From: a virus
Taxonomy: Duplodnaviria; Heunggongvirae; Uroviricota; Caudoviricetes
IMG/VR virus record: IMGVR_UViG_646311924_000007
Span: 32,001 to 96,000 of that record
DNA length: 64,000 nt
Direction: 5' to 3' (one strand)
Shown here: in pieces, positions 1 to 64,000 of the stretch
Layout of the letters: the number at the start of each line of letters is the position of its first letter
How positions within the stretch are numbered: position 1 is the first letter of the stretch
Program-made: the position numbers and the translations under genes
The notes under the pieces: generated by a model
Told to the model about the DNA's origin: nothing
The model's input: the letters and a program-made list of their open reading frames with translations, nothing else
Databases searched by the model: none

Positions 1-1138
1 TAAATGGTAGTTTTCTGACCTCTTTATACGAGAATTTCTTGTTCAACTCATTCGGCACCTTCTTAAAGGCAGCCAGGATCATTTCTTCAAGCTCTGACTG
101 GCTTTTATTTGGATGCCACCCTGAAATAAATATCTTATTGATATTCCGAACATTATAAGCACCATCTAATTTCTCTTGCTGGCCTTCGCCCCATGCCTTT
201 ACCCATGACAGTCCCGGGATGTTACGCACCAGAAAATACGTATAGTCCCCGCCCCATACGACCTGATCATCATAGGCAAGGTAATATTGTGCACGATTAC
301 GTGTGATCTCCGTTGTTTCGGCATCGGTACCTGCGGTTATGGGTGTCGTTGTCTTAACTGAAATCAAATTAGCTAAATTAGCCGCAGAATCGACAGGCGT
401 CAGATTTTGGCCAGCAACCAAGGTTATATCTCCGTTGGTGCACCATACCTTAAGTGTAATGGTCGAGCCTTCTGGCGGTATTTGCCCAATTAGCCCATCA
501 CCGAATCGAACCCCCAACTGCTCGGATGGTTTATAAAACTCAACGTAGACCTGGCTTTTACTTCCGGCTAACCGGAACATAGTGCTGGAAGACCACTGCG
601 TGGTCTTACCATCGGTCGTCACGAATACTTCCAGCTTATAGCAAACAGCAGTGAGAGCCTTTGATAACACGACTTCCAGAAATTCTTTAGCTGCCGTAAC
701 GGTATATGTCACCTCCTGGATTTCCAACTGTGCCACTTCTACCGTACCGGTGCCGTCAACCAACCTGCATACATCCATAGTCATGTAAGGATACTGGTCG
801 TCAGATATTAAAGGCATGTTTTTGGGGATTACCGCTGGGGCATCTTCACTTGTGGCGGTGATCTCAATCATCCCCGATGACGGTGTTGGCTTGGTACCAA
901 CGTAACTATTCGTTTCTGCCGCTGCCAGGATAGAAGAACGCCGCGTCGCGGTCGATATAAAGCCTTCAGCCAGCGCCGCATCGGCATACTGAAAGCACCT
1001 GTAGACAATCTGGGTAATAAACAATGTCAGCATCGAGACAAATTGAGAGCCGACAAACTTCGACCAGAATGAATCTTTCTCGACAAGCTCTTCAAACTCT
1101 GCACGAATACTGTCTTTAGTAGGTGTTGTTTTACTCAT
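1..1138 (-). CDS. phage baseplate/tail structural protein (J/gp6-like?), N-terminal part; gene runs off window start
   Basis: ATG at 1138-1136 overlaps the TGA of the upstream gene (ATGA); frame stays open to position 1. Family assigned from position in tail module only. Confidence 0.4.
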   Translation of the reverse strand, partial: MSKTTPTKDSIRAEFEELVEKDSFWSKFVGSQFVSMLTLFITQIVYRCFQYADAALAEGFISTATRRSSILAAAETNSYVGTKPTPSSGMIEITATSEDAPAVIPKNMPLISDDQYPYMTMDVCRLVDGTGTVEVAQLEIQEVTYTVTAAKEFLEVVLSKALTAVCYKLEVFVTTDGKTTQWSSSTMFRLAGSKSQVYVEFYKPSEQLGVRFGDGLIGQIPPEGSTITLKVWCTNGDITLVAGQNLTPVDSAANLANLISVKTTTPITAGTDAETTEITRNRAQYYLAYDDQVVWGGDYTYFLVRNIPGLSWVKAWGEGQQEKLDGAYNVRNINKIFISGWHPNKSQSELEEMILAAFKKVPNELNKKFSYKEVRKLPF

Positions 1139-1494
1139 AGCACCACGTCCTGTGTGATAGTTATATCCCTGATACGAATGGATATTTTCAACTTATCAAA
1201 AGCATCTCCCTCGGCTACTGACAAGCCAGAAATCGGTATGTCGGGTAAATCTACCGTCAGTTTTTGCAAAAGCATTGCCTCAACCGCAATTTGAACATGC
1301 GACAAGTTGGTCGGTTCGTGTTTAAACTGCGGTAAAACATTGCCCCATGACGGATCTCCGTATACCTCACCCTGATAAGTGTTTAGCCACTCATATAAAC
1401 GAGCGCCCCAGGCCTCCTCCTGGGACTCATACGTTTTTACGCCGGATAACTCCAGCGTCAGCAAAGGATCAATTTCGTTATTGTTGGCCATCAA
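1135..1494 (-). CDS. baseplate wedge protein (GpW/gp25-like)
   Basis: 119-aa ORF translationally coupled to both neighbours; size and the L.TY.GE..GDP.WG..LP motif resemble gp25/GpW-type proteins. Confidence 0.45.
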   Translation of the reverse strand: MMANNNEIDPLLTLELSGVKTYESQEEAWGARLYEWLNTYQGEVYGDPSWGNVLPQFKHEPTNLSHVQIAVEAMLLQKLTVDLPDIPISGLSVAEGDAFDKLKISIRIRDITITQDVVL

Positions 1495-4400
1495 TCAACT
1501 CTCGCGTAGTCATTCATCAACGGATCATCAATTGACAGTGGTACCGTGCGCATAACGCCCGGCTGAGGCGTGCTGACCTTTACGACAGTTCCCTGGCCTT
1601 TCGCCGAGTCTTTGGTGTGCTCTTCAATCCTGGCAAGCAATGAGGTCATCTGCGCAAACAGCCGCTTCGTTTCACCATCAAGTGAAACGGTATTATCAGC
1701 CAACTGCATTGTCGGCTTGGCACCGGAACCGCCAAGGTCACTAATAACCTGCCCGTCTATCTGCATACGACCGGTTGGTTGCTGCAAATCGTTGGCGGCA
1801 GTCGTCACCTGGGACGTGGAGGCTGGTTCAGGCGCATTATTTTTCCGCATCCCCGGCGAGTTGCGGAGTTTATCGAATAGTCCATCAATCCCCATTTGTG
1901 CGCCGAGCTGGTCAAAGTAACTTGAGTTGTTGGCCACCGGACGCGCCTCTTCAACTGGCATCGGGGTATCAACATACACATTGCCAGCTGCTGTTGCGGT
2001 CCCCTTCCCTCGTGCACGTTCTTCTAGCGTTCCCTGAACGACTTCCCGACGCATCCCCCGGCCATTCATGAATTTGTTGACCAGATCGTTAACGCCAACA
2101 GCATTGCCGATTTTGTCTACCAAACCGCCTTTCTCAAACGGGCTATCACCAGGGGTAAACGCCAGACCAGTAGACTGATCGATAACGGCGTTATCAGGTA
2201 GTGGTTCCCTCACTCCATATTGCGCCCCACCCTGTGCTCCTGCCCCAGGTGTATAGATTTCACCACCTAAATAGCGAGCACGATGAGTATTGACCTTGAT
2301 CGCGTACTCACGGTTTTCCTTCGATAAGTCACCGGTGCCTTTTTTCCACTTATTAATAGTGCCAAACCCAGCGTTATATGCAGTGATGGCCTCGTTTAAG
2401 TCTCCATTGGCTTGCTTCAGATACTTGCTCATGAGAAGAGCCGCAGCTTCTGCCGATTTCACAGGATCAAACGATTCACCTTCAGCTAAGCCAGTCTCTT
2501 CACGAGCAATGCCCGTGAACTGAAACATTCCTAGAGCACCAGTTTGTGATTTTGCGTACGGATTACCACCAGATTCAGTTGCAGCAATCGCGTAAAGAGT
2601 GCCTTCAGGAAGACCATATTTATTCTCCAGTTCAGCAAAATACGGAGCTAACTTATCGAGATTTGCCTTACCTTCAGCGCCAAGGCTTCCGACTTTTACA
2701 TCTAAGTTGCCATTATTGTAGGTATCAGCAGCTTTCTGAATGTCATTCCTGGTGCCGGTGGTATTACGCGACGATGATGACGAGCTATTTTGTCCAATAG
2801 CTGAATCAATTTTCCGCACCGCGCTATTGCCCGTTTCTACGGCATTTGCATTGATAATCTGATTGGCAGTTTCTTTAACTGTTTTATTGCTATCTTTCGC
2901 CGTGTCCAGTGCCGCATTTATCACGCGGGTAGCAATATTAGTCTGTTTAGCATCGGATTCAGTTTTAGAATCAGATGTCTCCTGGTGGCTATTAACCGGA
3001 GCTTTTAACTCTGGAGTGATTTCTTTTGCATTAGCCTCGCCGATCGGATTGGGTATTTTTGATACAATCATTGCCGCAGGGGTATTTTTAACGGCATCAA
3101 CCGCTGCATCTAATGCTTTACCGGGTAAATTTTTAACCCCATCCCAAATATTACCAGCCGCCTCTTTAATGTGTTTTCCTGGGTTCTTAATGAAGTCAAT
3201 TGCACTATCAATTGCATCACTGAAAACCTGTTTCAGGTTATCGACAGTAAAGAAGTCTTTTATGGCATCCAGCTTTTCAAGCAACTTATTAGATGTATCG
3301 CTAAACCATGCTGAAACAGCATCACCAATCTTTGCTGTGTAATCATCGAACTTGGTAGAAATGGTGTCGCCAAGGTTAGAAATATATGTTTCTAAGTTGG
3401 TAACCCCACTATCAATGGCCTGGGCAATACTTTCCGTCGAAAATGATTGCAACATATTGCCGATATCCTCAAATCCAAGTGATTTGAGAACATCACCAAT
3501 AGCACTGCTAATACCAGATACCAGTCCCCCCATATCGAGAACATTGGCTAACGTATAAGCGGCTTTTTGCTGGAATGATGGATCTTGTCCTGATTTAAGC
3601 CCAAACGCTCGACGTTGCGCTTCTGTATCATTCCAACCGGTTACCGCATCATAAATACCTCCAGCCACTGTGCCGACTAGGGGAATTGCGCGTAACGCCC
3701 CTTTACCAACTGCCTTTAATCCAAGTTTACCTGCTGCCCGGGCAGCCAAATCTCCGCCTTCATGGGCGAGAGTCTTCTTGCCACCACCGCGTAGCATTCC
3801 TACAAGTTTCTTTGCCCCCAGAGCGCCAAAAGCGAGTGCTCCAGCTTTTTTCAGCATGCCACGCCCCATTAACAACGACGCGACGCCACCGGCCCCCTTC
3901 CCTAACAGGCTAAATAGTTTGGACAGCAAGCCGCCCTTCTTTTTACCGGTGTTTTTGGCTATCTGATCAAGGGCGCGGAGAATCTTGTCATTGCCCTCTT
4001 TAATTTCGCTGGTCTGCTCCTGAAGTTCCTGAACCGTCCGTTTTTGGGTGTTAACCTGAACGACATCGGCACTATTTTGCGATTTACGCCTAAAAAAACC
4101 TTTTCTACGGCTGTTATCGTCATTGCCACGAATCACATCGGCAATAGACTTTCTGGCACCATTAAGCGATCCACCAACTTCTTTTGATATCCCGCCAAGC
4201 TCCTTCCCTGCTGCCCACAATGGACCAGCAACGGCATAACCTAACGCATCGACAGCACGAGTCTCTGAAGGGTTGCCTATGCCTTCAGCTACTTTTGACA
4301 GTTTTTTTAATAAACCTGATTCAGCATTTAGACGCTCATCATCCTCTTTGCGCCTGGCCTTTTCAGCACGTTCAGCACGGGCATCTTCCGCTGCGGCCTT

Positions 4401-4883
4401 ACTCCCTGACTTTCCAATAAAACGACCACGCGCATCGCGTTGGTTTTGGCTTTTTTGCGCACCGCCTTTTTGACCGAACATTTCGCGAGCGTGTTCGGCT
4501 GCTTCGGTCCGTTGCGCCTTTACATCTTCTGTTATAGCCTTCTTGCGTCGTTTTTTACCCTTTCGCGTAGTTGATTTGGCCTGCGGTTCCTGTAGAGCAA
4601 CATCCTCCTGAACTACACGAGAAACGTCCCCTAAATTAAGCCGTTTCATTGCCTCAACAATAGGGTCCACTGATGGCGCATTGGCCACAAAGTCTGGCCG
4701 GGAATTTTCGATTGTGCGATTTAATGCCGACACACTACGAGAGACAGGATCAACTGTAGCAACTCGCCCCCCTTTCAAATCTTCAACGGCTTCCCGAATA
4801 CCTGCAAGCTCTTCCAGCTCTTTTGCGCTGGCGGTTTCAACCGTCCTTATCACATCGTCAATGTTGGCGTTTTTTCTTTCCAT
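1491..4883 (-). CDS. sit: Sit-like tape-measure/internal virion protein with lytic transglycosylase domain
   Basis: 1130-aa ORF; SLT motif EGTLYAIAATESGGNPYAKSQTGALGMFQF; long Ala/Gly/Lys-rich central region; size close to P1 Sit. Confidence 0.85.
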   Translation of the reverse strand: MERKNANIDDVIRTVETASAKELEELAGIREAVEDLKGGRVATVDPVSRSVSALNRTIENSRPDFVANAPSVDPIVEAMKRLNLGDVSRVVQEDVALQEPQAKSTTRKGKKRRKKAITEDVKAQRTEAAEHAREMFGQKGGAQKSQNQRDARGRFIGKSGSKAAAEDARAERAEKARRKEDDERLNAESGLLKKLSKVAEGIGNPSETRAVDALGYAVAGPLWAAGKELGGISKEVGGSLNGARKSIADVIRGNDDNSRRKGFFRRKSQNSADVVQVNTQKRTVQELQEQTSEIKEGNDKILRALDQIAKNTGKKKGGLLSKLFSLLGKGAGGVASLLMGRGMLKKAGALAFGALGAKKLVGMLRGGGKKTLAHEGGDLAARAAGKLGLKAVGKGALRAIPLVGTVAGGIYDAVTGWNDTEAQRRAFGLKSGQDPSFQQKAAYTLANVLDMGGLVSGISSAIGDVLKSLGFEDIGNMLQSFSTESIAQAIDSGVTNLETYISNLGDTISTKFDDYTAKIGDAVSAWFSDTSNKLLEKLDAIKDFFTVDNLKQVFSDAIDSAIDFIKNPGKHIKEAAGNIWDGVKNLPGKALDAAVDAVKNTPAAMIVSKIPNPIGEANAKEITPELKAPVNSHQETSDSKTESDAKQTNIATRVINAALDTAKDSNKTVKETANQIINANAVETGNSAVRKIDSAIGQNSSSSSSRNTTGTRNDIQKAADTYNNGNLDVKVGSLGAEGKANLDKLAPYFAELENKYGLPEGTLYAIAATESGGNPYAKSQTGALGMFQFTGIAREETGLAEGESFDPVKSAEAAALLMSKYLKQANGDLNEAITAYNAGFGTINKWKKGTGDLSKENREYAIKVNTHRARYLGGEIYTPGAGAQGGAQYGVREPLPDNAVIDQSTGLAFTPGDSPFEKGGLVDKIGNAVGVNDLVNKFMNGRGMRREVVQGTLEERARGKGTATAAGNVYVDTPMPVEEARPVANNSSYFDQLGAQMGIDGLFDKLRNSPGMRKNNAPEPASTSQVTTAANDLQQPTGRMQIDGQVISDLGGSGAKPTMQLADNTVSLDGETKRLFAQMTSLLARIEEHTKDSAKGQGTVVKVSTPQPGVMRTVPLSIDDPLMNDYARVD

Positions 4884-4964
4884 GATCTTATCGCCTACCG
4901 CTTCGGTTTAAGTTTTTCTTCCAGTTTCTCCAACAGGAAAAACGCATAGGATTCAGTGAGACTT

Positions 4965-5846
4965 TCAGCGTCCTGAATCGGTATACCCCCATACAAAACC
5001 AGGTTGGACACTAAGGTCTGATAGCTTTTCAATCCCCACCTGTGGAATGAAGTCGGTAGCCCGAAAGGGCACCCACAGACGGGTATACGCACCCTCTGTG
5101 GACTCCTTTGTATCCTGGTTTGGGCATTTGTGCGGCGGGAGACGAAGACGCATTTCGCCTTTATCGATGTAGCACGGTAAACCATGTTCGAGCTTTTCAT
5201 GAGCCAGCCGGATGTGTGCCGCCAGCTTCATAAATTCAGTATCAATGGCCATCCGTTTGATCGTTTCATAACGACGCTCAGCCTGCTCTTCACGAGTACC
5301 GCTAACATCGTTATAAAGTTCACACTGATAAGCGAATTCCCAAAAACGCAAATCAACGATCGCTTCTTTGAATTCCGCGTCGTCTTCAGGTGGCAATGCT
5401 GCACGGCGCATCTCCAGCATTTCCATTGCCCAACCATCAAGCGGCACGATACGCCATTGATAAGGCACGCCCTCTACAGACACCTCAATATCGTCAATGA
5501 ACGGTTCCACTTCCAGGACCTGGATATCTTCAGCCAGAGCATTCATATCGCAATCGTAATAATGCTCTTTACCGCAATGTTTACAGGTGTAGGTGAATGT
5601 CTCGACCGGTGTTTCACGGGAGCCAGTAAATATCCACCATAACGCGGTAATCCGGTCCTGCGCCGTCCATGTCAGGGGATCATATTTCGCGGGTTCAGCC
5701 AGCAAGGCTTTTAAATACGCCGTTGTCTGTTGTTCTTGTTCCTCCGGTGTTATCGAGTTGAAACGCATCGCATCAGCAATATTTGGCTGACGGAACTGGA
5801 TCAATTCAGTTGGCCGCGATGGTAGCGGGAAAAGAGGTAAAAGCAT
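4965..5846 (-). CDS. hypothetical phage protein (Cys cluster CKHCGKEHYYDCD)
   Basis: 293-aa ORF in same orientation as sit operon; no family recognised. Confidence 0.45.
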   Translation of the reverse strand: MLLPLFPLPSRPTELIQFRQPNIADAMRFNSITPEEQEQQTTAYLKALLAEPAKYDPLTWTAQDRITALWWIFTGSRETPVETFTYTCKHCGKEHYYDCDMNALAEDIQVLEVEPFIDDIEVSVEGVPYQWRIVPLDGWAMEMLEMRRAALPPEDDAEFKEAIVDLRFWEFAYQCELYNDVSGTREEQAERRYETIKRMAIDTEFMKLAAHIRLAHEKLEHGLPCYIDKGEMRLRLPPHKCPNQDTKESTEGAYTRLWVPFRATDFIPQVGIEKLSDLSVQPGFVWGYTDSGR

Positions 5847-5860
5847 CCTTGCTCCTTAAT

Positions 5861-6472
5861 TCAAAGAGAAAAACTAAAGCCCAGAAGGGAAGCTAAAGAA
5901 CTTGAGGATTGGTTAAACGTGCTGTGCAATGCGAAGGTCATTGGGAATGACTTAAATTCCGTAACCTGATCCCGCGCATAGGTGACATCGCCGGTAGTGA
6001 CTGGGAATACCGTCATCTCATTTTCCAGTTTGGTTAAACCGGAGGACAGCAACCGATAAATACGCACATTGAGCAAATATTTAGACGGTATATTCCCGGT
6101 ACCGTCCGGATTGATCACCCGACCTTTTGCCGTCTTAAACCAGTCCAAAACGAGGCCATCAACGGTATCCCTGACCATCATTGTTATCTGCCCAGGCGAA
6201 CGCTCCGTTGGCTGAAGGATATTCCCTCCGCCGATTTTAATCGTTTCATATTCGATGCTGTAATCGTGGTAGGTAATGTCTTTAGCAAAGAAGTCTGCCC
6301 CCTCCAGACCATCAACTTCGACAGAGAACTGCCATCCTTGCGCGAACAGCATTTTGTTCATGATGATTGACGTCAGCTTACCAACTTCCCGCTCACCAAC
6401 GCCGGAGCCAAATAATGTCGTCGTTAATGCCGAAGATACATAAGACTTTACTGAAGCAACATTAAGCCCCAT
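5861..6472 (-). CDS. hypothetical phage protein
   Basis: 203-aa ORF, tightly spaced in minus-strand operon. Confidence 0.5.
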   Translation of the reverse strand: MGLNVASVKSYVSSALTTTLFGSGVGEREVGKLTSIIMNKMLFAQGWQFSVEVDGLEGADFFAKDITYHDYSIEYETIKIGGGNILQPTERSPGQITMMVRDTVDGLVLDWFKTAKGRVINPDGTGNIPSKYLLNVRIYRLLSSGLTKLENEMTVFPVTTGDVTYARDQVTEFKSFPMTFALHSTFNQSSSSLASLLGFSFSL

Positions 6473-6482
6473 ATCAGCCCCC

Positions 6483-7073
<591 letters not shown>

Positions 7074-7107
7074 TTAACCGATTCTACGAGTAGTCATTTG
7101 TGACAGG

Positions 7108-7584
7108 TCATTTTGCGCGCTTCAGGCAGCCATCTTCAGGTGCCGCGTTGAAAAGCTCTGCGGCCTTACGTAGCGTAAATGTTGCGATTTTTTTTCCGTC
7201 TACGTATGCATCGAATGTTTTAACTTCCATATCAGGGGTATCTGACCAAAAACCATACCAGTAACTATCACCCACAGAGGAACCGATAGAACTGATAGGA
7301 TATTCATCATCACCAACTTTCAGCGTTATTTGTTCTTTTTTAGCATCAAATGACTCACCACCTGGTTCTGTTTTCATGAGTGTGAGTAGTCGTGTTCCTA
7401 CTTGATTGGGATCCGTATTATTAAATCCAACATCGCACTCAAATGTAAGCGTATAATTATCTTTGCTGGAAACAGCATAAGAGCGAACACCATGAGTCTC
7501 GCTGGTGGACCATTTGCTTACATTTGCCATTGACGAAAAAGGAGTAAGCAAAGCAAGAATTAGAAAAAATCGTTTGATGCGCAT
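7108..7584 (-). CDS. secreted protein with N-terminal signal peptide
   Basis: Start chosen at ATG 7584 (MRIKRFFLILALLTPFSSMA) preceded by AGGAG; ORF track gives a longer frame to 7611. Confidence 0.55.
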   Translation of the reverse strand: MRIKRFFLILALLTPFSSMANVSKWSTSETHGVRSYAVSSKDNYTLTFECDVGFNNTDPNQVGTRLLTLMKTEPGGESFDAKKEQITLKVGDDEYPISSIGSSVGDSYWYGFWSDTPDMEVKTFDAYVDGKKIATFTLRKAAELFNAAPEDGCLKRAK

Positions 7585-7648
7585 TAATTTATCTCCTTTG
7601 TATATTAACAATTATTATCAATATTTTAATTAATTACCCATCATATAT

Positions 7649-8296
7649 TTACCATTCATAGGGTAAATTAAGCGCTTTTAAACCTTGCTGGAAGGTATTA
7701 AGTGAGCCGTTCTTTTGTTGTTCCATTTTTTCGCGTGCCGCTTTCTCATACTGCTCCATCCGTTGGTTATACTCTTGCAATTCTTCTGGAGAGAGGTTTC
7801 CCATTGGGGAGTTTGTACCCGGCCCCCTGGCCCGCTCTTCAAGCGTACCCTGAACGTTTTGATAGCGCATTCCTGGGGCATTTCTGATTGAGTCAATGCC
7901 ATTTCTTCCAACATCTTCTTTATTAACGGCATTGCTCGCCACCAGCACCCCCCAGCTAGGGATAGCAAAATCAGGAGCGGTTTCGCATGCCTTTACCATA
8001 TAATCGAAAGAGCTTCGATTGATCTCGTTTGCGTCGGGATTTAATAGGCGAGAATATTGATATTTAGCATTTTCGTTGGTTGCGACTTTATACAGTTCTT
8101 GCTGCACCATCGCTTCAGAAAGTTTAAGGCGTTTCATATCTGACAGTAACTTCTTGCGCATGGATTCGTCTTGACTGACAGCAAAGCCGTAAACGTGCCC
8201 AAGGTATTTCGTATAATCGGTACAAATCTCCTTTACGCTTGATGCTGCATTAACAGTCCCAGCCATAAATAATAACGGTAGTAATAGTTTTCTCAT
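7649..8296 (-). CDS. secreted protein sharing a GMR..VQGTLEERARG.GT motif with Sit
   Basis: Start chosen at ATG 8296 (MRKLLLPLLFMAGTVNAASS signal peptide); first gene of minus-strand operon diverging from operator at 8403. Confidence 0.55.
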   Translation of the reverse strand: MRKLLLPLLFMAGTVNAASSVKEICTDYTKYLGHVYGFAVSQDESMRKKLLSDMKRLKLSEAMVQQELYKVATNENAKYQYSRLLNPDANEINRSSFDYMVKACETAPDFAIPSWGVLVASNAVNKEDVGRNGIDSIRNAPGMRYQNVQGTLEERARGPGTNSPMGNLSPEELQEYNQRMEQYEKAAREKMEQQKNGSLNTFQQGLKALNLPYEW

Positions 8297-8402
8297 TATA
8301 ACCTCACCTGCCTTATAACCCATTTAGGGTACATATTTTCGCCTTTAAAAAAAAGAGGTTATTAGATCCAATTGTGTATTTATTAAGCATATAATGCTCT
8401 AA

Positions 8403-8419
8403 TAAATTTGTATTTTTAA
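8403..8419 (+). promoter_or_regulatory. C1 repressor operator-like site (AATGCTCTAATAAATTT)
   Basis: 16/17 match to recalled P1 C1 operator consensus ATTGCTCTAATAAATTT; in divergent intergenic region. Confidence 0.6.
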
Positions 8420-8723
8420 GTCGCGAATGCTATCTTTTCGCATCATATTGACCTTTTAATCGTTCAGGCTTATAGTTCCGCCGTCGTAGCAAATTCTGCG
8501 ACCGGGTTTAGCAGCCTGAATGATTGTGCGGACAGCCGCAGATATCCGATATTGCGGTATTTTTGTGTCCGTAAAACCGCGTTACGCCCAAATTATGGTG
8601 GGGCGTGATGGGGAGGCTTCGGCCTGCTGGTTTCACAATCGCCAGTCTGCTAACCCCGTCACGTCCTGCCACCTGTTTAGCAGCGGGTAGCAGGTTGTTA
8701 AACCTGATTGTGAGGCCGTAACT

Positions 8724-8945
8724 ATGGTTAATGCCAATCCTTGCGCACGCCAAGAATTCATCTGGCGTTTCTATTCCTGTAAAAAACACCACTATCACTT
8801 CGTTATCGCAGCAACAGAAGACGAAGCACGCTCTCAATTGCCTGATGGCCCCTGCATTTTTACTGCCCGTTTTTCAACTAACTCGCGCAATTCACTTAGT
8901 TACTGGAACCTCCCCTTCTCTGCCGACGTTCAGGGGGGTTTATGA
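8724..8945 (+). CDS. Icd-like small protein (host cell division inhibitor family)
   Basis: 73-aa ORF with EFIWRFYSC..HYHFVIAATEDEARSQLPDGPCIF; stop overlaps ATG of next gene (ATGA); paralog at 61646. Confidence 0.65.
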   Translation: MVNANPCARQEFIWRFYSCKKHHYHFVIAATEDEARSQLPDGPCIFTARFSTNSRNSLSYWNLPFSADVQGGL

Positions 8946-9979
8946 AAAAACCTCTCGTCACCCGTAATGACATAGCCGAAGCTATCGCCCTGCATACTGC
9001 CTGTATGCCGACACGGGAGATCCCCGGCGCAATTGCCAACTATTTCATGATAACCAGACGTTTTTATACCCGAACAGATAAGGCTGTGATCAACAAGCTA
9101 CTGATAGCCGAGATCAGGGATTATTTGATTGAACAAGGACGTCTACGTTACGCAACAGTGGCAGCAGAAATGAGAAAGGAGGCACATAGAATGACCGGTA
9201 ATAATTTGAATGTTGAAAAAACAGCACCTGTTACGTCAGCTACGCCAGCACCAGCCGTGAATATCATCCCCAACACCGGAGACACAATCGACAGCCTGAC
9301 ACTGTTAAAGATGGTCAATGAAGCGCGTAAGTTATGTGGGGAACCAGAGGTTCGGAACAACAAATTCATAGAAAAAATACTCGATGAGCTTGATGGTGAG
9401 CACTACACAAAAAGTGTAGTGGAAAAAATGAACAAAACATCAATGCTTGTCATAACCATGACCTACAAACAAGCCCTGCGAGTCGCCGCACGCGAATCAA
9501 AAGCCGTCCGCCGTTCGCTGATCGACAAACTGGAAGAATTGCAGCAGGCAAACTCCCCTACCCCATCGATCCCCCAAACATTACCAGAAGCTCTACGCCT
9601 GGCTGCCGAGTTGGCAGAACAGAAAATGCAGTTGGAACAACAGCTGGTGGCCGCAGCCCCTAAAGTCGATTTTGCCGACCGGGTATCAGCGGCTAATGGA
9701 ATCCTGATCGGGAACTTTGCAAAGGTCGTTGGACTTAAGCAAAACGCCCTTTTCTCATGGTTGCGCCAGAACGGCATTCTCATGGCTTTTGGTGCGCGCA
9801 AAAACGTACCGCGCCAACAGTACATCAACGCCGGATATTTCACGGTGAAAGAAGTGGTGCTGGATGATGAAGATGGCTACCAGATACGGCTGACGCCCCA
9901 ATTAACGGGTAAAGGCCAGCAGTGGTTAACTCGCAAGCTACTTGATGCTGGTTTGTTAAAACCAGTAGCAATAGGTTAA
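8942..9979 (+). CDS. antirepressor-like protein with KilA C-terminal (KilAC/ANT) domain
   Basis: C-terminus LPEALRLAAELAEQK..APKVDFADRV..GKGQQWL is near-identical in motif to the KilA C-terminus at 10144; translationally coupled to icd-like gene. Confidence 0.65.
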   Translation: MKKPLVTRNDIAEAIALHTACMPTREIPGAIANYFMITRRFYTRTDKAVINKLLIAEIRDYLIEQGRLRYATVAAEMRKEAHRMTGNNLNVEKTAPVTSATPAPAVNIIPNTGDTIDSLTLLKMVNEARKLCGEPEVRNNKFIEKILDELDGEHYTKSVVEKMNKTSMLVITMTYKQALRVAARESKAVRRSLIDKLEELQQANSPTPSIPQTLPEALRLAAELAEQKMQLEQQLVAAAPKVDFADRVSAANGILIGNFAKVVGLKQNALFSWLRQNGILMAFGARKNVPRQQYINAGYFTVKEVVLDDEDGYQIRLTPQLTGKGQQWLTRKLLDAGLLKPVAIG

Positions 9980-10057
9980 CAAAAGAAAAAAACCTGCCAG
10001 CAAACTGGCAGGTTTCTGAGCAGATCGACCAACCCGATCTGGATCGAGTCAGAAAAA

Positions 10058-10074
10058 TTTGCTCTAATAAATTT
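10058..10074 (+). promoter_or_regulatory. C1 operator-like site upstream of kilA-repL (Op53 position)
   Basis: TTTGCTCTAATAAATTT, 16/17 to consensus, ~70 bp upstream of kilA start. Confidence 0.65.
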
Positions 10075-10143
10075 CGTTTTCTAAGTGCAAAGAATCACCA
10101 TTTCGAGCTGGTGATTGAAGGTTGATGCAAATTTGGAGAAAAA

Positions 10144-10944
10144 ATGCAACAAACATTCAATGCGGATATGAATATATCAAACCTTCATCAAAATGTCGAT
10201 CCTTCAACCACTCTGCCCGTTATTTGTGGTGTTGAAATTACGACCGACCGCGCTGGCCGTTACAACCTTAATGCTCTACACAGAGCGAGCGGACTCGGTG
10301 CCCATAAAGCGCCAGCTCAATGGCTAAGAACGCTGTCAGCTAAACAGCTCATCGAAGAGCTTGAAAAAGAAACTATGCAGAATTGCATAGTTTCGTTCGA
10401 AGGCCGTGGCGGCGGCACTTTTGCCCATGAATTGCTCGCAGTGGAGTACGCTGGTTGGATTTCTCCCGCGTTTCGGCTGAAGGTAAACCAGACATTTATC
10501 GACTATCGAGCTGGAAGATTACAACCTGCTATTCCGAAGAGCCTCCCAGAAGCTCTCCGTTTGGCTGCCGACCTGGCAGAGCAAAAGCAACGGCTGGAGC
10601 AAAAAATGCTGATGGATGCACCTAAAGTCGAATTCGCCGAACGCGTTGCTACCGCCAGCGGGGTTCTAATCGGCAACTATGCCAAAGTGCTCGGCCTGGG
10701 CCAAAACTATCTCTTCACCTGGTTGCGTGATAACGGAATTCTGATCGCAACCGGTGAACGCAGGAACGTCCCCAAACAAGAATACATATCCCGTGGGTAT
10801 TTCACCCTTAAAGAAACCGTGATCGATACAAGCAATGGAAGCAGGATTTCTTTCACGACTCGTATAACCGGCAAAGGTCAGCAGTGGCTGATGAAGCGAT
10901 TGCTTGATGCTGGTGTGCTGGTACCTGTCGCGGCAGCGCGCTAA
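10144..10944 (+). CDS. kilA: KilA (KilA-N plus KilAC domains)
   Basis: 266 aa, same length as P1 KilA; conserved KilAC C-terminus; followed by a 281-aa gene as in the P1 kilA-repL operon. Confidence 0.8.
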   Translation: MQQTFNADMNISNLHQNVDPSTTLPVICGVEITTDRAGRYNLNALHRASGLGAHKAPAQWLRTLSAKQLIEELEKETMQNCIVSFEGRGGGTFAHELLAVEYAGWISPAFRLKVNQTFIDYRAGRLQPAIPKSLPEALRLAADLAEQKQRLEQKMLMDAPKVEFAERVATASGVLIGNYAKVLGLGQNYLFTWLRDNGILIATGERRNVPKQEYISRGYFTLKETVIDTSNGSRISFTTRITGKGQQWLMKRLLDAGVLVPVAAAR

Positions 10945-10973
10945 CAGACGTAGTAAGAACCACCAGCATTGTA

Positions 10974-11819
10974 ATGCTGGCTAAAGTCACTTTCCTGAGC
11001 TGTATAACGATGAGCGATTTTACTTTTTCTGGCTATGAATTGGCCTGCTTTGTAACACACTCCGGTCTATCCCGTAGCGCCGGGCATATCCTGTCGCAAT
11101 GTGCAAATCTCGCGGCAACAACCAGTGAATACTTCATTCACAAGCCTCACCGCCTGATCGCGGCAGAAACTGGTTATAGCCAATCAACCGTCGTTCGTGC
11201 ATTCCGTGAAGCTGTAAACAAAGGAATCCTGTCAGTAGAGATTGTTATCGGCGATCACCGTGAACGTCGCGCTAACCTGTACCGGTTTACACCATCCTTT
11301 TTGGCCTTCGCACAACAAGCAAAAAATGCGCTGATTGAAAGCAAATTAAAGATCTCTTCAGCGGCAACCAAGGTTAAAGCTGTTCTCGCTAAGACATTGG
11401 CTTTATTTAATTTTTTATCCACACCCCCATGTCAAAATGATACCCCCTCCCCCTGTCAGGATGACGTGGCAATAAAGAATAAGAAGTCACAATTTAAAAA
11501 AACAAAAAGATCAGTTTCCGGCGCTGCCGGAACGACCAAACTCAAAAAATTGACTTCATGGATCGCTGAGGCAAAAGCAAAGGCTGACAATCTGCGGTTA
11601 TCCAAAAAACGCGCTCAAAAACATGAGTTCAAGCAGAAAGTAGAGGCGGCAGCGCGGAAATATGCTTACCTGAAGAACAAGCGTTCTCCTGATATTGGCG
11701 GGGTATCAAACTTCGATAATCTGCCGCATTGCATGACGGTAAACGAAGCTCTTAATGCGGTTTTAGCCAAAAATAAAGATAACGAACAATGGGGTATACC
11801 GGCAGGATTCAGAGGGTGA
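10974..11819 (+). CDS. repL: lytic replication protein RepL
   Basis: 281 aa, same length and position as P1 RepL downstream of kilA. No sequence comparison run. Confidence 0.65.
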   Translation: MLAKVTFLSCITMSDFTFSGYELACFVTHSGLSRSAGHILSQCANLAATTSEYFIHKPHRLIAAETGYSQSTVVRAFREAVNKGILSVEIVIGDHRERRANLYRFTPSFLAFAQQAKNALIESKLKISSAATKVKAVLAKTLALFNFLSTPPCQNDTPSPCQDDVAIKNKKSQFKKTKRSVSGAAGTTKLKKLTSWIAEAKAKADNLRLSKKRAQKHEFKQKVEAAARKYAYLKNKRSPDIGGVSNFDNLPHCMTVNEALNAVLAKNKDNEQWGIPAGFRG

Positions 11820-12115
11820 TAGATTGCTCTAATCTGGAGTCACCTGGCGTTTTCAGTTTGAGGTCGGAGATGCAATCTGATTTTTTACAGTTAGCGATCG
11901 CTTTTGCAGGATATGTTTGTATTGGCTTCTGTGTATACATGATCAGCCGAAAAATGCTTGTCGATATCGACCGCAAAGAACAAGCAGAGGAGATCTTAGT
12001 ATGGATTTTCTTTGGCGCGGTCTGGCCATTAGGGATCATGTTTGCTGCAACATTTCTTCTGATGTGGATATTCACCCTTCCAGGTGATTTCTATAGAAAA
12101 AAAGCCAGACATTGA
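11789..12115 (+). CDS. small membrane protein (hypothetical)
   Basis: Hydrophobic segments (LAIAFAGYVCIGFCVYMI, ILVWIFFGAVWPLGIMFAATFLLMWIF); true start may be an internal Met. Confidence 0.35.
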   Translation: MGYTGRIQRVIDCSNLESPGVFSLRSEMQSDFLQLAIAFAGYVCIGFCVYMISRKMLVDIDRKEQAEEILVWIFFGAVWPLGIMFAATFLLMWIFTLPGDFYRKKARH

Positions 12116-12296
12116 TACAATCGTTGCGGGTGCTTGAGGCTATCTGCTTCAGGCATTACCCGAAAAGCAGATAGAAGAAAGCCCCAGATAACATTACGCG
12201 TCCTGCAAGACGCTTAACATTAATCTGAGGCCACATCTATGCTTAGCATACGTAGATTAGCCTCTTACCGACCAAAAGGTCAAGGAGAAGCAGGCT

Positions 12297-12452
12297 ATGA
12301 AGCAGCAAAAAGCGATGTTAATCGCTCTGATCGTCATCTGTTTAACCGTCATTGTGACGGCACTGGTAACGAGGAAAGACCTCTGCGAGGTACGAATCCG
12401 AACCGGCCAGACGGAGGTCACTGTCTTCACAGCCTACGAATCTGAAAGGTAA
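12297..12452 (+). CDS. hok: Hok/Gef-family membrane toxin
   Basis: 51 aa MKQQKAMLIALIVICLTVIVTALVTRKDLCEVRIRTGQTEVTVFTAYESER, close to Hok/SrnB/PndA; overlapping mok-like frame 12239..12445; GC-rich fold-back at 12459-12480. Confidence 0.8.
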   Translation: MKQQKAMLIALIVICLTVIVTALVTRKDLCEVRIRTGQTEVTVFTAYESER

Positions 12453-12531
12453 GAGACCTGGCGGGGAGAGATCCCCGCCACTCTTCGTGTGTCAGGTATC
12501 CTCAATGCACCCTTTCCTCTCCAAATAAAAA

Positions 12532-12547
12532 AGCTCCCGAAGGAGCT
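12532..12547 (-). terminator. rho-independent terminator (hairpin AGCTCC/GGAGCT), probably bidirectional
   Basis: Stem 12532-12537/12542-12547, A-run upstream and T-run downstream; 20 nt past stop of the minus-strand gene ending at 12569. Confidence 0.6.
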
Positions 12548-12568
12548 TTAAAATACAAGGGATTACTA

Positions 12569-13078
12569 TTAATCCCACTCAATCCAGTTGTAGACGATAC
12601 GAAGTGACGGGCGCACAGCGGCAGTCACATCTTCGGTACTAAAGTCGATTGCATCACTGTAGATTTTGCAGTCCAACATTTCAATTGTTGTAGCAGCTTT
12701 TGTCACAGCGTTAACCCCGGAAGATTTGGATTCAGGGGTAGCAGCCATCGTGATATCAACATAGTCCTTCGCCGCAATGCGATCCTTGATGAACTGAAGA
12801 ATATCGCCTTCGATAGTCTCCACGCACTGGACCTGGATTTCCCCAGAGTTTCGAATTGGTCCGTGCTGGTTGAACTTCACACCATTCGGACCATAGTCCT
12901 CCACATCCTCGCGGGTCATTTCAGGAATTTGCGACGTGCGAACCAGTACGCTGATATCTTCATGGCCTGCAACAGTGAGCTGGAATTCAGAAGATACCAG
13001 TCGTTCGCCTTTGGCCGCGTTGGCAGTATAGCGGCCCTTAATAAATTTACGGTTTCCCTTAGTGTTATTGTGCCCCAT
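12569..13078 (-). CDS. probable tail tube protein
   Basis: 169-aa last gene of structural operon; size typical of contractile-tail tube proteins. Context-based. Confidence 0.4.
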   Translation of the reverse strand: MGHNNTKGNRKFIKGRYTANAAKGERLVSSEFQLTVAGHEDISVLVRTSQIPEMTREDVEDYGPNGVKFNQHGPIRNSGEIQVQCVETIEGDILQFIKDRIAAKDYVDITMAATPESKSSGVNAVTKAATTIEMLDCKIYSDAIDFSTEDVTAAVRPSLRIVYNWIEWD

Positions 13079-13089
13079 ATAAAATCCTT

Positions 13090-13671
13090 TTACTGGAACG
13101 CCCGAACAATATCGGAGCTGTTATATATCGAAGAACCGGTCAACTGGAGGTTGACGGTGTTTTTCAGGAAATGCCCATTGCTGTCCCTGGGCGCATCGAG
13201 ATCGAAACTTATGTCCTGGATAGCGACATCAATGATGTTGATCTGGCGACCAATGTTTAGCGTCACACGCTCCGGGATTCGACCACCAATACTGGCATCT
13301 TTAAGTTCCGGGCTAATCATCGCTGACAATGCGGCGATAGCTCCTGAAACCTCCGTGAATGGATCAAACAAAGCGATGAAAGTTACTGGCAGCGTGAAAG
13401 TTGGCGGTGTTCCCCCCTCCCAAACCATTAAGCTGTTCCAACGGGCCACCGACGTTGTTTCAGTACCAACCTGCGCAAAACCACTGAAGGCACCAGCAAC
13501 AGACCCCATGGACATACCGGTAAACGGCGCTTCCCAATTCTGGGCCATGTTCATTGCTGCCCCCTGGCTGATATATCCGGTAACCTGGTACTGAGAGTTC
13601 GTTAAAGTAACTTTCAGAAATGGCGATACACCGTCAGCCTGGCTGTAAACCCCATAAGGTATAGGTGCCAT
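13090..13671 (-). CDS. phage structural protein (hypothetical)
   Basis: 193-aa ORF in structural operon. Confidence 0.45.
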   Translation of the reverse strand: MAPIPYGVYSQADGVSPFLKVTLTNSQYQVTGYISQGAAMNMAQNWEAPFTGMSMGSVAGAFSGFAQVGTETTSVARWNSLMVWEGGTPPTFTLPVTFIALFDPFTEVSGAIAALSAMISPELKDASIGGRIPERVTLNIGRQINIIDVAIQDISFDLDAPRDSNGHFLKNTVNLQLTGSSIYNSSDIVRAFQ

Positions 13672-13706
13672 TCAAGTTAAAGGCCGGAGTTCTCCGGCCT
13701 CCTCCT

Positions 13707-14522
13707 TTAGCCAAGGCGCTTACGGCGCAGTTTCATTGACTTTTTGCGGGCAAGTTTTGCCGCACCCGTCTGGGCTTTTCGACGCGCTTTTTTCAGCGCC
13801 GATTTTTGAGCCGCAGTCAGACGTTTTTTACGCAGGCGTTTACGGATGAGTTTGATCTCACCGTTACGAACAACCTTCTTAAATGCTTCAGTCAGCATTT
13901 CATCAGAAGTGCCAGCAACAACAAACGCCGCTTCCAGTTCGTCACGGTCGTCGCTATCTAAACCAGCGATAGAGGCACCAACATCAGCAGCTGCGTCGTC
14001 GTCTTCATCGTCAGCCAGTGCTTCGATCAGGTCATCATCTACACCGCATGCTGCGAGGAAGTCAGCAACATTTGCCCATGCTTCGTTATAGGCATCGTCC
14101 TGTTCTTCTGTAACTTCGGAGTCGTCGTCATCAGAGATACCAGCGATAGCCTGAACGAAACCATCAAGGGAGTCGAAAGTCAGATCACCGCTATCAGCCC
14201 AGGCGAAAACGGCGTCGGCCGCATCACTCAACGCATTCTGCATAGCACTTCTATTTGCAGCTTCCAGAATCATCTGGTGCGCCTGTTCGACGGTCCATTC
14301 TTTACCGTCTTTCCCTTCCAGGATTTGCTCAGGAGCCGGGGCAGATGGAACGTTATCGTTAGTCTGTGCCGCCGGTTCCGGATTATTATTAATAACCGGA
14401 TCTGTTGGCTGTTCGGCGCTTGCTCGGGCAGACTCCATCAGCTGCACAGGATCAGAGTTCAAAGCGAAACGAGACAGTCCATTCCCCAAAAATGCCCCGG
14501 ATTGAAAAAAGTTTTTGCTCAT
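13707..14522 (-). CDS. acidic protein with highly basic C-terminal tail
   Basis: 271 aa; Asp/Glu-rich centre and Lys/Arg-rich C-terminus (KKRLTAAQKSALKKARRKAQ). Confidence 0.45.
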   Translation of the reverse strand: MSKNFFQSGAFLGNGLSRFALNSDPVQLMESARASAEQPTDPVINNNPEPAAQTNDNVPSAPAPEQILEGKDGKEWTVEQAHQMILEAANRSAMQNALSDAADAVFAWADSGDLTFDSLDGFVQAIAGISDDDDSEVTEEQDDAYNEAWANVADFLAACGVDDDLIEALADDEDDDAAADVGASIAGLDSDDRDELEAAFVVAGTSDEMLTEAFKKVVRNGEIKLIRKRLRKKRLTAAQKSALKKARRKAQTGAAKLARKKSMKLRRKRLG

Positions 14523-14531
14523 TGTATTCCC

Positions 14532-16121
14532 TTACTTAATAAGCAGCGGTACGCCCTGGATACGACGGGCTACGCCAGTCGGGCAGCAGGCCCAGACTAC
14601 TTCCCATTTATCGAATTCCGCCTGCGTAACTTTCAGCACATACGGTTCTGTACCGTCAGCATCAGGATCACGAGGAGCCACCAGAGCGCCGGAGGCGACA
14701 AAGCGATCTAAAAGTTTGGTCATCCCTTTAGTCAGGCCAGCCGCAGTAATACCGTCCGGGCTATGCTTCATCTGTCGGGCTAACTGGACAAAGAAACGGC
14801 TGATTGCATTCATCAGGGATGGGACGTGCTGGAAGTGCAGATAGTTATCCTGCGTGCAGCAAGTTAAAGCATCGTCGATGATCATCTGGCCAGAGGTGCC
14901 AACAGATACTTTATTGAGACGGCCCTTGACCATTGCTTCTTCGTCCGGGGTATCTTCCGGATACAGCGGTTGAATTGACGCACGAGCAATGACGGCACGT
15001 TCTTCACCAGCCGGTGAGTAATGCCAACCGCCGACATCAGAGTTTTTCTTGACGCCACGAGCTTTCGCCGCATACGCCACGCCAGACAGACCAAAGACCA
15101 CACGGGATTGGGTCCATTTGTCTTTGCAGGAGAACGGGTAGTGATAGACAGCACAGCTTACATAATCGGTACCAAGTAAACCGGTATCTTCAACAGCAGA
15201 GAGCGCTTCCGTATACGTCAATGTCGGTTTGACATCAAAGAAGCCATCAATCAGGCGATCAGAACAGATATTACCTAACGCGGTGATCGCCGCATTGTCA
15301 TAGCAACCCAGGCCGAGAACAGCGGTGTACATGTACGGCGCATTGTTCAGCACCTTAACCGCACGCAGGTACGCAGCGGTTGAGATTTTCGACTGATCAC
15401 CGTTGGTACCACCAGTGAACGCCAGCGATTTTTTATTTGTTACTTTCGCCGTCGAAATCAGCTCTTCATTAACAACCGCGCGCAGATATTTAGAACGGGC
15501 TTCCAGAGCCGTAGGCAGATAACACAAGCGGCCCATGTCATCTTTCGCTTCTTCCGCCAAAGACACAGTGTGTGTCTCCAGGGTCGTTACCACGCCGAGC
15601 GAAGTCGTCTGGGTCAGTTTTAAGAGGAAGCGTTCATTACCCGCGCTGTCCGCTGTTGCCGTTTCGATGGTTAACTCACGGGTAGGTGAAATACACGGAT
15701 CACCATCATCAACGTAGATAGCAAAGGCTTCGCCACTATCAAGTTCAATTTCAGAACCGTATGGCAACGCACTGTAAGCCGGTTCGCCTGATTCATCGAA
15801 CATAATAATCGGGAACTTCGCATCATCCGGAACAGCACGAACAACATAACCTGACGTTTGCTGAATAGCTTCGTATACATGGCGAATTGGTTCGAACTGT
15901 GAGCCGGAAGACGGCTTCAGCGGTTCGCCGAGAACATCTTTGTAATTGGACTCAGTAACCGCAAGAACAGTAAACGGCTTGCCACGCGCAAATACGCCAA
16001 TACCAGCCCACAAGCTGCTATTTAATGCAACACCGGTAGATAACGTCGCATCGGCATTGATCGGGCTAACCGCGACGCCGGATGCATTACCTAATGACTG
16101 TTGAATTGAATATTGAGACAT
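14532..16121 (-). CDS. phage structural protein (possible sheath or head-associated protein)
   Basis: 529-aa ORF immediately downstream of putative capsid gene; family not resolved. Confidence 0.4.
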   Translation of the reverse strand: MSQYSIQQSLGNASGVAVSPINADATLSTGVALNSSLWAGIGVFARGKPFTVLAVTESNYKDVLGEPLKPSSGSQFEPIRHVYEAIQQTSGYVVRAVPDDAKFPIIMFDESGEPAYSALPYGSEIELDSGEAFAIYVDDGDPCISPTRELTIETATADSAGNERFLLKLTQTTSLGVVTTLETHTVSLAEEAKDDMGRLCYLPTALEARSKYLRAVVNEELISTAKVTNKKSLAFTGGTNGDQSKISTAAYLRAVKVLNNAPYMYTAVLGLGCYDNAAITALGNICSDRLIDGFFDVKPTLTYTEALSAVEDTGLLGTDYVSCAVYHYPFSCKDKWTQSRVVFGLSGVAYAAKARGVKKNSDVGGWHYSPAGEERAVIARASIQPLYPEDTPDEEAMVKGRLNKVSVGTSGQMIIDDALTCCTQDNYLHFQHVPSLMNAISRFFVQLARQMKHSPDGITAAGLTKGMTKLLDRFVASGALVAPRDPDADGTEPYVLKVTQAEFDKWEVVWACCPTGVARRIQGVPLLIK

Positions 16122-16181
16122 AACTTTCCCTGTTATGCGCCCCGCACGGGGGCGCTATGTTAAACGGAGAACTTCCCCTGA

Positions 16182-17909
16182 TTACTCAGAGTCACCGGCA
16201 TCAATCGTGTCGCCGCTTATGAAGTTAAGCCCGCCTTTTTTGGCCATTGTCAGCGTTACACGAGTGAAGTAATCAGCGCCGTTGCGTGGGTGCATATCGT
16301 TGATAGCCGAACCCCACAGTGTGGTACGGTTGACCAGCGCCGGAGTGGTCGGATGCTGGAACGGGATAGCCGGGACAGCATCACCAGTCACGAAGCCTGC
16401 TTTACCCGGATTTTCATCACGGACGTAGCACAGCACATCCATCGAGCTGAACTGAATGTTCTCTGTCGTTAAGTTCTTACAAATACCAGCAGGTACTTCG
16501 TACACTTTCACGTTACCGAACAGGGTACCGATGTAGTGAACATACGGAGTCTGGATATAGTCTTCGGCTGGCTGGAAGAAATCCTTCGGCAACTGTTTGA
16601 AGAAAGATGCTGCATCAGCACCAGCAAACATCCCCATCGCACCAGAAGATTTAACGCGCTCAATAATGTCGCGATATACAGTCTGGAATTTGCCACGAAT
16701 GATGGTTGCCCATACATTAAAGGACTGGTTAACCGGCAGAGCGATGTCAAAGGTGTCGGTCGCAAGAGTACGCCAGATCATGATGCGAAGACGCAGCATA
16801 TCCTGTTCATGAGACAGGTATTCCTTCAGGGTGCGGAACTGTAGGGAACCCAGGTCCAGACCAAATTCACGCTGTGCTTCATACGCCGCCTGTACCGTGT
16901 GCTCAGCCGCGATAACGAACTGACTTGGGAACAGGGTGTATTTCTTCATTTCGTGGTTGATCAGCGGGATCAGCTCAGGTGCGGCTTCAATATTGATTTC
17001 CGTCTCAATTGCGATCTCAGTGCCTTTATCCGGCGCTTTGGAGAACGACAGGGCAATCTGACCAATGTTGTAGTTCAGAGAGCAGGTAACAGTGATTTGC
17101 TCACCAGCAGCATTAGTAAACGAGTGAAGTAGGCTGCCGGAACCGTTATCAACAACAGACTTAATACGGTTAACGTAGATGTTAGTGCGACCTTTTCGGA
17201 TTGGTACATTCTGGCCTTCGAAGTCTTCCATCTTGAAGGTTGCGGTTTTGCTGGTGCCATCGGAGCTTGCCACCAGCACATAGCGGCGACGTAACTGGCT
17301 GTACACACCAACGGATTGCATGTCCAGAACATCACCAGCAGCATAAGAACCAAAAGAGGAACCTGCCACGTTAAAGACTTCATAGATGTCGGACTGGTCA
17401 CGCGTAACCGGAATGAAGGTACACGCATCAGCGGTAGCTGCCCCCAACTGAACAGGCAGGATCATCGCGAGGAATAAAGGCAGACGCATAACACCGTCAG
17501 AAACGCTCATCATCTCTGCTGCGACGGATTCCAGCATCGCTTTATTAGTGGCATCCATGCTATTGCGGGTGGACTCAATCAGGCAGTTTTCCAGCGTCTG
17601 GTGGCAGGAGGCCAGAATTTCCGGACGCGGCATAGATTTATGTGCTGCGGCGTAGTCAGCCAGTGCACTTGCCCACGCTGTAGCGATTTGAGCGGTGGCA
17701 TTATCAGAGATACCCGCAAAAACCGGGTCTTTACGTGCAGCTTCAAGGATAGATGCGGCACGCGCGGCATCATCTTTAATGAATTGGTTATCAGTACCGA
17801 ACTGCGCAGTGCTTGCCCAGCCAAGCACAGCTTTAGAGCGTTTTGCGATATCTGCAATACGATTCTGGTATTCGCGTAAGTTACTCAATTTACTCTTCCT
17901 TAAACACAA
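16182..17909 (-). CDS. probable major capsid protein precursor (P1 gp23 position)
   Basis: 575-aa ORF adjacent to parS/parB, where P1 carries gene 23. Confidence 0.5.
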   Translation of the reverse strand: MCLRKSKLSNLREYQNRIADIAKRSKAVLGWASTAQFGTDNQFIKDDAARAASILEAARKDPVFAGISDNATAQIATAWASALADYAAAHKSMPRPEILASCHQTLENCLIESTRNSMDATNKAMLESVAAEMMSVSDGVMRLPLFLAMILPVQLGAATADACTFIPVTRDQSDIYEVFNVAGSSFGSYAAGDVLDMQSVGVYSQLRRRYVLVASSDGTSKTATFKMEDFEGQNVPIRKGRTNIYVNRIKSVVDNGSGSLLHSFTNAAGEQITVTCSLNYNIGQIALSFSKAPDKGTEIAIETEINIEAAPELIPLINHEMKKYTLFPSQFVIAAEHTVQAAYEAQREFGLDLGSLQFRTLKEYLSHEQDMLRLRIMIWRTLATDTFDIALPVNQSFNVWATIIRGKFQTVYRDIIERVKSSGAMGMFAGADAASFFKQLPKDFFQPAEDYIQTPYVHYIGTLFGNVKVYEVPAGICKNLTTENIQFSSMDVLCYVRDENPGKAGFVTGDAVPAIPFQHPTTPALVNRTTLWGSAINDMHPRNGADYFTRVTLTMAKKGGLNFISGDTIDAGDSE

Positions 17910-18023
17910 GGCACTTGTGTGAATCCCTTTTCGGAAGAGATTTTATTGAAAGTCACTTGTTGACTTTCTCGTGACAAGCAATTTTTTTATTTTTTCGGGA
18001 GTAGGGGAGGAAGGTAAAATCCA

Positions 18024-18110
18024 AGGTGAAATCGTGGCGATTTCACCTTGAAATTTTAGATGGATTTACTTTAAAAACAGTAGGTTAATAGTGAAATTTG
18101 AATGGCGAAA
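18024..18110. promoter_or_regulatory. parS: parS partition site
   Basis: Box A heptamers (ATTTCAC/GTGAAAT at 18026, 18040, 18091) and box B hexamers (TGGCGA at 18035, 18104) flank an AT-rich IHF-like spacer, just downstream of parB. Confidence 0.65.
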
Positions 18111-18112
18111 GT

Positions 18113-19114
18113 TTAAGGCTTCGGCTTTTTATCGAGGCTCTTTCTAAGGATATGCCCAATCATCCTGTCGAGTTCTTCCTGTAGCTCTTTTGAAAGTCGA
18201 TTAAACTCATAAGAAAATGCACGGCCTTTCACGCGCTTCCTTGCAAAGCGATCCTTGTCCTCAAATTTCCATAATTCAGTAACTACGGACTTATCTTTAG
18301 AACCTTTATCCGTGAGTAGTGAGGCTTCCTTTGTTATCAAGCGCAGGATTTTATTTTTAACTTCATCTTCGGCCATTTCTTCAATGGATAAGATGTCGTT
18401 TATTTCCGGGGATATGTTTTGAATAAGCTGATCAAACTCTAAATTCTTGTTCCCCATTTCGTCGCCAACAGCACAAAGCGTTTTGTAGTCCGAAAAGGTT
18501 AATTCCGACTGCACAGGGAAAAGGGCGACTAATTCTTCCGGAGCACTCGCTGCCTGGAGAGCACGCGTGACCTTAGCCTGAGACAGCCCTTCTTTGGCTG
18601 CAATATCCTTCTGACTCATCCCATCATTTTTCATTCGCATCAAACGCAGACCTATTTCTCGAATGCTGTGCTGCAATGCTGTCTGAACGTCTTTCGCTAA
18701 ATTTTGCGCTTCCTGAACGCTGATCTCCTGGTCCGTGACTAAAACCCGCAACCCTACGTTCTCTAAGATGGCAGAAGCTCGACGCCGGGAACCATCCAAA
18801 ATTTCAATTTTCCCTGTACCCCGTCTAACACCTATTGCAGGGTAAAATTGCTGATGCTTAATAGTGCTTCGGATACTTTTTAATGATTTTGGCGTAAGAG
18901 ATGCCTGGTCACGCCCGTTGTTATGCTGATCAACAAAGGTATCGCTTTCTACCTGGTTCGGAGGTATTACCTCTTCAATAAATGTGGCCTGGCGACCAGT
19001 TGATAACTTGAATACCTGCTCGACTCGATCGCCAGAGGCTGAAGAACTATCAAATCCGCTTAATATTGAAGGATTAAGGGTTCGCCCAATTGTTGGTCTG
19101 TTTTTCTTTGACAT
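18113..19114 (-). CDS. parB: partition protein ParB
   Basis: 333 aa beginning MSKKNRPTIGRTLNPSILSGF, matching P1 ParB as recalled; HTH region; follows parA. Confidence 0.9.
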   Translation of the reverse strand: MSKKNRPTIGRTLNPSILSGFDSSSASGDRVEQVFKLSTGRQATFIEEVIPPNQVESDTFVDQHNNGRDQASLTPKSLKSIRSTIKHQQFYPAIGVRRGTGKIEILDGSRRRASAILENVGLRVLVTDQEISVQEAQNLAKDVQTALQHSIREIGLRLMRMKNDGMSQKDIAAKEGLSQAKVTRALQAASAPEELVALFPVQSELTFSDYKTLCAVGDEMGNKNLEFDQLIQNISPEINDILSIEEMAEDEVKNKILRLITKEASLLTDKGSKDKSVVTELWKFEDKDRFARKRVKGRAFSYEFNRLSKELQEELDRMIGHILRKSLDKKPKP

Positions 19115-19130
19115 GGGGGTTTCTTACTCC

Positions 19131-20327
19131 TCAGTTAGATCTGATAAATTCAATACGGTCAAAAACTGCTTTAGCAAAATCTTCCGCGGCAATTCGCGCG
19201 TTCTTCAATGCATCAGCACTACCAACATACGTTGCCGGGTTAGCTGAAATAACAGTGTCAAAAGACTCGCCGCAACGTTCAAAACCGTCAAGGCGAGGGA
19301 GGACGACATCGAGCATATCCCCACCGAACACTTCTTTAGCCAGGCTATGGCAATACTTATGATCTGCCTTGTTACTCAACTTGGACATAAAACCAATGTT
19401 AGTCGCAAGCTGGCACTCGCAGCCTTCATCCGAAATGAGTTTCACCAACTCAGGAAGGCGGGCAACGTATTTAAGCGATGAGTGGAAATCGACAGTTGCT
19501 GGCGGCAGAGGTGTAAACAGTATATTGGCCGAGGCCAAAGCATTTTTCAGGAAGGCGTCAAGGTGAGGACCACTATCAACGAGGATAAAGTCATAATCGC
19601 TCTTCAGCTTATCAATCACATTTTCTTTCAGGACAGCATGGATGTTCTGACCCGGTAGATGCTCATTGCACAGCTCTCTCCAATCGGATGCAATAAAGGC
19701 ATCGTCAATCGACGCAGGCATAACGTCAACCCCAGGTACAACAGAAGGAACAATAAACTCCTCTAACAGCTCTTCACGGCTTACATTCTGCAACATAGCC
19801 TGTGCAGATGTTGCGTTTACGATACCAATAGAGTGTTTATGGCTTAAAAACATCGTTGCTGAAGATTGCGGATCAAGGTCAATAACCAGAATCCTTAAAT
19901 CTTCCATCAGAAGATGAGGGTGAGCACGCATTGCATGCGCCAGAGAAACCGTCGATACAGTTTTTGACACACCGCCTTTAAGATTGGAGATGAAAATCAC
20001 ATACGCTTCGCTGTAGCGATCCCGGTATTTTGGCACTCCGCGATGTTCATATATGTCAATGATGTTCTGAATTGACATCGCATATTTCATTGAAGAGCCA
20101 GCAGGGCGTTTATCGAAAACATAACCCTTTTCTTCCATTTCACTTACGGCATAGTCAACGTTCGCTCGAGTCAGTAGAGGCAATTTTGCCAGTGCCGCTT
20201 TCGCATAGACCTGGTAAAACTCGTTCGCGTGTAGCTCATCCTTTTGCAACTGTACTTGTTCAGTCAGAACATTGAGCATTCTGTTTGCTCTTTGAGCAAC
20301 CTTGTGAAGCTGGCTGGAATCACTCAT
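19131..20327 (-). CDS. parA: partition ATPase ParA (type Ia)
   Basis: 398 aa with N-terminal HTH extension and deviant Walker A (NLKGGVSKT). Confidence 0.9.
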   Translation of the reverse strand: MSDSSQLHKVAQRANRMLNVLTEQVQLQKDELHANEFYQVYAKAALAKLPLLTRANVDYAVSEMEEKGYVFDKRPAGSSMKYAMSIQNIIDIYEHRGVPKYRDRYSEAYVIFISNLKGGVSKTVSTVSLAHAMRAHPHLLMEDLRILVIDLDPQSSATMFLSHKHSIGIVNATSAQAMLQNVSREELLEEFIVPSVVPGVDVMPASIDDAFIASDWRELCNEHLPGQNIHAVLKENVIDKLKSDYDFILVDSGPHLDAFLKNALASANILFTPLPPATVDFHSSLKYVARLPELVKLISDEGCECQLATNIGFMSKLSNKADHKYCHSLAKEVFGGDMLDVVLPRLDGFERCGESFDTVISANPATYVGSADALKNARIAAEDFAKAVFDRIEFIRSN

Positions 20328-20465
20328 CGAAAGTCATCCTTTATGCTGTATTTTTGAATTTAATTAAAAATGCTGCATAAAATAATAATGTATGCGTAGA
20401 TGCTTGTACATGGCATTCTCTGCATGTTTTGTTCATTTTGCACGATTGAGAGTTACAAGAAAGGC

Positions 20466-20488
20466 ACAAAAAAGCCCCGTTCAGGGGC
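20466..20488 (-). terminator. rho-independent terminator (GCCCC/GGGGC hairpin)
   Basis: Hairpin 20474-20488 with A-run on plus strand (T-run on minus); lies between upstream minus-strand genes and parA promoter. Confidence 0.45.
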
Positions 20489-20495
20489 ATCAGTG

Positions 20496-20900
20496 TTATT
20501 TGCTAAGAGCAGCGAATAATCGTTCGAAATCGATAGTATCTATAGCACGCGTAAGCGCCGGAAGTTCAGCCTCAAAGTACCCGTGTCGATCGTAAAAGAA
20601 GGGACCGAAGAGCGAGGCATGTTGGATTCTACTTCGCCCCAGCCCGGACACACAGTTAAGCCCATTACCGGCTAAAAGGCTAAAAAACTTCTCTGGATTA
20701 TCGTGGTAAAGCTGAGAATCAATGGTGGCGGTTAACTCTTCCATAGGGAAGCACACCCGCCCTGTCTCCCAGGGATATTTAGTCCGAAGCATAAACATTG
20801 CTTTCAGCAATTCACATTGAGCGCGGATCGCGTCCGGTTCATAGCCAGATATGGAGACATAAGCCACGTCCCTCATTCCTGCGTCATCTTTGAAAGTCAC
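20496..20900 (-). CDS. hypothetical protein
   Basis: 134-aa ORF between incA and parA. Confidence 0.45.
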   Translation of the reverse strand: MTFKDDAGMRDVAYVSISGYEPDAIRAQCELLKAMFMLRTKYPWETGRVCFPMEELTATIDSQLYHDNPEKFFSLLAGNGLNCVSGLGRSRIQHASLFGPFFYDRHGYFEAELPALTRAIDTIDFERLFAALSK

Positions 20901-20969
20901 GATAGAAGTAACATCCAGTTCTTTTTCGAAAGAGCGAGCAGCATCTACTGGACGCTGAAGTAAATCATT

Positions 20970-21305
20970 CTACTTAATGCGCTCGAGAATCCCTCCCCAC
21001 ATATCATTTAGATATTCGATATGAGCCAAAACCTTATCAAGACACTCTCGTGTAAACCATTCAGTATGCCCGCCACCGGCGCTTTTCTCCCACGGCGCAT
21101 TCCAGGGGAAAAAGGTTGCGTGTAAAGCCCGCTCAAGATTAACCATTGCCAAACGCGTACCACGATAGACCCGTGAAAGCGCAAAATCGGGACTCACTTG
21201 TAGCCCTTTAAACCGTGCCAATGGACCACATGAAATGCCGATTTTAAAAGTATCTCCGTTCTCCGGCACCAGAACGTAGAGGTAGTGTTGTTTCTCTTCT
21301 TGCAT
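20970..21305 (-). CDS. T5orf172/GIY-YIG-like domain protein
   Basis: 111 aa; N-terminal YLYVLV....FKIGIS and C-terminal HTEWF resemble T5orf172-type GIY-YIG proteins. Confidence 0.45.
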   Translation of the reverse strand: MQEEKQHYLYVLVPENGDTFKIGISCGPLARFKGLQVSPDFALSRVYRGTRLAMVNLERALHATFFPWNAPWEKSAGGGHTEWFTRECLDKVLAHIEYLNDMWGGILERIK

Positions 21306-21334
21306 ATCAATACCACTGCTTGATGAGAACCGCG

Positions 21335-21595
21335 CAAATGTTGACTATGCGCGAAAGTTAATGTGAATAGTTGACTATGCGCGATGTGACTACAGTCAAA
21401 AGTTGACTGTAGTCGATTTAACTCCACCAAAGATCGACTATGTAAGATATTGTCGGGAGAAACGTTGACTATACGCGATGAAATGACCCTAAAAGCCATC
21501 TCAATAGCGACTTGCAGAATATTGACGCCAGCAAAAATCCACCAGCGTCAACGAATGTCGCCTATAGTCAACTTCTCGCTATCGCATATAGTCAA
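21335..21595. repeat. incA: incA-like iteron array (about 9 copies, both orientations)
   Basis: Repeated ~19-bp units with core GTTGACTATGCGCGA / TCGCATATAGTCAA downstream of repA. Confidence 0.65.
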
Positions 21596-21597
21596 TA

Positions 21598-22539
21598 TTA
21601 TGGATTGCGCTTATGGATCTGAAAGCCGATTTTCCTGCCGTTTTTTATCTCTGAAAATTTAAGATATTCAATAGCTTCCAAATCTTTCATGGCTTTTCTG
21701 ATAACGCTATTTTGCACGCTAACGGATGATTTGAGATTAAGCCTTGCTCTAAGGCGCTCAATGCTGACAGGTGCCGGGTTGGCGGGTAGAGCCTCAAAGA
21801 ATGTATACAGTACCTTGGCCGTCTCTTTGCGCCCGAGCTTATCCAGCATCTTCAGCTTCAGGATTCGCTTATAGTCAACATAGTAAAGTTCAGATAGCTG
21901 TTTCTGCGGCTGGATCTCGATAACATCAAGCTCGGTATTCAGGCTGCTATATGCCAACAAGTTGACGTTAATGTTATTGAGATGACCTTTTGCCGCCGGG
22001 AAGCGGAATTTGACAACTGTCTGCTGAATGCGTGTCAGAGAGTCATCAATACTTTTACGGAACGCCTTTGAAAGGCGCTTACGTGGATAGCCGCATCGAT
22101 CGGCAAACTCGGAGAATGGCAGGGTGATTATGCCGTCATCATCAGGTGCGTAGTCAAACAACGCGGAGGTTATGCCCACCCACACCTTAAAATCAGTATC
22201 CATATCCAGGCGTGGACCATGAATTTCAATTCCCTCATAGCCTTCCTGCTCAACAATTTTGAGGCTTGATAGTTCTTCGGTTGCGTTCGTTGTGTTTGTA
22301 GTAACTGACGATCCGCGACGTAGTGCCACATTGGTAGATTTTAAGGTTGGCACAAACACACCTAAGCGCAACAAAGCAATGGGTTGTATAGTGCTATTGT
22401 TATTGGGTTTCAGGCTGTGGATTTCTCCTGTATTTCCTGCAACTTCTTCAACGCTAAGGAAGCCTTTATTTTCTTCCAGCATCGTGGTTTCTCCATATGT
22501 GGCGCGGCCTGGCGTCATCTGGATTGCAGTTATCAACAA
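21598..22539 (-). CDS. repA: plasmid replication initiator RepA
   Basis: ORF flanked by iteron arrays on both sides as in P1 oriR-repA-incA; true start may be an internal Met. Confidence 0.75.
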   Translation of the reverse strand: MLITAIQMTPGRATYGETTMLEENKGFLSVEEVAGNTGEIHSLKPNNNSTIQPIALLRLGVFVPTLKSTNVALRRGSSVTTNTTNATEELSSLKIVEQEGYEGIEIHGPRLDMDTDFKVWVGITSALFDYAPDDDGIITLPFSEFADRCGYPRKRLSKAFRKSIDDSLTRIQQTVVKFRFPAAKGHLNNINVNLLAYSSLNTELDVIEIQPQKQLSELYYVDYKRILKLKMLDKLGRKETAKVLYTFFEALPANPAPVSIERLRARLNLKSSVSVQNSVIRKAMKDLEAIEYLKFSEIKNGRKIGFQIHKRNP

Positions 22540-22557
22540 CTGTGAATAGTCAGGCTC

Positions 22558-22663
22558 TAAAATCGCGTACAGTCAATGTTTCTGTCGCATATAGTCAACA
22601 ATAAATCGCGTGCAGTCAACAATAAATCGTGCACAGTCAACATAAAATCGCGTATAGTCAATG
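22558..22663. repeat. incC: incC-like iterons (5 direct copies) / plasmid origin
   Basis: Five ~19-bp repeats AAATCGCGT(A/G)CAGTCAA(C/T) at ~21-bp spacing upstream of repA. Confidence 0.7.
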
Positions 22664-22815
22664 TTGATCCCATTTCAGGCCAGAAATGGCGCGGCTTACA
22701 GCGATCCGGGATCTTCTTTGGATCTTCCTGGGTTCTCTTTAGGATCTGTTTATTGGATCTATGCTGTGGATAAGTTGAATAAACCGGCCAACATAGCCGG
22801 TTGGAAGGAAGGGTA

Positions 22816-23208
22816 TTATTCTACGCTTTCGATAAGAAGACCATGTTCATAACATTTAAGCTCATCGCCTTCGTACAGGAATTGGTATCCAATACCACCA
22901 TTTTCATGGACATTAGGGAATAACTCATAACTCACTGAAGAGCAAATCACACCAATGCAGCGATCAACGCCTTCTCGTTCTTCAGTGCTGAAAAAATCCT
23001 CTTCGGTAAGAACATGAGTACATTGCTCATCAGCATAGGTCGGAAATACATGCTCGATGCAATCCGGGTGTTTTAAACCAAGCTGATCGGCAAGCTCGAA
23101 AGCATGACGGTATTGTTCAGATCCTGGCTTGCCAACAGTGATGTGCTCAATTTTGTAGATTGAAGTCGCTTTGTTGATAGTTTGCTTTACTGTTACTTTA
23201 TCAGACAT
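22816..23208 (-). CDS. hypothetical protein
   Basis: 130-aa acidic ORF adjacent to the replicon. Confidence 0.45.
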   Translation of the reverse strand: MSDKVTVKQTINKATSIYKIEHITVGKPGSEQYRHAFELADQLGLKHPDCIEHVFPTYADEQCTHVLTEEDFFSTEEREGVDRCIGVICSSVSYELFPNVHENGGIGYQFLYEGDELKCYEHGLLIESVE

Positions 23209-23219
23209 AAAAATCCCTT

Positions 23220-23471
23220 TTAGTTACCGCTGATAGCGCGGTTGTAATCATTAACGTTGCGATTCTTCCTGTTAATCCCCATCAGCATCGTTTCTGTATC
23301 GAGGATATACGCTGGCAGATCATCAAAATATTCACTGCTAAACTCTGGCATCCTGCACATAAACGCACTTTTGGGGGCAGGGTGGTTAACCTTTGTCGGC
23401 GTCGGCGTTAAATTCGCTGATCGACTCCCGGAGCAACCGCTGAGTGTCAGCAGGAATGCGCTGGCGAACAT
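23220..23471 (-). CDS. lipoprotein (mlp-like; possible o-spanin)
   Basis: Lipobox LTLSGCSG after Met at 23471; 5' part lies inside the overlapping TM/coiled-coil gene in another frame. Confidence 0.45.
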   Translation of the reverse strand: MFASAFLLTLSGCSGSRSANLTPTPTKVNHPAPKSAFMCRMPEFSSEYFDDLPAYILDTETMLMGINRKNRNVNDYNRAISGN

Positions 23472-23808
23472 TACCCGCCGCAACCAGTTGTTTCTGAACT
23501 TCAGCTTTTCGTTCCATTTGCCTGTCAGCATATTTGGCTTGTTCTGATTCATTTTTCACTTCCTGGCTGTGAAAATGTTGCTCTGCTTTGTTCATCGTCT
23601 CAATGGTCTGGTTAAGATCCATTATTGACTTATCACGTTCCTTAACAGCCTGATCAAGACTGCCAATTTTCTCCATGGCTTGCTTTAGCTGATGACGTTC
23701 CCATGCAAACCCAGCACCAACAAGTGCGCAAATCAGAACAAGAACACCAGTAGCAGCAAGTTTCTCCTTCAAAGACAAAGCTGTTTTTAACGTAGAAAAG
23801 AATGACAT
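23386..23808 (-). CDS. membrane-anchored coiled-coil protein (possible i-spanin)
   Basis: Start taken at Met 23808 (MSFFSTLKTALSLKEKLAATGVLVLICALVGAGFAW), TM then coiled coil; overlaps lipoprotein gene out of frame. Confidence 0.4.
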   Translation of the reverse strand: MSFFSTLKTALSLKEKLAATGVLVLICALVGAGFAWERHQLKQAMEKIGSLDQAVKERDKSIMDLNQTIETMNKAEQHFHSQEVKNESEQAKYADRQMERKAEVQKQLVAAGNVRQRIPADTQRLLRESISEFNADADKG

Positions 23809-23847
23809 GTCTTCCTCCTGAAGAAAAATTATCAATGAAGTCCTTTG

Positions 23848-24693
23848 TTACCGTGCCGCTTTGTTTAATTCATCAAGAACAGAATCAGGAACCAAAGCGG
23901 CGACTGCGCTGGCTGTGCTGGCCTTATTTGCTGATGCTTCCGCAAGCGCGGTACCGATAGCATGGTTATAAGCAGTTATGGCTACGTTGGCGCTTTCATT
24001 CGCTCGTTCATACTGCTGTTGTAACGCAGTTGTGGGTGCTGTTGTCTGGTTGAAAACAACCCCAAACTGTTCAGTTGCTACTTTCAGAGATTCAATTTGC
24101 TCTTCTGTTAGTGCTGGTGGGGGAGTGGCAGTGCCGCCGCCTGAACCAGAGCCTGACGAGCTTTCTGAGCCAGTGTTAAGGGCCTGGTTAATCTCCCCCA
24201 TTGCAGCGACTAAACTTGATGTATTAAGCGCGTTAACAGCGTCCTCAAGCGATTTAGTAATATTCACATCACCAATGGCAATAGAGATCGGCAGTTCTGA
24301 AACTTCTCGCTCATTAGCACGGCAGTAAACATCCCAACCAATATCGAGTTGAAGCAGCATTGACAGATCTGCATAACCAGCCAACAGGTCCGCGTGCTTA
24401 GTTGCCAGTTCTCCAATGTTCGTTAAGCCGGTTGTGGTTGTTCTGATCGTTGAAACATAGCTGGTAATAGTGTCGGGATAGACAATTGTATCCAGAATTA
24501 ATCCGGTCAATTCTTCTGCAAGCAGTTTTGCTGTGTTAGCACTGTTTCGTGCCGATGTTATGGCACCAGGTGTTTTCATCCCACCGGCGGCGGCCAATTT
24601 TTTATATGCGGATAACTGGTAGTCTTTTTCCAGCATGATATCTCCTAACTTACCTGAACCAGGCCGTCTCCGGACGCTACGGTAGATCCGCAT
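23848..24693 (-). CDS. hypothetical protein with Ser/Gly-rich linker
   Basis: 281-aa ORF downstream of PAAR-like gene. Confidence 0.45.
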   Translation of the reverse strand: MRIYRSVRRRPGSGKLGDIMLEKDYQLSAYKKLAAAGGMKTPGAITSARNSANTAKLLAEELTGLILDTIVYPDTITSYVSTIRTTTTGLTNIGELATKHADLLAGYADLSMLLQLDIGWDVYCRANEREVSELPISIAIGDVNITKSLEDAVNALNTSSLVAAMGEINQALNTGSESSSGSGSGGGTATPPPALTEEQIESLKVATEQFGVVFNQTTAPTTALQQQYERANESANVAITAYNHAIGTALAEASANKASTASAVAALVPDSVLDELNKAAR

Positions 24694-24929
24694 GAAACAG
24701 GGTCACCAACGCATACGATCCCTTTACCATTGACGGTAAACCATGCCCTGGTTGATATAGCTTGCCCACCGTGCGTACTGTTTCCATCGGTATGCTGTGC
24801 ATATTGCTTACCATCAACTAACACTTCGACTCCGTTGACTTTAAGTAGTGGTTCACTCTCTACAGGAGGCCTGGATGGGAATCCTCCGTGCCCCGAACAA
24901 ATGCTGTCTTTTGTTGCAATGCTTGCCAC
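24645..24929 (-). CDS. PAAR-like spike-tip protein
   Basis: 94 aa with SGHGGF, HTDGNSTHGG and VCVGDPVSCGSTV motifs typical of PAAR-repeat proteins. Confidence 0.5.
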   Translation of the reverse strand: MASIATKDSICSGHGGFPSRPPVESEPLLKVNGVEVLVDGKQYAQHTDGNSTHGGQAISTRAWFTVNGKGIVCVGDPVSCGSTVASGDGLVQVS

Positions 24930-25010
24930 GCCATCACCAATTATTTGCTCTGATTTTCGTTATTTTAACTTAGGTTATTTGTGGTCTGTATGGCGTTTAC
25001 TTATCGCAAA

Positions 25011-25027
25011 ATTGCTCTAATAAATAT
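25011..25027 (+). promoter_or_regulatory. C1 operator-like site (ATTGCTCTAATAAATAT)
   Basis: 16/17 to consensus, in divergent intergenic region between PAAR-like gene and uhr/hrdC/dmt operon. Confidence 0.65.
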
Positions 25028-25383
25028 TGTTTTTTATGTCGTATTTTCGGTACCATTCAGCCATCGCCCTTCAATGGGCATTTGTTTGGAGTCGTCAGAT
25101 GCAGATGGAGCTAATAAGCCGCAAAGAGTTCGATAGCCGTGTAACCAGCGGTGAACTCGACAACTTGCAGGCTATCAAGGTGAAAGAAGGCTTTTGCCTC
25201 ATTGGGAATCAGAGCGGAATAAATCGCGTTTTTATGCTTCGCCGTACGGATTTGAAGCCATTTGTCTGGAAGAACGAAATTGGTCCCAGCTCATACGCTC
25301 AAACGAGGGGGTGCCACAACCTGGCCTTTTTCTACAAAGACGAGCTTTCTGTGGTTGATATTCAAGGGTTACAACATGTTTAA
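25027..25383 (+). CDS. hypothetical protein upstream of hrdC (uhr position)
   Basis: 118-aa ORF; start uncertain. Confidence 0.4.
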
Positions 25384-26281
25384 GCACTGGAAAAACATTA
25401 CTATTTATAAACTTTCTCGTGAGGCGGATCTGACCGACTTAGAAGATAAAAAGAAAATGATCCTTTTCACGCCATGCGGTAGTCAGGATATGGCCAAGTT
25501 CGGTTTTGTATCGCCATTTGGTGATAATTCTGAAGTTATCGCTATGCATGGAAATGGTTTTATCCTTGTTGAAGCAAAGCGCGAAACAAAAATTCTTCCC
25601 CCGCCGGTTATCCAGCGAGCTATTCAAGAAAAAATTGAAAAACTTGAGCAAGAACAAGCGCGTAAACTGAAGAAAACAGAGAAGGACTCCCTGAAAGACG
25701 AAGTTCTGCATTCTCTTCTGCCACGGGCTTTTTCAAAGTTTTCTGTTATCCAGGCGATCTACGACGGTTCAACTAAACGTATCTATATCAATGCCAGCGC
25801 GCGGCAGGCAGAGGATATGCTCGCGCTTATGCGTAAGTCTCTGGGTTCTCTTCCTGCTGTTCCCCTGAGTGTTGAAAATCCCATTGAATTAACGCTGACC
25901 GACTGGGTACGTGATGGTAGTGCTCCACAGGGATTTCAAATGGGGGATGCGGCAGAACTTAAGGCAGTGCTTGAGGATGGCGGTATTGCCCGAGTGAAAA
26001 AGCAGGATTTGGGAAGCGATGAAATTTCCACACACCTGGAAGCTGGCAAGCTCGTCACTAAGTTGGCACTCGACTGGCAGAACCGCATTAAATTTACACT
26101 GGACCATAACTTCAGCCTTACCAGCGTCAAATTTGCGGATGAATTGCTTGAGCAGAACTCTGATATTGATAGTGAAGATGTTGCGCAGCGACTGGACGCA
26201 GATTTCTTCCTGTTGACCAGTGAAATTTCGTGCCTGGTTGATGCTCTGGTAAATGCCCTTGGCGGAGAGGCTAAGCAGTGA
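25376..26281 (+). CDS. hrdC: RdgC-like recombination-associated protein
   Basis: 302 aa from ATG 25376; long identity runs to E. coli RdgC as recalled ([45 protein letters not shown]). Confidence 0.85.
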
Positions 26282-29200
26282 AAGAGCTGTGCTATGGATC
26301 TGTTTGCAGTGGAATTGAAGCCGCGAGTATTGCCTGGGAACCGTTGGGTATGCGTCCGGCGTGGTTTGCTGAAATCGAGCCTTTTCCATCGGCCGTTCTT
26401 GCGCTCCGCTGGCCCCATGTTGCCAACCTTGGCGACATGAAAAAACTTGCCAAAAAAGTCTTGGCTGGGGAAATCGAATCCCCTGACGTGCTCGTCGGGG
26501 GAACACCATGTTTTACCGCGGGGCATATGGTTCTTTGTAAAAATGGCTATAAACCAATAGAAAATGTTTGCCCTGGTGATTACGTAGTCAGTCATCTCGG
26601 GCGGTTACAACAAGTAAAAAGAGTTGGTTCAAAAATAGCTAATACGGGGTTACTTAATGCCGTTGGGCAGCCTTTAGGTATAAGAACAACCAATGACCAT
26701 CCCTTCCTGGCTGTTCGGTGGAAAGCCCAAAACACCCGGAAAAATGGCACATATTTTAAGAGAGAGTTGTTGTCTGAACCGGAATGGCGAGCAGCATGTG
26801 ATATGCCGGGATATCAATGGTGCGCTCTAACTAATTTCAATATTGCATTTCCAGATATTTGTTCTCGGTTCTTGTCTGAAGAACAGGCTATGTATCTTGC
26901 GGGCGCTTATGTTGGCGATGGATATATTAGGAGATGGAGAGGTAAATCTAAGAAGGCGGTTGTTTTTGGCATAAATTGCCAGAAATTGAGAAAGTTTCAT
27001 TGCCGCATACCAGAAAACATATTTTCCGTGGCAAGCGAAATCCGAGGGAGCATCAAAGTAACCTTGAATGATACGTGTTATGCCAATTGGCTTAATGAAC
27101 ATTTTGGCGAGTTAAGCCATGCTAAGCGTATCCCTGCATGGGTGATGTCGCATCCATTGCGTCATGTGTTTTTACAAGGCTATCTTGATACTGATGGGAC
27201 ACCAAGTGGTAAAGCGGGATTTAGAATTAATAGTGTTAGTTCTGCGCTTGCTTGGGGCGTTGCGGGGTTGTCACAGACTTGTGGTTATGTTTCTTCGGTC
27301 AGCTTTATTGAAGTTGAGCCCAAAAAAGTGATCGAGGATCGCGTGGTAAATCAACGGAATTATTATCAGGTAACAATCTGCCCGCAGAAATTGTCACGTA
27401 AATCAAGATTGGCTCATGGAATGCTTTTACGAACAGTCAAAGAGTTTAAATCGGTAGGCCTAGATACTGTATACAACATAGAAGTCGAAGGTGATCATTC
27501 CTATATCCTCAATGGTGCGGTGGTCCATAACTGTCAGGCATTCAGTATCGCGGGATTACGTGGTGGGCTTGATGATGAGCGTGGCGCGCTAACTTTAAAG
27601 TATGTGGAGCTTGCAAATGCAATTGACGACAAACGGGCTGAGTCATTTCTCAAACCAGCCGTTATCGTCTGGGAAAATGTCCCAGGAGTCTTGTCATCGG
27701 CAGATAACGCCTTCGGATGTTTCCTTGCCGGATTGGCTGGAGAAGATGTGCCATTTGAACCAGGTGATCGACCTGAATCAGGAAAAAGCAACGCGTTCTG
27801 GCGGTGGGATGGCAAAACCGGTTGCCATGTTCCAAAGTGGCCGCAGTGTGGTTGTATTTATGGACCGCAGCGAAAAGTGGCCTGGAGAATCCTTGATGCC
27901 CAATACTTCGGAGTGGCACAACGACGCCGACGCGTGTTTGTTGTCGCAAGTGCTCGAACAGATCTCGATCCCGCAACGGTACTTTTTGAGTTCGAAGGCG
28001 TGCGCCGGAATATTGCGCCGAGCAGAGGCGAGGGGAAGGAAACTACCAGATATACTTCAAACATCGCTATCAGAACTTGCGATGATACAAACATAATTGC
28101 CATGGCACATGGGCAAGGAGGGGCTGAGATAAAAACCGATAATTCGGCACCAACTTTGACATGTAACCATGAAGCACCAATTGTATTGCTCGGCGACGGT
28201 AGAATGCGCCGTCTTACCCCTGTCGAATGTGAAAGGCTGCAAGGTTTTCCTGATTGGCATACGTTGATCCCTACGGAAAAGCGTAAAAAAGTTAATTCAG
28301 ATGAACTGGCATATCTGCACAATCACTATCCAGATTTAAGCGAAGAAGAGGCCGCAATGCTTGCAGCTGACGGACCGCGTTACAAAGCGATCGGCAATAG
28401 TATGGCAATACCAGTAATGCGCTGGATTGGCGATCGGATTACTAAGGCCGTATGTCGGCAGAAAGAAGGAAGTGAAACAAAAGAGCGAAAAGTTAAACCA
28501 GCGGCAGAATTCGAACGGTCCATATTCAAATGGGCTGGTGGAAAATTTGGTGTTCTGGAACAAATCTTTCGCTATTTGCCAGAAGGGAAGCGCCTGATTG
28601 AACCTTTCGTTGGTGGCGGAGCTGTCTTCATGAATGCCGGATACCAGGAAAATCTGCTAAATGATGTGAATGCTGACCTGATTAACTTTTACAAGACTCT
28701 GCAACGCGAGGCGCATTCACTTATCACTCTGGCACATCGTTTCTTCCAGGACTACAACACACAGGAAGGATACCTGGCAGTACGGAATGCGTTTAACAAA
28801 CAAGTCTATGATGATTTACATCGCGCAGCGGCGTTTTTGTTCCTGAACCGACATTGTTTTAACGGATTGACGCGTTACAACCAGGCCGGTGAGTTCAATG
28901 TCGGTTATGGGAAGTATAAAACTCCGTATTTCCCATTACAGGAGATGGAAGCCTTCCTCGGTGCGGAAGGGCGGTCTGAGTTTGTATGCGGTGATTTTGC
29001 AGCGGTGATTGAAGCTGCCGGAGAAGGAGATGTCATCTTTTGCGATCCGCCGTATGAACCGCTTCCAAATACAGAGGGATTCACGAACTATTCCGGTCAT
29101 GACTTTAAGTTTGAAGAGCAAAAACGCCTGGTGTCTCTGTTGACGGATGCTCATCGTCGAGGTGCAAAGGTTCTCATTACTAACAGTGGCGCGCCAAACA

Positions 29201-29319
29201 TCAGAGAGCTTTATCATGACAGTGGCTTCAGAGTGGAACCTCTTTTTGCCAGACGTTCTGTGTCTTGTAAGGGGGACACTCGAGGTGTAGCTCATGACGT
29301 TTTGGGTATATTGCTCTAA
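26278..29319 (+). CDS. dmt: bifunctional DNA methyltransferase Dmt (C5-cytosine MTase plus Dam-like N6-adenine MTase) carrying an intein
   Basis: GTG start overlapping hrdC stop; C5 motifs IV ([12 protein letters not shown], split), VI (ENV), IX ([16 protein letters not shown]), X (GNSMAIPV); Dam-like FKWAGGK and DPPY in C-terminal half. Confidence 0.85.
26509..27531 (+). mobile_element. intein with LAGLIDADG homing-endonuclease domain (341 aa) inside dmt
   Basis: Starts Cys (CFTAGHMVL), block B TTNDHPF, two LAGLIDADG motifs ([22 protein letters not shown]), ends [16 protein letters not shown] then +1 Cys; removal rejoins GGTP and CQAFSIAG. Confidence 0.8.
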
Positions 29320-29326
29320 TAAATTT
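29310..29326 (+). promoter_or_regulatory. C1 operator, perfect consensus ATTGCTCTAATAAATTT
   Basis: 17/17 match; overlaps last codons and TAA stop of dmt, upstream of tRNA/plp/ban region. Confidence 0.7.
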
Positions 29327-29500
29327 ATTAGTGTAATATCACCTCAATGAATCGTGATTTATAGAGCGATTTAGCTGTTAGCCGCGACAGGCGCGGCGGT
29401 AAGCATGGCTGGGCCTAGTCCTCCCAGACAAACCACCGAGTTGCCAGGTTGACCATGCGCCTAAGTGGCAACGCCGAAGTGCGTTACGAGCGTCCAGTTT

Positions 29501-29527
29501 GCCCATCTTCGGGTGGGCGTTTTTTTC
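29501..29527 (+). terminator. rho-independent terminator
   Basis: Hairpin GCCCATC-TTCG-GGTGGGC followed by TTTTTTT. Confidence 0.55.
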
Positions 29528-29991
29528 AGGGTTTTCGTCATGGTTAGCGACTTTGCGGCGGTTTAGAAACTGACCATTAAAGTAAATGCAAACGATGATC
29601 TGATGATGGTAGCGGCCTAAGAAGCCAGATGCCATGGGGTATGAGTCGTCCCCCGTCAAAAAATCGACCGCAGAGTGTCCCCGTCTGTGTATTAGGGAAC
29701 GGGGAGGCACAACAGGTAAGGGCGCTGGTGTGATTAACCAGATGAACGAGAAGGGGCCATCTGTTGGTCAGCGTCCTTTCCTGTTGCGTTTTCTTTTCAG
29801 CGTAACAGCGGTGCTTAACAGCACTTTGGGTACAGTTCCACGAATTTACGGGTATATCCCGTCATGCTGAAGGCGCTAATCACGCTGGAAGCCAGGGTTA
29901 TGCATCCCCTGTTACCGAATTGCAGCCAGGGCGCGGTGCGCCGAAAAGCATACGGAGGTGGAAGCCCTCGCCGGAGACGTACCCGGCAAGT

Positions 29992-30066
29992 GATGGTGTA
30001 GCTCAGCGGTAGAGCAGTTGGCTGTTAACCAACTGGTCGGTAGTTCGAATCCACCCACCATCGCCA
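29992..30066 (+). tRNA. tRNA-Asn (anticodon GUU)
   Basis: Hand-folded cloverleaf: acceptor GATGGTG/CACCATC, anticodon loop CTGTTAA, T-loop TTCGAAT, discriminator G, encoded CCA. Confidence 0.75.
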
Positions 30067-30071
30067 CTTTA

Positions 30072-30158
30072 GGGGAGTTAGTCCGTAGGGGTAGCGGGGT
30101 AGACTGTAAATCTACTGTCATTGCGACTCGGGTGGTTCGACTCCATCACTCCCCACCA
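30072..30158 (+). tRNA. class-II tRNA-like gene, anticodon GUA (Tyr-like)
   Basis: Acceptor GGGGAGT/ACTCCCC, anticodon arm GTAGA-CTGTAAA-TCTAC identical in loop to E. coli tRNA-Tyr as recalled, long variable arm, encoded CCA; D-arm region slightly irregular. Confidence 0.55.
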
Positions 30159-30162
30159 CATT

Positions 30163-30238
30163 GCCGATTTAGCTCAGTTGGTAGAGCAGTCGCTTTGTAA
30201 GCGAATGGTCAGCGGTTCGATCCCGTTAATCGGCACCA
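30163..30238 (+). tRNA. tRNA-Thr (anticodon UGU)
   Basis: Acceptor GCCGATT/AATCGGC, D-arm TAGCTCAGTTGGTAGAGC, anticodon loop TTTGTAA, T-loop TTCGATC, encoded CCA. Confidence 0.7.
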
Positions 30239-30240
30239 AC

Positions 30241-43279: not shown

Positions 43280-44166
43280 TGCCACTGCTGGATAAGCTGC
43301 GTGAGCAGTACGGGGTCGGACCGGTATGCAGCGAACTGCATATTGCCCCGTCAACGTATTACCATTGTCAGCAACAGCGACATCATCCGGATAAACGCAG
43401 TGCCCGTGCGCAGCACGACGACTGGCTGAAGAGAGAGATACAGCGCGTATACGATGAAAATCATCAGGTGTACGGTGTGCGTAAAGTCTGGCGTCAGTTG
43501 TTACGGGAAGGAATCAGGGTGGCCAGATGTACAGTGGCACGTCTCATGGCGGTTATGGGACTTGCCGGTGTTCTCCGGGGTAAAAAGGTCCGTACGACCA
43601 TCAGCCGGAAAGCCGTTGCCGCAGGCGACCGCGTAAACCGTCAGTTCGTGGCAGAACGACCTGACCAGCTGTGGGTGGCTGATTTTACTTACGTCAGCAC
43701 ATGGCAGGGCTTCGTCTATGTGGCGTTTATCATTGATGTGTTTGCCGGATACATCGTGGGGTGGCGGGTCTCATCGTCTATGGAAACGACATTCGTGCTG
43801 GATGCGCTGGAGCAGGCGTTGTGGGCCCGTCGTCCGTCTGGCACCATCCATCACAGCGATAAAGGCTCTCAGTATGTGTCACTGGCCTATACGGAGCGAC
43901 TAAAAGAAGCCGGATTACTGGCATCAACAGGGAGTACAGGCGACTCGTATGACAACGCGATGGCTGAGAGCATCAATGGTCTTTACAAAGCGGAGGTAAT
44001 ACACCGTAAGAGCTGGAAAAACCGTGCAGAAGTGGAACTGGCCACACTAACGTGGGTGGACTGGTATAACAATCGACGATTGCTGGGAAGGCTGGGCCAT
44101 ACTCCTCCGGCAGAAGCAGAAAAAGCTTATTATGCTTCCATCGGAAACGATGATCTGGCAGCCTGA
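43276..44166 (+). CDS. IS3-family transposase OrfB (DDE)
   Basis: 296 aa with DDE core; overlaps orfA in -1 frame at GGAAAAAATG. Confidence 0.85.
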
Positions 44167-44709
44167 GTTCACAGATAAAACACTCTCCAGGAAACCCGGG
44201 GCGGTTCAGACCGGATATAACCGATGATCTGTTCTATCTGGATTTGGACACGGTTATTGCCGGTGATATACGCCCAATCCTTGAGAATCCACCAACCTGC
44301 TTCACCATGCTTAGGGATTTTTACCATCCACAATATCGTGGTAGCGGTGCCCTGTGGATACCAAATAGTGTAAAAGCACATATCTGGAGTTCATTCTGGC
44401 AAGATCCGGAAGGTTGGATTGCTCGTTGTGTCACTACTGAGTGCTGGGGTGATCAGGGGTTCTTACGGAAGGTTATGGGCGATGATACACCAGCATTTCA
44501 GGATCTGTATCCAGGATGGTTTGTAAGTTACAAGGCCGATGTTGTGGAACCTGGTTCAAAATATGCGAGCGCGCGTTACTCCAGGGGGAATGGGGCATTA
44601 CCAAAGGACTGCCGAATAATCTTTTTCCACGGCAAACCGCGGCCTCGCGAAGTGTCAGAGGATTGGCTTCCCCTCATTAGCTCGTTTTTTGAGCGAGAAT
44701 CAGAATAAT

Positions 44710-44726
44710 ATTGCTCTAATAATTCC
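44710..44726 (+). promoter_or_regulatory. C1 operator-like site (ATTGCTCTAATAATTCC)
   Basis: 13/17 to consensus with perfect first 13 positions; abuts stop of upstream gene. Confidence 0.5.
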
Positions 44727-44734
44727 ATATTTTT

Positions 44735-44764
44735 AAAACGTGATGTACACTCATCACGTTTTTT
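44735..44764. terminator. palindromic hairpin with flanking A/T runs (bidirectional terminator)
   Basis: AAAACGTGATG-TACACTC-ATCACGTTTTTT; stem 44738-44745/44752-44759. Confidence 0.5.
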
Positions 44765-44775
44765 ATTAGAGCAAT
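44759..44775 (-). promoter_or_regulatory. C1 operator-like site in inverted orientation
   Basis: Reverse complement reads ATTGCTCTAATAAAAAA (14/17); forms an inverted operator pair with 44710 around the hairpin. Confidence 0.45.
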
Positions 44776-44789
44776 CTATAAGGTGCACT

Positions 44790-45008
44790 ATGTGGCCATT
44801 CCGACGGAAATATCACTACTGGCTGATCGCCTTTGTTACGCCGACCGGCGGTATCAGGCATGTCATCACCAGGTATCGCAACAAGAGACTCACCTTAGCC
44901 AGAATTTTACAGGCTGCCATAGGTGAGGGACTGGATACAAATTGCGTAGTCCTTCCACCTTCATACTTAGGAAAAATGACCGAAGCACAAGCTAATACGG
45001 AACTTTGA
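44790..45008 (+). CDS. small protein at the icd position of an immI-like operon
   Basis: 72-aa ORF ending 2 nt before next gene; not similar to the two Icd-like proteins elsewhere in the window. Confidence 0.35.
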   Translation: MWPFRRKYHYWLIAFVTPTGGIRHVITRYRNKRLTLARILQAAIGEGLDTNCVVLPPSYLGKMTEAQANTEL

Positions 45009-45009
45009 A

Positions 45010-46272
45010 ATGAGCACTTCAGCACAAAACCAATCAATCGAAAATGTTTCTATCCCTGATGTCCTGAATGCCGGTATCCCGGCCATTATCCAGAACATCC
45101 GAGCCGCGCAACGCCGCGTTAGTTGTGATGACCTCACAGCGCGTTTTTTTGATAATGCGGTTCAGTCAGCGGAGATGCTTCACGCACAGCTTATTGATGT
45201 TTATAACGCAGAAGCTGATAGCCATAACTCCCTGGTAGATGCAGCTGAAAATATGCAGTTGGATCTCGGTCTGAAGGGTAAAGAAATTGAAGAGCTTCAG
45301 CTGGAAATTGAACATTTGAAACGCCAGCAACAGGACGCGATCGAAGATGCGACGCATGACGCCAACCAGCGTGCTGATAATGCCGAACGTATAAGCATTG
45401 AGCTGGAAACAAAACTCAATGAAATGACCGCGATGGTTGTGCTGCGGAACTCACAGATTTCAACTCTAAAATCTCAATATAAAGAGATCATGAAACTTGA
45501 TCCTTTTAACCTTGAGAAACGCTATAACAAAGCCAAAAGCGAGCGACAGGAACTGCGTAAGCAGATTGTCGACCTTAACCAACAGCTCAAAAAGGCTATT
45601 AAAGATGCAAGCGAGGCGCGCGTGGCATTTGCTAATAAAAAAGCAGAGGTTACCGAGCTGGTTAATGAAAACGCCAAATTTGCGACGCTCAAGAAGGAAA
45701 TGTATGGCATTACTGAGCGCCGTTTCCCTGCAAGCAAACTCCATCCGACGTTAGGGCAAATCTCATTCTTCCCGCGCCTCCTGGCTTATGGGATCTCATC
45801 GCCTAAAGAGTTCAATAACGAGCGTCCTTATATCGTTTCTAAGCTGGACTTTGCTTATCAGTTCTGCTGCGACATGGGCTATGCCATTGATATACGTATC
45901 AACGAATGGTTGATGCCAAACTTCCAGCCGTTGGCCATTTTCCGCGAGTTCCAGCCGGAAGGTTGGGTAGAGTTCTTCCATGAAATGATCTGTAAAGAGA
46001 TGGAAAGCCGCCGCCCGGAACTGGTCCGCCGTGTCGAGTGGGCGCAAGAGGTTATGTTGGCAGATGCAGAGCTACCGTTCGAACCGGAATTCATTGATGA
46101 ACTGGCCAATAAAGGGCTGCATACCCTGTTTGATGTGGTTACCCGCCGTCATGAGCAGTTGGTTGTCGAATTGGGTTTAGAGGAAACAGCGGCAAGAAGA
46201 CTTCTCGATGTTTGCTATGCACGTAGCGATGCATGGGAAAAAGAGAACGGCGGCACTATTTACGTTCGCTGA
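45010..46272 (+). CDS. coiled-coil protein at the antirepressor position (Ant1-like?)
   Basis: 420 aa with long coiled coil; behind operator pair and small upstream ORF like P1 c4-icd-ant. Not verified. Confidence 0.4.
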   Translation: MSTSAQNQSIENVSIPDVLNAGIPAIIQNIRAAQRRVSCDDLTARFFDNAVQSAEMLHAQLIDVYNAEADSHNSLVDAAENMQLDLGLKGKEIEELQLEIEHLKRQQQDAIEDATHDANQRADNAERISIELETKLNEMTAMVVLRNSQISTLKSQYKEIMKLDPFNLEKRYNKAKSERQELRKQIVDLNQQLKKAIKDASEARVAFANKKAEVTELVNENAKFATLKKEMYGITERRFPASKLHPTLGQISFFPRLLAYGISSPKEFNNERPYIVSKLDFAYQFCCDMGYAIDIRINEWLMPNFQPLAIFREFQPEGWVEFFHEMICKEMESRRPELVRRVEWAQEVMLADAELPFEPEFIDELANKGLHTLFDVVTRRHEQLVVELGLEETAARRLLDVCYARSDAWEKENGGTIYVR

Positions 46273-46345
46273 TAGTTACAGTGTCACTTTTAATGCTGGT
46301 GGAGTGCGTCCCACCAGCATTTTTTTCGTCCAATGAGGAGGGCAT

Positions 46346-46852
46346 TTGAGTATTTTCAATAAACACGCACACCAGGAACGTCCGTATATCGTCATAGTCG
46401 ATATTGATGGGACGATATCAGAGGCAACGGAAGACAGGCTGCATTTGCTTCCACCACCTGGCAAAGGTGCATTAACAGAGCACTGGAACGAGTTTAACCT
46501 TGCCTGTGACACTGATGCTCCCATCACTCCAGTTATTGATATGGTGCGCCAGTTATTTAACGTTTACACGGTCTGGTTTGTAACCGGGCGCTGTGAGATA
46601 GCCAGGGATAAAACACGAGCCTGGTTGCGTAAGCACGTAACAAACGGGGCTGAGCCTTTGCTATCTATGCGTCCTGCCACCGATGACAGAAATGACGGCC
46701 CAGCAAAGATTGCTCTCCTTAAGAAAATTGGTCTAAGTAAAATCGCGTTCGCGCTGGAAGATAAGATTGAAGTGGCGCGTGTTTTCAGGAGTCACGGCGT
46801 ACTTACGTTAATGGTCAGGGAGTATGAAAACGCGCTTCTCCATCAACAGTAA
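46346..46852 (+). CDS. HAD-superfamily phosphatase-like protein
   Basis: Motif I VIVDIDGTIS near N-terminus; 168 aa. Confidence 0.5.
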   Translation: MSIFNKHAHQERPYIVIVDIDGTISEATEDRLHLLPPPGKGALTEHWNEFNLACDTDAPITPVIDMVRQLFNVYTVWFVTGRCEIARDKTRAWLRKHVTNGAEPLLSMRPATDDRNDGPAKIALLKKIGLSKIAFALEDKIEVARVFRSHGVLTLMVREYENALLHQQ

Positions 46853-46868
46853 TTGCTCTAATAAATCT
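46852..46868 (+). promoter_or_regulatory. C1 operator-like site (ATTGCTCTAATAAATCT)
   Basis: 16/17 to consensus; abuts stop of HAD-like gene, upstream of early-gene block. Confidence 0.6.
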
Positions 46869-46950
46869 TGATTTTTAAAACAGAGAAAGTGAAAATAAAA
46901 ACATGCCGCAAGGCGCGGCATGTATCCAATCAATCACAGGAGCTGAAAAT

Positions 46951-47037
46951 ATGAACACGGCATTCAAAATCATTATGGCCGCGATCTATTTCTGGCTGTT
47001 CTCTATCACTTTTGGCGGCATCGTCGCGCATGGGTAA
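46951..47037 (+). CDS. small hydrophobic peptide (28 aa)
   Basis: MNTAFKIIMAAIYFWLFSITFGGIVAHG with AGGAG 8 nt upstream; below ORF-track size cutoff. Confidence 0.3.
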   Translation: MNTAFKIIMAAIYFWLFSITFGGIVAHG

Positions 47038-47046
47038 GGGGGATGC

Positions 47047-47775
47047 ATGAAAGGCGAAGTGAAAGAGCGCGGCATGATTTTCAACGATGAGATGGTCCGA
47101 GCCATCCTCGAAGGAAGGAAAACGCAGACGCGGCGGATAATGAAAAATCAGCCTGCGGAAGTTGGTCCAGAAGCACCAGTGATGGTTAGGGAAATTGGTG
47201 CAGGTTTTCAGTGGTACGGGGCTGATGGTGTAAGCAGTGTTTTCAATTGCCCCTTTGGTATCGTCGGCGATCGAATTTGGGTTCGTGAAACATGGGCGAT
47301 ATTAGGCAATGAAGATGGTTGCAGTGTGGACTGGAACGACAACCTTTGTCGTGGCGATGAGAAGAACGCAGCAAGGATTTATCGGGCCAGTTGTGAGCAA
47401 AAGCCTGGTGATTACGGTTTATGGTCGATACCCGATGATGCCGACTGGAAACCTCACACTGTGAATGAAAAGTTTGATGGTGGGTGGCGTCCATCAATTC
47501 ACATGCCGCGATGGGCATCACGCATCCTGTTGGAAATTACCAACGTGCGCGTTGAGCGGTTGAACAATATCAGCGAATGCGATGCAAGGGATGAGGGCGT
47601 TCCGCCTGCTGGAAGTTTGCTTCCTGATCACCCGGGAACATTCCTTACTCCCAAGGGGGATTTCGCAATGGCCAAGGTTGCGTTCCAGCGCCTGTGGGAA
47701 TCCATCTATGGTGAAGAAAGCTGGAACGCTAATCCCTTGGTGTGGGTAATCGAGTTTAAGCGCATTCAGGAATAA
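47047..47775 (+). CDS. ASCH/PUA-like domain protein
   Basis: MIFNDEMVRAILEGRKTQTRR near N-terminus typical of ASCH-type phage proteins; alternative start at 47074. Confidence 0.45.
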   Translation: MKGEVKERGMIFNDEMVRAILEGRKTQTRRIMKNQPAEVGPEAPVMVREIGAGFQWYGADGVSSVFNCPFGIVGDRIWVRETWAILGNEDGCSVDWNDNLCRGDEKNAARIYRASCEQKPGDYGLWSIPDDADWKPHTVNEKFDGGWRPSIHMPRWASRILLEITNVRVERLNNISECDARDEGVPPAGSLLPDHPGTFLTPKGDFAMAKVAFQRLWESIYGEESWNANPLVWVIEFKRIQE

Positions 47776-47858
47776 ACCGTGAGTATGCATCAAATCGTCA
47801 GTTTTTCAGGTGGACGAGCATCGGCCTGTCTCGTTCATCTGTTCGAAGAGGTAGTGGC

Positions 47859-48062
47859 ATGACAATCGTAAAAACCCATACCGGCACCGTGATCACCAAA
47901 GACGGGCCGCAGGTAAAAAAACTGCACCAAACAGAGCGGATGTGGGTCGTCGGCAAAAATGAGTTTTACCACAAAGATACCGGACGCCGCCACTTTGCAG
48001 AAAATACGCGCCGTCGACTGCTGTTAGACACCATCAAGCCTATCGAGGTGAAGCATGTTTAA
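47859..48062 (+). CDS. hypothetical early protein
   Basis: 67-aa ORF in tightly packed plus-strand block. Confidence 0.4.
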   Translation: MTIVKTHTGTVITKDGPQVKKLHQTERMWVVGKNEFYHKDTGRRHFAENTRRRLLLDTIKPIEVKHV

Positions 48063-48294
48063 ACAGAACGAAAAAGCTATCGCTCAAATTGCTGATTATA
48101 TCCCGCGTGCGTGCCGGGGTATGCAGTTGCAGGAAGCCAAAGCGCGCCTGGAGAAAAAAATTGCGCTCTATATTGATGACGGCTGTGATGCTGCCGTTCT
48201 TAACGCGGCGTTCGCACCAGCTCTTAACAGTCATACTCGGGAGTCTTTTTTTTCGTGCATCGAAGCGCAACTCCGCAAAGGAGGCAGCCAGTGA
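48055..48294 (+). CDS. hypothetical early protein
   Basis: 79-aa ORF; stop overlaps GTG start of next gene. Confidence 0.4.
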   Translation: MFKQNEKAIAQIADYIPRACRGMQLQEAKARLEKKIALYIDDGCDAAVLNAAFAPALNSHTRESFFSCIEAQLRKGGSQ

Positions 48295-48992
48295 GCGAAA
48301 TTAATTACCGGGCACTGCGTGAGATAGCAAAACAGGCAACACAGGGCGAATGGGTCGCATTTATTTCGCCGGGTACTGGTACGTATGCGGTGCACACGCC
48401 CGGTGATGAACGATGTGAAGACGTTATCAAATGGACCGGCTTTGATGGACAGAAAAATGCAGAGAACAACGCTCGTCATGTTGCCGCGTTCAACCCAAAG
48501 GTTGCACTGGAGCTGCTTGGTGAAATTAAGTGCTTGGAGGACACAAATATTGATGCCACGTGCCGAATTTCAGAGCTTGAGACTAATCTCGCGGCGCTGG
48601 TGGCAGAGAACGCCGGGCTGAAACACGCAATGGCCGTAACTCTTGAGCATGTGTCGGTCACGGATGCAGGGCAGGCTGGTGTTGCTGCAATGATTATCAA
48701 CGATGCCCTACACCACAGCGAAACTCCAGCTACCGATGCTTTTCTGGCTGAAATTCGTGCGGAAGCACGCAACGAGGGGATTAACTATACCGCCAGCCGT
48801 CTTGCTGCTGCGTTCAATCACGGATTTATCAATAAGTCTTTGCGTGAAGTTTTCGACGTTACACGCATGATTTTGTCAGCGAAAGAAGAGTTGGCTAATG
48901 AAGCGCATCCGATTGATGGCCTGTCTGGTGAATATGCGGAGAAATCCCTTGAAGAATGGGCGGAACAGATTCGCAAAGGAAGCAGCCAGTGA
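48291..48992 (+). CDS. early protein, paralog A (Ead/Ea22-like?)
   Basis: GTG start after AAAGGAGG; shares ISELETNLAALVAENAGLK and TDAFLAEIRAEAR segments with paralog at 49276. Confidence 0.45.
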   Translation: MSEINYRALREIAKQATQGEWVAFISPGTGTYAVHTPGDERCEDVIKWTGFDGQKNAENNARHVAAFNPKVALELLGEIKCLEDTNIDATCRISELETNLAALVAENAGLKHAMAVTLEHVSVTDAGQAGVAAMIINDALHHSETPATDAFLAEIRAEARNEGINYTASRLAAAFNHGFINKSLREVFDVTRMILSAKEELANEAHPIDGLSGEYAEKSLEEWAEQIRKGSSQ

Positions 48993-49279
48993 ATATCGAC
49001 ACGACAATAACGATCGATACGCTCCTAAATACCGGTCTGGCACTTCTCGGTTGGCTTTACATCATGTCCCGTACATGGCGATGGCTGGGTTCCATTTTCC
49101 TAAAACAGTGGAAAAAACGGCGCAAACAGGAACTACGCCAGAAGGCATTAGAAGCGTTCTATGACGCATTTGAGCTTAGCCGCATTGAACCAGGTACAAC
49201 AGCCAGGATAGCGACAAAAGGCGACCTGATGATAGTGATGTTCCGACAGGAGAGAGCAGAGAAAGGGGAATCAGCATGA
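48989..49279 (+). CDS. small membrane protein (hypothetical)
   Basis: GTG start overlapping upstream stop; hydrophobic segment LLNTGLALLGWLYIM. Confidence 0.35.
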   Translation: MNIDTTITIDTLLNTGLALLGWLYIMSRTWRWLGSIFLKQWKKRRKQELRQKALEAFYDAFELSRIEPGTTARIATKGDLMIVMFRQERAEKGESA

Positions 49280-49968
49280 AATTTTCCAAATTTTCTGAGT
49301 TGGTGAATCGTATTTTGTCCAACAACCACAGCCATCGTCGCGATATGGATGTAACGATCGTTGTTCATTCGCCTGGCAGCATTGGTTCAACACCTTCAGT
49401 TGAGGTTCAGTCAATTCACGCTGGTTTTGATTGGGATTCCGGGAAAGTGCTTATTTTCCCATCACAGCCACTGACCACGCTAACACCAGAACAGATTACT
49501 GATATCACTGATAGTGTGCGCAAAGGTCAGTCTTGGCACGCATATCAGGAATACAAGAAGCATCAAGAGCAGTTGGAAAAATTGTCGATTGAACTGGATG
49601 CCGCAAAACAGCGCATTGCAGAGCTGGATGGTAATCGCACGGCGCTGGCAGTGGAGAATGCCTCAATGAAGCTGTTTATCAGGGGCTGTTGCTACGTGTT
49701 TGATGGCCAGCAGGATGAAATATCTGATGCGTATATCTGCGCAACAGACGGAGGGATGCCGCAAATTCCAGCCACCGACGCTTTCCTGGCTGAAGCTCGG
49801 GCGCAGGGGGTAGAGATGATGCGCGAACACCCATCAATCAAACTTTGCTCTTTGACGCACATATGTGATGAGTTAGCCGCCCAGCTTCGAAAAGGAGAGC
49901 TGCATATGATGTTTGACGCTGGCATTCACATCAAAGGAGAAGAGCATGGAAATAAAACCAGAAGATGA
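49276..49968 (+). CDS. early protein, paralog B (Ead/Ea22-like?)
   Basis: 230 aa; IAELDGNRTALAVENASMK and ATDAFLAEARAQG parallel paralog A. Confidence 0.45.
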   Translation: MKFSKFSELVNRILSNNHSHRRDMDVTIVVHSPGSIGSTPSVEVQSIHAGFDWDSGKVLIFPSQPLTTLTPEQITDITDSVRKGQSWHAYQEYKKHQEQLEKLSIELDAAKQRIAELDGNRTALAVENASMKLFIRGCCYVFDGQQDEISDAYICATDGGMPQIPATDAFLAEARAQGVEMMREHPSIKLCSLTHICDELAAQLRKGELHMMFDAGIHIKGEEHGNKTRR

Positions 49969-50305
49969 GTTAAGTAATATTGTTTTATTTCCGGTAAAAG
50001 AGGATGACCCACGTAATCAGGTTAATTTTCTTTATGAACCATCGGAAAGACCATATTGCCATCATGCCTCTGTCCGGGTTGATGAAAAAGAGCGTCAGGT
50101 CCGCTGTAAAATCTGCGGTGCAGTTGTGGAGCCATTTGACTGGATGCTCTCTGTTGCGAAAAGAGAAACCAGGCTGGCAGATGATGTAAAACTATTGCGC
50201 CAGGAGGAACAGGAAAGGCGAAAAAATATAGAAAAGCTAATTCAGATTGAGCGTAACGCGAAAGCGCGGATACGCAGAGCGACAAAATCCAGAACTGAAT
50301 ATTAA
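49946..50305 (+). CDS. zinc-ribbon protein (hypothetical)
   Basis: Start ATG 49946 after AAAGGAGAAG; CHH...CKICG cysteine/histidine cluster. Confidence 0.4.
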   Translation: MEIKPEDELSNIVLFPVKEDDPRNQVNFLYEPSERPYCHHASVRVDEKERQVRCKICGAVVEPFDWMLSVAKRETRLADDVKLLRQEEQERRKNIEKLIQIERNAKARIRRATKSRTEY

Positions 50306-50350
50306 ATCAGCACTGTAAATAAAATTTAATCCTTAACCGGAGGTATATCT

Positions 50351-50563
50351 ATGTTAAATACACAGAAAACCATTAACGCGGAAAAATATAACGAGTGGGT
50401 AAAAAAATTCTCTGAGCAGATTTTTAAAATTACTGCTGACGAGAATGTAGCAAAAAATGAATTAGAGCCGTGGACACCTGAAGGAACCGACCCAAATTAT
50501 TGCTGGTGGGAGGTTGATCCGGTTGATGCTGCAAATGAAGCCATGAGTTACCACAACGATTAA
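50351..50563 (+). CDS. hypothetical early protein
   Basis: 70-aa ORF with RBS GGAGGT upstream. Confidence 0.4.
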   Translation: MLNTQKTINAEKYNEWVKKFSEQIFKITADENVAKNELEPWTPEGTDPNYCWWEVDPVDAANEAMSYHND

Positions 50564-50818
50564 TGTCGGGATGCCGCCCGAAAGGGCGGTAATAAAAATG
50601 GCTGAACTAATCGGAGAACAAAACGATGAAAAACCGTAAAGCTAAGATGCTTATCTCCCGTGTATACAGATTTTGCTACCCCAGCCAGTGGTTGAGAGTT
50701 AGCAATCGCCGTGTGGTGTTGTTTTCATTTTCTGGAATTGCCAGAGAGGGAGGCCGAGATAAGCGCAGCGCGGCGCAAAACCGCTGGAAAAACCACTTGC
50801 GCACTAAAGGAGAGTGAT

Positions 50819-51028
50819 ATGGCTATTGCTGCAAGTTACACCATGCATCTCTATTGTGATTGCCTCCAGTGTACAGATGGCAAATATAAGTCGCCAGACT
50901 TCGGTGAGTATATAGGTACGTCATGGGCTGGCTGTGCAAAAGAGGCGCGCAAGGATGGCTGGCGAATAAGCAAAGACAAAACGCGTGCTTTTGCGCCCGG
51001 GCATAAAGTTTTGAGGATTAACAAATGA
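50819..51028 (+). CDS. small Cys-rich protein (hypothetical)
   Basis: Start ATG 50819 after AAAGGAGAG; CDCLQCTDGKYKSPDFGEY motif. Confidence 0.4.
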   Translation: MAIAASYTMHLYCDCLQCTDGKYKSPDFGEYIGTSWAGCAKEARKDGWRISKDKTRAFAPGHKVLRINK

Positions 51029-51867
51029 CCACTATTACCAAAGAGCGACTGCTGACAATCAAGCAGTGGCGCGAAACATACGGACCTGGTAGCAACGTTG
51101 TACTGCCAGCAGAAGAAGCGGAAGAACTGGCACGGATTGCTCTGGCAGCGCTGGAAGCTGAACCTGTTCTGTATCAGTCCTGCACTCGCCCCACTTGGAA
51201 TAGCGGTGTTCCGTGGACGGAATGGAAAGAACGTAGTCGTGAGGGCTACGAAAACGATTTGCGCTTTACAGACACGCCTGACCATGCCGGTTGGATAAAC
51301 AAATGCCGAAAACTATATACCACTCCGCCAGTTCCGGTAATACAGGCTGATGTCGCGCAAGCAATTGAAAACCTCAAGCAGAAGTTAGTGGAATGCAATC
51401 GCTATAACTACTGCGCAGATGCAGTTAAAGGCGTAGAGGATGCCTGCCGTGCTGTTAGCTATAGCCAAGCCGACAATCAACCAGCATCTGGCAACCAGGC
51501 TGCCGAATCCAATCGCGGTAATGAGTGGACTGGCAATCCTGATATTGATAACGCCATCATCATGCTCGACCGCATAGATACGCTGGAAAATTGCGATGAT
51601 GACCGTATTGAGGCTGTTAAGGCTGTTTTGCGTAGACTGGCTGGCAACTCTCCGGTAACTCCGGATAGTTGGATAAGCTGTAGTGAGCGAATGCCGGAAG
51701 AAACGGGTGACATTATTGTTGTTTCTGATGGCATTGTAATGTCAGGGATTTCTTATTCTCGTCGTGACGGGTTCTATATAGCCGCATTGGAGTACGACGA
51801 CGATGAGCCAATTGGCGGTGTAACCCACTGGATGCCGTTACCAGAACCGCCGCAGGAGGCAAAATGA
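51025..51867 (+). CDS. protein with DUF551-like C-terminal domain
   Basis: C-terminal WISCSERMPEE...THWMPLPEPP typical of DUF551 phage proteins as recalled. Confidence 0.45.
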   Translation: MTTITKERLLTIKQWRETYGPGSNVVLPAEEAEELARIALAALEAEPVLYQSCTRPTWNSGVPWTEWKERSREGYENDLRFTDTPDHAGWINKCRKLYTTPPVPVIQADVAQAIENLKQKLVECNRYNYCADAVKGVEDACRAVSYSQADNQPASGNQAAESNRGNEWTGNPDIDNAIIMLDRIDTLENCDDDRIEAVKAVLRRLAGNSPVTPDSWISCSERMPEETGDIIVVSDGIVMSGISYSRRDGFYIAALEYDDDEPIGGVTHWMPLPEPPQEAK

Positions 51868-52124
51868 TGGATGTAAAAGAGAAGGTTTTGCAGGTGATGC
51901 GTTCCCGTGCTGCCCTGCAAGAGAAAGCTCTCGGCGGGGAATATCCATTCAGGATGGCAACCTGGAATTTGCGGTTGGCAATGGAGAAGGAATTTCCTGA
52001 TGAAGAATGGCGTTCGGCAGATTTGCGCAAAATTCTTATGGAGCTGGCTAAAGACGGAGCAGTATCCAAAGATACCTATGCCAGCCGGATTGGTCAGGCG
52101 GTATGGAGACTGGAGGTGCGGTAA
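51864..52124 (+). CDS. hypothetical early protein
   Basis: 86-aa ORF overlapping both neighbours by a few nt. Confidence 0.4.
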   Translation: MMDVKEKVLQVMRSRAALQEKALGGEYPFRMATWNLRLAMEKEFPDEEWRSADLRKILMELAKDGAVSKDTYASRIGQAVWRLEVR

Positions 52125-52405
52125 TGGCTAACCTGCAACTTGCCGTTAAAGGTGAATACTTCGATGCCATGATTCGCGGGGAGAAAACGGAAGAGTATCG
52201 CCTGTGTAATGACTACTGGAATAAGCGCCTCGTTAACTGTAAGTATGACCGCCTGATTATCACAAAGGGATATCCGAAGCGCGAAGACTTCAGTCGCAGA
52301 ATTGACGTCCCGTATAACGGATATGAAATAAAAACAATCACACATCCACACTTCGGTGATAAACCGGTAAAGGTGTTCGCGATAAAAGTGAAGATTAATA
52401 GCTAA
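52124..52405 (+). CDS. ASCH/DUF3850-like small protein
   Basis: Start ATG 52124 overlapping upstream stop; MANLQLAVKGEYFDAMIRGEKTEEYR pattern. Confidence 0.45.
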   Translation: MANLQLAVKGEYFDAMIRGEKTEEYRLCNDYWNKRLVNCKYDRLIITKGYPKREDFSRRIDVPYNGYEIKTITHPHFGDKPVKVFAIKVKINS

Positions 52406-52428
52406 ATTTCAATTAACACGGAGTAATT

Positions 52429-52722
52429 ATGTGGCGCGGTAATAATCATGGCGGAAGTCAGATGATACTTACCGAATATACGTTCGACCACAAAACCAAT
52501 AAATCACGTTCAGTATATTTGCTTCGGCACAATAGCCGCGTAAGAAATACCGTTCTGGAGCAAAATCTGACCGTTGAAATGGATAATTTGGGAAACTTCA
52601 AGCCAACAATATCGCTTGATGATTTTCCGTGTGGTTTAAGCGAAAGAGAAGCAATGCTGAAATTAGCAGAATGGCTACAAAGATTAAGCATTGCTATTGA
52701 AGATAACTGGCCTGAACCTTAA
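52429..52722 (+). CDS. hypothetical early protein
   Basis: 97-aa ORF. Confidence 0.4.
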   Translation: MWRGNNHGGSQMILTEYTFDHKTNKSRSVYLLRHNSRVRNTVLEQNLTVEMDNLGNFKPTISLDDFPCGLSEREAMLKLAEWLQRLSIAIEDNWPEP

Positions 52723-52728
52723 ATTAAT

Positions 52729-53103
52729 ATGATGACACTAAAACATTTTCTTGACCGCCCATTATGGGCGGCAGCCGCAGGCTATGACTTTAATTATATG
52801 GATTGCATGTCTTATACTGCCAATGCATACGACCATTCGTTCAGCCTGCTGTTTAATTCTTTAAGAATATTGCCGGAAACAGAAGTTGGAGAGCTTCATT
52901 TATGGATATTGGGCTTTATCGCGGCTGGAGTTGGTATTGCCGTATGGCCTTTTATTTTCTGGCTGGTGGCTGTTGTAGTGTGGTTTAAGTGCAAGACGTA
53001 CCGGAAAAAGTATTTCTTAGGTGATGGAATGACTGATATTGCCAAAATGAACATTGAAAAATGGACTAAGGAATGTGAAAAGAAATGGCGCAAAAAGAAA
53101 TGA
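52729..53103 (+). CDS. membrane protein (hypothetical)
   Basis: Two predicted TM segments (LWILGFIAAGVGIAVWPFIFWLVAVVVWF). Confidence 0.4.
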   Translation: MMTLKHFLDRPLWAAAAGYDFNYMDCMSYTANAYDHSFSLLFNSLRILPETEVGELHLWILGFIAAGVGIAVWPFIFWLVAVVVWFKCKTYRKKYFLGDGMTDIAKMNIEKWTKECEKKWRKKK

Positions 53104-53774
53104 CTACTCTAACGACAGCATACTTACAGCAATTGGTATTTTTTGCAGGCGAGGCTACTTGTCATCCTGACGCAAACTATTTATTGGAATTTGAGAGGTT
53201 AGCGTCACCCGGTATCGTTCTGGAACTGGCCCAACAGGTGCTGGCCTTGAGACAAAAAGAGCAACATGAAAGTAATACGTGTAGATTGAATTTTGAGCAG
53301 TGGCTGGAACAGCAACGCGGAAAAATCGATGTGGACTGTGGTTGTGTGTCCACTGAAACATTCATGCACTGGCTGCGGGTAGCTTACGAGGCTGGCAACT
53401 ATCCGGATATTCCGGATATTCCGGATAGTTCGGTGCCAGCGCCAGGAAAGGGCGTCACAGGTGAGCGTATCCGCATTAAGCCGCATGTTTATCGCGAACT
53501 GGTTAACCGTCTCCACGATACAGCGATCAAGTGTGCAGGCACCCAGCAATTACGAGAAAGAATTAGCCGTGTTTTGGGCGACGTTATTACGCCAGACCAT
53601 CATAAACAAGCCGAGAAAAGTGACCTGGAAAGGTGTCACCTTGAGGCGGCATTAAACATTAAGCCGGGGCATACGCTTGGCATTATCGATGCTCTGTTGG
53701 TTCATAAGATGGCCAGGGCTTTATTGCCGCTGGTGGCTGAAAAGCATGAGGCGGACCATGCCAACGAAAGCTGA
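53085..53774 (+). CDS. hypothetical early protein
   Basis: 229-aa ORF; contains perfect tandem 9-bp repeat GATATTCCG x2 (53407-53424). Confidence 0.4.
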   Translation: MAQKEMTTLTTAYLQQLVFFAGEATCHPDANYLLEFERLASPGIVLELAQQVLALRQKEQHESNTCRLNFEQWLEQQRGKIDVDCGCVSTETFMHWLRVAYEAGNYPDIPDIPDSSVPAPGKGVTGERIRIKPHVYRELVNRLHDTAIKCAGTQQLRERISRVLGDVITPDHHKQAEKSDLERCHLEAALNIKPGHTLGIIDALLVHKMARALLPLVAEKHEADHANES

Positions 53775-54042
53775 GTTACAGGCGCGCATAGATATTCTTG
53801 AAAAAGAGAATGCGAGTCTAAAAGGAATGCTGGCGCGGGCGGAAAGGGAATTATCAGGCAAATTATTGCCAGAAGAGCTGCCACCAGCAGATATACCTGA
53901 TCGAGTGTCCTGGTGGATGAAGTATTTCCGTGCACCGTGGGAGGCGTTTTGGTGCTACGACCATCGCAGATGGTGTGATGAGCTTGATAGCAGTTTCCCC
54001 TATTTTGCGGAAGGGAACTCTTGCCCTGAATGTAGGAGTTAA
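53758..54042 (+). CDS. Cys-rich small protein, tandem paralog 1
   Basis: Start taken at ATG 53758 (MPTKAEL); C-terminal PWEAFWCYDHRRWCDELDSSFPYFAEGNSCPECR. Confidence 0.45.
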   Translation: MPTKAELQARIDILEKENASLKGMLARAERELSGKLLPEELPPADIPDRVSWWMKYFRAPWEAFWCYDHRRWCDELDSSFPYFAEGNSCPECRS

Positions 54043-54347
54043 TGATGACCGGCGAGCTTTATTTTAAAATGGCACGGGAGCGGCGTGTGCATCTGGATCG
54101 GATATTTCATCTCCAGAAGAGAGTAGAAGAACTGGAACGTCGTCTGAACTGTTATCCTGTTGATATGGTGTCTGCAATACCGCCGATTCCAATAGAAATG
54201 CAGATCCGCCTATGGATGGAAGAATATGGAATGCCGTGGGAGATATTTTTCTGCTTCGACCATAAACAGTGGGTAGATGAGCTGGATAATAGTTTCCCAT
54301 ATTTCACAGAGAACACATGCCCAGTATGCAGGAAGAACGGAATATGA
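54042..54347 (+). CDS. Cys-rich small protein, tandem paralog 2
   Basis: C-terminal PWEIFFCFDHKQWVDELDNSFPYFTENTCPVCR parallels paralog 1. Confidence 0.45.
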   Translation: MMTGELYFKMARERRVHLDRIFHLQKRVEELERRLNCYPVDMVSAIPPIPIEMQIRLWMEEYGMPWEIFFCFDHKQWVDELDNSFPYFTENTCPVCRKNGI

Positions 54348-54868
54348 CAAAATTTGGAAAGCTGGAAGCTCATTTGCTAACTCGTAACTACCGCCATGAT
54401 ATACACCCATATAGACAGTGGATCGATGAAAGTGAAGGAGTAGTTACATTCCCTCTATACAGGTTTGATGGGATGTTGGCTGGGTATCAGACATATAGAC
54501 CAGGTGCTCCTAAGCAGCATAGCAATCCGAAGATGGCCCGGTATTTCACGCGATCACATGGCAGACAGTTACTTTGGGGAACCTATCTTCCTTTAAAAGA
54601 TGGCCCAATATGGATAACTGAGTCTATTTTTAAGAGCGCAGCTGTACACAACGCGGGCGGCAATTCGTGGGCGCTGTTAGGTTCGACTTTCTCCGCAGGA
54701 TTACGCCGTCAACTTGCGATGCTGCCGTATGACTTTCGTGTAATAGGTGACAATGATGCGGCTGGTGAATTACTTGTGAAGTCTTTCGGAAAAGGTTTTG
54801 TGGCCCCGGATCTTGACGAGCTACAACCACATGAAGTGTCTCATTTGATTTTTAGCCATAGCCAATAA
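54344..54868 (+). CDS. Toprim-like domain protein
   Basis: Start taken at ATG 54344; conserved Glu (ITESIF) and DxD (IGDNDAAG) with Toprim-like spacing. Confidence 0.4.
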   Translation: MTKFGKLEAHLLTRNYRHDIHPYRQWIDESEGVVTFPLYRFDGMLAGYQTYRPGAPKQHSNPKMARYFTRSHGRQLLWGTYLPLKDGPIWITESIFKSAAVHNAGGNSWALLGSTFSAGLRRQLAMLPYDFRVIGDNDAAGELLVKSFGKGFVAPDLDELQPHEVSHLIFSHSQ

Positions 54869-54928
54869 GCATCTCTCCCCTTTGAGGCCACAATTAGTGG
54901 CCTTAAACAATGTGTTTTCTACCTCGAT

Positions 54929-55144
54929 TTAGCCTCTATTATCGTTTTGCATTTCTCTAATCCGGTTCAGAACTACTTCATGCTGGGCTTGGATAGCGGC
55001 TTTTTCGTTTTCAAGTCGGGCAATAGACATCTCTAATTCTTTGCTGTACCAGGCGAGTTGGGCCAGGTTCATCCGGTTGTGGTCGAGAGTTGGAGACACT
55101 TCGACGCGATCCCTTTCTTCCTGCTTTAATGAGAAGAGATTCAT
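54929..55144 (-). CDS. small coiled-coil protein (hypothetical)
   Basis: 71-aa ORF, convergent with early block. Confidence 0.35.
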   Translation of the reverse strand: MNLFSLKQEERDRVEVSPTLDHNRMNLAQLAWYSKELEMSIARLENEKAAIQAQHEVVLNRIREMQNDNRG

Positions 55145-55174
55145 CTCATCCCTTGAGGAAAATTCAGCAACAAT

Positions 55175-55510
55175 TTATTGTTGATGATCCGGTCGCTGCG
55201 GCATCCTCGCCAGTATAAATGGCGGTTCTTTTGAAAACATGAATGTCGGTTCAGACCGTGTTTTTACCCAGCTTGCCTGCTGTCTTTCGGCAAGTTCACA
55301 GGCTTCATCATAGTTATTTGCCAAACCAAGCACGGATGGACGGTCCCACGCGCCACCATTCAGACAATAAACAACAATTTTCCCGTCATGTTCTGTAACC
55401 CCATAGGGATGGTCCCACCAGGCGTCCAGCTGAGCTTTAGAGCGTTTCTCGTTAGGAGTGCAGTCAAAATTTTTGGGCAATACAGGATCGAGAGGAATGC
55501 GATTAGGCAT
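55175..55510 (-). CDS. hypothetical protein
   Basis: 111-aa ORF upstream of the 71-aa gene on minus strand. Confidence 0.4.
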   Translation of the reverse strand: MPNRIPLDPVLPKNFDCTPNEKRSKAQLDAWWDHPYGVTEHDGKIVVYCLNGGAWDRPSVLGLANNYDEACELAERQQASWVKTRSEPTFMFSKEPPFILARMPQRPDHQQ

Positions 55511-55646
55511 AGCTAATTCCTTATTAACTGATTGGCAACGAGGTTACGCTGATCCCGCGGTGATGAATAGTAGCAAAGCGCACAAAAATCATCAGCGGTG
55601 GTTGATGTACATAACGCGTTTGCACCAAAGGTGCTTCTTTAATGTA

Positions 55647-55666
55647 TACTGTACAGATAAACAGTA
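55647..55666. promoter_or_regulatory. LexA (SOS) box upstream of humD
   Basis: TACTGTACAGATAAACAGTA fits CTGT-N8-ACAG; overlaps likely -10 TATACT; ~20 bp upstream of humD start. Confidence 0.55.
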
Positions 55667-55684
55667 TTTTTGAGGTAAAACGCT

Positions 55685-56074
55685 ATGGGTTTCCCTTCTC
55701 CTGCGGCGGATTATGTTGAAAGCCGAATTTCTCTTGATCAGCAGATAATTAGACATCCATCAGCAACCTACTTCATGCGGGCAGCTGATAGCCATCACCG
55801 TGAGGGAATATTGCAGGGTGCTTTGCTGGTGGTTGATTCCTCGCTTACTCCGGTTGATGGTTCTCTGCTTGTGTGCGCTATGGAGGGTGAATATCGCATA
55901 AAGAGATACAGGAAGTATCCGCGCCAGCACCTGGAGGATTTAAGCACCGGGAAGAAAGAGGCGTTACCAGTAGATGACGATGGTTACACGGGTAGTAATG
56001 CTGTTTTTGGTGTGATCACTCATGTCATCAATGATGCCCGAAGTGGGGAATTTGATGATTGTCCGGTGATTTAA
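55685..56074 (+). CDS. humD: UmuD-like SOS mutagenesis protein
   Basis: 129 aa with S24 peptidase/UmuD-prime-like fold signature; preceded by LexA box. Confidence 0.75.
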   Translation: MGFPSPAADYVESRISLDQQIIRHPSATYFMRAADSHHREGILQGALLVVDSSLTPVDGSLLVCAMEGEYRIKRYRKYPRQHLEDLSTGKKEALPVDDDGYTGSNAVFGVITHVINDARSGEFDDCPVI

Positions 56075-56146
56075 GCTGCAAAGTGCTGGTGCTTTATGCC
56101 TGTGAAGTTTATAATTGTGTACACATAACGAGTACACGAGGTGTTT

Positions 56147-56368
56147 ATGCAATCCATTAACTTCCGTACCGCGCGTGGCAACCTTTCTGAAGTGCTCAAC
56201 AATGTTGAAGCCGGGGAAGAGGTTGAAATCACCCGCAGAGGCCGTGAGCCAGCAGTAATTGTCAGCAAGGCTACTTTCGAAGCCTACAAAAAAGCGGCGC
56301 TGGATGCTGAATTTGCATCCCTGTTTGACACCCTGGACTCCACCAACAAGGAACTGGTTAACCGATAA
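56147..56368 (+). CDS. phd: Phd antitoxin
   Basis: 73 aa [39 protein letters not shown]..., P1 Phd as recalled; palindromic GTGTACAC/GAGTACAC sites at 56117-56140 upstream. Confidence 0.9.
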
Positions 56369-56748
56369 TGAGGCATATATCACCGGAAGAACTTATTGCG
56401 CTTCATGATGCGAATATAAACCGCTACGGCGGCCTGCCGGGAATGTCAGATCCGGGTAGGGCAGAGGCCATTATCGGGAGAGTTCAGGCCAGAGTTGCCT
56501 ACGAAGAGATCACCGACCTTTTCGAAGTCTCCGCCACCTACCTGGTGGCTACAGCGAGAGGGCATATATTCAATGATGCCAATAAGCGTACCGCGCTAAA
56601 CAGTGCGCTGTTATTTCTACGCCGTAACGGGGTGCAGGTATTTGATTCACCTGAACTGGCAGACCTTACCGTAGGGGCTGCGACCGGAGAGATATCTGTA
56701 TCTTCTGTCGCCGACACGTTACGTAGATTGTATGGTTCCGCGGAGTAG
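56368..56748 (+). CDS. doc: Doc toxin (Fic-family kinase)
   Basis: 126 aa, overlaps phd stop; Fic motif region [15 protein letters not shown]. Confidence 0.9.
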
Positions 56749-56752
56749 ATTA

Positions 56753-56932
56753 ATGGCACGTAAATACAACAAATTGTCCCGTGAAGCGTTAAAGATGCTT
56801 CTTGATGGCGTGAGTCGCCGCGAGGTAAAGCAATACCTGGTTGGTAAGCAAATTGGTGCCAGGACCGCTATTGCTGTGTTATGCCGTCAGGAAATGGTAG
56901 TGCTTAAACAGAGAATGCCGGGCAGCAGATAA
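56753..56932 (+). CDS. small protein downstream of doc (pdcA position)
   Basis: Start taken at ATG 56753 (MARKYNKLSREALKMLLDGV). Confidence 0.35.
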   Translation: MARKYNKLSREALKMLLDGVSRREVKQYLVGKQIGARTAIAVLCRQEMVVLKQRMPGSR

Positions 56933-56959
56933 AGCCCAATCAGTGATTAAAGGTGTGAT

Positions 56960-58003
56960 GTGAAAGCCGTAATTACTCCCTTTGTACAGAAAGAGCTTGG
57001 CCTCGCCACGTTCAAAGTGGATCAGGAGGTCAGAAAGCTGGTGGAGGCTGGCCGTAAATTTATTATGGAGCCGGTGCCGCGTGAGTTAATCGAGCACATG
57101 GAAGACGGCCTCGTTGTTACCGAGCAAACCATGGCAACAAATGAGGCGTTGCAGCCGTTTTTTAACAGCGATGAACTGTTTCGCCGTATTGGTGGAATTG
57201 ACGCGCTGGTGGCGTGGTTGCGCAGGAAAGAGGGGCAATGCCAGGCCGCAGATCGTAGCTGGTGTGACAACCATATTGTCCACGCAGAACGAGACAATAG
57301 CGCGGTGTTGTTGTGCTGGCATCACGATAACCATTACCGGATGCGTGGTTTTAATGAGCTGAAAGAAACGCTGCATAATAATCGCGTTAACTGGATACTG
57401 GATGTCGCCCGTCAGGAAATGGGGCTTTCAGATGGCCATGATTTAAGTATTCAGGAACTGTGCTGGTGGGCTTTCATGCGCAACATGATGCACCTGATGC
57501 CGGAAGAAGTTTGCCGTATATCAATAAATAAGATGAAAGCCGCAACGCAGGATAGCGGACCTCTGAAAGAGGCGGATATTCGCCCGTATGACGATCGCGC
57601 TACAGCATATGTTCAGATGATGGAAGAACGCGCCGCGCCGATGCGTGCAAAAGTATGCCCTGTGGATGTTGACTCCGACCCAGGTATGGCGCATTTCAAG
57701 ATACCAAAACTTCAATCGCTAAAATTACCTGAGTACATGGACTTTGTTGCTTCCCGTCCATGCTGTGGGTGTGGAGCGGCGGGAGCTGGCGCTCACATTA
57801 CGCCTTATATCGTTCGTCATAGTCGATTATGCGCGCATGACATTTACGCAATTCCTCTGTGCCAGTCATGCCAGCGTGATATTGAGCGTGACCGCGATAA
57901 TTGGGAGAAGACGCACGGTAGGCTGGCGATGCATCAACGATTGTTCTTTGATTACGCGCTTGGAGTCGGCGCTATCACAAGTCACTCGTCGAGCGTTAGA
58001 TAA
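56960..58003 (+). CDS. Cys-rich protein downstream of doc (pdcB position)
   Basis: 347 aa with [12 protein letters not shown] and CQSCQRD clusters. Confidence 0.45.
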
Positions 58004-58004
58004 A

Positions 58005-58021
58005 ATTGCTCTAATGTATTG
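58005..58021 (+). promoter_or_regulatory. weak C1 operator-like site (ATTGCTCTAATGTATTG)
   Basis: First 11 positions match consensus, 3 mismatches in 3' half; upstream of lpa. Confidence 0.35.
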
Positions 58022-58091
58022 CTATTTCTTTAATAGAGGGTATTATATTCCACGTTGATTAGTTGACATGGGCTAATCAGTAGGTGACAGG

Positions 58092-58544
58092 ATGTTACTT
58101 AACTGGCAGGGACGCCACTTCATGGAAATAAATCACTCACGAATAACATCGTATGAGATTGCGGATTACATGATCCGCACTAAGTCTTTTCTATCAGCGA
58201 AAGAACTCGCAGCAATCCTTGAAAAGGAATACCCGCATCTGGATGTCGATAAGCGCGATGTTTATCTGCGCTTAAAGGCTATCGCTGTGTCTAAGTATTC
58301 GTCTGTTTTGATTGATGACAGTACACGCCCACGTAGATTTCAGATCCACTCTCTGAATCCTGAATTCTTTCGCCGTAGCCGCGCTCCGCGCCGGTTTGAT
58401 GAAAAACTCCAGAACGAACTCTATATGACGCAGGACGAAAAGGAACGCCGGGAGCACCAGCCTTGGGTAATGGCGCGTCAACTTTTCAATAAGGTGGCCC
58501 GTCAGCACCGTCATTACGGTAATGCCACATCCGCACGTATCTGA
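58092..58544 (+). CDS. lpa: late promoter activator Lpa-like protein
   Basis: 150-aa ORF immediately upstream of pacA as in P1. Assignment by position and size. Confidence 0.6.
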   Translation: MLLNWQGRHFMEINHSRITSYEIADYMIRTKSFLSAKELAAILEKEYPHLDVDKRDVYLRLKAIAVSKYSSVLIDDSTRPRRFQIHSLNPEFFRRSRAPRRFDEKLQNELYMTQDEKERREHQPWVMARQLFNKVARQHRHYGNATSARI

Positions 58545-58629
58545 TTGATTGCTTGCCCGTTCCGGGCCTTTTGACATGTGACTTTCGTTACCCTCGCGTC
58601 AAAAAGAGTTTTTACGAAAGGAAGCATAA

Positions 58630-59823
58630 GTGACCTGGGACGATCACAAGAAGAATTTTGCTCGCCTGGCGCGAGATGGTGGTTACACCATCGCACAGTA
58701 TGCCGCCGAGTTTAATCTTAACCCTAATACCGCACGTCGTTATCTCCGTGCCTTCAAAGAAGACTCCAGGACTGCGGACAGCCGCAAGCCAAATAAGCCA
58801 GTCAGGAAGCCACTAAAAAGCATGATCATTGATCACTCTAATGATCAACATGCAGGTGATCATATTGCGGCTGAAATAGCGGAAAAACAGAGAGTTAATG
58901 CCGTTATCAGTGCCGCAGTCGAGAATGCGAAGCGCCAAAATAAGCGCATAAATGATCGTTCAGATGATCATGACGTGATCACCCGCGCCCACCGGACCTT
59001 ACGTGATCGCCTGGAACGCGACACCCTGGATGATGATGGTGAACGCTTTGAATTCGAAGCTGGCGATTACCTGATAGATAACGTTGAAGCGCGGAAGGCC
59101 GCGCGCGCTATGTTGCGTCGGTCCGGGGCCGATGTTCTGGAAACCACTCTTCTTGAAAAGTCTCTTTCTCATCTCCTTATGCTGGAGAACGCCAGGGATA
59201 CGTGTATTCGCCTGGTGCAGGAAATGCGCGATCAGCAAAAAGACGATGATGAAGGTACTCCGCCTGAATACCGTATCGCGAGCATGCTAAACAGCTGTTC
59301 CGCGCAGATAAGCAGTCTGATCAACACCATTTACAGCATCCGGAATAACTATCGAAAAGAAAGCCGGGAGGCGGAAAAGCACGCTTTATCTATGGGGCAA
59401 GCTGGCATTGTTAAGCTGGCATACGAACGAAAGCGTGAAAATAACTGGTCAGTGCTGGAAGCAGCTGAATTCATCGAGGCGCATGGTGGGAAAGTTCCGC
59501 CCCTGATGCTGGAGCAAATCAAAGCCGATCTGCGTGCTCCTAAGACCAATACCGATGATGAGGAAAGGCAAACAGCCGTCGGTGGCCCTTCTCTTGAAGA
59601 TCTGGACAAAGTTGCGCGAGAACGGGCCGCCAGCCGCCGCGCTGATGCCGCATTGTGGATTGAGCATCGTAGAGAAGAAATTGCCGATATCGTCGATACA
59701 GGTGGTTATGGTGATGTCGATGCGGAAGGCATATCAAACGAAGCATGGCTTGAACAGGATCTGGACGAAAACGAGGAGGAAGACGAAGAAGTTACCCGCA
59801 AACTGTACGGGGATGATGATTAA
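58630..59823 (+). CDS. pacA: terminase small subunit PacA
   Basis: 397 aa, GTG start; contains pac hexamer clusters; followed by terminase large subunit. Confidence 0.8.
58823..58981. other. pac: pac packaging site (two clusters of TGATCA/G hexamers)
   Basis: Four TGATCA at 58823, 58830, 58842, 58857 and three TGATC(A/G) at 58953, 58965, 58976 within pacA, each containing a GATC. Confidence 0.65.
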
Positions 59824-61307
59824 TGGCCAGAAGTTGCGTAACGGACCCACGTTGGCGCGAGCTGGTGGCGCTATATCGTTATGACTGGATTGCGGCCGCT
59901 GATGTGTTGTTTGGGAAGACACCAACCTGGCAGCAGGATGAGATCATTGAGTCCACGCAGCAGGACGGCAGTTGGACAAGTGTGACCTCCGGCCATGGTA
60001 CTGGTAAGTCGGATATGACGAGTATCATTGCAATACTCTTCATCATGTTTTTCCCCGGCGCTCGCGTTATTCTGGTCGCTAACAAAAGACAGCAAGTCCT
60101 TGATGGTATTTTCAAATACATAAAGAGCAATTGGGCTACTGCTGTTAGCAGATTCCCGTGGTTGTCGAAGTATTTCATTCTTACAGAAACGTCTTTTTTT
60201 GAGGTGACTGGCAAGGGTGTTTGGACAATATTGATAAAGTCCTGTCGCTCCGGAAATGAGGAGGCGTTGGCTGGTGAACACGCCGATCATCTCTTGTATA
60301 TCATCGACGAAGCGTCGGGTGTGAGTGATAAAGCATTCAGTGTGATAACAGGTGCGCTGACCGGTAAGGATAACCGTATTCTGCTTCTTTCCCAGCCTAC
60401 GCGACCTTCAGGCTATTTCTACGATTCACACCACAGACTAGCTATTCGCCCGGGAAATCCTGATGGATTGTTTACTGCGATAATACTGAATAGTGAAGAA
60501 TCTCCGCTTGTAGATGCAAAATTTATACGAGCAAAACTTGCGGAGTATGGCGGTCGTGATAACCCCATGTACATGATCAAAGTACGTGGTGAATTTCCCA
60601 AATCTCAAGATGGCTTTCTTCTTGGTCGTGATGAGGTTGAGCGGGCGACGCGGCGAAAGGTCAAGATTGCCAAAGGATGGGGCTGGGTTGCATGTGTTGA
60701 CGTTGCTGGTGGCACAGGACGAGATAAGTCCGTTATTAATATCATGATGGTGTCCGGCCAGCGAAATAAACGCCGTGTAATCAACTATCGTATGCTGGAA
60801 TACACAGACGTTACAGAAACGCAGTTAGCCGCCAAGATTTTCGCAGAATGTAACCCAGAACGGTTCCCGAACATAACCATAGCTATTGATGGCGATGGCT
60901 TGGGGAAATCGACGGCTGATCTGATGTACGAACGCTATGGTATTACCGTCCAGCGTATCCGCTGGGGTAAAAAGATGCACAGCCGTGAAGATAAAAGCCT
61001 TTATTTCGATATGCGCGCTTTCGCGAATATTCAGGCGGCAGAAGCTGTAAAATCAGGGCGTATGCGGCTTGATAAGGGGGCTGCGACTATAGAGGAAGCA
61101 TCAAAGATACCGGTAGGGATAAATTCCGCAGGTCAATGGAAGGTGATGTCAAAGGAAGATATGAAGAAAAAACTCAACCTGCACTCACCGGACCATTGGG
61201 ATACATATTGTTTCGCTATGTTGGCGAACTATGTTCCCCAAGATGAAGTGCTTAGCGTCGAAGACGAAGCGCAGGTTGATGAAGCTCTGGCATGGCTTAA
61301 TGAATGA
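59823..61307 (+). CDS. pacB: terminase large subunit PacB
   Basis: 494 aa; Walker A-like region and C-terminal nuclease segment ([11 protein letters not shown]). Confidence 0.85.
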
Positions 61308-61310
61308 ATA

Positions 61311-61327
61311 TTTGCTCTAATAAATTG
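61311..61327 (+). promoter_or_regulatory. C1 operator-like site (TTTGCTCTAATAAATTG)
   Basis: 15/17 to consensus, 4 nt after pacB stop. Confidence 0.55.
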
Positions 61328-61645
61328 TGTTTTTTAACTACCGATGTTACATTGAGCCTGACCTCTTGCGCCTTGAGGCATTTTCGGTTTATGCTTATCA
61401 GGCACCTCATTAAAACGGGTGCCGGGATTGGCCTCCCGCTTAAGTCTAAGGCGATACAGACGCCGCTCGCGTCTTTTTTTGTATCGGCGTACACGCACAC
61501 CTCTACAATGGTGGGCTGTATGGGGCTACCTTCGGGTAGGCTGGTTACCTTGGACGCCAGTAAGGCCAACTCCGTACAGTCCACCGCCAGCAAGATTGGT
61601 CTCTTCTGCGGTGGTTACATACCAACGTCTAAGGAGGCTGCCAAT

Positions 61646-61867
61646 ATGGCTACTATCCCTACCCCAACTCATCCTGAATTTATCTGGCGCTTTTACTCCT
61701 GCCAAAAACGTCACTATCACTTCGTTATTGCACCAACAGAAGATGAGGCTCGCTCTCAGCTTCCTGACGCCCCATGTATTTTCTCTGCCCGTTTTTCCAC
61801 TGATTCACGCAATTCTCTCAGTTACTGGTGCCTCCCTGTTAACGCTTCTGCTCAGGAGGGACTATGA
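61646..61867 (+). CDS. Icd-like small protein, paralog 2
   Basis: 73 aa MATIPTPTHPEFIWRFYSCQKRHYHFVIAPTEDEARSQLPDAPCIF; stop 61865-61867 sits 3 bp before the IS end. Confidence 0.65.
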   Translation: MATIPTPTHPEFIWRFYSCQKRHYHFVIAPTEDEARSQLPDAPCIFSARFSTDSRNSLSYWCLPVNASAQEGL

Positions 61868-61912
61868 GAATGAACCGCCCCGGGTTTCCTGGAGAGTGTT
61901 TTATCTGTGAAC

Positions 61913-62803
61913 TCAGGCTGCCAGATCATCGTTTCCGATGGAAGCATAATAAGCTTTTTCTGCTTCTGCCGGAGGAGTATGGCCCAGCCTTCCCAGCAAT
62001 CGTCGATTGTTATACCAGTCCACCCACGTTAGTGTGGCCAGTTCCACTTCTGCACGGTTTTTCCAGCTCTTACGGTGTATTACCTCCGCTTTGTAAAGAC
62101 CATTGATGCTCTCAGCCATCGCGTTGTCATACGAGTCGCCTGTACTCCCTGTTGATGCCAGTAATCCGGCTTCTTTTAGTCGCTCCGTATAGGCCAGTGA
62201 CACATACTGAGAGCCTTTATCGCTGTGATGGATGGTGCCAGACGGACGACGGGCCCACAACGCCTGCTCCAGCGCATCCAGCACGAATGTCGTTTCCATA
62301 GACGATGAGACCCGCCACCCCACGATGTATCCGGCAAACACATCAATGATAAACGCCACATAGACGAAGCCCTGCCATGTGCTGACGTAAGTAAAATCAG
62401 CCACCCACAGCTGGTCAGGTCGTTCTGCCACGAACTGACGGTTTACGCGGTCGCCTGCGGCAACGGCTTTCCGGCTGATGGTCGTACGGACCTTTTTACC
62501 CCGGAGAACACCGGCAAGTCCCATAACCGCCATGAGACGTGCCACTGTACATCTGGCCACCCTGATTCCTTCCCGTAACAACTGACGCCAGACTTTACGC
62601 ACACCGTACACCTGATGATTTTCATCGTATACGCGCTGTATCTCTCTCTTCAGCCAGTCGTCGTGCTGCGCACGGGCACTGCGTTTATCCGGATGATGTC
62701 GCTGTTGCTGACAATGGTAATACGTTGACGGGGCAATATGCAGTTCGCTGCATACCGGTCCGACCCCGTACTGCTCACGCAGCTTATCCAGCAGTGGCAT
62801 CAT
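61913..62803 (-). CDS. IS3-family transposase OrfB (copy 2)
   Basis: Translation identical to copy 1 OrfB. Confidence 0.85.
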
Positions 62804-63126
62804 TTTTTCCAGAGGCGGTCGAACTCCGCCTTCGCAAAATAAGCGGAAGCCTGGCGAAGGATATCGTTACTGCGGCGCAGTTCACGATTTTCACGTTCCA
62901 GCTCTTTCAGACGCTGACGTTCAGCGCTGGTGAGCCCACCATCACCGCCCCCGGTATCCCGCTCATGCTGGCGAACCCAGACACGCAGAGTCTCCGGCGT
63001 ACAGCCAATCTTTGGGGCAATGGAACAAATTGCCGCCCACTGTGAGTCATATTCATCCTGACTTTCCAGAACCATACGAATCGCCCGCTGACGGACTTCG
63101 GGGGAAAAACGAGTATTTTTAGTCAT
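62800..63126 (-). CDS. IS3-family transposase OrfA (copy 2)
   Basis: Translation identical to copy 1 OrfA. Confidence 0.85.
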
Positions 63127-63206
63127 CCTGTTTACCTCTTTCTCAGGGAGTTTAGTCTCCAGGATTTCCGGGGCGGTTCAGAACGTCATTAGTCACCCGT
63201 GAAGAG

Positions 63207-64000
63207 ATGATCGAGGCAATTGAACAGCACACAATCTGTATCAGCACCAGGGATATACCTGGCGTTATTGCCAACTACTTCATGATCACCAAACAACTTT
63301 ACCGGAGAAAGGACAAGAACGCGGTTCACCGTATCCTGTTGTCTGATATCCGCGAATACCTGCTCGAACAGGGTCATCTGAATTACGCAACCGTCGCAGC
63401 CGAAGCACGCAAGGAGGCACACAGAATGAAAGCAAATAACGTTAAATTAGAAAAAATTCATGCACCTTCAGTTCAGGAATCGGAGCTGGTGGTTGTTCAG
63501 AATCAGTCTGATGAAATTCCCGTTCTGGAATGGCAGGGAGTGCGTGTAGTGACAACCGAGACTCTTGCGAGAGGGTATGGGACAGAAACAATCCGTATTC
63601 GCCAAAATCATCATGAGAACAAAGTACGCTTTGTTGAAGGGAAGCACTTTTTCAAAGTTGAAGGAGAATCATTGCGCGAGTTGAAGCACAGAGTAGCTTT
63701 AAACTACTCTGTAAAAATTGCTCGCAATGTTCGCTCACTCACCCTCTGGACAGAACGCGGCGCAGCCCGCCACGCTAAAATGCTCGAAACCGATCAGGCA
63801 TGGGCATTCTTTGAAAAACTGGAAGACAGCTACTTCCGACAAAAAGAACAGCAACCGATCGCAATCCCCCAGACGCTTCCTGAAGTCCTACGCCTGGCTG
63901 CCGAACTGGCTGAACAAAAGCAACTTCTGGAACAGAAAGCCCACCAGCTAAATCAGCAGCTGGTGGCCGCCGCTCCTAAAGTCGATTTTGCCGACCGGGT
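63207..64000 (+). CDS. antirepressor-like protein with KilAC domain, paralog of 8942..9979; runs off window end
   Basis: ATG 63207; N-terminal CISTRDIPGVIANYFMITKQLY parallels CMPTREIPGAIANYFMITRRFY; C-terminal LPEVLRLAAELAEQK...APKVDFADR matches KilAC. Confidence 0.6.
   Translation, partial: MIEAIEQHTICISTRDIPGVIANYFMITKQLYRRKDKNAVHRILLSDIREYLLEQGHLNYATVAAEARKEAHRMKANNVKLEKIHAPSVQESELVVVQNQSDEIPVLEWQGVRVVTTETLARGYGTETIRIRQNHHENKVRFVEGKHFFKVEGESLRELKHRVALNYSVKIARNVRSLTLWTERGAARHAKMLETDQAWAFFEKLEDSYFRQKEQQPIAIPQTLPEVLRLAAELAEQKQLLEQKAHQLNQQLVAAAPKVDFADR

What the first reader, a model, noticed from the sequence alone, without database searches (positions are those of the whole stretch)
26509..27531. 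LAGLIDADG intein inserted in the catalytic PCQ motif of the Dmt cytosine-C5 methyltransferase
The C5-MTase motif IV is split into GGTP and CQAFSIAG by a 341-aa insert. The insert has all the hallmarks of a class-1 intein: it starts with Cys (CFTAGHMVL), has a block-B TxxH (TTNDHPF), two LAGLIDADG homing-endonuclease motifs, and ends VVHN followed by a +1 Cys. That +1 Cys is the catalytic cysteine of the methyltransferase, so methylation should depend on protein splicing. I am not aware of a described intein in P1-family dmt genes.
Basis: partly seen in the sequence, partly recalled or inferred. Interest (0 to 1): 0.9.

Follow-up and report, generated by a model that had tools for sequence, protein, structure and literature searches.

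The report
Intein splitting P1-family Dmt methyltransferase
The dmt gene of this P1-like phage-plasmid carries a canonical self-splicing intein with a homing-endonuclease domain, inserted just before the catalytic cysteine of its cytosine methyltransferase; it is a real but ordinary kind of element, present unremarked in about a quarter of sequenced P1-like plasmids.

Summary
ORF 26278-29319 (+) encodes a 1013-aa P1-family Dmt, a C5-cytosine MTase fused to Dam. Codons 78-418 (26509-27531, 341 aa) are exactly absent from P1, P7 and about 370 other P1-like dmt genes. The gap lies between GGTP and CQAFSIAG.

The insert is a class-1 intein. It has Cys1, TxxH, two LAGLIDADG motifs with their acidic residues, and blocks F/G ending HN followed by +1 Cys. 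It scores above curated cut-offs for LAGLIDADG_3 and intein_Cterm. The AlphaFold model (pLDDT 90.8) best matches PI-SceI (E 3e-17). The +1 Cys aligns with the M.HhaI PCQ motif cysteine.

- **Prevalence:** it occurs in 128 PLSDB plasmids, 151 of 5,426 complete E. coli genomes and three deposited phages, always annotated only as a methyltransferase.
- **Spread:** intein copies differ by at most 1.2% while their N-exteins differ by up to 9.5%, and it combines freely with both target-recognition-domain variants.
- **Linked marker:** Pro77 is CCA in intein-plus alleles and CCT in intein-free ones.
- **Wider family:** homologous inteins occupy the same P|C site in at least 123 other C5-MTase clusters.

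I found no paper describing it. Splicing and homing are inferred, not shown. Only C5 methylation should need splicing; the Dam domain probably does not. Verdict: a new member of a known kind, moderate interest.

The parts
26278..29319 (+). dmt precursor ORF, 1013 aa plus stop: C5-cytosine MTase with intein, fused to Dam
   Evidence: ORF list. Pfam PF00145 and PF02086; NCBIfam TIGR00571 dam at 249 bits. 99% nt identity to dmt of OP279344 and 96-98% to P1/P7 dmt outside the insert.
26278..26508 (+). N-extein, 77 aa: C5-MTase motif I through GGTP of motif IV
   Evidence: Alignment A1; alignment to M.HhaI.
26506..26508 (+). Pro77 codon CCA, a synonymous marker that tracked the intein in every allele examined
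   Evidence: CCA in 9/9 sampled intein-plus alleles and CCT in 6/6 intein-free alleles. None of 66 + 217 intein-free junctions has CCA. None of 91 intein-plus junctions has CCT.
26509..27531 (+). Class-1 intein, 341 aa (Cys1 to Asn341)
   Evidence: Exact presence/absence polymorphism. Hint_2 28.1 bits, LAGLIDADG_3 34.2 bits, TIGR01443 25.9 bits. AF2 pLDDT 90.8. Foldseek best match PI-SceI at E 2.9e-17. GC 0.42-0.44 against 0.50-0.52 in the flanks.
26509..26547 (+). Intein block A ([13 protein letters not shown]), with Cys1 as the first nucleophile
   Evidence: C1, F2 and G5 are nearly invariant among homologues. Hint_2 alignment starts at residue 1.
26689..26700 (+). Intein block B TxxH (T61-N-D-H64)
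   Evidence: T61 and H64 are nearly invariant in A2; regex check.
26866..27378 (+). LAGLIDADG homing-endonuclease domain (about intein residues 120-290)
   Evidence: PF14528 above its gathering cut-off. Alpha/beta core in the AF2 model. Foldseek matches to I-DmoI, I-SceI and the PI-SceI endonuclease domain. PI-PkoII sequence match.
26890..26928 (+). LAGLIDADG motif 1 ([13 protein letters not shown]), putative catalytic Asp137
   Evidence: D137 and G138 nearly invariant.
27166..27204 (+). LAGLIDADG motif 2 ([13 protein letters not shown]), putative catalytic Asp229
   Evidence: G224 nearly invariant.
27466..27531 (+). Intein blocks F and G ([22 protein letters not shown]), ending His340-Asn341
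   Evidence: TIGR01443 intein_Cterm above its cut-off. Alignment to the Spl DnaX mini-intein C-terminus. V321, N323, V326, V339 and N341 invariant.
27532..27534 (+). +1 Cys: the C-extein nucleophile for splicing and the Cys of the C5-MTase PCQ motif IV
   Evidence: Invariant C342 in A2. It aligns with the Cys of GFPCQAFS in M.HhaI. That this is the catalytic Cys81 is established knowledge.
27532..28509 (+). C-extein part 1: rest of the C5-MTase (CQAFS, ENV, QRRRR, short target-recognition variant, GNS motif)
   Evidence: PF00145 stretches; A1; M.HhaI alignment.
28510..29316 (+). C-extein part 2: Dam (D12-class N6-adenine MTase) domain, not interrupted by the intein
   Evidence: PF02086 at aa 752-984 and TIGR00571 at aa 748-1007.

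Best explanation
The 1023-nt segment is a canonical class-1 intein with an embedded LAGLIDADG homing-endonuclease domain. It is inserted in the dmt gene of a P1-like phage-plasmid between Pro77 and the cysteine of the C5-cytosine methyltransferase PCQ motif.

Inferred mechanism: dmt is translated as a 1013-aa precursor.
1. Cys1 makes the N-S acyl shift.
2. The +1 Cys, which is also the future methyltransferase nucleophile, takes the N-extein by trans-thioesterification.
3. Asn341 cyclises, assisted by His340.
4. The 672-aa Dmt is released with an intact GGTPCQAFS motif, together with a free intein of about 39 kDa.

C5 methylation therefore requires splicing. The C-terminal Dam domain is uninterrupted and probably does not.

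At the DNA level the free intein probably cuts intein-less dmt alleles of co-resident P1-like elements at the GGTP/CQ junction. Repair from the intein-plus copy would then copy it in (homing). This would explain its patchy distribution among otherwise near-identical phage-plasmids.

Shown here: the anatomy, the fold, the exact presence/absence polymorphism, the population pattern and the family-wide site conservation. Inferred: splicing, endonuclease activity and ongoing homing.
For: - **Exact insert:** the 341-codon in-frame insert is absent from P1, P7 and MH422554 and from about 370 of 496 PLSDB dmt genes, where the record span is 600 nt instead of 1623 nt.
- **Profile hits:** LAGLIDADG_3 scores 34.2 bits (cut-off 22.5), Hint_2 28.1 (cut-off 28.4) and TIGR01443 intein_Cterm 25.9 (cut-off 15.6).
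- **Splicing residues:** C1, T61xxH64, H340-N341 and C+1 are present in the window; all but H340 (K, S, R, Y or F in some homologues) are invariant or nearly invariant across homologues of 28-53% identity.
- **Fold:** the AF2 model has pLDDT 90.8 and pTM 0.88. Its top Foldseek hits are PI-SceI (E 2.9e-17), the TliVMA intein, PI-PfuI and PI-PkoII.
- **Catalytic Cys:** the +1 Cys aligns with the cysteine of the M.HhaI GFPCQAFS motif.
- **Intact genes:** all 9 sampled intein-plus dmt ORFs are intact.
- **Selection:** polymorphisms within the intein are 10 synonymous to 11 non-synonymous against about 78% non-synonymous expected (binomial p = 0.009). Pairwise dN/dS is 0.1-0.6.
- **Spread:** intein divergence is at most 1.17% while the adjacent N-extein diverges by up to 9.5% and the C-extein by up to 5.4%.
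- **Recombination or homing:** all four combinations of intein plus/minus with short/long target-recognition variant exist.
- **Linked marker:** Pro77 CCA tracked intein presence in every allele examined. A second, entirely synonymous N-flank haplotype occurs in L008-L010. Both fit co-conversion tracts.
- **Composition:** GC is 0.42-0.44 against 0.50-0.52 in the flanks.
- **Site conservation:** 123 of the best 150 representative clusters carry the homologous intein at P|C...N|CQxxSxAG of C5-MTases.
Against: - No experimental evidence of splicing or DNA cleavage exists for this element.
- Hint_2 falls 0.3 bits below Pfam's gathering score, and Intein_splicing (PF14890) is well below its cut-off.
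- C5-MTase activity of P1 Dmt itself is only 'perhaps' in the P1 annotation, so the functional cost of a non-splicing insert is unknown.
- The polymorphism counts are small (21 sites).
- The mosaic pattern could arise from ordinary homologous recombination among P1-like elements without an active endonuclease.
- At least one relative, in Mannheimia phage 587AP2, keeps the intein in a methyltransferase gene that is broken just after CQ. Retention of the intein therefore does not prove that the host enzyme works.
Confidence: 0.85

Rival explanations
1. It is a genuine, splicing-competent intein whose endonuclease is no longer active. On this reading its patchy distribution reflects vertical inheritance plus the general homologous recombination that makes P1-like genomes mosaic, not current homing.
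For: - The dmt region is clearly mosaic independently of the intein: the target-recognition region is dimorphic and the N-extein has several haplotypes.
- Only about 26% of dmt genes carry it, so it has not swept the population.
- One homologue (P0009) has Asn in place of the second-motif Asp, showing that endonuclease decay occurs in this family.
Against: - Both LAGLIDADG acidic residues are intact in the window.
- The excess of synonymous change is spread over the whole intein, including the endonuclease domain.
- The intein is 4-8 times less diverged than its immediate flanks. A hitch-hiking passenger should be as diverged as its flanks.
- A LAGLIDADG-type motif is retained in 117 of 123 related clusters.
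Confidence: 0.3
2. It is a dead intein. The insert no longer splices, the C5-MTase module is inactivated, and the gene persists only for its Dam domain, which would be active in the unspliced precursor or made from an internal start.
For: - The C5 activity of P1 Dmt is unproven, whereas the Dam activity is the one known to matter, for pac cleavage in Dam-minus hosts (PMC12707154).
- P7's annotation predicts an internal late promoter upstream of the Dam part. Its homologue in the window (28289-28307) differs at 2 of 19 positions.
- The Mannheimia phage relative has a broken C-extein.
- The reference P1 Dmt carries G74W in GGTPC, hinting that the C5 module is dispensable.
Against: - All four classes of splicing residues are intact, and all but the penultimate His are invariant or nearly invariant across distant homologues.
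- All nine sampled precursor ORFs are open through both exteins and keep all C5-MTase motifs.
- The intein shows purifying selection.
- A non-splicing 341-aa insert in an unselected domain would be expected to accumulate stops and frameshifts across 125 or more copies. None was seen in the sampled set.
Confidence: 0.1
3. It is not an intein but another kind of insertion: a group I/II intron, an IS element, a bacterial intein-like (BIL) domain, or a free-standing endonuclease domain fused in frame.
For: The TGT at both junctions could superficially look like a 3-bp target duplication. In-frame endonuclease insertions without a Hint domain do exist in actinophage methylases (PMC9957025).
Against: - No Rfam intron family matches, and the insert is an uninterrupted in-frame ORF.
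- There is no transposase.
- The Hint fold surrounds the endonuclease domain in the model.
- The insert ends HN with a +1 Cys inside a highly conserved catalytic motif. BIL domains instead sit in variable regions and lack this arrangement (established knowledge).
Confidence: 0.02

Closest known systems
PI-SceI (yeast VMA1 intein) and the archaeal LAGLIDADG inteins PI-PfuI, PI-PkoII and the TliVMA intein
   Same: Same two-domain architecture: a Hint splicing domain split by a LAGLIDADG endonuclease. It is class 1, with Cys1, TxxH, HN and +1 Cys. These are the best structural matches (E 2.9e-17 to 1e-8, TM about 0.5-0.6).
   Different: Only 11-17% sequence identity. The host proteins differ (V-ATPase, RNR, polymerase). 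This intein is smaller (341 aa against 454-537) and lacks the extra DNA-recognition region of PI-SceI. The host here is a temperate phage-plasmid of E. coli.
Inteins of actinophage orphan DNA methylases (DNMT-1/2 in Kelley et al. 2016, PMC5050341; the Dorothy_75 family in Gosselin et al. 2023, PMC9957025)
   Same: The host is a phage-encoded orphan DNA methyltransferase. They are LAGLIDADG inteins with a patchy distribution and evidence of transfer between divergent methylase alleles. They show detectable homology, about 27% identity over the full length.
   Different: The extein is an N6_N4 (ParB-type) methylase annotated 'DNA methylase N-4'. The junction in Pacc40 gp60 is ...QMHV|CLARGS...VVKN|CPLQFD. 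That is not the PCQ motif of a C5-MTase, and the +1 Cys there is not a methyl-transfer nucleophile.
Uncharacterised homologous inteins at the same P|CQ site of other C5-MTases (Mannheimia phage vB_MhS_587AP2, E. coli jumbo phage A4, and more than 120 metagenomic clusters; related inteins lie in methylase genes of Propionibacterium phage B22 and Pseudomonas phage Lana, whose junctions were not checked)
   Same: Identical insertion point, xxP|CF...HN|CQxxSxAG, with 26-56% identity. This is one intein 'allele' family. P0022 is even another C5-MTase plus Dam fusion.
   Different: The hosts and phage types differ. None was annotated as an intein in the records seen. Some are mini-inteins (P0019) or sit in decayed genes (Mannheimia). 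The window's copy belongs to the P1 family, where intein-plus and intein-free alleles coexist at high identity.
Related intein in thymidylate synthase ThyA (P0098); tblastn matches also fall in the thymidylate synthase genes of Aeromonas phages PS1/PS2, junctions not inspected
   Same: About 26-29% identical inteins. In P0098 the intein is also inserted directly before a catalytic Cys that follows Pro (ALPP|C...HN|CHMSAVF). The enzyme likewise attacks pyrimidine C6 with a cysteine. The catalytic role of the ThyA P-C-H cysteine is established knowledge.
   Different: A different enzyme family and substrate (dUMP, not DNA). Only the P0098 junction was inspected here.

Membership tests
Class-1 intein | N-terminal nucleophile (Cys/Ser) at position 1, block A | tested here: met
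   Cys1 in CFTAGHMVL. C1 is nearly invariant in homologues. The Hint_2 alignment starts at residue 1.
Class-1 intein | Block B TxxH | tested here: met
   T61-N-D-H64. T61 and H64 are nearly invariant.
Class-1 intein | Blocks F/G ending His-Asn, followed by a +1 Cys/Ser/Thr | tested here: met
   [21 protein letters not shown]|C. TIGR01443 scores 25.9 bits against a cut-off of 15.6. N341 and C342 are invariant.
Class-1 intein | Hint (Hedgehog/intein) fold | tested here: met
   AF2 model pLDDT 90.8. Foldseek matches PI-SceI, the TliVMA intein, the Prp8 intein and the gp41-1 intein. Pfam Hint_2 is 0.3 bits below its gathering score.
Class-1 intein | In-frame insert at a conserved site of a host protein, precisely absent from orthologues | tested here: met
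   341-aa gap in P1, P7, MH422554 and L012-L014. About 370 PLSDB records lack exactly 1023 nt.
Class-1 intein | Autocatalytic protein splicing yielding ligated exteins and free intein | not testable with these tools
   Needs expression with western blot or mass spectrometry, and C1A/N341A mutants.
LAGLIDADG (DOD) homing endonuclease | Two LAGLIDADG motifs, each with a terminal acidic residue, in an alpha-beta-beta-alpha-beta-beta-alpha core | tested here: met
   Motifs at residues 128-140 (D137) and 220-232 (D229). PF14528 scores 34.2 bits against 22.5. Structural matches to I-DmoI, I-SceI and I-OnuI.
LAGLIDADG (DOD) homing endonuclease | Site-specific cleavage of the intein-less allele, and homing | not testable with these tools
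   Indirect support only: the intein is at most 1.2% diverged in flanks up to 9.5% diverged, all four intein/target-recognition-variant combinations exist, and a flanking synonymous marker is linked.
P1-family Dmt (C5-MTase plus Dam fusion) | N-terminal PF00145 C5-MTase motifs and a C-terminal D12-class Dam domain in one ORF | tested here: met
   PF00145 at 104.9 bits in 4 stretches, PF02086 at 192 bits, TIGR00571 at 249 bits.
P1-family Dmt (C5-MTase plus Dam fusion) | Orthology and synteny with P1 dmt (uhr-hrdC-dmt, then the tRNA cluster) | tested here: met
   96-99% nt identity to dmt of P1, P7, RCS47 and OP279344 outside the insert. An RdgC/HrdC-like ORF lies at 25262-26281. tRNA-Asn/Tyr/Thr lie at 29992-30238, as in Ro157c2YLVW.
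Class-3 intein | No Cys1/Ser1; a WCT triplet with a block-F Cys as nucleophile | tested here: not met
   Cys1 is present. Block F is [14 protein letters not shown], with no Cys.
Bacterial intein-like (BIL) domain | A Hint domain in variable regions of non-conserved proteins, usually lacking the +1 nucleophile and an endonuclease | tested here: not met
   It is inserted in the most conserved catalytic motif, has HN plus Cys+1, and contains a LAGLIDADG domain. The BIL structure 2lwy is only a weak match.

The most novel reading that the evidence does not exclude
The dmt intein may be an actively homing element now spreading among P1-like phage-plasmids of Enterobacteriaceae. On this reading the linked Pro77 CCA/CCT difference marks either the minimal co-conversion tract or a cleavage-resistant target. 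Splicing would also be conditional, for example redox-gated through Cys1, Cys+1 or the ten other intein cysteines, so that the phage's C5-cytosine methylation is switched on post-translationally at a particular stage of lysogeny or lytic growth. More broadly, one intein lineage may have specialised on the Pro-Cys catalytic dipeptide shared by C5-MTases and thymidylate synthase.
Probability: 0.12. Interest if true: 0.75.

Novelty: new member of a known kind. Interest (0 to 1): 0.5.

Why it matters
- **A model system.** P1 is a classic E. coli phage, and E. coli is the standard host for intein work. A natural, apparently intact LAGLIDADG intein that is polymorphic (about 26% of alleles) among near-identical P1-like phage-plasmids offers a tractable system. 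It could be used to measure splicing, homing, co-conversion and the intein 'homing cycle' in the native host. One deposited laboratory-type P1 derivative (OP279344) already carries it.
- **Annotation.** More than 100 RefSeq proteins named only 'Dam family methyltransferase' are precursors. Their mature product is 341 aa shorter and has a second, C5-cytosine activity that depends on splicing.
- **Insertion site.** The +1 nucleophile doubles as the methyltransferase catalytic cysteine, and the site is shared by at least 123 further C5-MTase clusters. This is a clear example of inteins targeting catalytic residues, and I could not find this site described in the searchable literature.
- **Limits.** It is not a new mechanism.

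Tried and rejected
- **Intron:** the Rfam E-value scan of 26200-27800 gave only a chance SAM_alpha hit at 17 bits against a gathering score of 36. The insert is also an open in-frame ORF. Rejected.
- **IS or transposon with a 3-bp TGT duplication:** there is no transposase, and the whole insert is Hint plus LAGLIDADG. Rejected.
- **BIL domain or a free-standing endonuclease insertion without Hint:** rejected on fold and termini.
- **Same site as the published actinophage methylase inteins?** Checked on Pacc40 gp60. It is a different extein family and junction (HV|C...KN|CPLQ), so it is not the same site.
- **Literature:** ten full-text searches combined intein with P1, dmt, Punavirus, RCS47, phage-plasmid, cytosine-5, cytosine-specific, cytosine methyltransferase or PF00145. 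None returned a paper describing an intein in P1 dmt or at the C5-MTase PC motif. The library lacks most subscription journals, and InBase and REBASE could not be queried, so absence is not proven.
- **PDB sequence search with the intein alone:** only weak hits (E 0.0015 to 0.18). The structure route was needed.
- **Not done:** I did not fetch all 496 PLSDB alleles, so the intein-versus-extein phylogenetic incongruence rests on 15 sampled alleles plus four junction-specific BLAST censuses.
Full report
**1. The observation**

ORF 26278..29319 (+) is a 1013-aa protein. At 26509 the reading frame goes from ...GGA ACA CCA (G-T-P) into TGT TTT ACC GCG (C-F-T-A). At 27529-27531 it ends GTC CAT AAC (V-H-N) and continues TGT CAG GCA (C-Q-A). 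The segment is 1023 nt, or 341 codons, in frame and without stops. These are [16 protein letters not shown] with TxxH at residues 61-64, the two LAGLIDADG motifs at 128-140 and 220-232, and VVHN|C.

**2. The host gene**

Pfam and NCBIfam identify an N-terminal C5-cytosine DNA methyltransferase (PF00145, matched in four stretches that skip the insert). They also identify a C-terminal Dam-type N6-adenine methyltransferase: PF02086 at 192 bits and TIGR00571 at 249 bits.

- Megablast against phage genomes finds dmt/dam of P1, P7, RCS47, SJ46 and other Punavirus members at 96-99% identity.
- Synteny is the P1 one, with an RdgC-like hrdC upstream. A tRNA-Asn/Tyr/Thr cluster lies downstream at 29992-30238.
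- The window is therefore part of a P1-like phage-plasmid.
- The Dam activity of P1 dmt is needed for pac-site packaging in Dam-minus hosts (PMC12707154).
- The C5 activity is only 'perhaps' in the P1 annotation.

**3. A discrete insert**

In a seven-protein alignment, P7 Dam (672 aa), MH422554 (672 aa) and P1 Dmt (754 aa) lack exactly the 341 residues. The gap lies between GGTP and [10 protein letters not shown]279344 ('P1 del res del mod'), vB_EcoM-Ro157c2YLVW and RCS47 carry the insert.

- In PLSDB, 496 plasmids carry the 5' part of dmt.
- Of these, 125 match over the full query including the insert.
- In the intein-free rows listed (about 370 records by subtraction), the matched pieces span exactly 600 nt in the record instead of 1623 nt.
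- Searches with the insert alone and with the C-extein alone give 128 and 491 records, about 26%.
- Among 5,426 complete E. coli genomes, 151 carry it, with 147 copies on plasmids and 5 on chromosomes.
- Everywhere the gene is annotated only as a Dam-family or DNA methyltransferase.

**4. It is an intein**

- LAGLIDADG_3 scores 34.2 bits (cut-off 22.5).
- TIGR01443 'intein C-terminal splicing region' scores 25.9 bits (cut-off 15.6).
- Hint_2 scores 28.1 bits, 0.3 bits under its cut-off.
- PDB sequence hits are weak but apt: the Spl DnaX mini-intein C-terminus, the PI-PkoII endonuclease region and a BIL domain N-terminus.
- An AlphaFold2 model built on an alignment of homologues is confident, with mean pLDDT 90.8 and pTM 0.88.
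- Foldseek against the PDB returns intein-endonucleases at the top: PI-SceI (E 2.9e-17), the TliVMA intein, PI-PfuI and PI-PkoII. Free-standing LAGLIDADG enzymes and mini-inteins follow.
- The residues that define a class-1 intein are all present: Cys1, Thr61/His64, His340-Asn341 and Cys+1. All except His340 are invariant or nearly invariant in homologues of only 28-53% identity; some homologues carry Lys, Ser, Arg, Tyr or Phe at the penultimate position.
- Both LAGLIDADG motifs keep their terminal Asp, D137 and D229.
- No Rfam intron family matches.

**5. The insertion site**

The spliced sequence [12 protein letters not shown] aligns with AGFPCQAFSISG of M.HhaI. The cysteine of that motif is the catalytic nucleophile of C5-MTases (Cys81 in M.HhaI; established knowledge). 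The +1 Cys needed for trans-esterification is therefore the methyltransferase's own catalytic cysteine. In the precursor, motif IV is separated from motifs I-III by 341 residues. The C5 activity should thus need splicing.

**6. Population evidence for mobility and selection**

I fetched nine intein-plus and six intein-free alleles.

- **Intact genes.** All nine intein-plus ORFs are intact.
- **Divergence.** Pairwise divergence among intein-plus alleles is 0.68% on average (maximum 1.17%) in the intein. It is 4.3% (maximum 9.5%) in the 231-nt N-extein and 3.2% (maximum 5.4%) in the first 520 nt of the C-extein. The intein is much more uniform than the DNA it sits in.
- **Independent assortment.** The dmt target-recognition region exists in a short form and a long form (+82 aa). 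All four combinations with intein presence or absence occur.
- **Selection.** Within the intein there are 10 synonymous and 11 non-synonymous polymorphic sites, where about 78% non-synonymous would be expected without selection (binomial p = 0.009). Pairwise dN/dS is 0.1-0.6.
- **Composition.** The intein is AT-richer than its flanks, with GC 0.42-0.44 against 0.50-0.52.

**The linked Pro77 marker.** The Pro77 codon next to the insertion is CCA in 9/9 intein-plus alleles and CCT in 6/6 intein-free alleles. Three junction-specific searches extend this.

- An artificial intein-free junction with CCA finds no exact match among 66 records of one flank type. The best hits have two mismatches.
- The same test finds no exact match among 217 records of the P1/P7 flank type. 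The best hits have one mismatch.
- An artificial intein-plus junction with CCT has no exact match among 91 records.

Three intein-plus alleles (L008-L010) also carry a distinct, entirely synonymous haplotype in the last 20 nt of the N-extein. These patterns are what co-conversion during homing would leave. They do not prove that the endonuclease is active today.

**7. A wider family**

All word-indexed homologues of the intein lie in PF00145 proteins at the same site. An exhaustive phmmer search of 1.84 billion representatives gives 186 clusters at E < 1e-30.

- Of the best 150, 123 have the pattern P|C...N|CQxxSxAG.
- Of those 123, 109 have an ENV-type motif (EN[VS]) within 80 residues downstream.
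- Members include another C5-MTase plus Dam fusion (P0022).
- They also include a mini-intein in a phage-like contig (P0019).
- They include the methyltransferase of Mannheimia phage 587AP2, which is broken after CQ.
- They include the DNA-cytosine methyltransferase of E. coli jumbo phage A4, with the junction GGFP|CFPAGT...VVHN|CQAWSVAG.
- Related inteins of about 26-29% identity sit in thymidylate synthase. In P0098 the insertion is before the Cys of P-C-H.

**8. Comparison with what is known**

The architecture and chemistry are those of canonical class-1 LAGLIDADG inteins such as PI-SceI. The closest published case is the intein of actinophage orphan DNA methylases (PMC5050341, PMC9957025).

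- That intein is about 27% identical to this one.
- Its extein is an N6_N4 methylase, and its junction in Pacc40 gp60 is HV|C...KN|CPLQ. It is a different family and site.
- Ten full-text searches found no description of an intein in P1-family dmt or at the C5-MTase PC motif.
- The library is incomplete, and InBase and REBASE could not be consulted.
- Some database names already flag the domains. Examples are 'Hint domain-containing protein' for fragments and 'DOD-type homing endonuclease...' for the Mannheimia protein.

**9. Verdict**

It is a new, apparently undescribed member of a well-known kind of element. It has a neat insertion site and a useful natural polymorphism in a model phage family. 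Splicing, C5-MTase dependence on splicing, and homing are inferences that simple experiments could settle.

- Interest: 0.5.
- Confidence in the intein identification: about 0.95.
- Confidence in splicing competence: about 0.85.
- Confidence in currently active homing: about 0.5.

Noticed in passing
P0098 (representative-library protein, 984 aa); Aeromonas phage PS1/PS2 thymidylate synthase (H220-H222): Inteins about 26-29% identical to the dmt intein occur in thymidylate synthase. In P0098 the junction is ALPP|C...HN|CHMSAVF, directly before the Cys of the ThyA P-C-H motif. One intein lineage therefore seems to target a Pro-Cys catalytic dipeptide in two mechanistically analogous enzyme families.
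   Followed up: partly
window 27990-28230 approx. (aa 572-650 of Dmt); L002, L003, L005, L007, L009, L010, L013, L014: The target-recognition region of the C5-MTase is dimorphic. The short form occurs in the window, P7, OP279344 and MH422554. A long form with 82 extra residues and unrelated sequence occurs in P1, RCS47 and Ro157c2. This suggests two different cytosine-methylation specificities in the P1 family, assorting independently of the intein.
   Followed up: partly
L005 (AF234172, reference P1 mod749::IS5 c1.100), Dmt residue 74: The reference P1 Dmt has Trp in place of the Gly found in all 14 other alleles: VLVWGTPCQ against VLVGGTPCQ. This is a change inside motif IV that might impair the C5 activity of the laboratory strain.
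   Followed up: no
L015 (E. fergusonii pRHB38-C01_2, NZ_CP057105.1) 1-2500: The similarity to dmt begins only at query nt 251, which is 20 nt inside the intein. Two IS91-family transposase copies lie directly upstream. The N-extein and Cys1 have been lost, yet RefSeq still annotates a 1031-aa 'Dam family' CDS.
   Followed up: no
L019 (Mannheimia phage vB_MhS_587AP2) 1264-3100; P0010: An intact 47%-identical intein is retained, but the C-extein reading frame ends 22 aa after CQ. The rest of the C5-MTase continues in another frame as a separate annotated CDS, next to an HNH endonuclease gene. This is a decayed host gene with a preserved intein, seen on 578 contigs.
   Followed up: partly
window 28289-28307: This is the homologue of the 'predicted late promoter LPdam2' annotated inside P7 dam, with 2 mismatches in 19 nt. 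If it is functional, a late transcript could give a Dam-only product that bypasses the intein-containing part.
   Followed up: no
L001 (OP279344.1, 'Escherichia phage P1 isolate del res del mod', host MG1655 Z1): A deposited laboratory-type P1 derivative carries the intein-plus, short-variant dmt allele, 99% identical to the window. The classical P1 reference has the intein-free, long-variant allele. Stocks called 'P1' therefore differ at this locus.
   Followed up: no
E. coli complete genomes, e.g. NZ_CP015229.1 1844818-1845840: Five of the 152 intein copies in complete E. coli genomes lie on chromosomes rather than plasmids. These are presumably integrated or mis-assembled P1-like elements.
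   Followed up: no
P0069 (1485 aa): This is a C5-MTase representative carrying two inteins. The copy matched by the dmt intein has the junction WASPD|CF...VVHN|CRHHS rather than P|CQ. Pfam places a second Hint plus LAGLIDADG unit (about residues 503-869) just upstream of the matched C5-MTase stretch.
   Followed up: no
window 26409-26474 (+): A sub-threshold Rfam SAM_alpha riboswitch match (17.2 bits against a gathering score of 36, E 0.58) lies inside the N-extein coding sequence. It is almost certainly chance.
   Followed up: no

Follow-up and report, generated by a model that had tools for sequence, protein, structure and literature searches.

The stretch of DNA analysed here (64 kb, hereafter the window) belongs to a Punavirus-type, i.e. 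P1-like, phage-plasmid and is colinear with positions 39498-93204 of P1 (12 blocks in a local BLAST comparison with AF234172), spanning the genes from the tail region to pacB with several insertions and replacements relative to P1. P1-type phages, namely vB_EcoM-Ro157c2YLVW, RCS47 and P1, match a 5-kb query around position 29310 at 96-99.5% identity. At this position lies the end of dmt (26278-29319, plus strand), a 1013-aa open reading frame for a C5 and N6-adenine DNA methyltransferase (Pfam DNA_methylase and MethyltransfD12), together with two C1 operator motifs and the predicted promoter of the ban operon.

The dmt-ban junction

The focal feature, Op72a (Obana; 29310-29326, plus strand), has no mismatch to ATTGCTCTAATAAATTT, the asymmetric C1 operator consensus quoted in PMC8546580, where 22 operators are given. 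The sequence-only reading of this DNA, which had used the same 17-mer and had placed a perfect operator over the last dmt codons and TAA, was hence correct on both counts: the dmt stop (29317-29319) represents operator positions 8-10, and the codons ATA TTG CTC (I-L-L) in front of it occupy operator bases 1-7. In the alignment with P1, 29310-29326 falls on 68667-68683, which is annotated as 'monovalent C1-controlled operator Obana / Op72a'. The inverted partner Op72b (Obanb; ATTACACTAATAAATTT, 29321-29337, minus strand) carries two mismatches and is identical to P1 68678-68694. Both sites overlap by 6 bp (AAATTT) in inverted orientation with an offset of 11 bp, the arrangement by which a divalent C1 operator of the Op72ab/Op99ab type is recognised. 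As such, this P1-type phage-plasmid carries Op72ab (Obanab), a divalent C1 operator, at 29310-29337, with its function assigned by homology.

The operator pair shares its bases with a predicted promoter (29311-29339, plus strand), which consists of the -35 hexamer TTGCTC (29311-29316), a 17-bp spacer and the -10 hexamer TAATAT (29334-29339) and agrees in both hexamers and in the distance between them with P1ban, an annotated sigma-70 promoter of P1. According to the P1 annotation, the -35 element of P1ban corresponds to operator positions 2-7 and its -10 element to positions 25-30 of Op72ab, and the same bases are found in the window. A generic sigma-70 consensus scan of 29100-29600 called no promoter, this one included, because TTGCTC agrees with TTGACA at only 3 of 6 positions, and its assignment consequently rests on homology. 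It follows directly from these coordinates that the C-terminus of Dmt, the -35 hexamer and the predicted repressor site share a single stretch of DNA.

In a P1 lysogen, each asymmetric 17-bp site is bound by one C1 repressor with the help of the co-repressor Lxc. By homology with P1, C1 on both inverted sites would occlude P1ban, which lies inside the 28-bp operator pair, and would thereby keep the ban operon, from the dicF-like RNA and the tRNAs on to ban, silent in the lysogen. Upon inactivation of C1, RNA polymerase would be expected to start at P1ban.

The counterpart in P1 is Op72ab of AF234172 (68667-68694) with the promoters P1ban and P2ban at the dmt-ban junction. Its 28-bp sequence is identical in the window, so that the operator itself shows no difference, and P1 dmt ends at 68676 inside Obana, i.e. 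at the operator position at which the dmt stop of the window is found. The dicF-like region and the tRNAs downstream of Op72ab are likewise common to both, whereas the ban operon region of the window contains extra genes, among them one for a serine protease. The ban promoter is followed, after about 170 nt, by a terminator-like hairpin with a T-run (29497-29519), which coincides with the end of the region homologous to the P1 'dicF-like region'. In this region, an Rfam search did not report DicF at the gathering threshold.

The c1 gene lies outside the window, which ends in an ant remnant. In RCS47 and NZ_CP027590, c1 comes straight after an extra C4/icd/antirepressor module, and a plasmid with 100% identity to the window at the dmt/Oban junction encodes a C1 protein with 99% identity to P1 C1.

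With respect to the coding side of the overlap, the Dmt C-terminus (...HDVLGILL) is identical to that of P1 Dmt. The 1013-aa protein extends beyond its D12 methyltransferase domain, the last residue of which is 984 (Pfam), and the Dam homologue of phage D6, which has no operator at the 3' end of its gene, terminates at the same residue as Dmt. Based on these two observations, the operator overlies the native C-terminal tail of Dmt and has not captured a run-on reading frame. The idea that the tail is a run-on frame caught by the first stop codon in the operator was accordingly rejected, since the D6 protein ends at the same residue.

The junction is widespread and well conserved. It was found at ≥90% identity in 468 PLSDB plasmids. 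An exact-pattern scan of IMG/VR for ATTGCTCTAATAAAT returned 120 loci, about two thirds of which are chance matches in unrelated contigs, and only the P1-like contigs were used from it. In these contigs, seven haplotypes (V[LMI][GA][IV]LL*) precede an invariant operator and LL-stop. As a sample obtained in this way is biased towards intact operators, the three most divergent plasmids, picked by BLAST and not by motif, were added; in these, the dmt TAA and the two operators persist with no more than one change each, and the alignment varies most in the six columns in front of the element and the four columns behind it.

Further upstream, dmt of the window differs from P1 dmt in a variant middle segment and in an intein of 341 aa (26509-27531) that is absent from P1 Dmt (754 aa). 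The intein starts with CFTAG, ends with VVHN followed by a +1 Cys, matches Pfam Hint_2 and LAGLIDADG_3, and splits the catalytic PCQ motif of the C5-cytosine methyltransferase domain between GTP and CQAFS. RCS47 and vB_EcoM-Ro157c2YLVW match the DNA of this stretch.

C1 operators across the window

The window was scanned with the 17-mer consensus ATTGCTCTAATAAATTT, allowing up to 3 mismatches, and 100 dinucleotide shuffles served as control. The scan gave 12 matches compared to 0.34 expected, a number that was reached in none of the 100 shuffles. The 'about eight' operator-like 17-mers of the sequence-only reading were therefore an undercount, all the more so because two further P1 operators, Op55 (11823-11839) and Op83 (40680-40696), are present in the window and too degenerate for a 3-mismatch scan; annotated P1 operators differ from the consensus at 0 to 7 positions. 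The view of these motifs as C1 operators that mark operon starts agrees with both the consensus and the homology to annotated P1 operators. Of the 12 matches, 11 were counted as coinciding with operators annotated in P1, and the site-by-site mapping onto AF234172 gives 61311 and 60519 as the sites without an annotated P1 counterpart.

One could argue that the 17-mers arise by chance from AT-rich DNA at gene ends and are no repressor sites. DNA near stop codons is indeed AT-rich, and the match inside pacB (60519-60535, minus strand; TTTGCTCGTATAAATTT, 3 mismatches), which is identical and unannotated in P1, is probably a chance hit, given that 0.34 matches are expected per window. For the set as a whole, such an origin is almost certainly wrong in view of the excess over the shuffled controls, the site-by-site agreement with annotated P1 operators and the appearance of the operator as a conserved island between variable flanks.

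Op51 (Oc4; 8393-8409, plus strand) has no co-directional upstream gene, and Op68 (Odmt; 25011-25027, plus strand) and Op82 (O26; 39773-39789, minus strand) are located in divergent intergenic regions. Op53 (OrepL; 10058-10074, plus strand) is the sole operator behind a co-directional gene that does not adjoin its stop (78 nt in P1), and it covers the -10 and not the -35 element. Op86b (OpmgRb; 44759-44775, minus strand), also placed by mapping to P1, is found 14 nt upstream of the pmgR start.

The remaining P1 counterparts sit directly behind genes. Op86a (OpmgRa; 44710-44726, plus strand; 3 mismatches, identical to P1 82152-82168) begins 1 nt after the TAA (44706-44708) of a pmgQ remnant, and the first A of Op88 (OpmgT; 46852-46868, plus strand; 1 mismatch, placed by mapping to P1) also ends the pap stop TAA (46850-46852), as expected from the claim that both start within two nucleotides of the upstream stops. 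The 'taATTGC' junction of Op88 is kept in 12 P1-like IMG/VR contigs with variable upstream flanks. An adjoining case that the earlier reading had not listed is Op94 (Olpa; 58005-58021, plus strand; 3 mismatches), 1 nt after the pdcB TAA (58001-58003). The -35 hexamer TTGCTA of Plpa (58019-58024) overlaps the 3' end of this operator, and a promoter-like site at 58019-58046 was called by the scan. The candidates for PpmgR, P2pmgT and Plpa in the window are identical in hexamers and spacing to the annotated P1 promoters. Op83 (Oppp; CATGCACTAATTAATTT, minus strand, identical to P1 79435-79451) follows the pmgM TAA (40671-40673) by 6 nt, and the remnant of Op55 (Orlf; ATTGCTCTAATCTGGAG, plus strand) follows the repL TGA (11817-11819) by 3 nt.

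In P1, the stop offsets of Op86a, Op88, Op94, Op55 and Op83 are the same as in the window (+1, -1, +1, +3 and +6 nt), and so are the 17-mers of Op86a, Op88, Op94 and Op83, whereas Op55 is half-replaced in the window, where P1 homology breaks at 11833, the 11th base of the operator. From there to 12527, the window lacks the P1 genes rlfA and rlfB and has in their place a segment with a sok antitoxin RNA (12128-12302), indicative of a hok/sok module. Unlike in P1, an IS629 element (42898-44208) interrupts pmgQ, the gene before Op86a. A second copy in inverted orientation (61871-63181), 100% identical over 1311 bp, interrupts an extra antirepressor gene, and each copy contains an ALIL frameshift pseudoknot.

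Comparison with P1 thus identified the site at 29310 as Op72a, 44710 as Op86a, 46852 as Op88 and 58005 as Op94. The expectation that the noted sites would recur at homologous P1 positions held for 29310, 44710 and 46852 and failed for 61311, where P1 has no operator. The proposal that the TAA inside the operator is reused as a stop codon likewise stood in part, as in the window it is true only of dmt/Op72a: at 44710, 58005 and 61311 the upstream gene has its own stop just before the operator, and at 46852 a single base is shared. A second TAA reuse is found in P1 at ref/Omat (Op2b), outside the window, where the ref TAA (2635-2637) represents positions 8-10 in CATGCACTAATAAATAT.

The site at 61311 (61311-61327, plus strand; TTTGCTCTAATAAATTG, 2 mismatches) begins at the fourth base after the pacB stop, as had been stated, with 3 nt between it and the TGA (61305-61307). 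Both of its variant bases occur in genuine P1 operators. P1 homology stops at 61305 and the site is absent from P1, and the pacB-TGA-ATA-operator junction is identical in RCS47. Over the operator and the next 70 nt or so, the sequence can be aligned with the Op51 cassette, of which it is a paralogue. Behind it come an isrK-like RNA (61402-61479; Rfam), a C4 antisense RNA (61504-61591; Rfam RF01695, 75.9 bits), an icd-like open reading frame (about 61673-61836) with 80% identity to P1 icd, and an antirepressor gene of the KilAC type, which lies within 61311-64000 and is split by IS629. Because it aligns with the Op51 cassette and precedes C4, icd and antirepressor genes, we regard 61311 as the predicted operator of a second immI-type module that resides between pacB and c1 in some P1 relatives. 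This module (61311-64000) is present in RCS47, JL22, vB_EcoM-673R5 and NZ_CP027590 and absent from P1, which has only a 24-nt spacer between pacB and c1. Its order is that of P1 immI (Op51, P51, C4 antisense RNA, icd, ant), except that an isrK-like RNA takes the position of the a1/b1 leader and that the antirepressor is of the KilAC type and, in the window, IS629-disrupted.

Operators next to upstream stop codons

In the P1 annotation, 10 of 20 operators overlap an upstream stop codon or lie no more than 6 nt downstream of it, namely those at ref/Omat, repL/Op55, dmt/Op72a, dmt/Op72b, pmgM/Op83, pmgQ/Op86a, pap/Op88, pdcB/Op94, coi/Oc1a and imcB/Oc1c. For a random 17-mer, the probability of such a position is p=0.03 genome-wide (P=7e-11 for the observed count) and p=0.11 if only non-coding DNA is considered (P=1.8e-5). 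The adjacency of stops and operators is well above chance and hence a real pattern. Within co-directional P1 gaps, 7 of 8 operator cassettes are found within 6 nt of the stop, whereas 7 of 8 late and other promoters keep a distance of 12-159 nt from the stop of the gene before them (Fisher P=0.005, for a small, hand-assembled set).

From our point of view, this adjacency has most likely arisen through compaction of promoter/operator cassettes. The combination of TTGCTC, 17 nt and TAnnnn is found at 7 of the 9 plus-strand operators in the window and is the same as in the annotated promoters P1ban, PpmgR and P2pmgT; by this geometry, a self-contained cassette of about 30 bp begins with the first base of the operator. 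Sequence conservation extends beyond the 17-mer, to about 30 nt from each start, at 8393, 10058, 25011, 29310, 44710, 46852 and 61311, and a T-run follows the operator (e.g. tgatttttaaaac), so that the repeated unit is a promoter/operator cassette of about 30 nt. As most plus-strand operators would contain the -35 element, the first operator base would be the leftmost functional base of the cassette. The equation of the leftmost base with the -35 element is, however, not uniform, as the annotated -35 elements of Op94, Op83 and Oc1a lie outside operator positions 2-7.

Between one operon and the next, P1-type genomes would further keep hardly any idle spacer and lack a terminator; in P1, co-directional genes are separated by a median of 8 nt, with 53 of 88 gaps at ≤15 nt. 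If almost no spacer or terminator is retained, the cassette is expected to sit directly at the stop of the preceding gene, and its edge would end up against this stop or, as at dmt and P1 ref, over it. The essential gene lpa shows no polar effect of CRISPRi roadblocks placed in phd, doc and pdcB (PMC10695390), which fits an autonomous promoter at Op94. Taken together, it is highly probable that 29310-29337 is Op72ab with a C1-repressed ban promoter and that such cassettes adjoin stop codons through compaction. Compaction alone, however, offers no obvious account of the contrast in distance between operators and other promoters within P1.

This contrast can be taken as an argument that the adjacency is functional, with C1 bound right after the stop acting as a roadblock or insulator against read-through in lysogens and replacing terminators, for example against transcription from phd-doc-pdcA-pdcB into lpa or from pacB into the antirepressor module. 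Gaps of 0-3 nt leave no room for a terminator, the scan gave no convincing terminator-like site between doc and Olpa, and pdcB, downstream of the lysogen-expressed phd-doc promoter, adjoins the operator of lpa, a lethal late activator gene. However, most of the operons in front of the junctions (dmt, repL, pmgQ, pap, ref, coi) are under C1 repression as well, which leaves little read-through to block, and a roadblock 20 nt further downstream would serve equally well, so that the flush position would not be explained. Moreover, the accessible literature documents no C1 roadblock activity, and we consider this function quite improbable.

The adjacency could also be a by-product of module exchange, in which the cassettes form the left edges of modules and perhaps serve as short recombination targets. 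Two of the 23 breakpoints of homology between the window and P1 are found at operators, one at 11833 in Op55 and one at 61305, a position 5 nt ahead of the 61311 operator, with which the module that P1 lacks begins; the 61311 cassette is moreover a paralogue of the Op51 cassette, and an unrelated IMG/VR context carries a tandem operator 5 nt after a stop. An enrichment of mosaic breakpoints at operators was considered and not upheld, as 2 of 23 is nominally unlikely genome-wide but, with an estimated expectation of about 0.8, not clearly above chance under a null restricted to intergenic DNA. Most of the adjoining junctions (dmt, pap, pdcB, pmgQ) are, in addition, not breakpoints in the comparisons made. 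Exchange of modules is compatible with deletion-driven compaction and as such no true alternative to it; as an explanation of its own we regard it as very improbable.

In more general terms, it is unlikely that the flush placement represents a selected architecture, be it that the C1 complex serves as an operon boundary or that the cassette of about 30 bp serves as a recombination joint. If it did, a repressor-operator complex as operon boundary would matter most at pdcB/lpa and pacB/antirepressor.

Existing annotation, practical consequences and phage D6

The overlap at dmt is already recorded, since it can be read from AF234172 by comparing the end of dmt (68676) with Obana (68667-68683), and the junctions at Op86a, Op88 and Op94 are likewise readable in the AF234172 feature table. 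'Already known' in this sense rests on the GenBank feature table and not on a published wording of the general pattern: literature searches on the operator names, which did not cover the 2004 P1 genome paper, gave nothing relevant on the pattern. Our additions to the 2004 P1 annotation are modest and consist of the 61311 operator and a figure for the non-randomness of the arrangement.

Several practical points follow for work with these phage-plasmids. The last dmt codons cannot be recoded, tagged or deleted without changing the operator and the -35 element of the ban operon, and clean deletions of pmgQ, pap, pdcB and pacB must end exactly at the stop in order to spare the repressor site of the next operon. 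The operators further allow operon starts to be placed dependably in hundreds of unannotated P1-like plasmids, and 61311 is an operator that the P1 reference cannot supply.

In the wider P1 supercluster, phage D6 offers a comparison. No P1-type operators were found in its genome, which instead contains about 15 intergenic copies of AAATTAGTTTTCTAACA (e.g. 75980-75996, 89948-89964 and 9066-9082), including overlapping inverted pairs at 64116/64129 and 80709/80722. This motif could represent the operator of the divergent C1 of D6. Of 15 such sites, only 3 adjoin a stop at a distance of ≤6 nt (P=0.18), and the tight stop-operator pattern is therefore not general to the wider P1 supercluster; a cut-off of ≤16 nt (P=0.013) was chosen post hoc and no claim of generality is made from it. 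At individual D6 genes, the ref and cre stops overlap the candidate motif, the ref stop (TAG) lying inside a copy of AAATTAGTTTTCTAACA that differs in sequence and orientation from P1 Omat.

Follow-up and report, generated by a model that had tools for sequence, protein, structure and literature searches.

A tRNA cassette with a class II tRNA-Tyr gene in the ban operon of a P1-like phage-plasmid

The ban operon of a P1-like phage-plasmid carries a block of three tRNA genes, Asn-Tyr-Thr, which is a swapped cassette in a combinatorial locus of tRNA and accessory genes. No paper that describes such an exchange was found. The tRNA-Tyr gene in the middle of the block is itself already known: it is a common, annotated member of a known phage family. 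The DNA analysed here, called the window, is a stretch of 64,000 nucleotides from a viral record (IMGVR_UViG_646311924_000007). Judged by its sequence, it is a P1-like phage-plasmid of a lineage that is common in STEC and cattle isolates.

By combining the evidence set out below, it is possible to propose one explanation for the gene. A functional tRNA-Tyr would have been brought in by the block swap, would be expressed with the ban operon, and would supplement the tRNA-Tyr pool of the cell against host defences. We give this explanation, taken as a whole, an even chance of being correct.

tRNA genes and the ban operon

Four tRNA genes, all on the plus strand, are found by ARAGORN in the whole window, and all four exceed the gathering score of the Rfam family RF00005, which is 29. 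Three of them form the array. These are tRNA-Asn(GTT) at positions 29992-30066 (+ strand, 69.9 bits), the class II tRNA-Tyr(GTA) gene of 87 nt at 30072-30158 (+ strand, 41.9 bits, E = 1.6e-6) and tRNA-Thr(TGT) at 30163-30238 (+ strand, 67.8 bits). The CCA end is encoded in both tRNA-Asn and tRNA-Thr, and the T stem of tRNA-Asn contains one A.C mismatch. The block is 247 nt long, with spacers of 5 nt and 4 nt between the genes. The fourth gene, tRNA(CAT) at 32184-32259 (+ strand, 64.7 bits), is the last tRNA gene of the operon and is a tRNA-Ile2 of the lysidine type. It is identical to P1 trnI in 76/76 positions. The P1 gene is annotated as tRNA-Ile2, 89% identical to ileX, and its homologues are labelled tRNA-Ile by PGAP. 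The presence of the Asn-Tyr-Thr array together with tRNA(CAT) is thus confirmed. The initial annotation had placed a class II tRNA-Tyr-like gene between Asn and Thr, with coordinates that match those of ARAGORN exactly. The fold and the tyrosine identity that it gave to positions 30072-30158 are upheld by the ARAGORN call, Tyr(gta), and by the Rfam score of 41.9 bits, above 29. The anticodon loop CTGTAAA (GUA), the length of 87 nt and the long variable arm can all be read in the sequence as it had described them. The tRNA-Tyr gene is present in the window in a single copy (ARAGORN).

The acceptor stem of tRNA-Tyr has 7 bp (GGGGAGU/ACUCCCC) including G1-C72, and is followed by the discriminator A73 and an encoded CCA. 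The anticodon loop CUGUAAA has 7 nt and contains U33, the anticodon G34-U35-A36, and A37-A38. The anticodon stem and the T stem have 5 bp each, and the T loop carries GTTCGA. The variable arm, GUCAUUGCGAC, is 11 nt long and bears a stem, GUC/GAC, which is paired to 97.6% in the alignment of homologues and shows one compensatory pair. Over the whole cloverleaf, 99.1% of the cells in 14 homologues are paired, versus 45-59% when the partners are slid. Compensatory changes occur in 14 of the 24 pairs, and none of 500 shuffles reaches the observed values. The fold of tRNA-Tyr therefore exceeds chance. Its single-sequence folding energy is not significant (z = -0.67), which is usual for tRNAs.

The D arm departs from the canonical form. 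The D stem drawn by ARAGORN (G10-C25 and U11-G24 with two mismatches) is paired to only 30.4% in the homologues and was rejected. The stem CCGU/GCGG is paired to 96.4% and has one compensatory variant, CUGU/GCAG. The connector between the acceptor and D stems is 4 nt (UAGU) and not the canonical 2 nt of positions 8-9. A 4-nt connector is common to the whole phage tRNA-Tyr family, with 5 nt in CR3, and the connector of host tyrU is canonical. As the T6 tRNA-Tyr, which is active in experiments, has the same connector, this feature is no sign of decay or of a pseudogene. As a further speculation, the 4-nt connector might alter the geometry of the elbow and the variable arm in a way relevant to nuclease recognition.

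The identity set of bacterial TyrRS consists of A73, G1-C72 and U35, to which the complete anticodon G34-U35-A36 and the long arm may be added. A73, G1-C72 and U35 are read directly in the sequence of tRNA-Tyr. Where the copies in P1-like and SSU5-like elements differ, the changes affect the D loop, position 26 or the variable loop, or replace a G-U pair by A-U. Such differences spare the fold and so indicate purifying selection on it. The 87-nt gene very probably encodes a functional class II tRNA-Tyr(GUA) of the bacterial type.

The operon that holds the tRNA genes starts at Oban (29310..29337, + strand), a divalent operator of the C1 repressor (ATTGCTCTAATAAATTT with its inverted partner ATTACACTAATAAATTT) that overlaps the Pban promoters. 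This region matches positions 68651-68696 of P1 (NC_005856) in all but 1 downstream base. In the P1 record, Obanab and P1ban/P2ban are annotated at this place, and the tRNAs lie in the ban operon behind them. The record of P7 states that the Oban operator controls tRNA expression. Between Pban and the tRNA genes, a terminator scan detects a terminator-like hairpin with a T-run (29497..29526, + strand) at the end of a dicF-like region; the corresponding stretch of P1 carries the annotation 'dicF-like region'. A promoter scan of positions 29000-32600 returned no promoter-like site; as the scan also missed the known Pban, it says nothing on expression.

The stretch 31112..32156, between the tRNA block and tRNA-Ile2, is variable cargo. 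It contains open reading frames for a small membrane protein (31112-31348, + strand; PHROG 1130, membrane protein, category moron) and for an SPFH/Band_7 lipoprotein (31329-32156, + strand; Pfam Band_7, 9.7e-31; PHROG 200, lipoprotein, category moron). The protein gene of the operon, ban (32534..33904, + strand), is an open reading frame for a DnaB-like replicative helicase and corresponds to P1 ban and to the DNA primase/helicase of MH160767.

The conserved Oban and promoter, together with the P7 record, suggest that the array would be silent or expressed at a low level in the lysogen. As part of a C1-repressed operon, it would be transcribed upon induction of the prophage-plasmid or during infection. 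Read-through of the dicF-like hairpin at 29497-29526 is assumed here. The tRNA-Tyr would then be cut from the polycistronic transcript and charged by the host TyrRS. The 5- and 4-nt spacers and the encoded CCA would fit ordinary processing by RNase P and RNase E.

Origin and distribution of the tRNA block

P1 (NC_005856) annotates trnA (Asn), trnT (Thr) and trnI (Ile2, CAT), in agreement with the three tRNAs that the initial annotation had named for P1. The gap between Asn and Thr is 2 nt, the Asn-Thr block is 154 nt long, and trnI lies further downstream. The arrangement in P7 is the same, with an additional unannotated Ser(TGA). The Tyr gene is absent from both arrays in a comparison with NC_005856 and the P7 record. 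The description of the tRNA-Tyr gene as an extra one holds relative to P1 and P7, but the gene is not an insertion: Asn, Tyr and Thr together form an allele distinct from that of P1.

This is seen in the two neighbours of tRNA-Tyr. The tRNA-Asn gene is identical to that of P1 in 67/76 positions (88%) and to that of the SSU5-like element CMS-2020a in 74/75. For tRNA-Thr, the corresponding values are 68/78 (87%) and 75/76. The differences of both genes from P1 extend throughout the anticodon arms. Thus, tRNA-Asn is the SSU5-like/N4-like allele and tRNA-Thr the SSU5-like allele, and neither is the allele of P1. The block as a whole is 98% identical (242/247) to that of CMS-2020a. The flanks are of a different kind: the 300 nt upstream are identical to P1/P7 in 298/300 positions, and the 200 nt downstream to P7 in 193/200. 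The comparison of alleles rejects a simple insertion of Tyr between the Asn and Thr genes of P1. A block of foreign alleles between P1/P7-like flanks shows instead that the three tRNA genes were exchanged as a cassette.

The breakpoints are located exactly at the edges of the block, where the ends of the tRNA genes are conserved. Homologous recombination at these ends would have replaced the P1-type Asn-Thr pair as a unit. The block probably comes from a pool of tRNA genes common to SSU5-like phage-plasmids and virulent coliphages (rV5-like, T-even and N4-like). The elements of the CMS-2020a type are plasmids of ~106-113 kb with genes for a DNA ligase, GrxA and CobT-related proteins, which makes them SSU5-like phage-plasmids. 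Other arrays are mosaic as well. CP053388 has Asn and Tyr of the window type followed by a P1-type Thr, NZ_CP159120 has Arg(TCT)-Tyr-Thr...Ser...Ile2, and NZ_AP018804 has Arg(TCT)-Thr...Ser...Ile2. These arrays show that the recombination is ongoing.

The closest phage record is that of Escherichia phage vB_EcoM-Ro157c2YLVW (MH160767.1, Punavirus), which matches the array and its surroundings with 100% identity over 801 nt. Its record already annotates the three genes as tRNA-Asn, tRNA-Tyr and tRNA-Thr. The window is not the same element as MH160767.1, since identity over 18 kb amounts to 99.1% and a segment of 82 aa distinguishes the two Dmt methyltransferases. The nearest plasmid, NZ_CP028125.1 of E. 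coli O26, is 99.5% identical. A search of the literature found no paper that mentions Ro157c2YLVW, and none that links tRNA-Tyr with P1-like phage-plasmids.

Among 5426 complete E. coli genomes, 268 (~5%) contain the tRNA-Tyr gene according to blastn, always on plasmids and with 95-100% identity. PGAP names these plasmid copies tRNA-Tyr. As the gene is annotated in these genomes and in MH160767.1, it is not an overlooked feature. No chromosome in the same 5426 genomes gave a blastn match to the gene, and a recent host origin was rejected for this reason. A junction query, made of the P1-type flank, the first tRNA and the start of Tyr, was covered in full in 100 genomes and in part in 738. From these counts, ~100 P1-like and ~168 SSU5-like plasmids carry the gene. 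This corresponds, by rough arithmetic, to ~18% of the P1-like plasmids (~100/~570). Of 737 plasmids matched in PLSDB, 236 have a coverage of at least 80% of the array.

The gene is also widespread among phages. A blastn search with its 87 nt finds 1524 phage records, and at least five families of phages have retained it. In alignments, the identity is 93.1% to Vequintavirus LL12 (rV5-like), 92.0% each to Certrevirus CR3 and Tequatrovirus JB75, 89.7% to T6, and 76-83% to Klebsiella T4-like, T5-like and Felixounavirus phages. It is 63.6% to E. coli tyrU, which gives no blastn match to the gene at E <= 1e-5.

Possible functions of tRNA-Tyr

tRNA-Tyr is a target of Septu and of the PtuAB effector of Retron-Eco7, and tRNA-Tyr genes of phages neutralise both systems (PMC11555353, PMC12673091, PMC13096335). 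The initial annotation had named tRNA-Tyr as a target of some retron effectors, which is true of Retron-Eco7 PtuAB (PMC11555353, PMC12673091). It had also referred to phage tRNAs as a known means of counter-defence, and the tRNA-Tyr genes of T6 and T5-like phages are examples of it (PMC13096335, PMC11555353, PMC12673091). Septu EcB88 cuts the variable arm of host tRNA-Tyr at C48/A49 and T6 tRNA-Tyr at C48. Infection in the face of this system is restored by over-expression of T6 tRNA-Tyr or by its SegB-driven amplification. A T6 mutant that has lost its tRNA-rich region shows higher sensitivity, T4 is devoid of a tRNA-Tyr and does not manage to escape, and the wild-type single-copy T6 tRNA-Tyr is insufficient without amplification (PMC13096335). 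The tRNA-Tyr of SP15 neutralises Retron-Eco7, for which it needs a strong promoter and a 14-nt variable loop (PMC11555353, PMC12673091).

The tRNA-Tyr of the window is a homologue of the member that has been validated against Septu, with 89.7% identity to T6 and an identical variable arm. The extended variable loop of the SP15 type is absent from it, its 11-nt arm being of the T6 type. It also keeps the GUCA (UGUCAU) context where Septu and Retron-Eco7 cut host tRNA-Tyr. If the gene has an anti-defence function at all, the T6-type arm and the kept cleavage context point to supplementation or a decoy rather than to resistance. In lytic growth, tRNA-Tyr would enlarge the Tyr pool and so sustain translation under depletion by Septu or Retron-Eco7 PtuAB. 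The molecule would act as a supplement or decoy and not as a cleavage-resistant variant. That such supplementation is the main benefit of the gene seems to us almost, though not quite, an even bet, and it is the likeliest of the functions considered.

Some observations count against the proposed explanation. Most P1-like elements do without the tRNA-Tyr gene. A terminator-like hairpin stands between Pban and the tRNAs, and a scan that also overlooks the known Pban shows no dedicated strong promoter. The kept GUCA context, the cleavage of the identical T6 arm, the insufficiency of T6 tRNA-Tyr in single copy, the lack of an SP15-type loop and the unusual connector weigh in the same direction.

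The anti-defence reading can be widened to the whole locus. Between dmt and ban, P1-like phage-plasmids may possess a modular counter-defence locus subject to recombination, in which the Tyr cassette would serve to evade Septu and Retron-Eco7. This is offered tentatively, and the chances are somewhat against it. Its interchangeable tRNA cassettes would begin with Asn or Arg, continue with an optional Tyr, with Thr and with an optional Ser, and end with Ile2. Together with genes for proteins such as the Tad2-like one, they would be exchanged between P1-like and SSU5-like elements and virulent coliphages. In other P1-like plasmids, a Tad2-like gene (Thoeris anti-defence; PF11195, 4.4e-10 and 1.1e-9) lies directly after tRNA-Ile2. 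Its position in the same intergenic region supports an anti-defence locus a little, by association.

Alternatively, the gene might contribute to translation in general, either by matching the codons of the phage or by offsetting the decay or shut-off of host tRNAs during lysis, with no link to a nuclease. We consider this rather unlikely for tRNA-Tyr. A rough codon count, 65 long ORFs of the window against 41 ORFs of a 50-kb segment of E. coli K-12, shows that the remaining tRNAs of these P1-like arrays read codons that the host seldom uses and that are enriched in the phage. ACA (read by Thr-UGU) is enriched 2.6x, AUA (Ile2) 5.0x, UCA (Ser-UGA) 2.5x and AGA (Arg-UCU) 4.3x. The operon is, furthermore, expressed with replication genes. 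Asn codons (Asn-GUU) stand at 1.15x. Tyr codons (Tyr-GUA) reach only 1.19x overall, with a mild enrichment of UAU (1.33x) and with UAC at 1.02x; one anticodon reads both, and the host has several tyr genes. Moreover, P1 and P7, whose core genes are 97-99% identical to those of the window, have no Tyr gene, and codon demand therefore cannot explain why the gene is present in some elements and absent from others. Even near-identical P1-like genomes differ in this respect, ~100 of ~570 having the gene. Codon supply is a good explanation for Thr, Ile2, Ser and Arg, but a poor one for Tyr.

It is also conceivable, but improbable, that tRNA-Tyr is a neutral passenger, which was carried along when recombination took place at the ends of the Asn and Thr genes and which persists without benefit. 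The donor would have been an SSU5-like phage-plasmid residing in the same cell, or a virulent phage during its infection. Such an origin would agree with the breakpoints at the exact edges of the block, with the combinatorial and mosaic arrays (which begin with Asn or Arg and may include or lack Tyr and Ser) and with the occurrence of the gene in only ~18% of P1-like plasmids. Persistence without benefit is harder to reconcile with a fold that is strictly kept in 268 genomes at 95-100% identity, where all changes are structure-neutral, with the retention of the same gene in at least five phage families, and with the benefit shown experimentally for the T6 homologue (PMC13096335).

Resistance to cleavage is the least probable explanation, and we regard it as very unlikely that the phage Tyr and Asn tRNAs escape nucleases of the colicin E5 or PtuAB type through their differences from host tRNAs. 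Colicin E5 is not a phage defence, and the link to it is weaker than that to Septu and Retron-Eco7. The literature agrees with the initial annotation that tRNA-Asn and tRNA-Tyr are among its targets, which are the Tyr, His, Asn and Asp tRNAs, recognised via a UQU motif (PMC1669751, PMC1635277). The body of tRNA-Tyr is only 63.6% identical to tyrU, its variable loop is 2 nt longer than that of the host, its D-arm connector is unusual, and SP15 tRNA-Tyr does resist Retron-Eco7 via its variable loop (PMC12673091); but the anticodon loop CUGUAAA is that of host tyrU, both phage tRNAs, Tyr and Asn, retain the U33-G34-U35 (UGU) recognised by colicin E5 (PMC1635277), the variable arm matches that of T6, which Septu cuts at C48 (PMC13096335), and there is no long loop of the SP15 type. 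As the UGU motif and the host anticodon loop are kept, nothing in the sequence indicates nuclease resistance, and only replenishment is plausible. The earlier proposal that the array serves counter-defence is plausible in so far as it fits published work on close homologues; its versions based on colicin E5 or on nuclease resistance are unsupported by the sequence.

As things stand, the gain from these results is modest, since tRNA-Tyr is annotated, frequent and part of a known family. Should the Tyr cassette protect its carrier from Septu or retron nucleases, tRNA-based counter-defence would extend from the virulent T-even and T5 phages to temperate phage-plasmids, and the allele of the tRNA array would be a simple marker of host range. 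Through P1-like phage-plasmids, genes for resistance and virulence are spread within E. coli, STEC lineages included.

Comparison with related tRNA arrays and tRNA-Tyr genes

The trnA-trnT-trnI genes of P1 and P7 occupy the same locus as the array of the window, with flanks of 99% identity, the same operator and promoter, and an identical tRNA-Ile2. They differ from it in having no Tyr gene and in their alleles of Asn (88% identical) and Thr (87%). The cargo between Thr and Ile2 is plp/upl/tciABC in P1, and the membrane protein and SPFH lipoprotein genes in the window.

The SSU5-like Asn-Tyr-Thr(-Ser) arrays (CMS-2020a, CP054387; p009_B, NZ_CP048306) have the same order and spacers as the window, and their block is identical in 242/247 positions. 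However, their context of DNA ligase, GrxA and CobT-related genes is unrelated, and the flanks cannot be aligned. The Asn-Ser-Thr array of N4-like phages (Enquatrovirus) likewise consists of Asn, a class II tRNA and Thr. Its spacer lengths are the same and its Asn gene is identical in 71/75 positions, but the class II slot is occupied by Ser(TGA) and not by Tyr.

The host genes are tyrU, tyrT and tyrV of E. coli. They share with the tRNA-Tyr of the window the anticodon loop, G1-C72, A73, a variable arm of class II and the GUCA context of cleavage. Unlike it, tyrU has a canonical connector of 2 nt, a D stem of 3 bp next to a large D loop, and a variable arm of 9 nt, which makes the variable loop of the phage tRNA 2 nt longer.

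The tRNA-Tyr genes of T5-like phages (SP15/T5) also encode a phage class II tRNA-Tyr(GUA) that supplements the host pool. The SP15 tRNA has its own strong promoter and a 14-nt variable loop (G47-C60), 5 nt longer than that of the host, whereas the arm in the window is 11 nt. A representative T5-like tRNA-Tyr is 91 nt long, with 5 bp in its variable stem. The same variable arm as in the tRNA-Tyr of the window is present in a second T5-like type (IrisVonRoten, 79.5% identical).

Another known counterpart is the tRNA-Tyr of T6 (Tequatrovirus; NC_054907, 66468-66554), which is likewise 87 nt long, lies in a tRNA array, is 89.7% identical and has the same variable arm, GUCAUUGCGAC. Its anticodon loop, D stem and 4-nt connector are those of the tRNA-Tyr described here. 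T6, however, is virulent, and its gene adjoins the SegB homing endonuclease and works when amplified. The window, in contrast, represents a temperate phage-plasmid with a single-copy gene in the C1-repressed ban operon and no adjacent homing endonuclease.

Dmt and its intein

The bifunctional methyltransferase Dmt is encoded on the plus strand at 26278-29319, and an intein with a LAGLIDADG endonuclease occupies about residues 77-418 of the protein. The Pfam domains LAGLIDADG_3 (30.2 bits) and Hint_2 (28.2 bits) are flanked by DNA_methylase and MethyltransfD12. Within the C5-cytosine methylase half, the point of insertion falls exactly at the catalytic motif IV (GGTP/CFTAGH...VVHN/CQAFS). Dmt of P1, in contrast, is a protein of 754 aa without an intein.

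The closest phage record, Escherichia phage vB_EcoM-Ro157c2YLVW (MH160767.1), encodes a Dmt of 1095 aa (333-3620 of its locus, L001), compared to 1013 aa in the window. The two proteins are separated by a diverged segment at about residues 585-640, which is 82 aa shorter in the window and is probably where the C5 methylase has its target-recognition region. Because this segment differs, the window belongs to a near relative of the Ro157c2YLVW record and not to the same record.

RNA-like elements around the tRNA block

Between Pban, the C1-controlled promoter(s) of the ban operon, and the tRNA block lies a region on the plus strand (29434-29535) homologous to that annotated in P1 as the 'dicF-like region', and a strong terminator-like hairpin (29497-29526) is found at its end. 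Rfam gives no match to DicF at E <= 1. On the other side of the block, at 30959-31078 of the plus strand, the same database matches the sRNA family STnc100 of Salmonella below threshold, at 38 bits (gathering score 47, E = 9.6e-6); the matched stretch adjoins the genes of the small membrane protein and the SPFH lipoprotein on their upstream side.

Variation in the tRNA arrays

The tRNA at 32184-32259 is called tRNA-Met(cat) both by ARAGORN and in the GenBank record of Ro157c2YLVW. This label is most likely wrong, since the gene is identical at 76 of 76 positions to P1 trnI, a lysidine-type tRNA-Ile2.

The composition of the array varies among P1-like elements. In P7, ARAGORN places a tRNA-Ser(TGA), which carries no annotation in the GenBank record, between tRNA-Thr and terB (2393-2479 of the P7 locus L007, about 72257-72343 of AF503408.1). 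Arg(TCT) opens the array in some P1-like plasmids, as in NZ_CP159120.1 (L020 2553-2629) and NZ_AP018804.1 (L021 462-538); in both, tRNA-Ile2 is followed by a gene of Tad2-like type (Thoeris anti-defence). Arg(TCT) shares its acceptor stem and T arm with tRNA-Asn but differs from it in the D loop and anticodon arm, a sequence pattern that resembles an exchange of the anticodon half.

The T arm of tRNA-Asn in the window (30035-30058) contains an A.C mismatch in its stem (GGTAG/CCACC), which is common to the plasmids that are 100% identical across the array. The tRNA-Asn genes of P1, P7, N4 and the SSU5-like phage-plasmid CMS-2020a have instead a G at the mismatched position.

In the alignment of the tRNA-Tyr homologues (A1), the connector that joins the acceptor stem to the D stem is 4 nt long in every phage tRNA-Tyr of the family, including that of the window (30072-30158), except for the Certrevirus phage CR3, where it is 5 nt. 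Judged by eye, the first extra base of the connector co-varies loosely with position 26. The phage connectors are longer than that of host tyrU, which has the canonical 2 nt.

Follow-up and report, generated by a model that had tools for sequence, protein, structure and literature searches.

Two old subfamilies of a rare phage protein family with a likely zinc-binding domain form a recurrent gene pair in a P1-like phage-plasmid

Several described protein types can be compared with the two small phage genes analyzed here. The lambda protein Ea8.5 has been described as having a fused homeodomain/zinc-finger fold. DksA/TraR-type proteins, small and acidic, contain both a coiled coil and a zinc site of four ligands and occur as accessory proteins on plasmids and lambdoid phages. 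The CHC2 motif of DnaG has the spacing C-x2-H-x17-C-x2-C. In bZIP-type zippers, the pattern of Leu at d positions and Asn at an a position favors parallel dimers. The genomic setting has also been described, since the pmgT-to-humD stretch is one of eight hypervariable regions among the 77 P1-like phage-plasmids that were compared (PMC9603915).

The window, the whole 64,000-nucleotide stretch of viral DNA analyzed here, was identified by sequence comparison as an E. coli P1-like phage-plasmid. The region around the two genes, ORF A and ORF B, showed 93 to 96% identity to P1-like phages (P1 variants, RCS47, SJ46, and D6) and 100% identity to E. coli P1-like plasmids such as NZ_CP027590.1 and pO103-1 (CP101300.1). 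Downstream of both genes, humD, phd, doc, pdcA, and pdcB follow in the same order as in P1. This gene order and the identity to the plasmids place ORF A and ORF B in the pmgT-to-humD stretch, and their location corresponds to the known "variable region 8" of P1 (PMC9603915). In a CRISPRi screen in P1, the genes pmgT, pmgU, and pmgV, which occupy the same position, scored as nonessential (PMC10695390).

The two ORFs are tightly arranged (Table 1). ORF A begins within the last 17 nt of the PmgT/PmgU-like gene upstream, and ORF A overlaps ORF B by 1 nt (TAATG). The two genes are read as co-transcribed and are probably translationally coupled. Shine-Dalgarno sites, coupled starts, and intact orthologues mark both as real genes that are probably translated. 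The exact sequence of ORF A was present on at least 1,000 contigs, and the same count of at least 1,000 applied to ORF B. By BLASTP, the C-terminal domains of the two proteins shared 28 of 54 identities (52%; E = 4e-22), which in terms of alignment statistics is far beyond chance, and the N-terminal halves showed only about 20% identity. The shared motif, PWEAFWCYDHRRWCDELDSSFPYFAEGNSCPECRS in ORF A and PWEIFFCFDHKQWVDELDNSFPYFTENTCPVCRK in ORF B, differs by a one-residue indel. The initial annotation had described two adjacent small proteins with a common C-terminal Cys/His motif, and this description is confirmed.

Table 1. Positions of the features in the window
Feature	Positions	Strand	Basis or remark
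C1 repressor operator corresponding to OpmgT/Op88 of P1	46852..46868	+	1 mismatch against the C1 operator consensus
Shine-Dalgarno site of ORF A, GAGG	53748..53751		6 nt before the start
ORF A, 94 aa, A-type member of PHROG 3797	53758..54042	+	Stop codon included; ORF list and sequence
ORF A residues 4-33, predicted N-terminal leucine-zipper helix	53767..53856	+	AF2 helix, pLDDT above 90; heptad conservation
ORF A residues 41-94, conserved C-terminal domain with putative zinc ligands C66/H69/C89/C92	53878..54039	+	Invariant columns; AF2
T4 run in ORF A	53947..53950	+	Loss of one T gives frameshifted '...PWEAFGATTIADGVM...' variants in other P1-like plasmids
Shine-Dalgarno site of ORF B, AGGAG	54034..54038		Spacing of 3 or 6 nt to the possible start codons at 54042 and 54045
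ORF B, 101 aa (100 aa if the start is 54045), B-type member of PHROG 3797	54042..54347	+	Stop codon included
ORF B residues 46-98, conserved C-terminal domain, C-x2-H ... C-x2-C	54177..54335	+	BLASTP against ORF A; family alignments
Stand-alone TOPRIM-domain protein, 174 aa	54344..54868	+	phrog_849 'DNA primase', E = 1.3e-53
Terminator-like hairpin, 11-bp stem	54881..54907	+	Consensus scan; weak T-tail
Genuine phd-doc pair	56147..56748
Phd	56147..56368

The operon that contains the pair was examined from its control region to its end. Twelve C1 operator-like sites were found in the window against 0.34 expected, and the segment at 46820 to 47060 (about 240 bp) showed 98% identity to the annotated OpmgT/Op88 operator and PpmgT promoter region of P1. 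The operator listed in Table 1 overlaps predicted PpmgT promoters, and the accessory operon that includes ORF A and ORF B is read as starting there. This agrees with the placement of the pair in an early block by the initial annotation. From this operator to position 54868, every plausible gene lies on the plus strand and the genes are tightly packed. This gene layout puts ORF A and ORF B close to the 3' end of a C1-repressed pmgT accessory operon. The hairpin directly after the TOPRIM gene, a candidate terminator only in view of its weak T-tail, is probably the operon end. Judging from the operator, the operon would be silent under C1 and expressed once repression is lifted, in early lytic growth. 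The same operon also encodes Ead/Ea22-like, DUF4752, and DUF551 proteins, which are of the small-cassette type typical of lambdoid 'ea' and 'nin' regions. Two P1 proteins were considered as homologues of the pair and rejected: PmgU matches the C terminus of the gene upstream of ORF A, and PmgV, though encoded at the same position, is a coiled-coil protein with no relation to the pair.

To describe the domain anatomy, we used AF2 models of monomers with the family alignment as input and the conservation in 45 diverse family members. The pLDDT was 90.8 for full-length ORF A and 89.2 for the domain alone. In the model, the long helix of residues 4 to 33 is followed by a Pro-rich linker, two short helices, and a hairpin carrying C66 and H69. 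Next come an irregular stretch (W..ELD..FPY) and the last helix, which starts at C89-P-x-C92. In the heptads of the ORF A zipper, the d positions are L7, L14, L21, and A28 and the a positions are I11, N18, L25, and L32. Among 19 A-type sequences, Leu was conserved at d positions 7, 14, and 21 in 100%, 68%, and 100%, respectively; positions 11, 25, and 32 held V, I, or L, and Asn occupied position 18 in 12 of the 19. In A-type proteins, the heptad pattern of this N-terminal helix is the classic one of a leucine zipper.

The signature C-x2-[H/C]-x(16-20)-C-x(1-2)-C was fully conserved in the 45 members, down to about 25 to 30% identity, and takes the form C-x2-H-x18/19-C-x2-C in ORF A and ORF B. 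In ORF A numbering, C66, C89, and C92 were each Cys in 45/45 members and P81 was also invariant, while position 69 was His in 42 and Cys in 3. The homologue of the P22-like phage SE10 also has C-x2-C in place of C-x2-H. His and Cys are exchanged at this one position while the other three Cys residues are fixed, as would be expected of a metal ligand. The conservation of Cys and His residues claimed by the initial annotation therefore holds for C66, H69, C89, and C92, but the Cys of 'WC-DELD' in ORF A lies outside the signature and is not conserved in the family. The invariance of the four positions and their placement on the hairpin and helix of the AF2 model make a zinc-binding fold likely in the C-terminal domains of ORF A and ORF B, as had been proposed. 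The predicted secondary structure suggests a treble-clef-like layout.

Next, we compared the two genes with those of other elements. Among five pairs, identities were 46 to 74% between A-type proteins and 56 to 69% between B-type proteins, and only 34 to 47% between A and B, whether taken from the same element or not. These higher A-A and B-B identities indicate that the duplication predates the lineages compared. Orthologues of ORF B in four other elements showed 56 to 69% identity. Single-copy genes of other phages were 63 to 77% identical to ORF B in the domain and 54 to 67% in the N terminus, compared with 54% and about 20% for ORF A. The N terminus of ORF A showed 60 to 78% identity to Erwinia- and Pantoea-type relatives, and the coding DNA of the A and B domains was about 64% identical. 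The alignments thus separate ORF A and ORF B into two old subfamilies, A-type and B-type, each closer to genes of other phages than to its neighbor. The recent duplication suggested by the initial annotation is contradicted by these values and by the recurrence of the A-then-B order in at least five diverged elements. Such pairs were found in a Citrobacter phage-plasmid, where the genes overlap directly after a HumD-like gene; at IMG/VR locus L096, which resembles the Citrobacter type; on an 884-bp metagenomic contig (proteins P0037 and P0009); on a 15-kb contig; and on a 59-kb P1-related contig with an opposite-strand lxr-like gene between A and B. This recurrence reads as a pair kept or moved as a unit.

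Both types were also found alone. Of the 153 PLSDB plasmids in which the family was found, only 13 had B at an identity of at least 99%, and a solo A was the commonest state in P1-like plasmids. Among the best 80 IMG/VR loci by likeness to ORF A, 13 held the pair. The frequency of solo copies makes an obligate A-B complex unlikely. Chimeras were also detected, namely P0013 and P0014 (A sequence as far as PWE, followed by B sequence), P0002 (an A N terminus joined to B), and P0034. From these sequences, the A and B paralogues recombine, and CCGTGGGAG, common to positions 53935 to 53943 and 54234 to 54242, is one obvious crossover point. In addition, ORF A was often inactivated by loss of a T from its T4 run, giving '...AFGATTIADGVM...' variants. 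The slip site was read from the sequence, and the variant proteins P0026, P0041, P0043, P0049, and P0053 match the +1 frame ORF at 53930 to 54067. The abundance of frameshifted and chimeric variants points to weak or conditional selection.

Both proteins matched the PHROG 3797 profile, with E values of 6e-58 for ORF A (profile positions 1 to 94 of 94) and 1.6e-36 for ORF B. ORF A had 45 homologue clusters, and a profile of the C-terminal domain returned only 43 clusters from 1.84 billion representative proteins at E ≤ 1e-3, nearly all of them with proteins of 65 to 125 aa. The family occurred in 17 of 50,697 sequenced phage records. Its carriers were the P1-like phages RCS47 and D6, Klebsiella phage LASTA, P22-like Salmonella phages, a Proteus Lederbergvirus, and a Vibrio phage. 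A profile search of species-representative genomes matched 2 of 185,579, a Citrobacter and a Providencia. Intact orthologues were found in phages and plasmids of Escherichia, Salmonella, Citrobacter, Klebsiella, Erwinia, Pantoea, Proteus, Providencia, and Vibrio, so the profile searches supplied the conserved homologues expected under the initial annotation. The 174-aa annotation in LASTA probably has an over-extended start.

The genomic positions of the homologues were diverse. The SE10 gene sits between ninF and ninG, the Brookers homologue after replication genes, and an Erwinia prophage homologue between Ead/Ea22 and xis-int; in LASTA-like phages, the family gene is upstream of the integrase. 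One metagenomic element carries a B-type gene beside a Lar-like gene and directly upstream of a Phd/Fic pair. Neighbor clustering of 36 sequences (35 loci and the window) gave no consistent partner gene, only antisense artifacts and lineage-specific synteny. The PmgU-like gene upstream of ORF A was rejected as a conserved partner, as the link is confined to close P1 relatives. No informative domain fusions were found in the family.

For ORF A and ORF B, Pfam and NCBIfam returned nothing above sub-threshold coiled-coil noise, and a Pfam scan of the 45 members gave only sub-threshold coiled-coil and bZIP noise; together with PADLOC, these scans revealed no enzyme-like or known domain in either protein or the family. 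A sequence-profile search of the PDB gave a single chance match (3jyg; E = 0.32), Foldseek found no meaningful PDB match, and the BFVD fold search returned family members only. No PADLOC-DB family matched at E ≤ 0.1 when ORF A, ORF B, the TOPRIM protein, and three proteins encoded upstream were compared, and no known anti-defense homologue of ORF A or ORF B was found. The literature searched by the PHROG 3797 identifier, the P1 variable region, and anti-defense work contained nothing on this family. On the profile evidence, ORF A and ORF B are members of a small, rare, phage-specific family of uncharacterized function.

The small size, zipper, putative zinc knob with its conserved aromatic and acidic residues, net acidity, and lack of any signature of catalysis or nucleic-acid binding, together with the setting in repressor-controlled early accessory regions of phages of several unrelated temperate types, the patchy distribution, and the decay, best support a reading of these proteins as protein-binding modulators. 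Each protein would consist of a zipper helix of about 30 residues, a proline-rich linker, and an aromatic/acidic domain of about 50 residues held by one zinc ion through Cys-x2-His ... Cys-x2-Cys. Once C1 repression is lifted, A and B would be made early in lytic growth, and the zipper may form parallel dimers (A2, B2, or A-B), each presenting a pair of zinc knobs. The knobs would bind a protein of the host or of a competing element stoichiometrically. Under this model, A and B would be nonessential, swappable cargo for host modulation or counter-defense, and neither enzymes nor DNA binders. The host-takeover or anti-defense role raised by the initial annotation is compatible with the early accessory gene setting. 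We propose a stoichiometric protein-binding modulator acting early in lytic growth, for host takeover or counter-defense, only tentatively and at somewhat less than even confidence, and any specific target is much less probable than this general mechanism. The recurrent A-then-B pairing suggests heterodimerization or two related targets. A stronger version, in which A and B would form a heteromeric two-component zinc module with an undescribed small fold that neutralizes a host immunity or housekeeping protein at lytic onset, would define a new effector family for counter-defense or host takeover, common to P1-like phage-plasmids and to phages of the lambdoid, P22-like, and LASTA-like types, but we consider this version unlikely.

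Other explanations were weighed against the protein-binding modulator. The combination of a leucine zipper with a zinc module could instead indicate bZIP-like dimers that act as sequence-specific nucleic-acid-binding regulators of phage or host transcription, with the zinc domains touching DNA or RNA. The A-type zippers have the Leu at d and the Asn at one a position that characterize bZIP proteins, the zipper of the B-type proteins is immediately preceded by a short basic stretch that is conserved (YFKMARERR), weak bZIP_1/bZIP_2 Pfam matches occurred in 5 to 6 of the 45 members, and family genes lie in early operons beside regulators in some prophages. However, those matches were far below the Pfam cut-offs, and A-type proteins have three residues ahead of the zipper (MPT in ORF A) where a bZIP protein has a basic region of about 16 residues. 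Moreover, 42 of the 45 members were net acidic (mean charge, -4.1; zinc domain alone, -3.9), which argues against nucleic-acid binding, and Pfam gave no match to an HTH or known DNA-binding zinc-finger family in ORF A, ORF B, or the 45 members. A regulatory role of this kind is therefore rather doubtful. The neighboring TOPRIM gene raises another idea, that A and B serve in trans as its zinc-binding subunits in the style of CHC2 in DnaG. The spacing of the zinc signature resembles the CHC2 motif, the ORF B stop overlaps the TOPRIM start (ATGA), and the TOPRIM protein covers only the middle of the primase profile phrog_849 (positions 143 to 333 of 435), thus lacking an N-terminal module. On the other side, Pfam zf-CHC2 matched none of the 45 members even at E ≤ 1, and the prediction shows mostly helices and a single hairpin, not a zinc ribbon. 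TOPRIM adjoins the pair in this plasmid lineage only; it does not do so in four other elements (L018, L019, L020, and L022) or at solo-member loci. Relatives of the TOPRIM protein were present in 490 phage records, including T5-like phages, and PhiR41_1, T5-like phages, and Kagunavirus carry the same protein but no member of the family. By these comparisons, the TOPRIM gene is an operon neighbor of the pair and no conserved partner, and the subunit idea is highly improbable.

The database name of ORF A leads to a further possibility, since NCBI/GenBank records call it 'antitoxin PHD'. Two small, overlapping, co-transcribed genes would fit a toxin-antitoxin or addiction module, as would the B-type gene upstream of the Phd/Fic pair mentioned above. 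However, ORF A showed no similarity by BLASTP to the genuine Phd of the window, encoded 2 kb downstream (E = 0.62), and Pfam PF02604 (Phd/YefM) had no match at E ≤ 1 in ORF A, ORF B, or the 45 members. By these comparisons, the GenBank name is wrong. The genes that follow ORF A encode its paralogue and the TOPRIM protein, not a Doc/Fic or YoeB-type toxin. In addition, the two genes are paralogous, which is not the case in known type II pairs; A or B is alone in many elements; and a promoter repressed in the plasmid-prophage state gives the wrong timing for addiction. Such a module has almost no probability. Timing also bears on the idea that A and B protect the lysogen, either by keeping other phages out or by defending it against them. 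The hypervariable accessory region is a common place for defense cargo (PMC9603915) and the distribution of the family is patchy, which would suit this role, but PADLOC gave no match, the C1 operator should keep the operon silent in the lysogen, and lambdoid relatives carry the gene in nin or ea regions that are likewise repressed in lysogens. Protection of the lysogen is thus quite improbable.

If the protein-binding modulator reading is right, a compact zinc-domain family is swapped among the early accessory regions of temperate phages of Enterobacterales and Vibrio, in some cases as a conserved module of two genes in A-then-B order. The family would then be a further candidate among small early phage proteins with host targets. 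The analysis also corrects the 'antitoxin PHD' misannotation, which is present on many near-identical copies in E. coli and Salmonella records. Because the family is rare, dispensable, and often decayed, its likely impact is limited.

Finally, we compared the pair with the described systems. Ea8.5 of lambda, like A and B, is an accessory early protein; it comes from a temperate coliphage, is about 93 aa long, contains Cys/His residues and, at its C-terminal end, a CPxC knuckle, and is encoded in an 'ea'-type region as a nonessential protein of no known function; it differs in having no leucine zipper. Homology to Ea8.5 was rejected, as hhalign gave a probability of 3.3% over 12 aligned columns that covered the CPxC knuckle only. 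Treble-clef zinc fingers may be comparable, as the predicted secondary structure of A and B would put ligands 1 and 2 on a beta-hairpin knuckle and ligands 3 and 4 at the first helix turn, but A and B have an aromatic/acidic insert of 16 to 20 residues (W..ELD..FPY) with no known counterpart, and there was no structural match. With the DnaG-type CHC2 finger, A and B share the ligand order, a similar spacing, and, in the window, an adjacent TOPRIM gene. This is a resemblance of pattern only, because A and B have no profile match and another predicted fold, and the TOPRIM gene is not a constant neighbor. DksA/TraR-type proteins have a helical hairpin in place of the single N-terminal helix of A and B, whose zinc site is C-terminal and includes a His ligand, and Pfam PF01258 had no match in ORF A, ORF B, or the 45 members. 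A and B are nevertheless also small, acidic accessory proteins of mobile elements that combine a coiled coil with a putative four-ligand zinc site. The PHROG 3797 profile fits both ORFs end to end or nearly so and represents their own family; its entry carries no functional or structural annotation, does not split A-type from B-type, and has no record of the recurrent A-then-B pairing found here.

The gene whose start overlaps the stop codon of ORF B, the second of the two paralogous small genes, encodes a short stand-alone protein with a TOPRIM domain. This protein matched the primase family phrog_849 only in the middle of the profile (positions 143-333 of 435) and carries neither a zinc-binding nor a polymerase domain. 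Searches of Pfam (E ≤ 1) and of PDB sequences with the 174-aa protein gave no matches. Relatives, encoded by similarly short genes, were found in 490 phage records; among these are T5-like phages, where the product is called "DNA primase-like", as well as Kagunavirus and jumbo Erwinia phages. The cluster at 90% identity that contains ORF B also holds 174-aa TOPRIM proteins (representative P0110, 185 aa), probably because an overlapping 183-aa reading frame begins at 54317, within ORF B. This joint cluster is an artefact that counts of members should take into account.

Features in the accessory operon and across the window
Feature	Position	Strand	Match
C1 operator sites, examples of 12	8393, 10058, 25011, 29310, 46852, 61311		P1 C1 consensus, ≤3 mismatches
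Unannotated 28-codon ORF, MNTAFKIIMAAIYFWLFSITFGGIVAHG	46951-47037	+
Small protein, 130 aa, same operon as ORF A and ORF B	49913-50305	+	PF08271, weak
PmgT/PmgU-like hybrid gene, upstream of ORF A	53085-53774	+	P1 PmgU, C-terminal half
Stand-alone TOPRIM-domain protein, 174 aa	54344-54868	+	phrog_849
lxr-like ("LexA regulated function") gene, two ORFs: 55510-55175 (111 aa) and 55144-54929 (71 aa)	54929-55510	-

On the other side of the pair, in one database cluster (P0058, 285 aa), the PmgT/PmgU-like hybrid protein is fused in frame to ORF A, with the junction "...LVAEK|ENASLK...", and this fusion is probably a deletion variant. The NCBI product name "antitoxin PHD" has spread over many copies of ORF A (e.g., CP101300.1 NMK63_28235) and was also given to its homologues in Erwinia and Pantoea. 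We rejected this name for ORF A (53758-54042), as the protein is unrelated to Phd/YefM.

Elsewhere in the operon, the 130-aa protein matched PF08271, a TFIIB-type zinc ribbon, weakly and under the threshold (E = 2e-4), so ORF A and ORF B are not the only putative zinc-binding mini-proteins of the accessory array. The 28-codon ORF lies downstream of the C1 operator/PpmgT promoters and ahead of the operon's first large gene. It is preceded by a Shine-Dalgarno sequence (AGGAG) 8 nt upstream, and its strongly hydrophobic product could be either a leader or a small membrane peptide. The stretch is identical to P1 DNA, with zero mismatches, and no CDS is annotated there in P1.

The lxr-like gene appears to be split into two ORFs, which are named "DNA-binding protein" and "hypothetical protein" in GenBank. 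Both parts are covered by a single 190-aa protein in a related contig (L020, 4548-5120), and lxr is one 573-nt gene in P1. The C1 operator consensus of P1, with up to three mismatches, gave 12 matches in the window, compared with 0.34 expected by chance; these predicted sites fit a complete P1-type immunity circuit spread over the window.

Follow-up and report, generated by a model that had tools for sequence, protein, structure and literature searches.

A predicted anti-retron protein of the Rad family, built as a primase catalytic domain, in a P1-like phage-plasmid

Introduction

Retrons are widespread anti-phage systems that are also used as genome-editing tools, and the one protein that has been reported to inhibit them broadly is Rad, the product of ORF75 of the T5-like phage SP15. 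The locus studied here lies in a stretch of viral DNA of 64,000 nucleotides (hereafter the window). From the letters of this stretch, an original prediction had described the ORF at 54344-54868 as a small Toprim-like protein at the end of an early gene block, and it had hinted at a defence or anti-defence context. This raises the question of what such a protein is and does: a lone Toprim domain or part of something larger, and a factor in replication, in defence or against defence. The evidence presented below indicates that it consists of a whole primase catalytic domain and that it is probably a homologue of Rad with the same kind of activity.

Results

The rad-like gene closes a plus-strand gene run in a P1-like phage-plasmid

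The window is part of a P1-like phage-plasmid, in which humD, phd, doc, pdcB and lpa are found downstream at 96-97% identity to P1 relatives. The position that is taken by pmgV-upfM/N/O-hot in P1 holds two small zinc-finger ORFs and the Toprim gene here. The features needed for the description of the locus are the following:

46852..46868, plus strand: C1-operator-like site ATTGCTCTAATAAATCT with 1 mismatch, from an operator scan
53758..54042, plus strand: 94-aa zinc-finger ORF (PHROG 3797), a paralogue of the next ORF (38% identity) with which it forms a tandem pair
54042..54347, plus strand: 101-aa ORF (PHROG 3797) that has a long helix in its N-terminal part, the motif C-x2-H-x18-C-x2-C in its C-terminal part and a stop codon overlapping the start of rad
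54344..54868, plus strand: rad-like gene, from the ORF call, a RefSeq CDS with the same ends, PHROG 849 and the fold model
54881..54907, plus strand: terminator-like hairpin (GGCCAC-AATTA-GTGGCC core), a consensus-scan match with a presumed function
Key residues of the 174-aa protein: R14, P37, I91, E93, D136, D138, D156 and E159

The plus-strand ORF of 174 aa runs from an ATG at 54344 to a stop codon at 54866-54868. Two extra in-frame ATGs are located upstream (54317 and 54326). The ATG at 54344 shares nucleotides with the stop codon of the ORF before it (ATGA, 54344-54347), and the same position is used as the RefSeq start in the 100% identical plasmid NZ_CP027590, where the identical protein (WP_000159954.1) carries the name 'toprim domain-containing protein'. 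The conserved Glu and the DxD that had been read from the sequence were confirmed: ITESIF covers residues 91-96, with E93 encoded at nt 54620-54622, and IGDNDAAG covers residues 134-141, with D136 at nt 54749-54751 and D138 at nt 54755-54757. In an alignment of homologues with identities down to 32%, no variation occurs at E93, D136 and D138 or at G43, L45, G47, Q49, Y51, P53, P62, Y67, F68, T69, W78 and G79, while R14, P37, D156 and E159 are nearly invariant. Because E93, D136 and D138 are retained across such diverged homologues, the Toprim motifs are far above chance and the observation is real.

The placement of the gene at the end of an early block also held. It is the last gene of a long run of mostly overlapping plus-strand ORFs, among them ead/Ea22-like, DUF551 and ASCH genes; it is followed by the terminator-like hairpin, and beyond this hairpin the ORFs are convergent on the minus strand. 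Further upstream, a 168-aa ORF (46346..46852) occupies the position of P1 pap, to which it is equivalent by position only. The C1-operator-like site at 46852-46868 lies directly 3' of this ORF, where P1 has OpmgT/Op88, and it is one of 12 such sites in the window, where 0.34 would be expected. This site is likely the control point of the plus-strand operon that ends with the rad-like gene. The position of the gene at the operon end, the operator-like site and the terminator-like hairpin together make it likely that the gene is expressed from a C1-repressed early operon.

The protein is a complete primase RNA-polymerase domain

Scans of the 174-aa protein against Pfam, NCBIfam and PADLOC gave no match, even at E<=10. 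PHROG 849, annotated as 'DNA primase', matched residues 10-175 with E=1.3e-53 (profile positions 143-333 of 435). As a side observation, the rad family is seen by PHROGs and custom profiles alone, and the curated libraries are blind to the 174-aa protein.

At a cut-off of E<=0.02, the family profile matched nothing among all sequences of the PDB other than the RNA-polymerase domains of DnaG primases (4e2k, 1dd9, 1eqn, 3b39, 5vaz and 2au3), with an alignment that spans motif II through the DxD. The AlphaFold (AF2) model of the protein was obtained with a pLDDT of 90.3 and a pTM of 0.86. In a Foldseek search of the PDB with this model, the best 38 matches were all primase domains of DnaG, T7 gp4 or T4 gp61 (E from 1e-5 to about 1e-2, query-normalised TM 0.4-0.68), and the next match was the Toprim domain of RNase M5, with ~100 residues aligned at an E of about 1e-2. 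Alignment, model and fold search agree that primase motifs II-VI and the Toprim fold are present. The protein is a complete primase RNA-polymerase domain, consisting of an N-terminal subdomain and a Toprim domain, and not a bare Toprim domain. The Toprim part of the original prediction is thus borne out by the model and its Foldseek matches, the PDB profile and PHROG 849, but the idea of a small, lone Toprim protein is not. Two grounds for abandoning the Toprim assignment had been named in advance, namely the lack of a Toprim profile match and a different fold. The first applies to the protein itself in Pfam at E<=10; the second does not, as the conserved Glu and the DxD sit on a Rossmann-like Toprim fold in both alignment and model. 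Moreover, relatives score above the Toprim_2 threshold of Pfam, which is 22.1 bits (P0053 with 31.4 bits and P0112 with 27.5 bits), and for the relative P0010 a precomputed PF13155 match exists.

Other parts of a replicative primase are missing. The zinc-binding domain (motif I, CHC2/C4) is absent: the protein has no Cys at all, and no zf-CHC2 match was found with Pfam. Nor does it have a helicase or helicase-binding domain; nothing extends beyond the Toprim fold, whose last motif ends ~15 residues before the C-terminus. The metal site deviates as well. The residue equivalent to D269 of E. coli DnaG is a Lys (TESIFK), both here and in the T5 protein T5p074, while the Asp is retained at this position in a more distant family branch (TEGIFD). 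With a Lys in place of D269, the metal site differs from the canonical one of primases.

These results bear on the reading that the protein is a Toprim nuclease effector of a plasmid-borne defence or exclusion system, of the OLD/Gabija/PARIS type or similar to RNase M5, which would be directed against other phages. Its Toprim Glu and DxD, the RNase M5 Toprim among the weaker fold matches and the fact that P1-like elements carry defence genes (10.1101/2025.09.12.675607) would fit such a role. Against it, the fold matches cover the primase-specific N-terminal subdomain that Toprim nucleases do not have, PADLOC gave no match at E<=10, and no ABC-ATPase or other partner gene was seen beside the rad-like gene. 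In addition, the family is found overwhelmingly in virulent phages, and the homologue described below acts against, not for, defence (bioRxiv 10.1101/2023.03.15.532788; PMC11555353). We therefore regard a defence nuclease as extremely unlikely.

The upstream zinc-finger ORFs are neighbours of the rad-like gene

The zinc finger of DnaG has the pattern C-x2-H-x17-C-x2-C. Both ORFs upstream of the rad-like gene combine an N-terminal long helix with an invariant C-x2-H-x18-C-x2-C motif, which in ORF 54042..54347 corresponds to the invariant C71, H74, C93 and C96. In view of this DnaG-like spacing and the translational coupling of the second ORF to rad, the zinc-finger ORFs were examined as a detached primase zinc domain. 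On this basis, the rad-like protein could be a split or auxiliary DNA primase for phage or plasmid replication, to which one or both CHCC ORFs give the zinc domain in trans. The protein has kept primase motifs II-VI and the primase fold, the zinc-finger ORF and rad are coupled through the ATGA overlap, and a homologue follows an SNF2-like helicase gene in Kagunavirus and in locus L033. Furthermore, jumbo phages have stand-alone zinc ribbons of the primase type beside DnaG-like primases (PMC7824862).

The evidence on the other side is more extensive. The zinc-finger ORFs have no similarity to Pfam zf-CHC2 or to PDB sequences, and a fold search with their model, which is of moderate confidence (pLDDT 75), gave no match, so that neither sequence nor fold likens them to primase zinc domains. 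The zinc-finger family occurs without rad in phages RCS47 and D6 and in an integrase-proximal prophage region. Conversely, the genes upstream of diverged Toprim homologues are unrelated and encode no Cys/His motif, and the gene of PhiR41_1-type elements (~94-96% DNA identity) has no zinc-finger neighbour. T5 carries its copy in a region that can be deleted, Kagunavirus encodes a separate helicase-primase, and none of 20 longer family members that were scanned with Pfam contains a helicase, zf-CHC2 or DnaB-binding domain. The detached zinc domain was thus rejected as the main explanation, and a split primase appears very unlikely to us. ORF 54042..54347 is best described as a neighbour of rad with which a lineage-specific partnership may exist.

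The protein is homologous to T5p074, which can be equated with Rad

Searches of the literature on T5p074, 'primase-like' proteins and zinc-less Toprim primases returned nothing direct, and the link to a function was found via the anti-defence literature. Azam et al. mapped a determinant of retron evasion to ORF75 of the T5-like phage SP15, which is located in a tRNA-rich 8-kb region, and named it Rad (bioRxiv 10.1101/2023.03.15.532788). The same preprint describes Rad as a protein of 189 aa with a 'primase/helicase and TOPRIM/RNase domain' that neutralises the retrons Ec67, Ec78, Ec83, Ec48 and Se72. Rad lowers the levels of the retron ncRNA (msr-msd) and msDNA, not those of the RT or effector transcripts, and it is weakened by the substitutions R13E, P33T, I88T, D135H and E156H (bioRxiv 10.1101/2023.03.15.532788). 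Retron inhibition with a loss of ncRNA and msDNA is known only for the homologues from SP15 and from Proteus, Shigella and Salmonella phages (bioRxiv 10.1101/2023.03.15.532788; PMC11555353). In the peer-reviewed version of 2024, ORF75 is the determinant for evading retron-Eco2 and retron-Eco7; this version leaves the mechanism of ORF75 open, and the claim of ncRNA degradation comes from the preprint (PMC11555353).

The 174-aa protein is 43% identical to T5p074 over 167 of its 174 residues (E=3e-33). The annotated T5p074 has 172 aa and carries R, P, I, D and E at exactly positions 13, 33, 88, 135 and 156, and its longest ORF encodes 189 aa, the length given for Rad. Its gene, annotated as 'DNA primase-like protein', lies within the 8 kb that the st0 deletion removes, with tRNA-Ser 21 nt downstream. 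Because the five mutant positions, the 189-aa ORF and the tRNA-rich location match, we equated Rad (SP15 ORF75) with the T5p074 orthologue. All five Rad residues are kept in the 174-aa protein, as R14, P37, I91, D138 and E159. Of these, D138 is the second Asp of the DxD, and E159 belongs to a DLDE motif that is the counterpart of DPDE in DnaG. An ES[IV]FK signature and the GDND motif are also common to the 174-aa protein and T5p074. Based on this homology, the 174-aa protein is probably a member of the Rad family with an anti-retron role, and the earlier hint at a defence or anti-defence context was right in so far as its homologue is the anti-retron Rad/ORF75 of T5-like phages.

The rad-like gene is an accessory gene of a widespread phage family

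To describe the family, its profile was searched against 1.84 billion cluster representatives, which gave 1638 hits at E<=1e-3, of which 180 reach E<=1e-30. Stand-alone proteins of 160-190 aa make up nearly all of these family members. The family is present in 490 GenBank phage records. Its hosts include T5-like phages, Guernseyvirinae and jumbo phages of Erwinia and Serratia, and further carriers are phages of Proteus, Vibrio, Pseudomonas and Stenotrophomonas; the annotation varies between 'DNA primase', 'toprim domain-containing protein' and 'hypothetical'.

Among plasmids, at least 80% of the rad-like gene is present in 47. These carriers are either P1-like plasmids of ~92-100 kb or phage-plasmids of ~107-128 kb such as PhiR41_1, in which the gene again ends the Ea22/EaA block, just before humD. 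A further ~94 P1-like plasmids have an unannotated 3' remnant alone (nt 313/319-525), a similar 3' remnant is found in P7 and SJ46, and canonical P1 has no rad-like gene. In P1-like elements the gene is accessory, not core. As is typical for Rad, the window thus has a small stand-alone protein (174 aa) in a variable, accessory phage region, at the end of the early block. According to a preprint from 2025, 'Rad (anti-Retron)' is present in two clades of P1/D6 phage-plasmids as well as in 16-22% of the Escherichia and Shigella elements of the SSU5 supergroup (10.1101/2025.09.12.675607), which matches the two kinds of plasmid in which we find the gene. The gene hence belongs to an already known anti-defence family that was previously reported in P1-like phage-plasmids, and it does not represent a new kind of system.

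Neighbourhoods and fusions point away from replication

In 5 of 16 locus clusters (<80% identity), same-strand tRNA genes are found within 3 kb of the family gene. The distance is only 21-44 nt in the T5-like phages, L032 and L081, and the nearest tRNA gene is at 723 nt in L090 and at 2.9 kb in L006. In Vibrio phage F89 the family gene adjoins a gene for a CCA-adding enzyme, and in Erwinia phage Deimos-Minion it is adjacent to, and precedes, RtcB. Longer members are fused to PolyA_pol/CCA-adding domains in both orders (P0070 and P0124), to Arr/ART-like and HAD domains, and also to Mom, NMNAT-like, GNAT and ParB_N domains and, in one case, to a DUF3268 zinc finger. A replicative primase was rejected: T5 can lose the gene, Kagunavirus has another helicase-primase, and no scanned member is fused to a helicase. 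The fusions argue against a replicative role as well, and they fit an accessory, nucleic-acid-directed function in phage-host conflict. The same associations could simply reflect the clustering of counter-defence genes in islands.

A different interpretation of these neighbourhoods is that the family consists of nucleotidyl-transferase or end-processing enzymes that act on damaged RNA or tRNA in opposition to tRNA-targeting immunity, with retron inhibition as one manifestation of this activity; it does not exclude the anti-retron reading. The tRNA genes nearby in 5 of 16 clusters, the CCA-adding enzyme as neighbour (F89) and as fusion partner in both orders, the adjacency to RtcB in Deimos-Minion and the fusions with HAD phosphatase, Arr/ART-like, NMNAT-like and GNAT domains are in line with it, as is the retention of a full primase polymerase domain. 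On the other hand, the region of T5-like phages that is rich in tRNA genes is an anti-defence island in its own right, and adjacency may therefore mean co-location of counter-defence genes and not a shared substrate; the lineages with tRNA arrays may be non-independent, and some metagenomic 'fusions' may be artefacts of gene calling. In the window itself, the tRNA genes are 22 kb away from the rad-like gene, and no RNA-repair gene was seen beside it. We judge an RNA- or tRNA-end enzyme to be unlikely. Nor can a specific pairing of rad with the extra tRNA-Tyr be claimed, as 243 plasmids have this tRNA gene, a number well above that of the rad carriers.

Discussion

A possible route to retron inhibition

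The reading we prefer for the rad-like gene is that of a Rad-type inhibitor of retrons. Such a protein would be made upon infection by the P1-like element or upon its induction, a timing that would follow from the C1-repressed early operon, and it would neutralise the retron systems of the host; for the copy in the window, the same activity as in the homologue is presumed. The groove for nucleic acid that derives from the primase may bind the ncRNA of the retron or the hybrid of this RNA with DNA. The metal centre of the Toprim domain (E93, D136, D138 and D156/E159) could then cleave or otherwise inactivate the bound target, presumably in a metal-dependent manner, and the msDNA-based sensor would not be assembled. 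Our confidence in this Toprim-metal chemistry is lower than that in family membership and anti-retron role. Two features speak against it: the Lys at the position of D269, and the retention of the whole primase N-terminal subdomain, for which a simple Toprim RNase would have no need.

A broader version may also be considered, in which Rad is not a plain RNase. It would keep the handling of ssDNA or RNA-DNA that is typical of primases, together with nucleotidyl transfer or junction cleavage by the Toprim centre, and its target would be the priming junction between msr-msd RNA and msDNA, which is common to all retrons. The wider family would then be an end-acting module in conflicts that involve RNA or tRNA damage, an idea that is drawn from the CCA-adding fusions in both orders, the ART-like and HAD fusions, the neighbouring RtcB and the recurrent location within tRNA arrays. 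In the plasmid studied here, the two coupled CHCC zinc-finger proteins could serve as lineage-specific specificity factors. This combination is speculative, and we hold it to be rather unlikely as a whole.

The family is one of primase catalytic domains without a zinc finger, and the residues that weaken Rad when mutated map to the Toprim metal site and the N-terminal subdomain. This mapping and the structural frame provide a concrete and testable view of the mechanism of Rad. As judged from homology, the gene in the window is a putative accessory counter-defence gene in a subset of P1-like and SSU5-like phage-plasmids. Such elements often have links to antimicrobial resistance, and the gene may aid their establishment in Enterobacteriaceae that carry retrons.

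Comparison with known systems

The closest known counterpart is Rad/ORF75 of SP15, equated here with T5p074. The two proteins are alike in size, are homologous over their full length and share the five residues as well as the ES[IV]FK and GDND motifs, and both are encoded by stand-alone genes in an accessory early phage region. They differ in their setting: Rad belongs to a virulent T5-like phage, whereas the gene in the window is carried by a temperate P1-like phage-plasmid, lies outside a tRNA array and is preceded by two zinc-finger ORFs, and its activity is predicted.

The RNA-polymerase domains of DnaG-type primases (E. coli DnaG 111-433, S. aureus DnaG, T7 gp4 ~71-245 and T4 gp61) have the same fold, and that of T7 is close in length to the 174-aa protein. 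Motifs II-VI align, and the protein has the Glu, the DxD and an acidic motif similar to DxDE. In contrast to these primases, the 174-aa protein has no zinc-binding, helicase or helicase-binding domain and carries a Lys for D269, and its gene is located outside any replication module here and is dispensable in T5.

With the small Toprim nucleases (RNase M5, OLD, Gabija GajA, PARIS AriB and retron-Eco2), the protein shares the Toprim metal-binding core and possibly an RNA target. Unlike the 174-aa protein, these nucleases have no primase N-terminal subdomain, and they have other partner domains or ATPases; the similarity comprises ~100 residues at an E of about 1e-2, with no PADLOC match. Neither an ABC/AAA ATPase nor a match to a defence model, as expected for OLD, Gabija or PARIS, was found for the protein and its neighbours.

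Finally, the arrangement resembles that in group 2 jumbo phages (Iyer et al. 2021, PMC7824862), in which a DnaG-type catalytic domain is likewise unfused and small zinc proteins are encoded nearby, but the zinc-finger ORFs of the window are unlike the primase zinc ribbons and are not conserved partners of the rad-like gene.

The rad gene closes a chain of overlapping ORFs and faces a convergent pair

Immediately 5' of rad, the predicted Rad (retron anti-defence) family gene, lie two small ORFs, and a further pair on the opposite strand runs convergent to it:

53758-54042, + strand: small ORF of 94 aa, PHROG 3797
54042-54347, + strand: small ORF of 101 aa, PHROG 3797
54929-55144, - strand: ORF of 71 aa, matching the C-terminal part of PHROG 6164 (profile positions 123-193)
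55175-55510, - strand: ORF of 111 aa, matching the N-terminal part of PHROG 6164 (profile positions 1-111)

The two PHROG 3797 ORFs are tandem paralogues (38% identity) that are linked to each other and then to rad by successive stop/start overlaps. Both have a long N-terminal helix and the invariant zinc-finger motif C-x2-H-x18-C-x2-C; a search for a structural match to these ORFs found none. Relatives of them are also present in the early regions of lambdoid-type prophages.

At the position of the convergent pair, P1 carries a single LexA-regulated gene, lxr, of 190 aa. The PHROG 6164 profile spans 194 positions. RefSeq labels both the 71-aa and the 111-aa product as hypothetical proteins. 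Judging by position, the pair would be either a split lxr or two separate genes of this lineage.

Remnants of rad in other P1-like elements

All that approximately 94 P1-like plasmids keep of rad is a 3' fragment without annotation, running from gene nucleotide 313 or 319 to 525 (for example CP042641.1, 35515-35726). A similar 3' remnant was observed in phages P7 (region AF503408.1, 91923-93232) and SJ46, and that of P7 adjoins an IS903 insertion. The remnants in these plasmids, P7 and SJ46 suggest that rad has decayed repeatedly at a variable spot of P1-like elements.

Split and fused members of the rad family

The rad-family match in jumbo phages of Erwinia and Serratia invariably consisted of two pieces (loci L097, H71-H73, H94, H95, H103, H105 and H109), which could reflect a frameshift or a small insertion. 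In Erwinia phage Deimos-Minion (L097; KU886225.1, 2908-3517), the pieces carry annotations as two short CDSs, gp49 and gp50, with an RtcB-like RNA ligase gene immediately 3' of them.

Rare long family members were found in metagenomes (P0048, P0121, P0051, P0158, P0070, P0124, P0119, P0146 and P0084). Fusion partners comprised Arr/ART-like, HAD, Mom, NMNAT-like and GNAT domains, as well as CCA-adding domains (PolyA_pol, with or without HD), the latter fused in both orders; none of these nine proteins carried a helicase fusion. Such long versions could represent polyvalent phage proteins, or else fusions produced by gene calling.

C1 operator-like sites and the tRNA cluster

Scanning for the P1 C1 operator consensus ATTGCTCTAATAAATTT with at most 3 mismatches revealed 12 sites in the window, spanning 8393-61327, versus 0.34 expected by chance. 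One overlapping pair lies just 5' of the tRNA cluster:

29310-29326: perfect C1 operator match
29321-29337: its inverted partner
29992-32259: tRNA cluster, enclosing the segment 30072-30158 (+ strand)

The element encodes tRNA-Asn, tRNA-Tyr, tRNA-Thr and tRNA-Met(CAT). Only 4 phage records matched the three-tRNA block including tRNA-Tyr at 80% coverage or more; neither P1 nor P7 was among the matches listed. The tRNA-Tyr segment occurred in 243 plasmids; since it is far more common than rad, we claim no specific linkage between the two. Phage-encoded tRNA-Tyr has been published as the antidote to retron-Eco7 (PtuAB), and the element thus combines the two types of anti-retron device that T5-like phages are known to have, a tRNA-Tyr and a predicted Rad.

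Follow-up and report, generated by a model that had tools for sequence, protein, structure and literature searches.

An IS629 insertion splits ant1 of a second immI operon in a P1-like plasmid prophage

In phages P1 and P7, the immI operon lies between sim and kilA-repL and starts with a C1 operator at its promoter, followed by two upstream target sites and a C4 RNA with exposed a' and b' segments. A further target, b2, lies over the Shine-Dalgarno (SD) sequence of a 73-codon icd, whose stop codon overlaps the ant1 start in an ATGA, and ant1 itself contains an ant2 start at codon 84 and ends in a KilAC C terminus. The P1 antirepressor Ant is an Ant1-Ant2 heterodimer (PMC8546580, PMC8198154), in the curated records of P1 and P7 icd and ant1 overlap by 4 nt and ant2 begins at codon 84, with the note "Ant1/Ant2/C1 complex," and ant1, ant2, icd, and c4 can all be dispensed with in lytic growth of P1 (PMC10695390). 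Even for P1 the assignment of the ant1 start to the ATGA is predicted, and the record describes the product as "27 aa longer than previously predicted"; our statements on P1 are taken from the curated GenBank records and later open-access papers. A related arrangement is found in the isrK-orf45-anrP locus of Gifsy-1, in which AUGA coupling of an upstream ORF to the antirepressor was shown experimentally and in which a short IsrK RNA acts in trans to switch on translation of the read-through mRNA, an effect known for Gifsy-1 only (PMC4825925). There is also a precedent for tolerated loss of ant1, since in P7-like plasmids such as pMCR_SCKP-LL83 the canonical ant1 of an otherwise complete prophage is interrupted by ISApl1-mcr-1, and the prophage is not inducible (PMC5786510). 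Finally, RCS47, pTZ20_1P, JL22, and vB_EcoM-673R5 carry an extra ant module, for which Venturini et al. 2019 mention [quoted passage not shown] (PMC6906374). In the portions of this literature accessible to us the module is presented as ORFs only, with no description of its C4 RNA, isrK RNA, or operator.

The DNA analyzed here, a stretch of 64,000 nucleotides that we refer to as the window, belongs to a P1-like plasmid prophage. Besides a canonical P7-type immI with an intact ant (module 1, 8393-9979), it carries a second complete P1-type immI module between pacB and c1 (module 3), the features of which are collected in Table 1. Module 3 has a counterpart of each element of the P1/P7 operon, in unchanged order, with an operator at the promoter, two upstream target copies, a C4 RNA upstream of its target, a'/b' pairing and, in the IS-free allele, the ATGA, the internal ant2 start, and a KilAC C terminus. 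Its position, away from sim and kilA-repL, is different, as befits a paralogous second immI. Its putative C1 operator, one of 12 C1-operator-like sites in the window (0.34 expected), lines up with Oc4, an annotated operator of P1. The leader RNA scores as isrK, above the gathering score and with an intrinsic terminator, and not as c4-a1b1 as in P1 and P7. Gifsy-1 shares this isrK-type leader with terminator and the overlap between the stop of a small ORF and the start of the antirepressor, but its 45-codon upstream ORF is not Icd, its short IsrK RNA acts in trans, and it has no C1 operator.

The antisense specificity of module 3 appears to be its own, since neither a' nor b' of its C4 RNA is related in sequence to the P1 or P7 counterpart. 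According to an MFE fold and a target search, b' (CCUUGGAC) lies in the loop of hairpin 2 (61548-55) and a' (AGGCCAA) in a single-stranded bulge (61563-69), and both would pair in antiparallel fashion with a2 and b2, over 7 and 9 bp with one G-U each, b2 overlapping the icd SD sequence AAGGAGG (61631-37). The helices that C4 a' and b' would form with their own targets are 7-9 bp long and occupy homologous positions, and a complementarity search found no equivalent pairing of the module 3 C4 with the module 1 targets. The predicted Icd is 81% identical to that of module 1 over 63 aa, an identical protein is named "Icd-like" in relatives, and Pfam assigns neither Icd to a family. The Ant protein shows 59% identity to P1 Ant1; its central domain is ORF6N, unlike that of P1 Ant. 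The extra modules of RCS47, pTZ20_1P, JL22, and vB_EcoM-673R5 are 86-99% identical in DNA to module 3 and uninterrupted, unlike the copy in the window, in which ant1 is split by IS629. Of greater interest than the insertion is this context, a complete immI operon under C1/C4 control, the second of its kind here (in relatives the third), with an antisense specificity of its own.

Table 1. Coordinates of module 3 and of the inserted element in the window
Feature	Coordinates	Strand	Details	Basis
C1-operator-like site	61311..61327	+	TTTGCTCTAATAAATTG; 4 nt past pacB stop	2 mismatches to ATTGCTCTAATAAATTT; 15/17 consensus positions
Putative promoter, weak consensus	61325..61353	+	TTGTGT-17-(TG)TACATT; position of P1 promoter P2c4	relaxed hexamer scan, P1 alignment
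isrK-like leader RNA	61402..61479	+	a1 61428-34; b1 61444-51; terminator hairpin 61458-74 and T run	Rfam RF01394, 60.8 bits (gathering score 50); terminator scan (terminator), complementarity search (a1/b1)
C4 antisense RNA	61504..61591	+		Rfam RF01695, 75.9 bits (gathering score 45)
C4 targets	61596..61634	+	a2 61596-602, UUGGUCU; b2 61626-34, CGUCUAAGG	
icd-like gene	61646..61867	+	73 codons, intact	
Severed ant1 head	61854..61870	+	SD AGGAGG 61854-59, ATG 61864-66, codon 2, first base of codon 3	IS-free allele, P1/P7 annotation
Nonsense ORF	61864..62106	+	80 codons, from coupled ant1 start into IS antisense strand	ORF listing
Left GAA duplication	61868..61870		nt 5-7 of ant1	
IS629/IS1203	61871..63180	minus	1310 bp, antisense to operon	
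Parts of IS629/IS1203	61871..63180	minus	IRR 61871-95; orfB 61913-62803; ALIL pseudoknot 62729-62845; orfA 62800-63126; IRL 63156-80	
Right GAA duplication	63181..63183			
ant1 body	63184..64000	+	from second base of codon 3; leaves window at about codon 275 of 372	100% identical to IS-free relatives
ant2-like internal start	63412..63429	+	AGGAGG 63412-17, 9-nt spacer, ATG 63427 (ant1 codon 84), intact	

The element that interrupts module 3 is a copy of IS629/IS1203, of the IS3 family (IS629 equals IS1203v; PMC9330008), from which it shows no structural difference. It matches EHEC copies, annotated by PGAP as "IS3-like element IS1203 family," at 1310 of 1310 bp (100%). All four hallmarks of the element were found, namely inverted repeats and size, the orfA/orfB frameshift arrangement, a 3-bp duplication, and near-identity. 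The terminal inverted repeats are 25 nt long and imperfect (88% complementary), orfA and orfB overlap on the minus strand and match HTH_Tnp_1 (2.4e-12) and rve, the DDE domain (9.3e-28), respectively, and the ALIL pseudoknot, a programmed -1 frameshift signal, scores 121.5 bits. This copy is active-looking, and what is new about it, in the collections searched, is the insertion site only.

The site itself is defined by comparison with IS-free relatives, the window being compared piecewise with NZ_CP027575. The two GAA triplets that flank the element, which the original prediction had correctly recognized, are a genuine 3-bp target duplication rather than a chance repeat, as only one GAA is present in the IS-free relative. 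In ten replicons both flanks are matched at 100% but exactly 1313 bp, equal to the IS and one GAA, is missing, and these replicons read ...ggactATGAgaacgtcattagtcacccgtgaagagATGatc... across the insertion site. It had been proposed that the IS separates icd from its antirepressor partner and that its removal would restore a short spacer between them. However, none of the IS-free relatives has an intergenic spacer; their icd and ant1 share a 4-nt ATGA (61864-61867 in module 3), as in P1, P7, and module 1, where the overlap was found as described (8942-8945), and PGAP annotates it in all three modules of an IS-free relative plasmid. In the IS-free allele, given by the sequence of one relative, this ATGA opens an unbroken ORF of 372 codons that continues in frame through 63207, and the insertion is therefore intragenic. 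The IS is real, but instead of pushing two genes apart it splits ant1 itself at codon 3, after nucleotide 7, and leaves the SD sequence, the coupled start, and two codons attached to icd, 1.3 kb upstream of the remaining 370 codons. The ATG at 63207, previously taken as the antirepressor start, is indeed present 23 nt past the second GAA; it is Met11 of the ORF that begins at 61864. In annotation, this antirepressor should be entered as a pseudogene split at codon 3 rather than as an intact displaced gene, and a start call at 63207 would be wrong. The last ~100 codons of ant, together with the c1 gene, lie beyond the end of the window.

In all likelihood, then, IS629/IS1203 has landed in ant1 of a second immI operon and left Ant null or severely reduced, with C4 and Icd kept. 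The element transposed past the seventh nucleotide of ant1, duplicating GAA, in antisense orientation to the operon, so that the coupled start now opens the nonsense ORF. Transcripts of the operon would have to cross ~1.07 kb of antisense IS RNA that is untranslated and C-rich (30.6% C vs. 24.2% G on the plus strand, 62107-63180), against the transposase promoter, and this composition suggests that Rho-dependent polarity may also starve the intact ant2 start at Met84. No in-frame start (ATG, GTG, or TTG) occurs between the stop at 63153 and the ATG at 63207, which rules out a fusion start within the IS end, and no SD sequence precedes 63207, AGGAGG being found before 61864 and before 63427. 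Met11 thus lacks a ribosome site and is preceded by no usable start, so that full-length Ant1 cannot be made. Low-level Ant2 could still arise from the ant2 start, perhaps via a weak promoter-like site (AGGACA-16-TATCCT, 63310-37). As antirepressor activity in P1 is attributed to the Ant1/Ant2 complex, the module 3 antirepressor would be null or severely reduced, and IS629 almost certainly knocks out this spare antirepressor gene. The loss of antirepressor expression anticipated by the original prediction thus appears better founded than proposed, with the gene physically split, no start or SD sequence before 63207, and no sigma-70-like promoter facing ant in the right part of the IS.

The biological effect is probably small, with one of several redundant, normally repressed antirepressors lost and the C4 RNA and Icd remaining. 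C4, icd, and the immI of module 1 are intact in the window, and C4 immunity and Icd would be preserved; since ant1, ant2, icd, and c4 are nonessential and module 1 retains its ant, any phenotype, including the stabilized lysogeny or plasmid carriage put forward in the original prediction, is likely to be mild. We regard the insertion as an ordinary strain-specific mutation, apparently recent and either neutral or of slight advantage, acquired in a host of EHEC type rich in IS629. Precise excision could in principle reverse it, since the GAA duplication is intact.

The same insertion was not found at 80% coverage or more in 5,426 complete Escherichia coli genomes or in PLSDB, and the 37-nt left junction had no exact match in IMG/VR, GTDB species representatives, or JGI metagenomes. 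This junction is new to the collections searched; that mobile elements insert into ant1 of P1/P7-like plasmids has been documented before. ISSen4 is found at ant1 codon 36 in CP060066, ISVsa5 near codon 30 in CP027199, and TnAs1 at the icd 3' end in CP149813; CP079766 has a deletion in the same region or gene. The insertion in pMCR_SCKP-LL83, unlike IS629 here, affects the canonical ant1, brings a resistance gene, and lacks target duplications. These independent hits, together with the P7-like mcr-1 plasmids, could mean that the knockout is selected, accessory immI modules repeatedly losing the Ant1-specific 5' part while keeping C4 and icd as immunity-only modules from which the induction route is gone. 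We consider this unlikely. The survey rests on one 5' probe (321 bp, covering the icd 3' end and the ant1 5' end), which entails ascertainment bias, and its counts ignore kinship. The probe matched only partially in 16 of 353 E. coli replicons and 12 of 340 PLSDB plasmids, the other 337 and 328 being uninterrupted there. A control probe from the middle of ant was itself partial in 266 of 469 records, the gene being mosaic, and this spoils the control so that no hot-spot enrichment can be claimed. Suppressors of a defective c4 are known from classical P1 c4/ant genetics; IS629 is ruled out as such a suppressor here, since 100% identity to IS-free relatives extends through the leader, C4, and icd. 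A broader version of the idea is equally doubtful, in which P1-like prophages of EHEC-type hosts would have as many as three immI operons under C1 control, their C4s mutually orthogonal, and mobile elements (IS629, ISSen4, ISVsa5, TnAs1) would remove accessory Ant1 5' ends in a selected conversion to C4-only immunity cassettes. Were it true, such a cassette would provide superinfection exclusion and lock the prophage in the plasmid state.

Very improbable is the model of the original prediction, in which the IS occupies an intergenic spacer, ant is intact from 63207, and the effect is transcriptional polarity only. The ATG at 63207 does exist in frame, and Met is found at position 11 in all module-3-type Ant proteins, but this position is Ile in P1 and in P7-type/module 1 proteins. 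In an alignment of six Ant1 proteins, M1, L5, V6, T7, R8, and M84 are invariant, and the invariance of residues 5-8 speaks against the model. The model is also contradicted by the empty site, where there is no spacer and the ATGA, preceded by AGGAGG, reads in frame through 63207; by the lack of an SD sequence before that ATG; and by three independent annotations (PGAP, RCS47, and JL22), all of which start ant at the ATGA.

Hardly credible, too, is the idea that a promoter at the IS end frees ant from C1 and C4, giving constitutive Ant2 or a Met11-Ant and a prophage that is easier to induce. In certain contexts, outward or hybrid promoters are known to arise from IS elements (PMC9330008), the ant2 SD sequence and ATG are intact, and the weak site at 63310-37 looks promoter-like. 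That site is however also present in IS-free relatives and hence not IS-made. An outward promoter from the IS end toward ant had been raised earlier as something to look for, and neither promoter scan of the right part of the IS offers a candidate, with no plus-strand sigma-70-like site between 62700 and 63206 that matches 8 or more of 12 positions and none in the stricter scan. In IS3-family elements, the element's own promoter, at the IRL end, points inward. As ant abuts the IRL end here, that promoter would point away from ant. A constitutive antirepressor would moreover be expected to destabilize a plasmid prophage.

An assembly artefact, with a repeat-collapsed IS629 misplaced in the plasmid, can be set aside as extremely improbable, for although the window holds two 100% identical copies and the junction occurs in no other record searched, we see a perfect simple insertion with flanks identical to relatives and a 3-bp duplication of single-copy sequence, which misassembly would not create. 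The second IS629 copy is inverted with respect to the first and has its own GAC duplication; an inversion between the two is ruled out, as each copy has a matched duplication (GAC/GAC and GAA/GAA).

The IS629 copy in module 3, the accessory immI operon of this P1-like plasmid prophage, is a knock-out of ant1 at codon 3. The original prediction correctly reported the position of this element, its GAA duplication and an ATG at 63207, but it misread the gene boundary, placing the IS between an intact icd-like gene and an antirepressor gene starting at that ATG. Both flanks of the insertion are 100% identical in ten E. coli plasmids, from which exactly 1313 bp are absent, and the empty site in NZ_CP027575 reads ...caggagggactATGAgaacgtcattagtcacccgtgaagagATGatcgag.... 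In module 3, the icd stop and ant1 start overlap as ATGA at window 61864-67, with an AGGAGG upstream, as in module 1, the canonical immI operon, whose ATGA (8942-45) had been rightly recognized. In the IS-free allele, this ATG opens a 372-codon ORF of which the ATG at 63207 is in-frame codon 11. The icd/ant overlap is also 4 nt in all three icd-ant modules of NZ_CP027575 (PGAP annotation) and in the curated P1 and P7 records, where ant2 starts at codon 84. When six Ant1 proteins were aligned (P1, modules 1, 2 and 3, RCS47, and JL22), M1, L5, V6, T7, R8, and M84 were invariant in all of them, and P1 and module 1 have Ile at position 11. The empty site and conserved Ant1 N terminus together place the IS inside ant1, after nucleotide 7, with the GAA duplication corresponding to ant1 nucleotides 5-7. 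The short spacer expected to be regained on IS removal is replaced by the ATGA overlap in IS-free NZ_CP027575, so module 3, judged from sequence, has no icd/ant spacer to restore.

Apart from this insertion, module 3 has all the parts of a P1-type immI operon. It is located between pacB (59823-61307) and c1, which lies beyond the window end and is seen in relatives. In the predicted fold of its C4 RNA, b' CCUUGGAC is exposed in the hairpin-2 loop and a' AGGCCAA in a single-stranded bulge. Twelve C1-operator-like 17-mers with at most three mismatches, the module 3 site among them, are present in the window (e.g., at 10058, 25011, 29310, and 46852) vs. 0.34 expected by chance, which is consistent with a P1-type regulon across the whole window. 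In relatives, the place of the isrK and C4 RNA matches is taken exactly by a PGAP-annotated pseudogene, "ash family protein", incomplete (window 61304-61620; 6005-6322 in locus L001), probably an RNA region miscalled as a protein gene.

Features of module 3 and its IS629 copy (window coordinates)
Feature	Position	Remarks
C1-operator-like site	61311-27	aligns with P1 Oc4
Promoter-like site	61325-53	weak; at position of P1 promoter P2c4
isrK-family leader	61402-79	60.8 bits; terminator hairpin at end
a1	61428-34	inside isrK-family leader
b1	61444-51	inside isrK-family leader
C4 RNA	61504-91	75.9 bits
a2	61596-602	
b2	61626-34	overlaps icd Shine-Dalgarno sequence
icd	61646-61867	73 codons
GAA on both IS flanks	61868-70 and 63181-83	
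IS629 copy	61871-63180	1310 bp
Terminal inverted repeats	61871-95 and 63156-80	25 nt, imperfect
orfB	62803->61913	minus strand; overlaps orfA; matches rve
ALIL frameshift pseudoknot	62845-62729	121.5 bits
orfA	63126->62800	minus strand; matches HTH_Tnp_1
ant2-type internal start	63427	Met84 of ant1; own AGGAGG
ORF6N domain of Ant	63550-63810	Ant residues 116-202

The part of ant1 that stays joined to icd consists of its ribosome site, its start codon, and two codons, and this start now opens an 80-codon nonsense ORF (61864-62106) into the IS antisense strand. The ant1 body has an in-frame stop at 63153, with neither a start codon in its frame ahead of 63207 nor a Shine-Dalgarno sequence there. 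This allele thus cannot yield full-length Ant1, in line with the loss of antirepressor expression originally proposed. Operon transcripts would also have to cross 1.07 kb of untranslated IS RNA of C-rich, G-poor composition (30.6% C, 24.2% G), against opposing transposase transcription, and Rho-dependent polarity should then lower expression from the intact ant2 start too. An outward IS promoter toward ant had been considered, but promoter scans of the right part of the IS found no such promoter-like sequence. Since P1 antirepressor activity is credited to an Ant1-Ant2 complex (curated P1 record; PMC8546580; PMC8198154), module 3 is probably antirepressor null.

As for the upstream part of the operon, the leader, C4, and icd are unaltered and 100% identical to those of IS-free relatives. 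C4-based immunity of module 3 should therefore persist, and the idea that IS629 compensates for a c4 defect is ruled out. A mild phenotype is likely, because module 1 is intact and P1 lytic growth does not need ant, icd, or c4 (PMC10695390). The element is identical (100%, full length) to copies from EHEC genomes, O157:H7 among them, that PGAP annotates as "IS3-like element IS1203 family", IS1203v and IS629 being one element (PMC9330008). Since IEE helps excise IS629 in EHEC (PMC9330008) and the duplication is intact, the ant1 allele could in principle revert.

The exact junction was not found in 5,426 complete E. coli genomes, PLSDB, IMG/VR, GTDB representatives, or JGI metagenomes. The allele is new, but events of this type are well known, and its general interest is low. 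The same pacB-c1 module is disrupted independently by ISSen4 at ant1 codon 36 (NZ_CP060066), ISVsa5 near ant1 codon 30 (NZ_CP027199), a deletion from lpa into ant (NZ_CP079766), and TnAs1 at the icd 3' end (NZ_CP149813), and the canonical ant1 of P7-like plasmids carries ISApl1-mcr-1 (PMC5786510). The ant1 5' region, which is what we surveyed, a mid-gene control probe being confounded by ant mosaicism, is uninterrupted in 337 of 353 E. coli replicons and 328 of 340 PLSDB plasmids.

More noteworthy than the insertion itself is its context, several immI operons with C4 RNAs that are predicted to be orthogonal. Module 1 (8393-9979) is P7-type, with intact icd and 345-aa ant1; it matches P7 perfectly in a1/b1, C4 a'/b', and a2/b2, and it is exactly at these contact positions that it departs from P1. 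Module 3 is unrelated to module 1 and P7 at these positions, and the two C4 RNAs should consequently not cross-regulate. NZ_CP027575, the closest IS-free relative, has three immI operons with icd-ant. The third (68130-69796; 20130-21796 in locus L003), outside the window, combines a perfect C1 operator with a P1-type a' and a new b' (CAUUCGU) and also carries icd, ATGA, and ant; in the 5' region of ant1, it is almost identical to module 3. Its own a'/b' points to three C4 specificities on one plasmid.

For pTZ20_1P and RCS47, an ant gene at the pacB-c1 position is already on record (PMC6906374). Phages RCS47, JL22, and vB_EcoM-673R5 carry it, but P1 and P7 do not. While the Ant proteins of P1 and module 1 lack ORF6N, that of module 3 has this domain between the conserved N terminus and KilAC. 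From leader through ORF6N, module 3 shares ~76% identity with Stx2 phages (e.g., P13374 and TL-2011c), and different plasmids show mosaicism in the middle of ant. These features suggest that the repressor targeted by module 3 Ant may be other than C1.

A second IS629, 100% identical to the module 3 copy and in opposite orientation (42899-44208, plus strand), interrupts codon 69 of a hypothetical gene of 233 aa; this gene is intact in NZ_CP027575, and the two halves are 98-99% identical to that intact copy. An inversion between the copies is disfavored because each has its own matched duplication, GAC (42896-98 and 44209-11) and GAA, respectively. Elsewhere, the window contains a sok antitoxin RNA match (12128-12302, 114.8 bits) and four tRNA genes (29992-32256).
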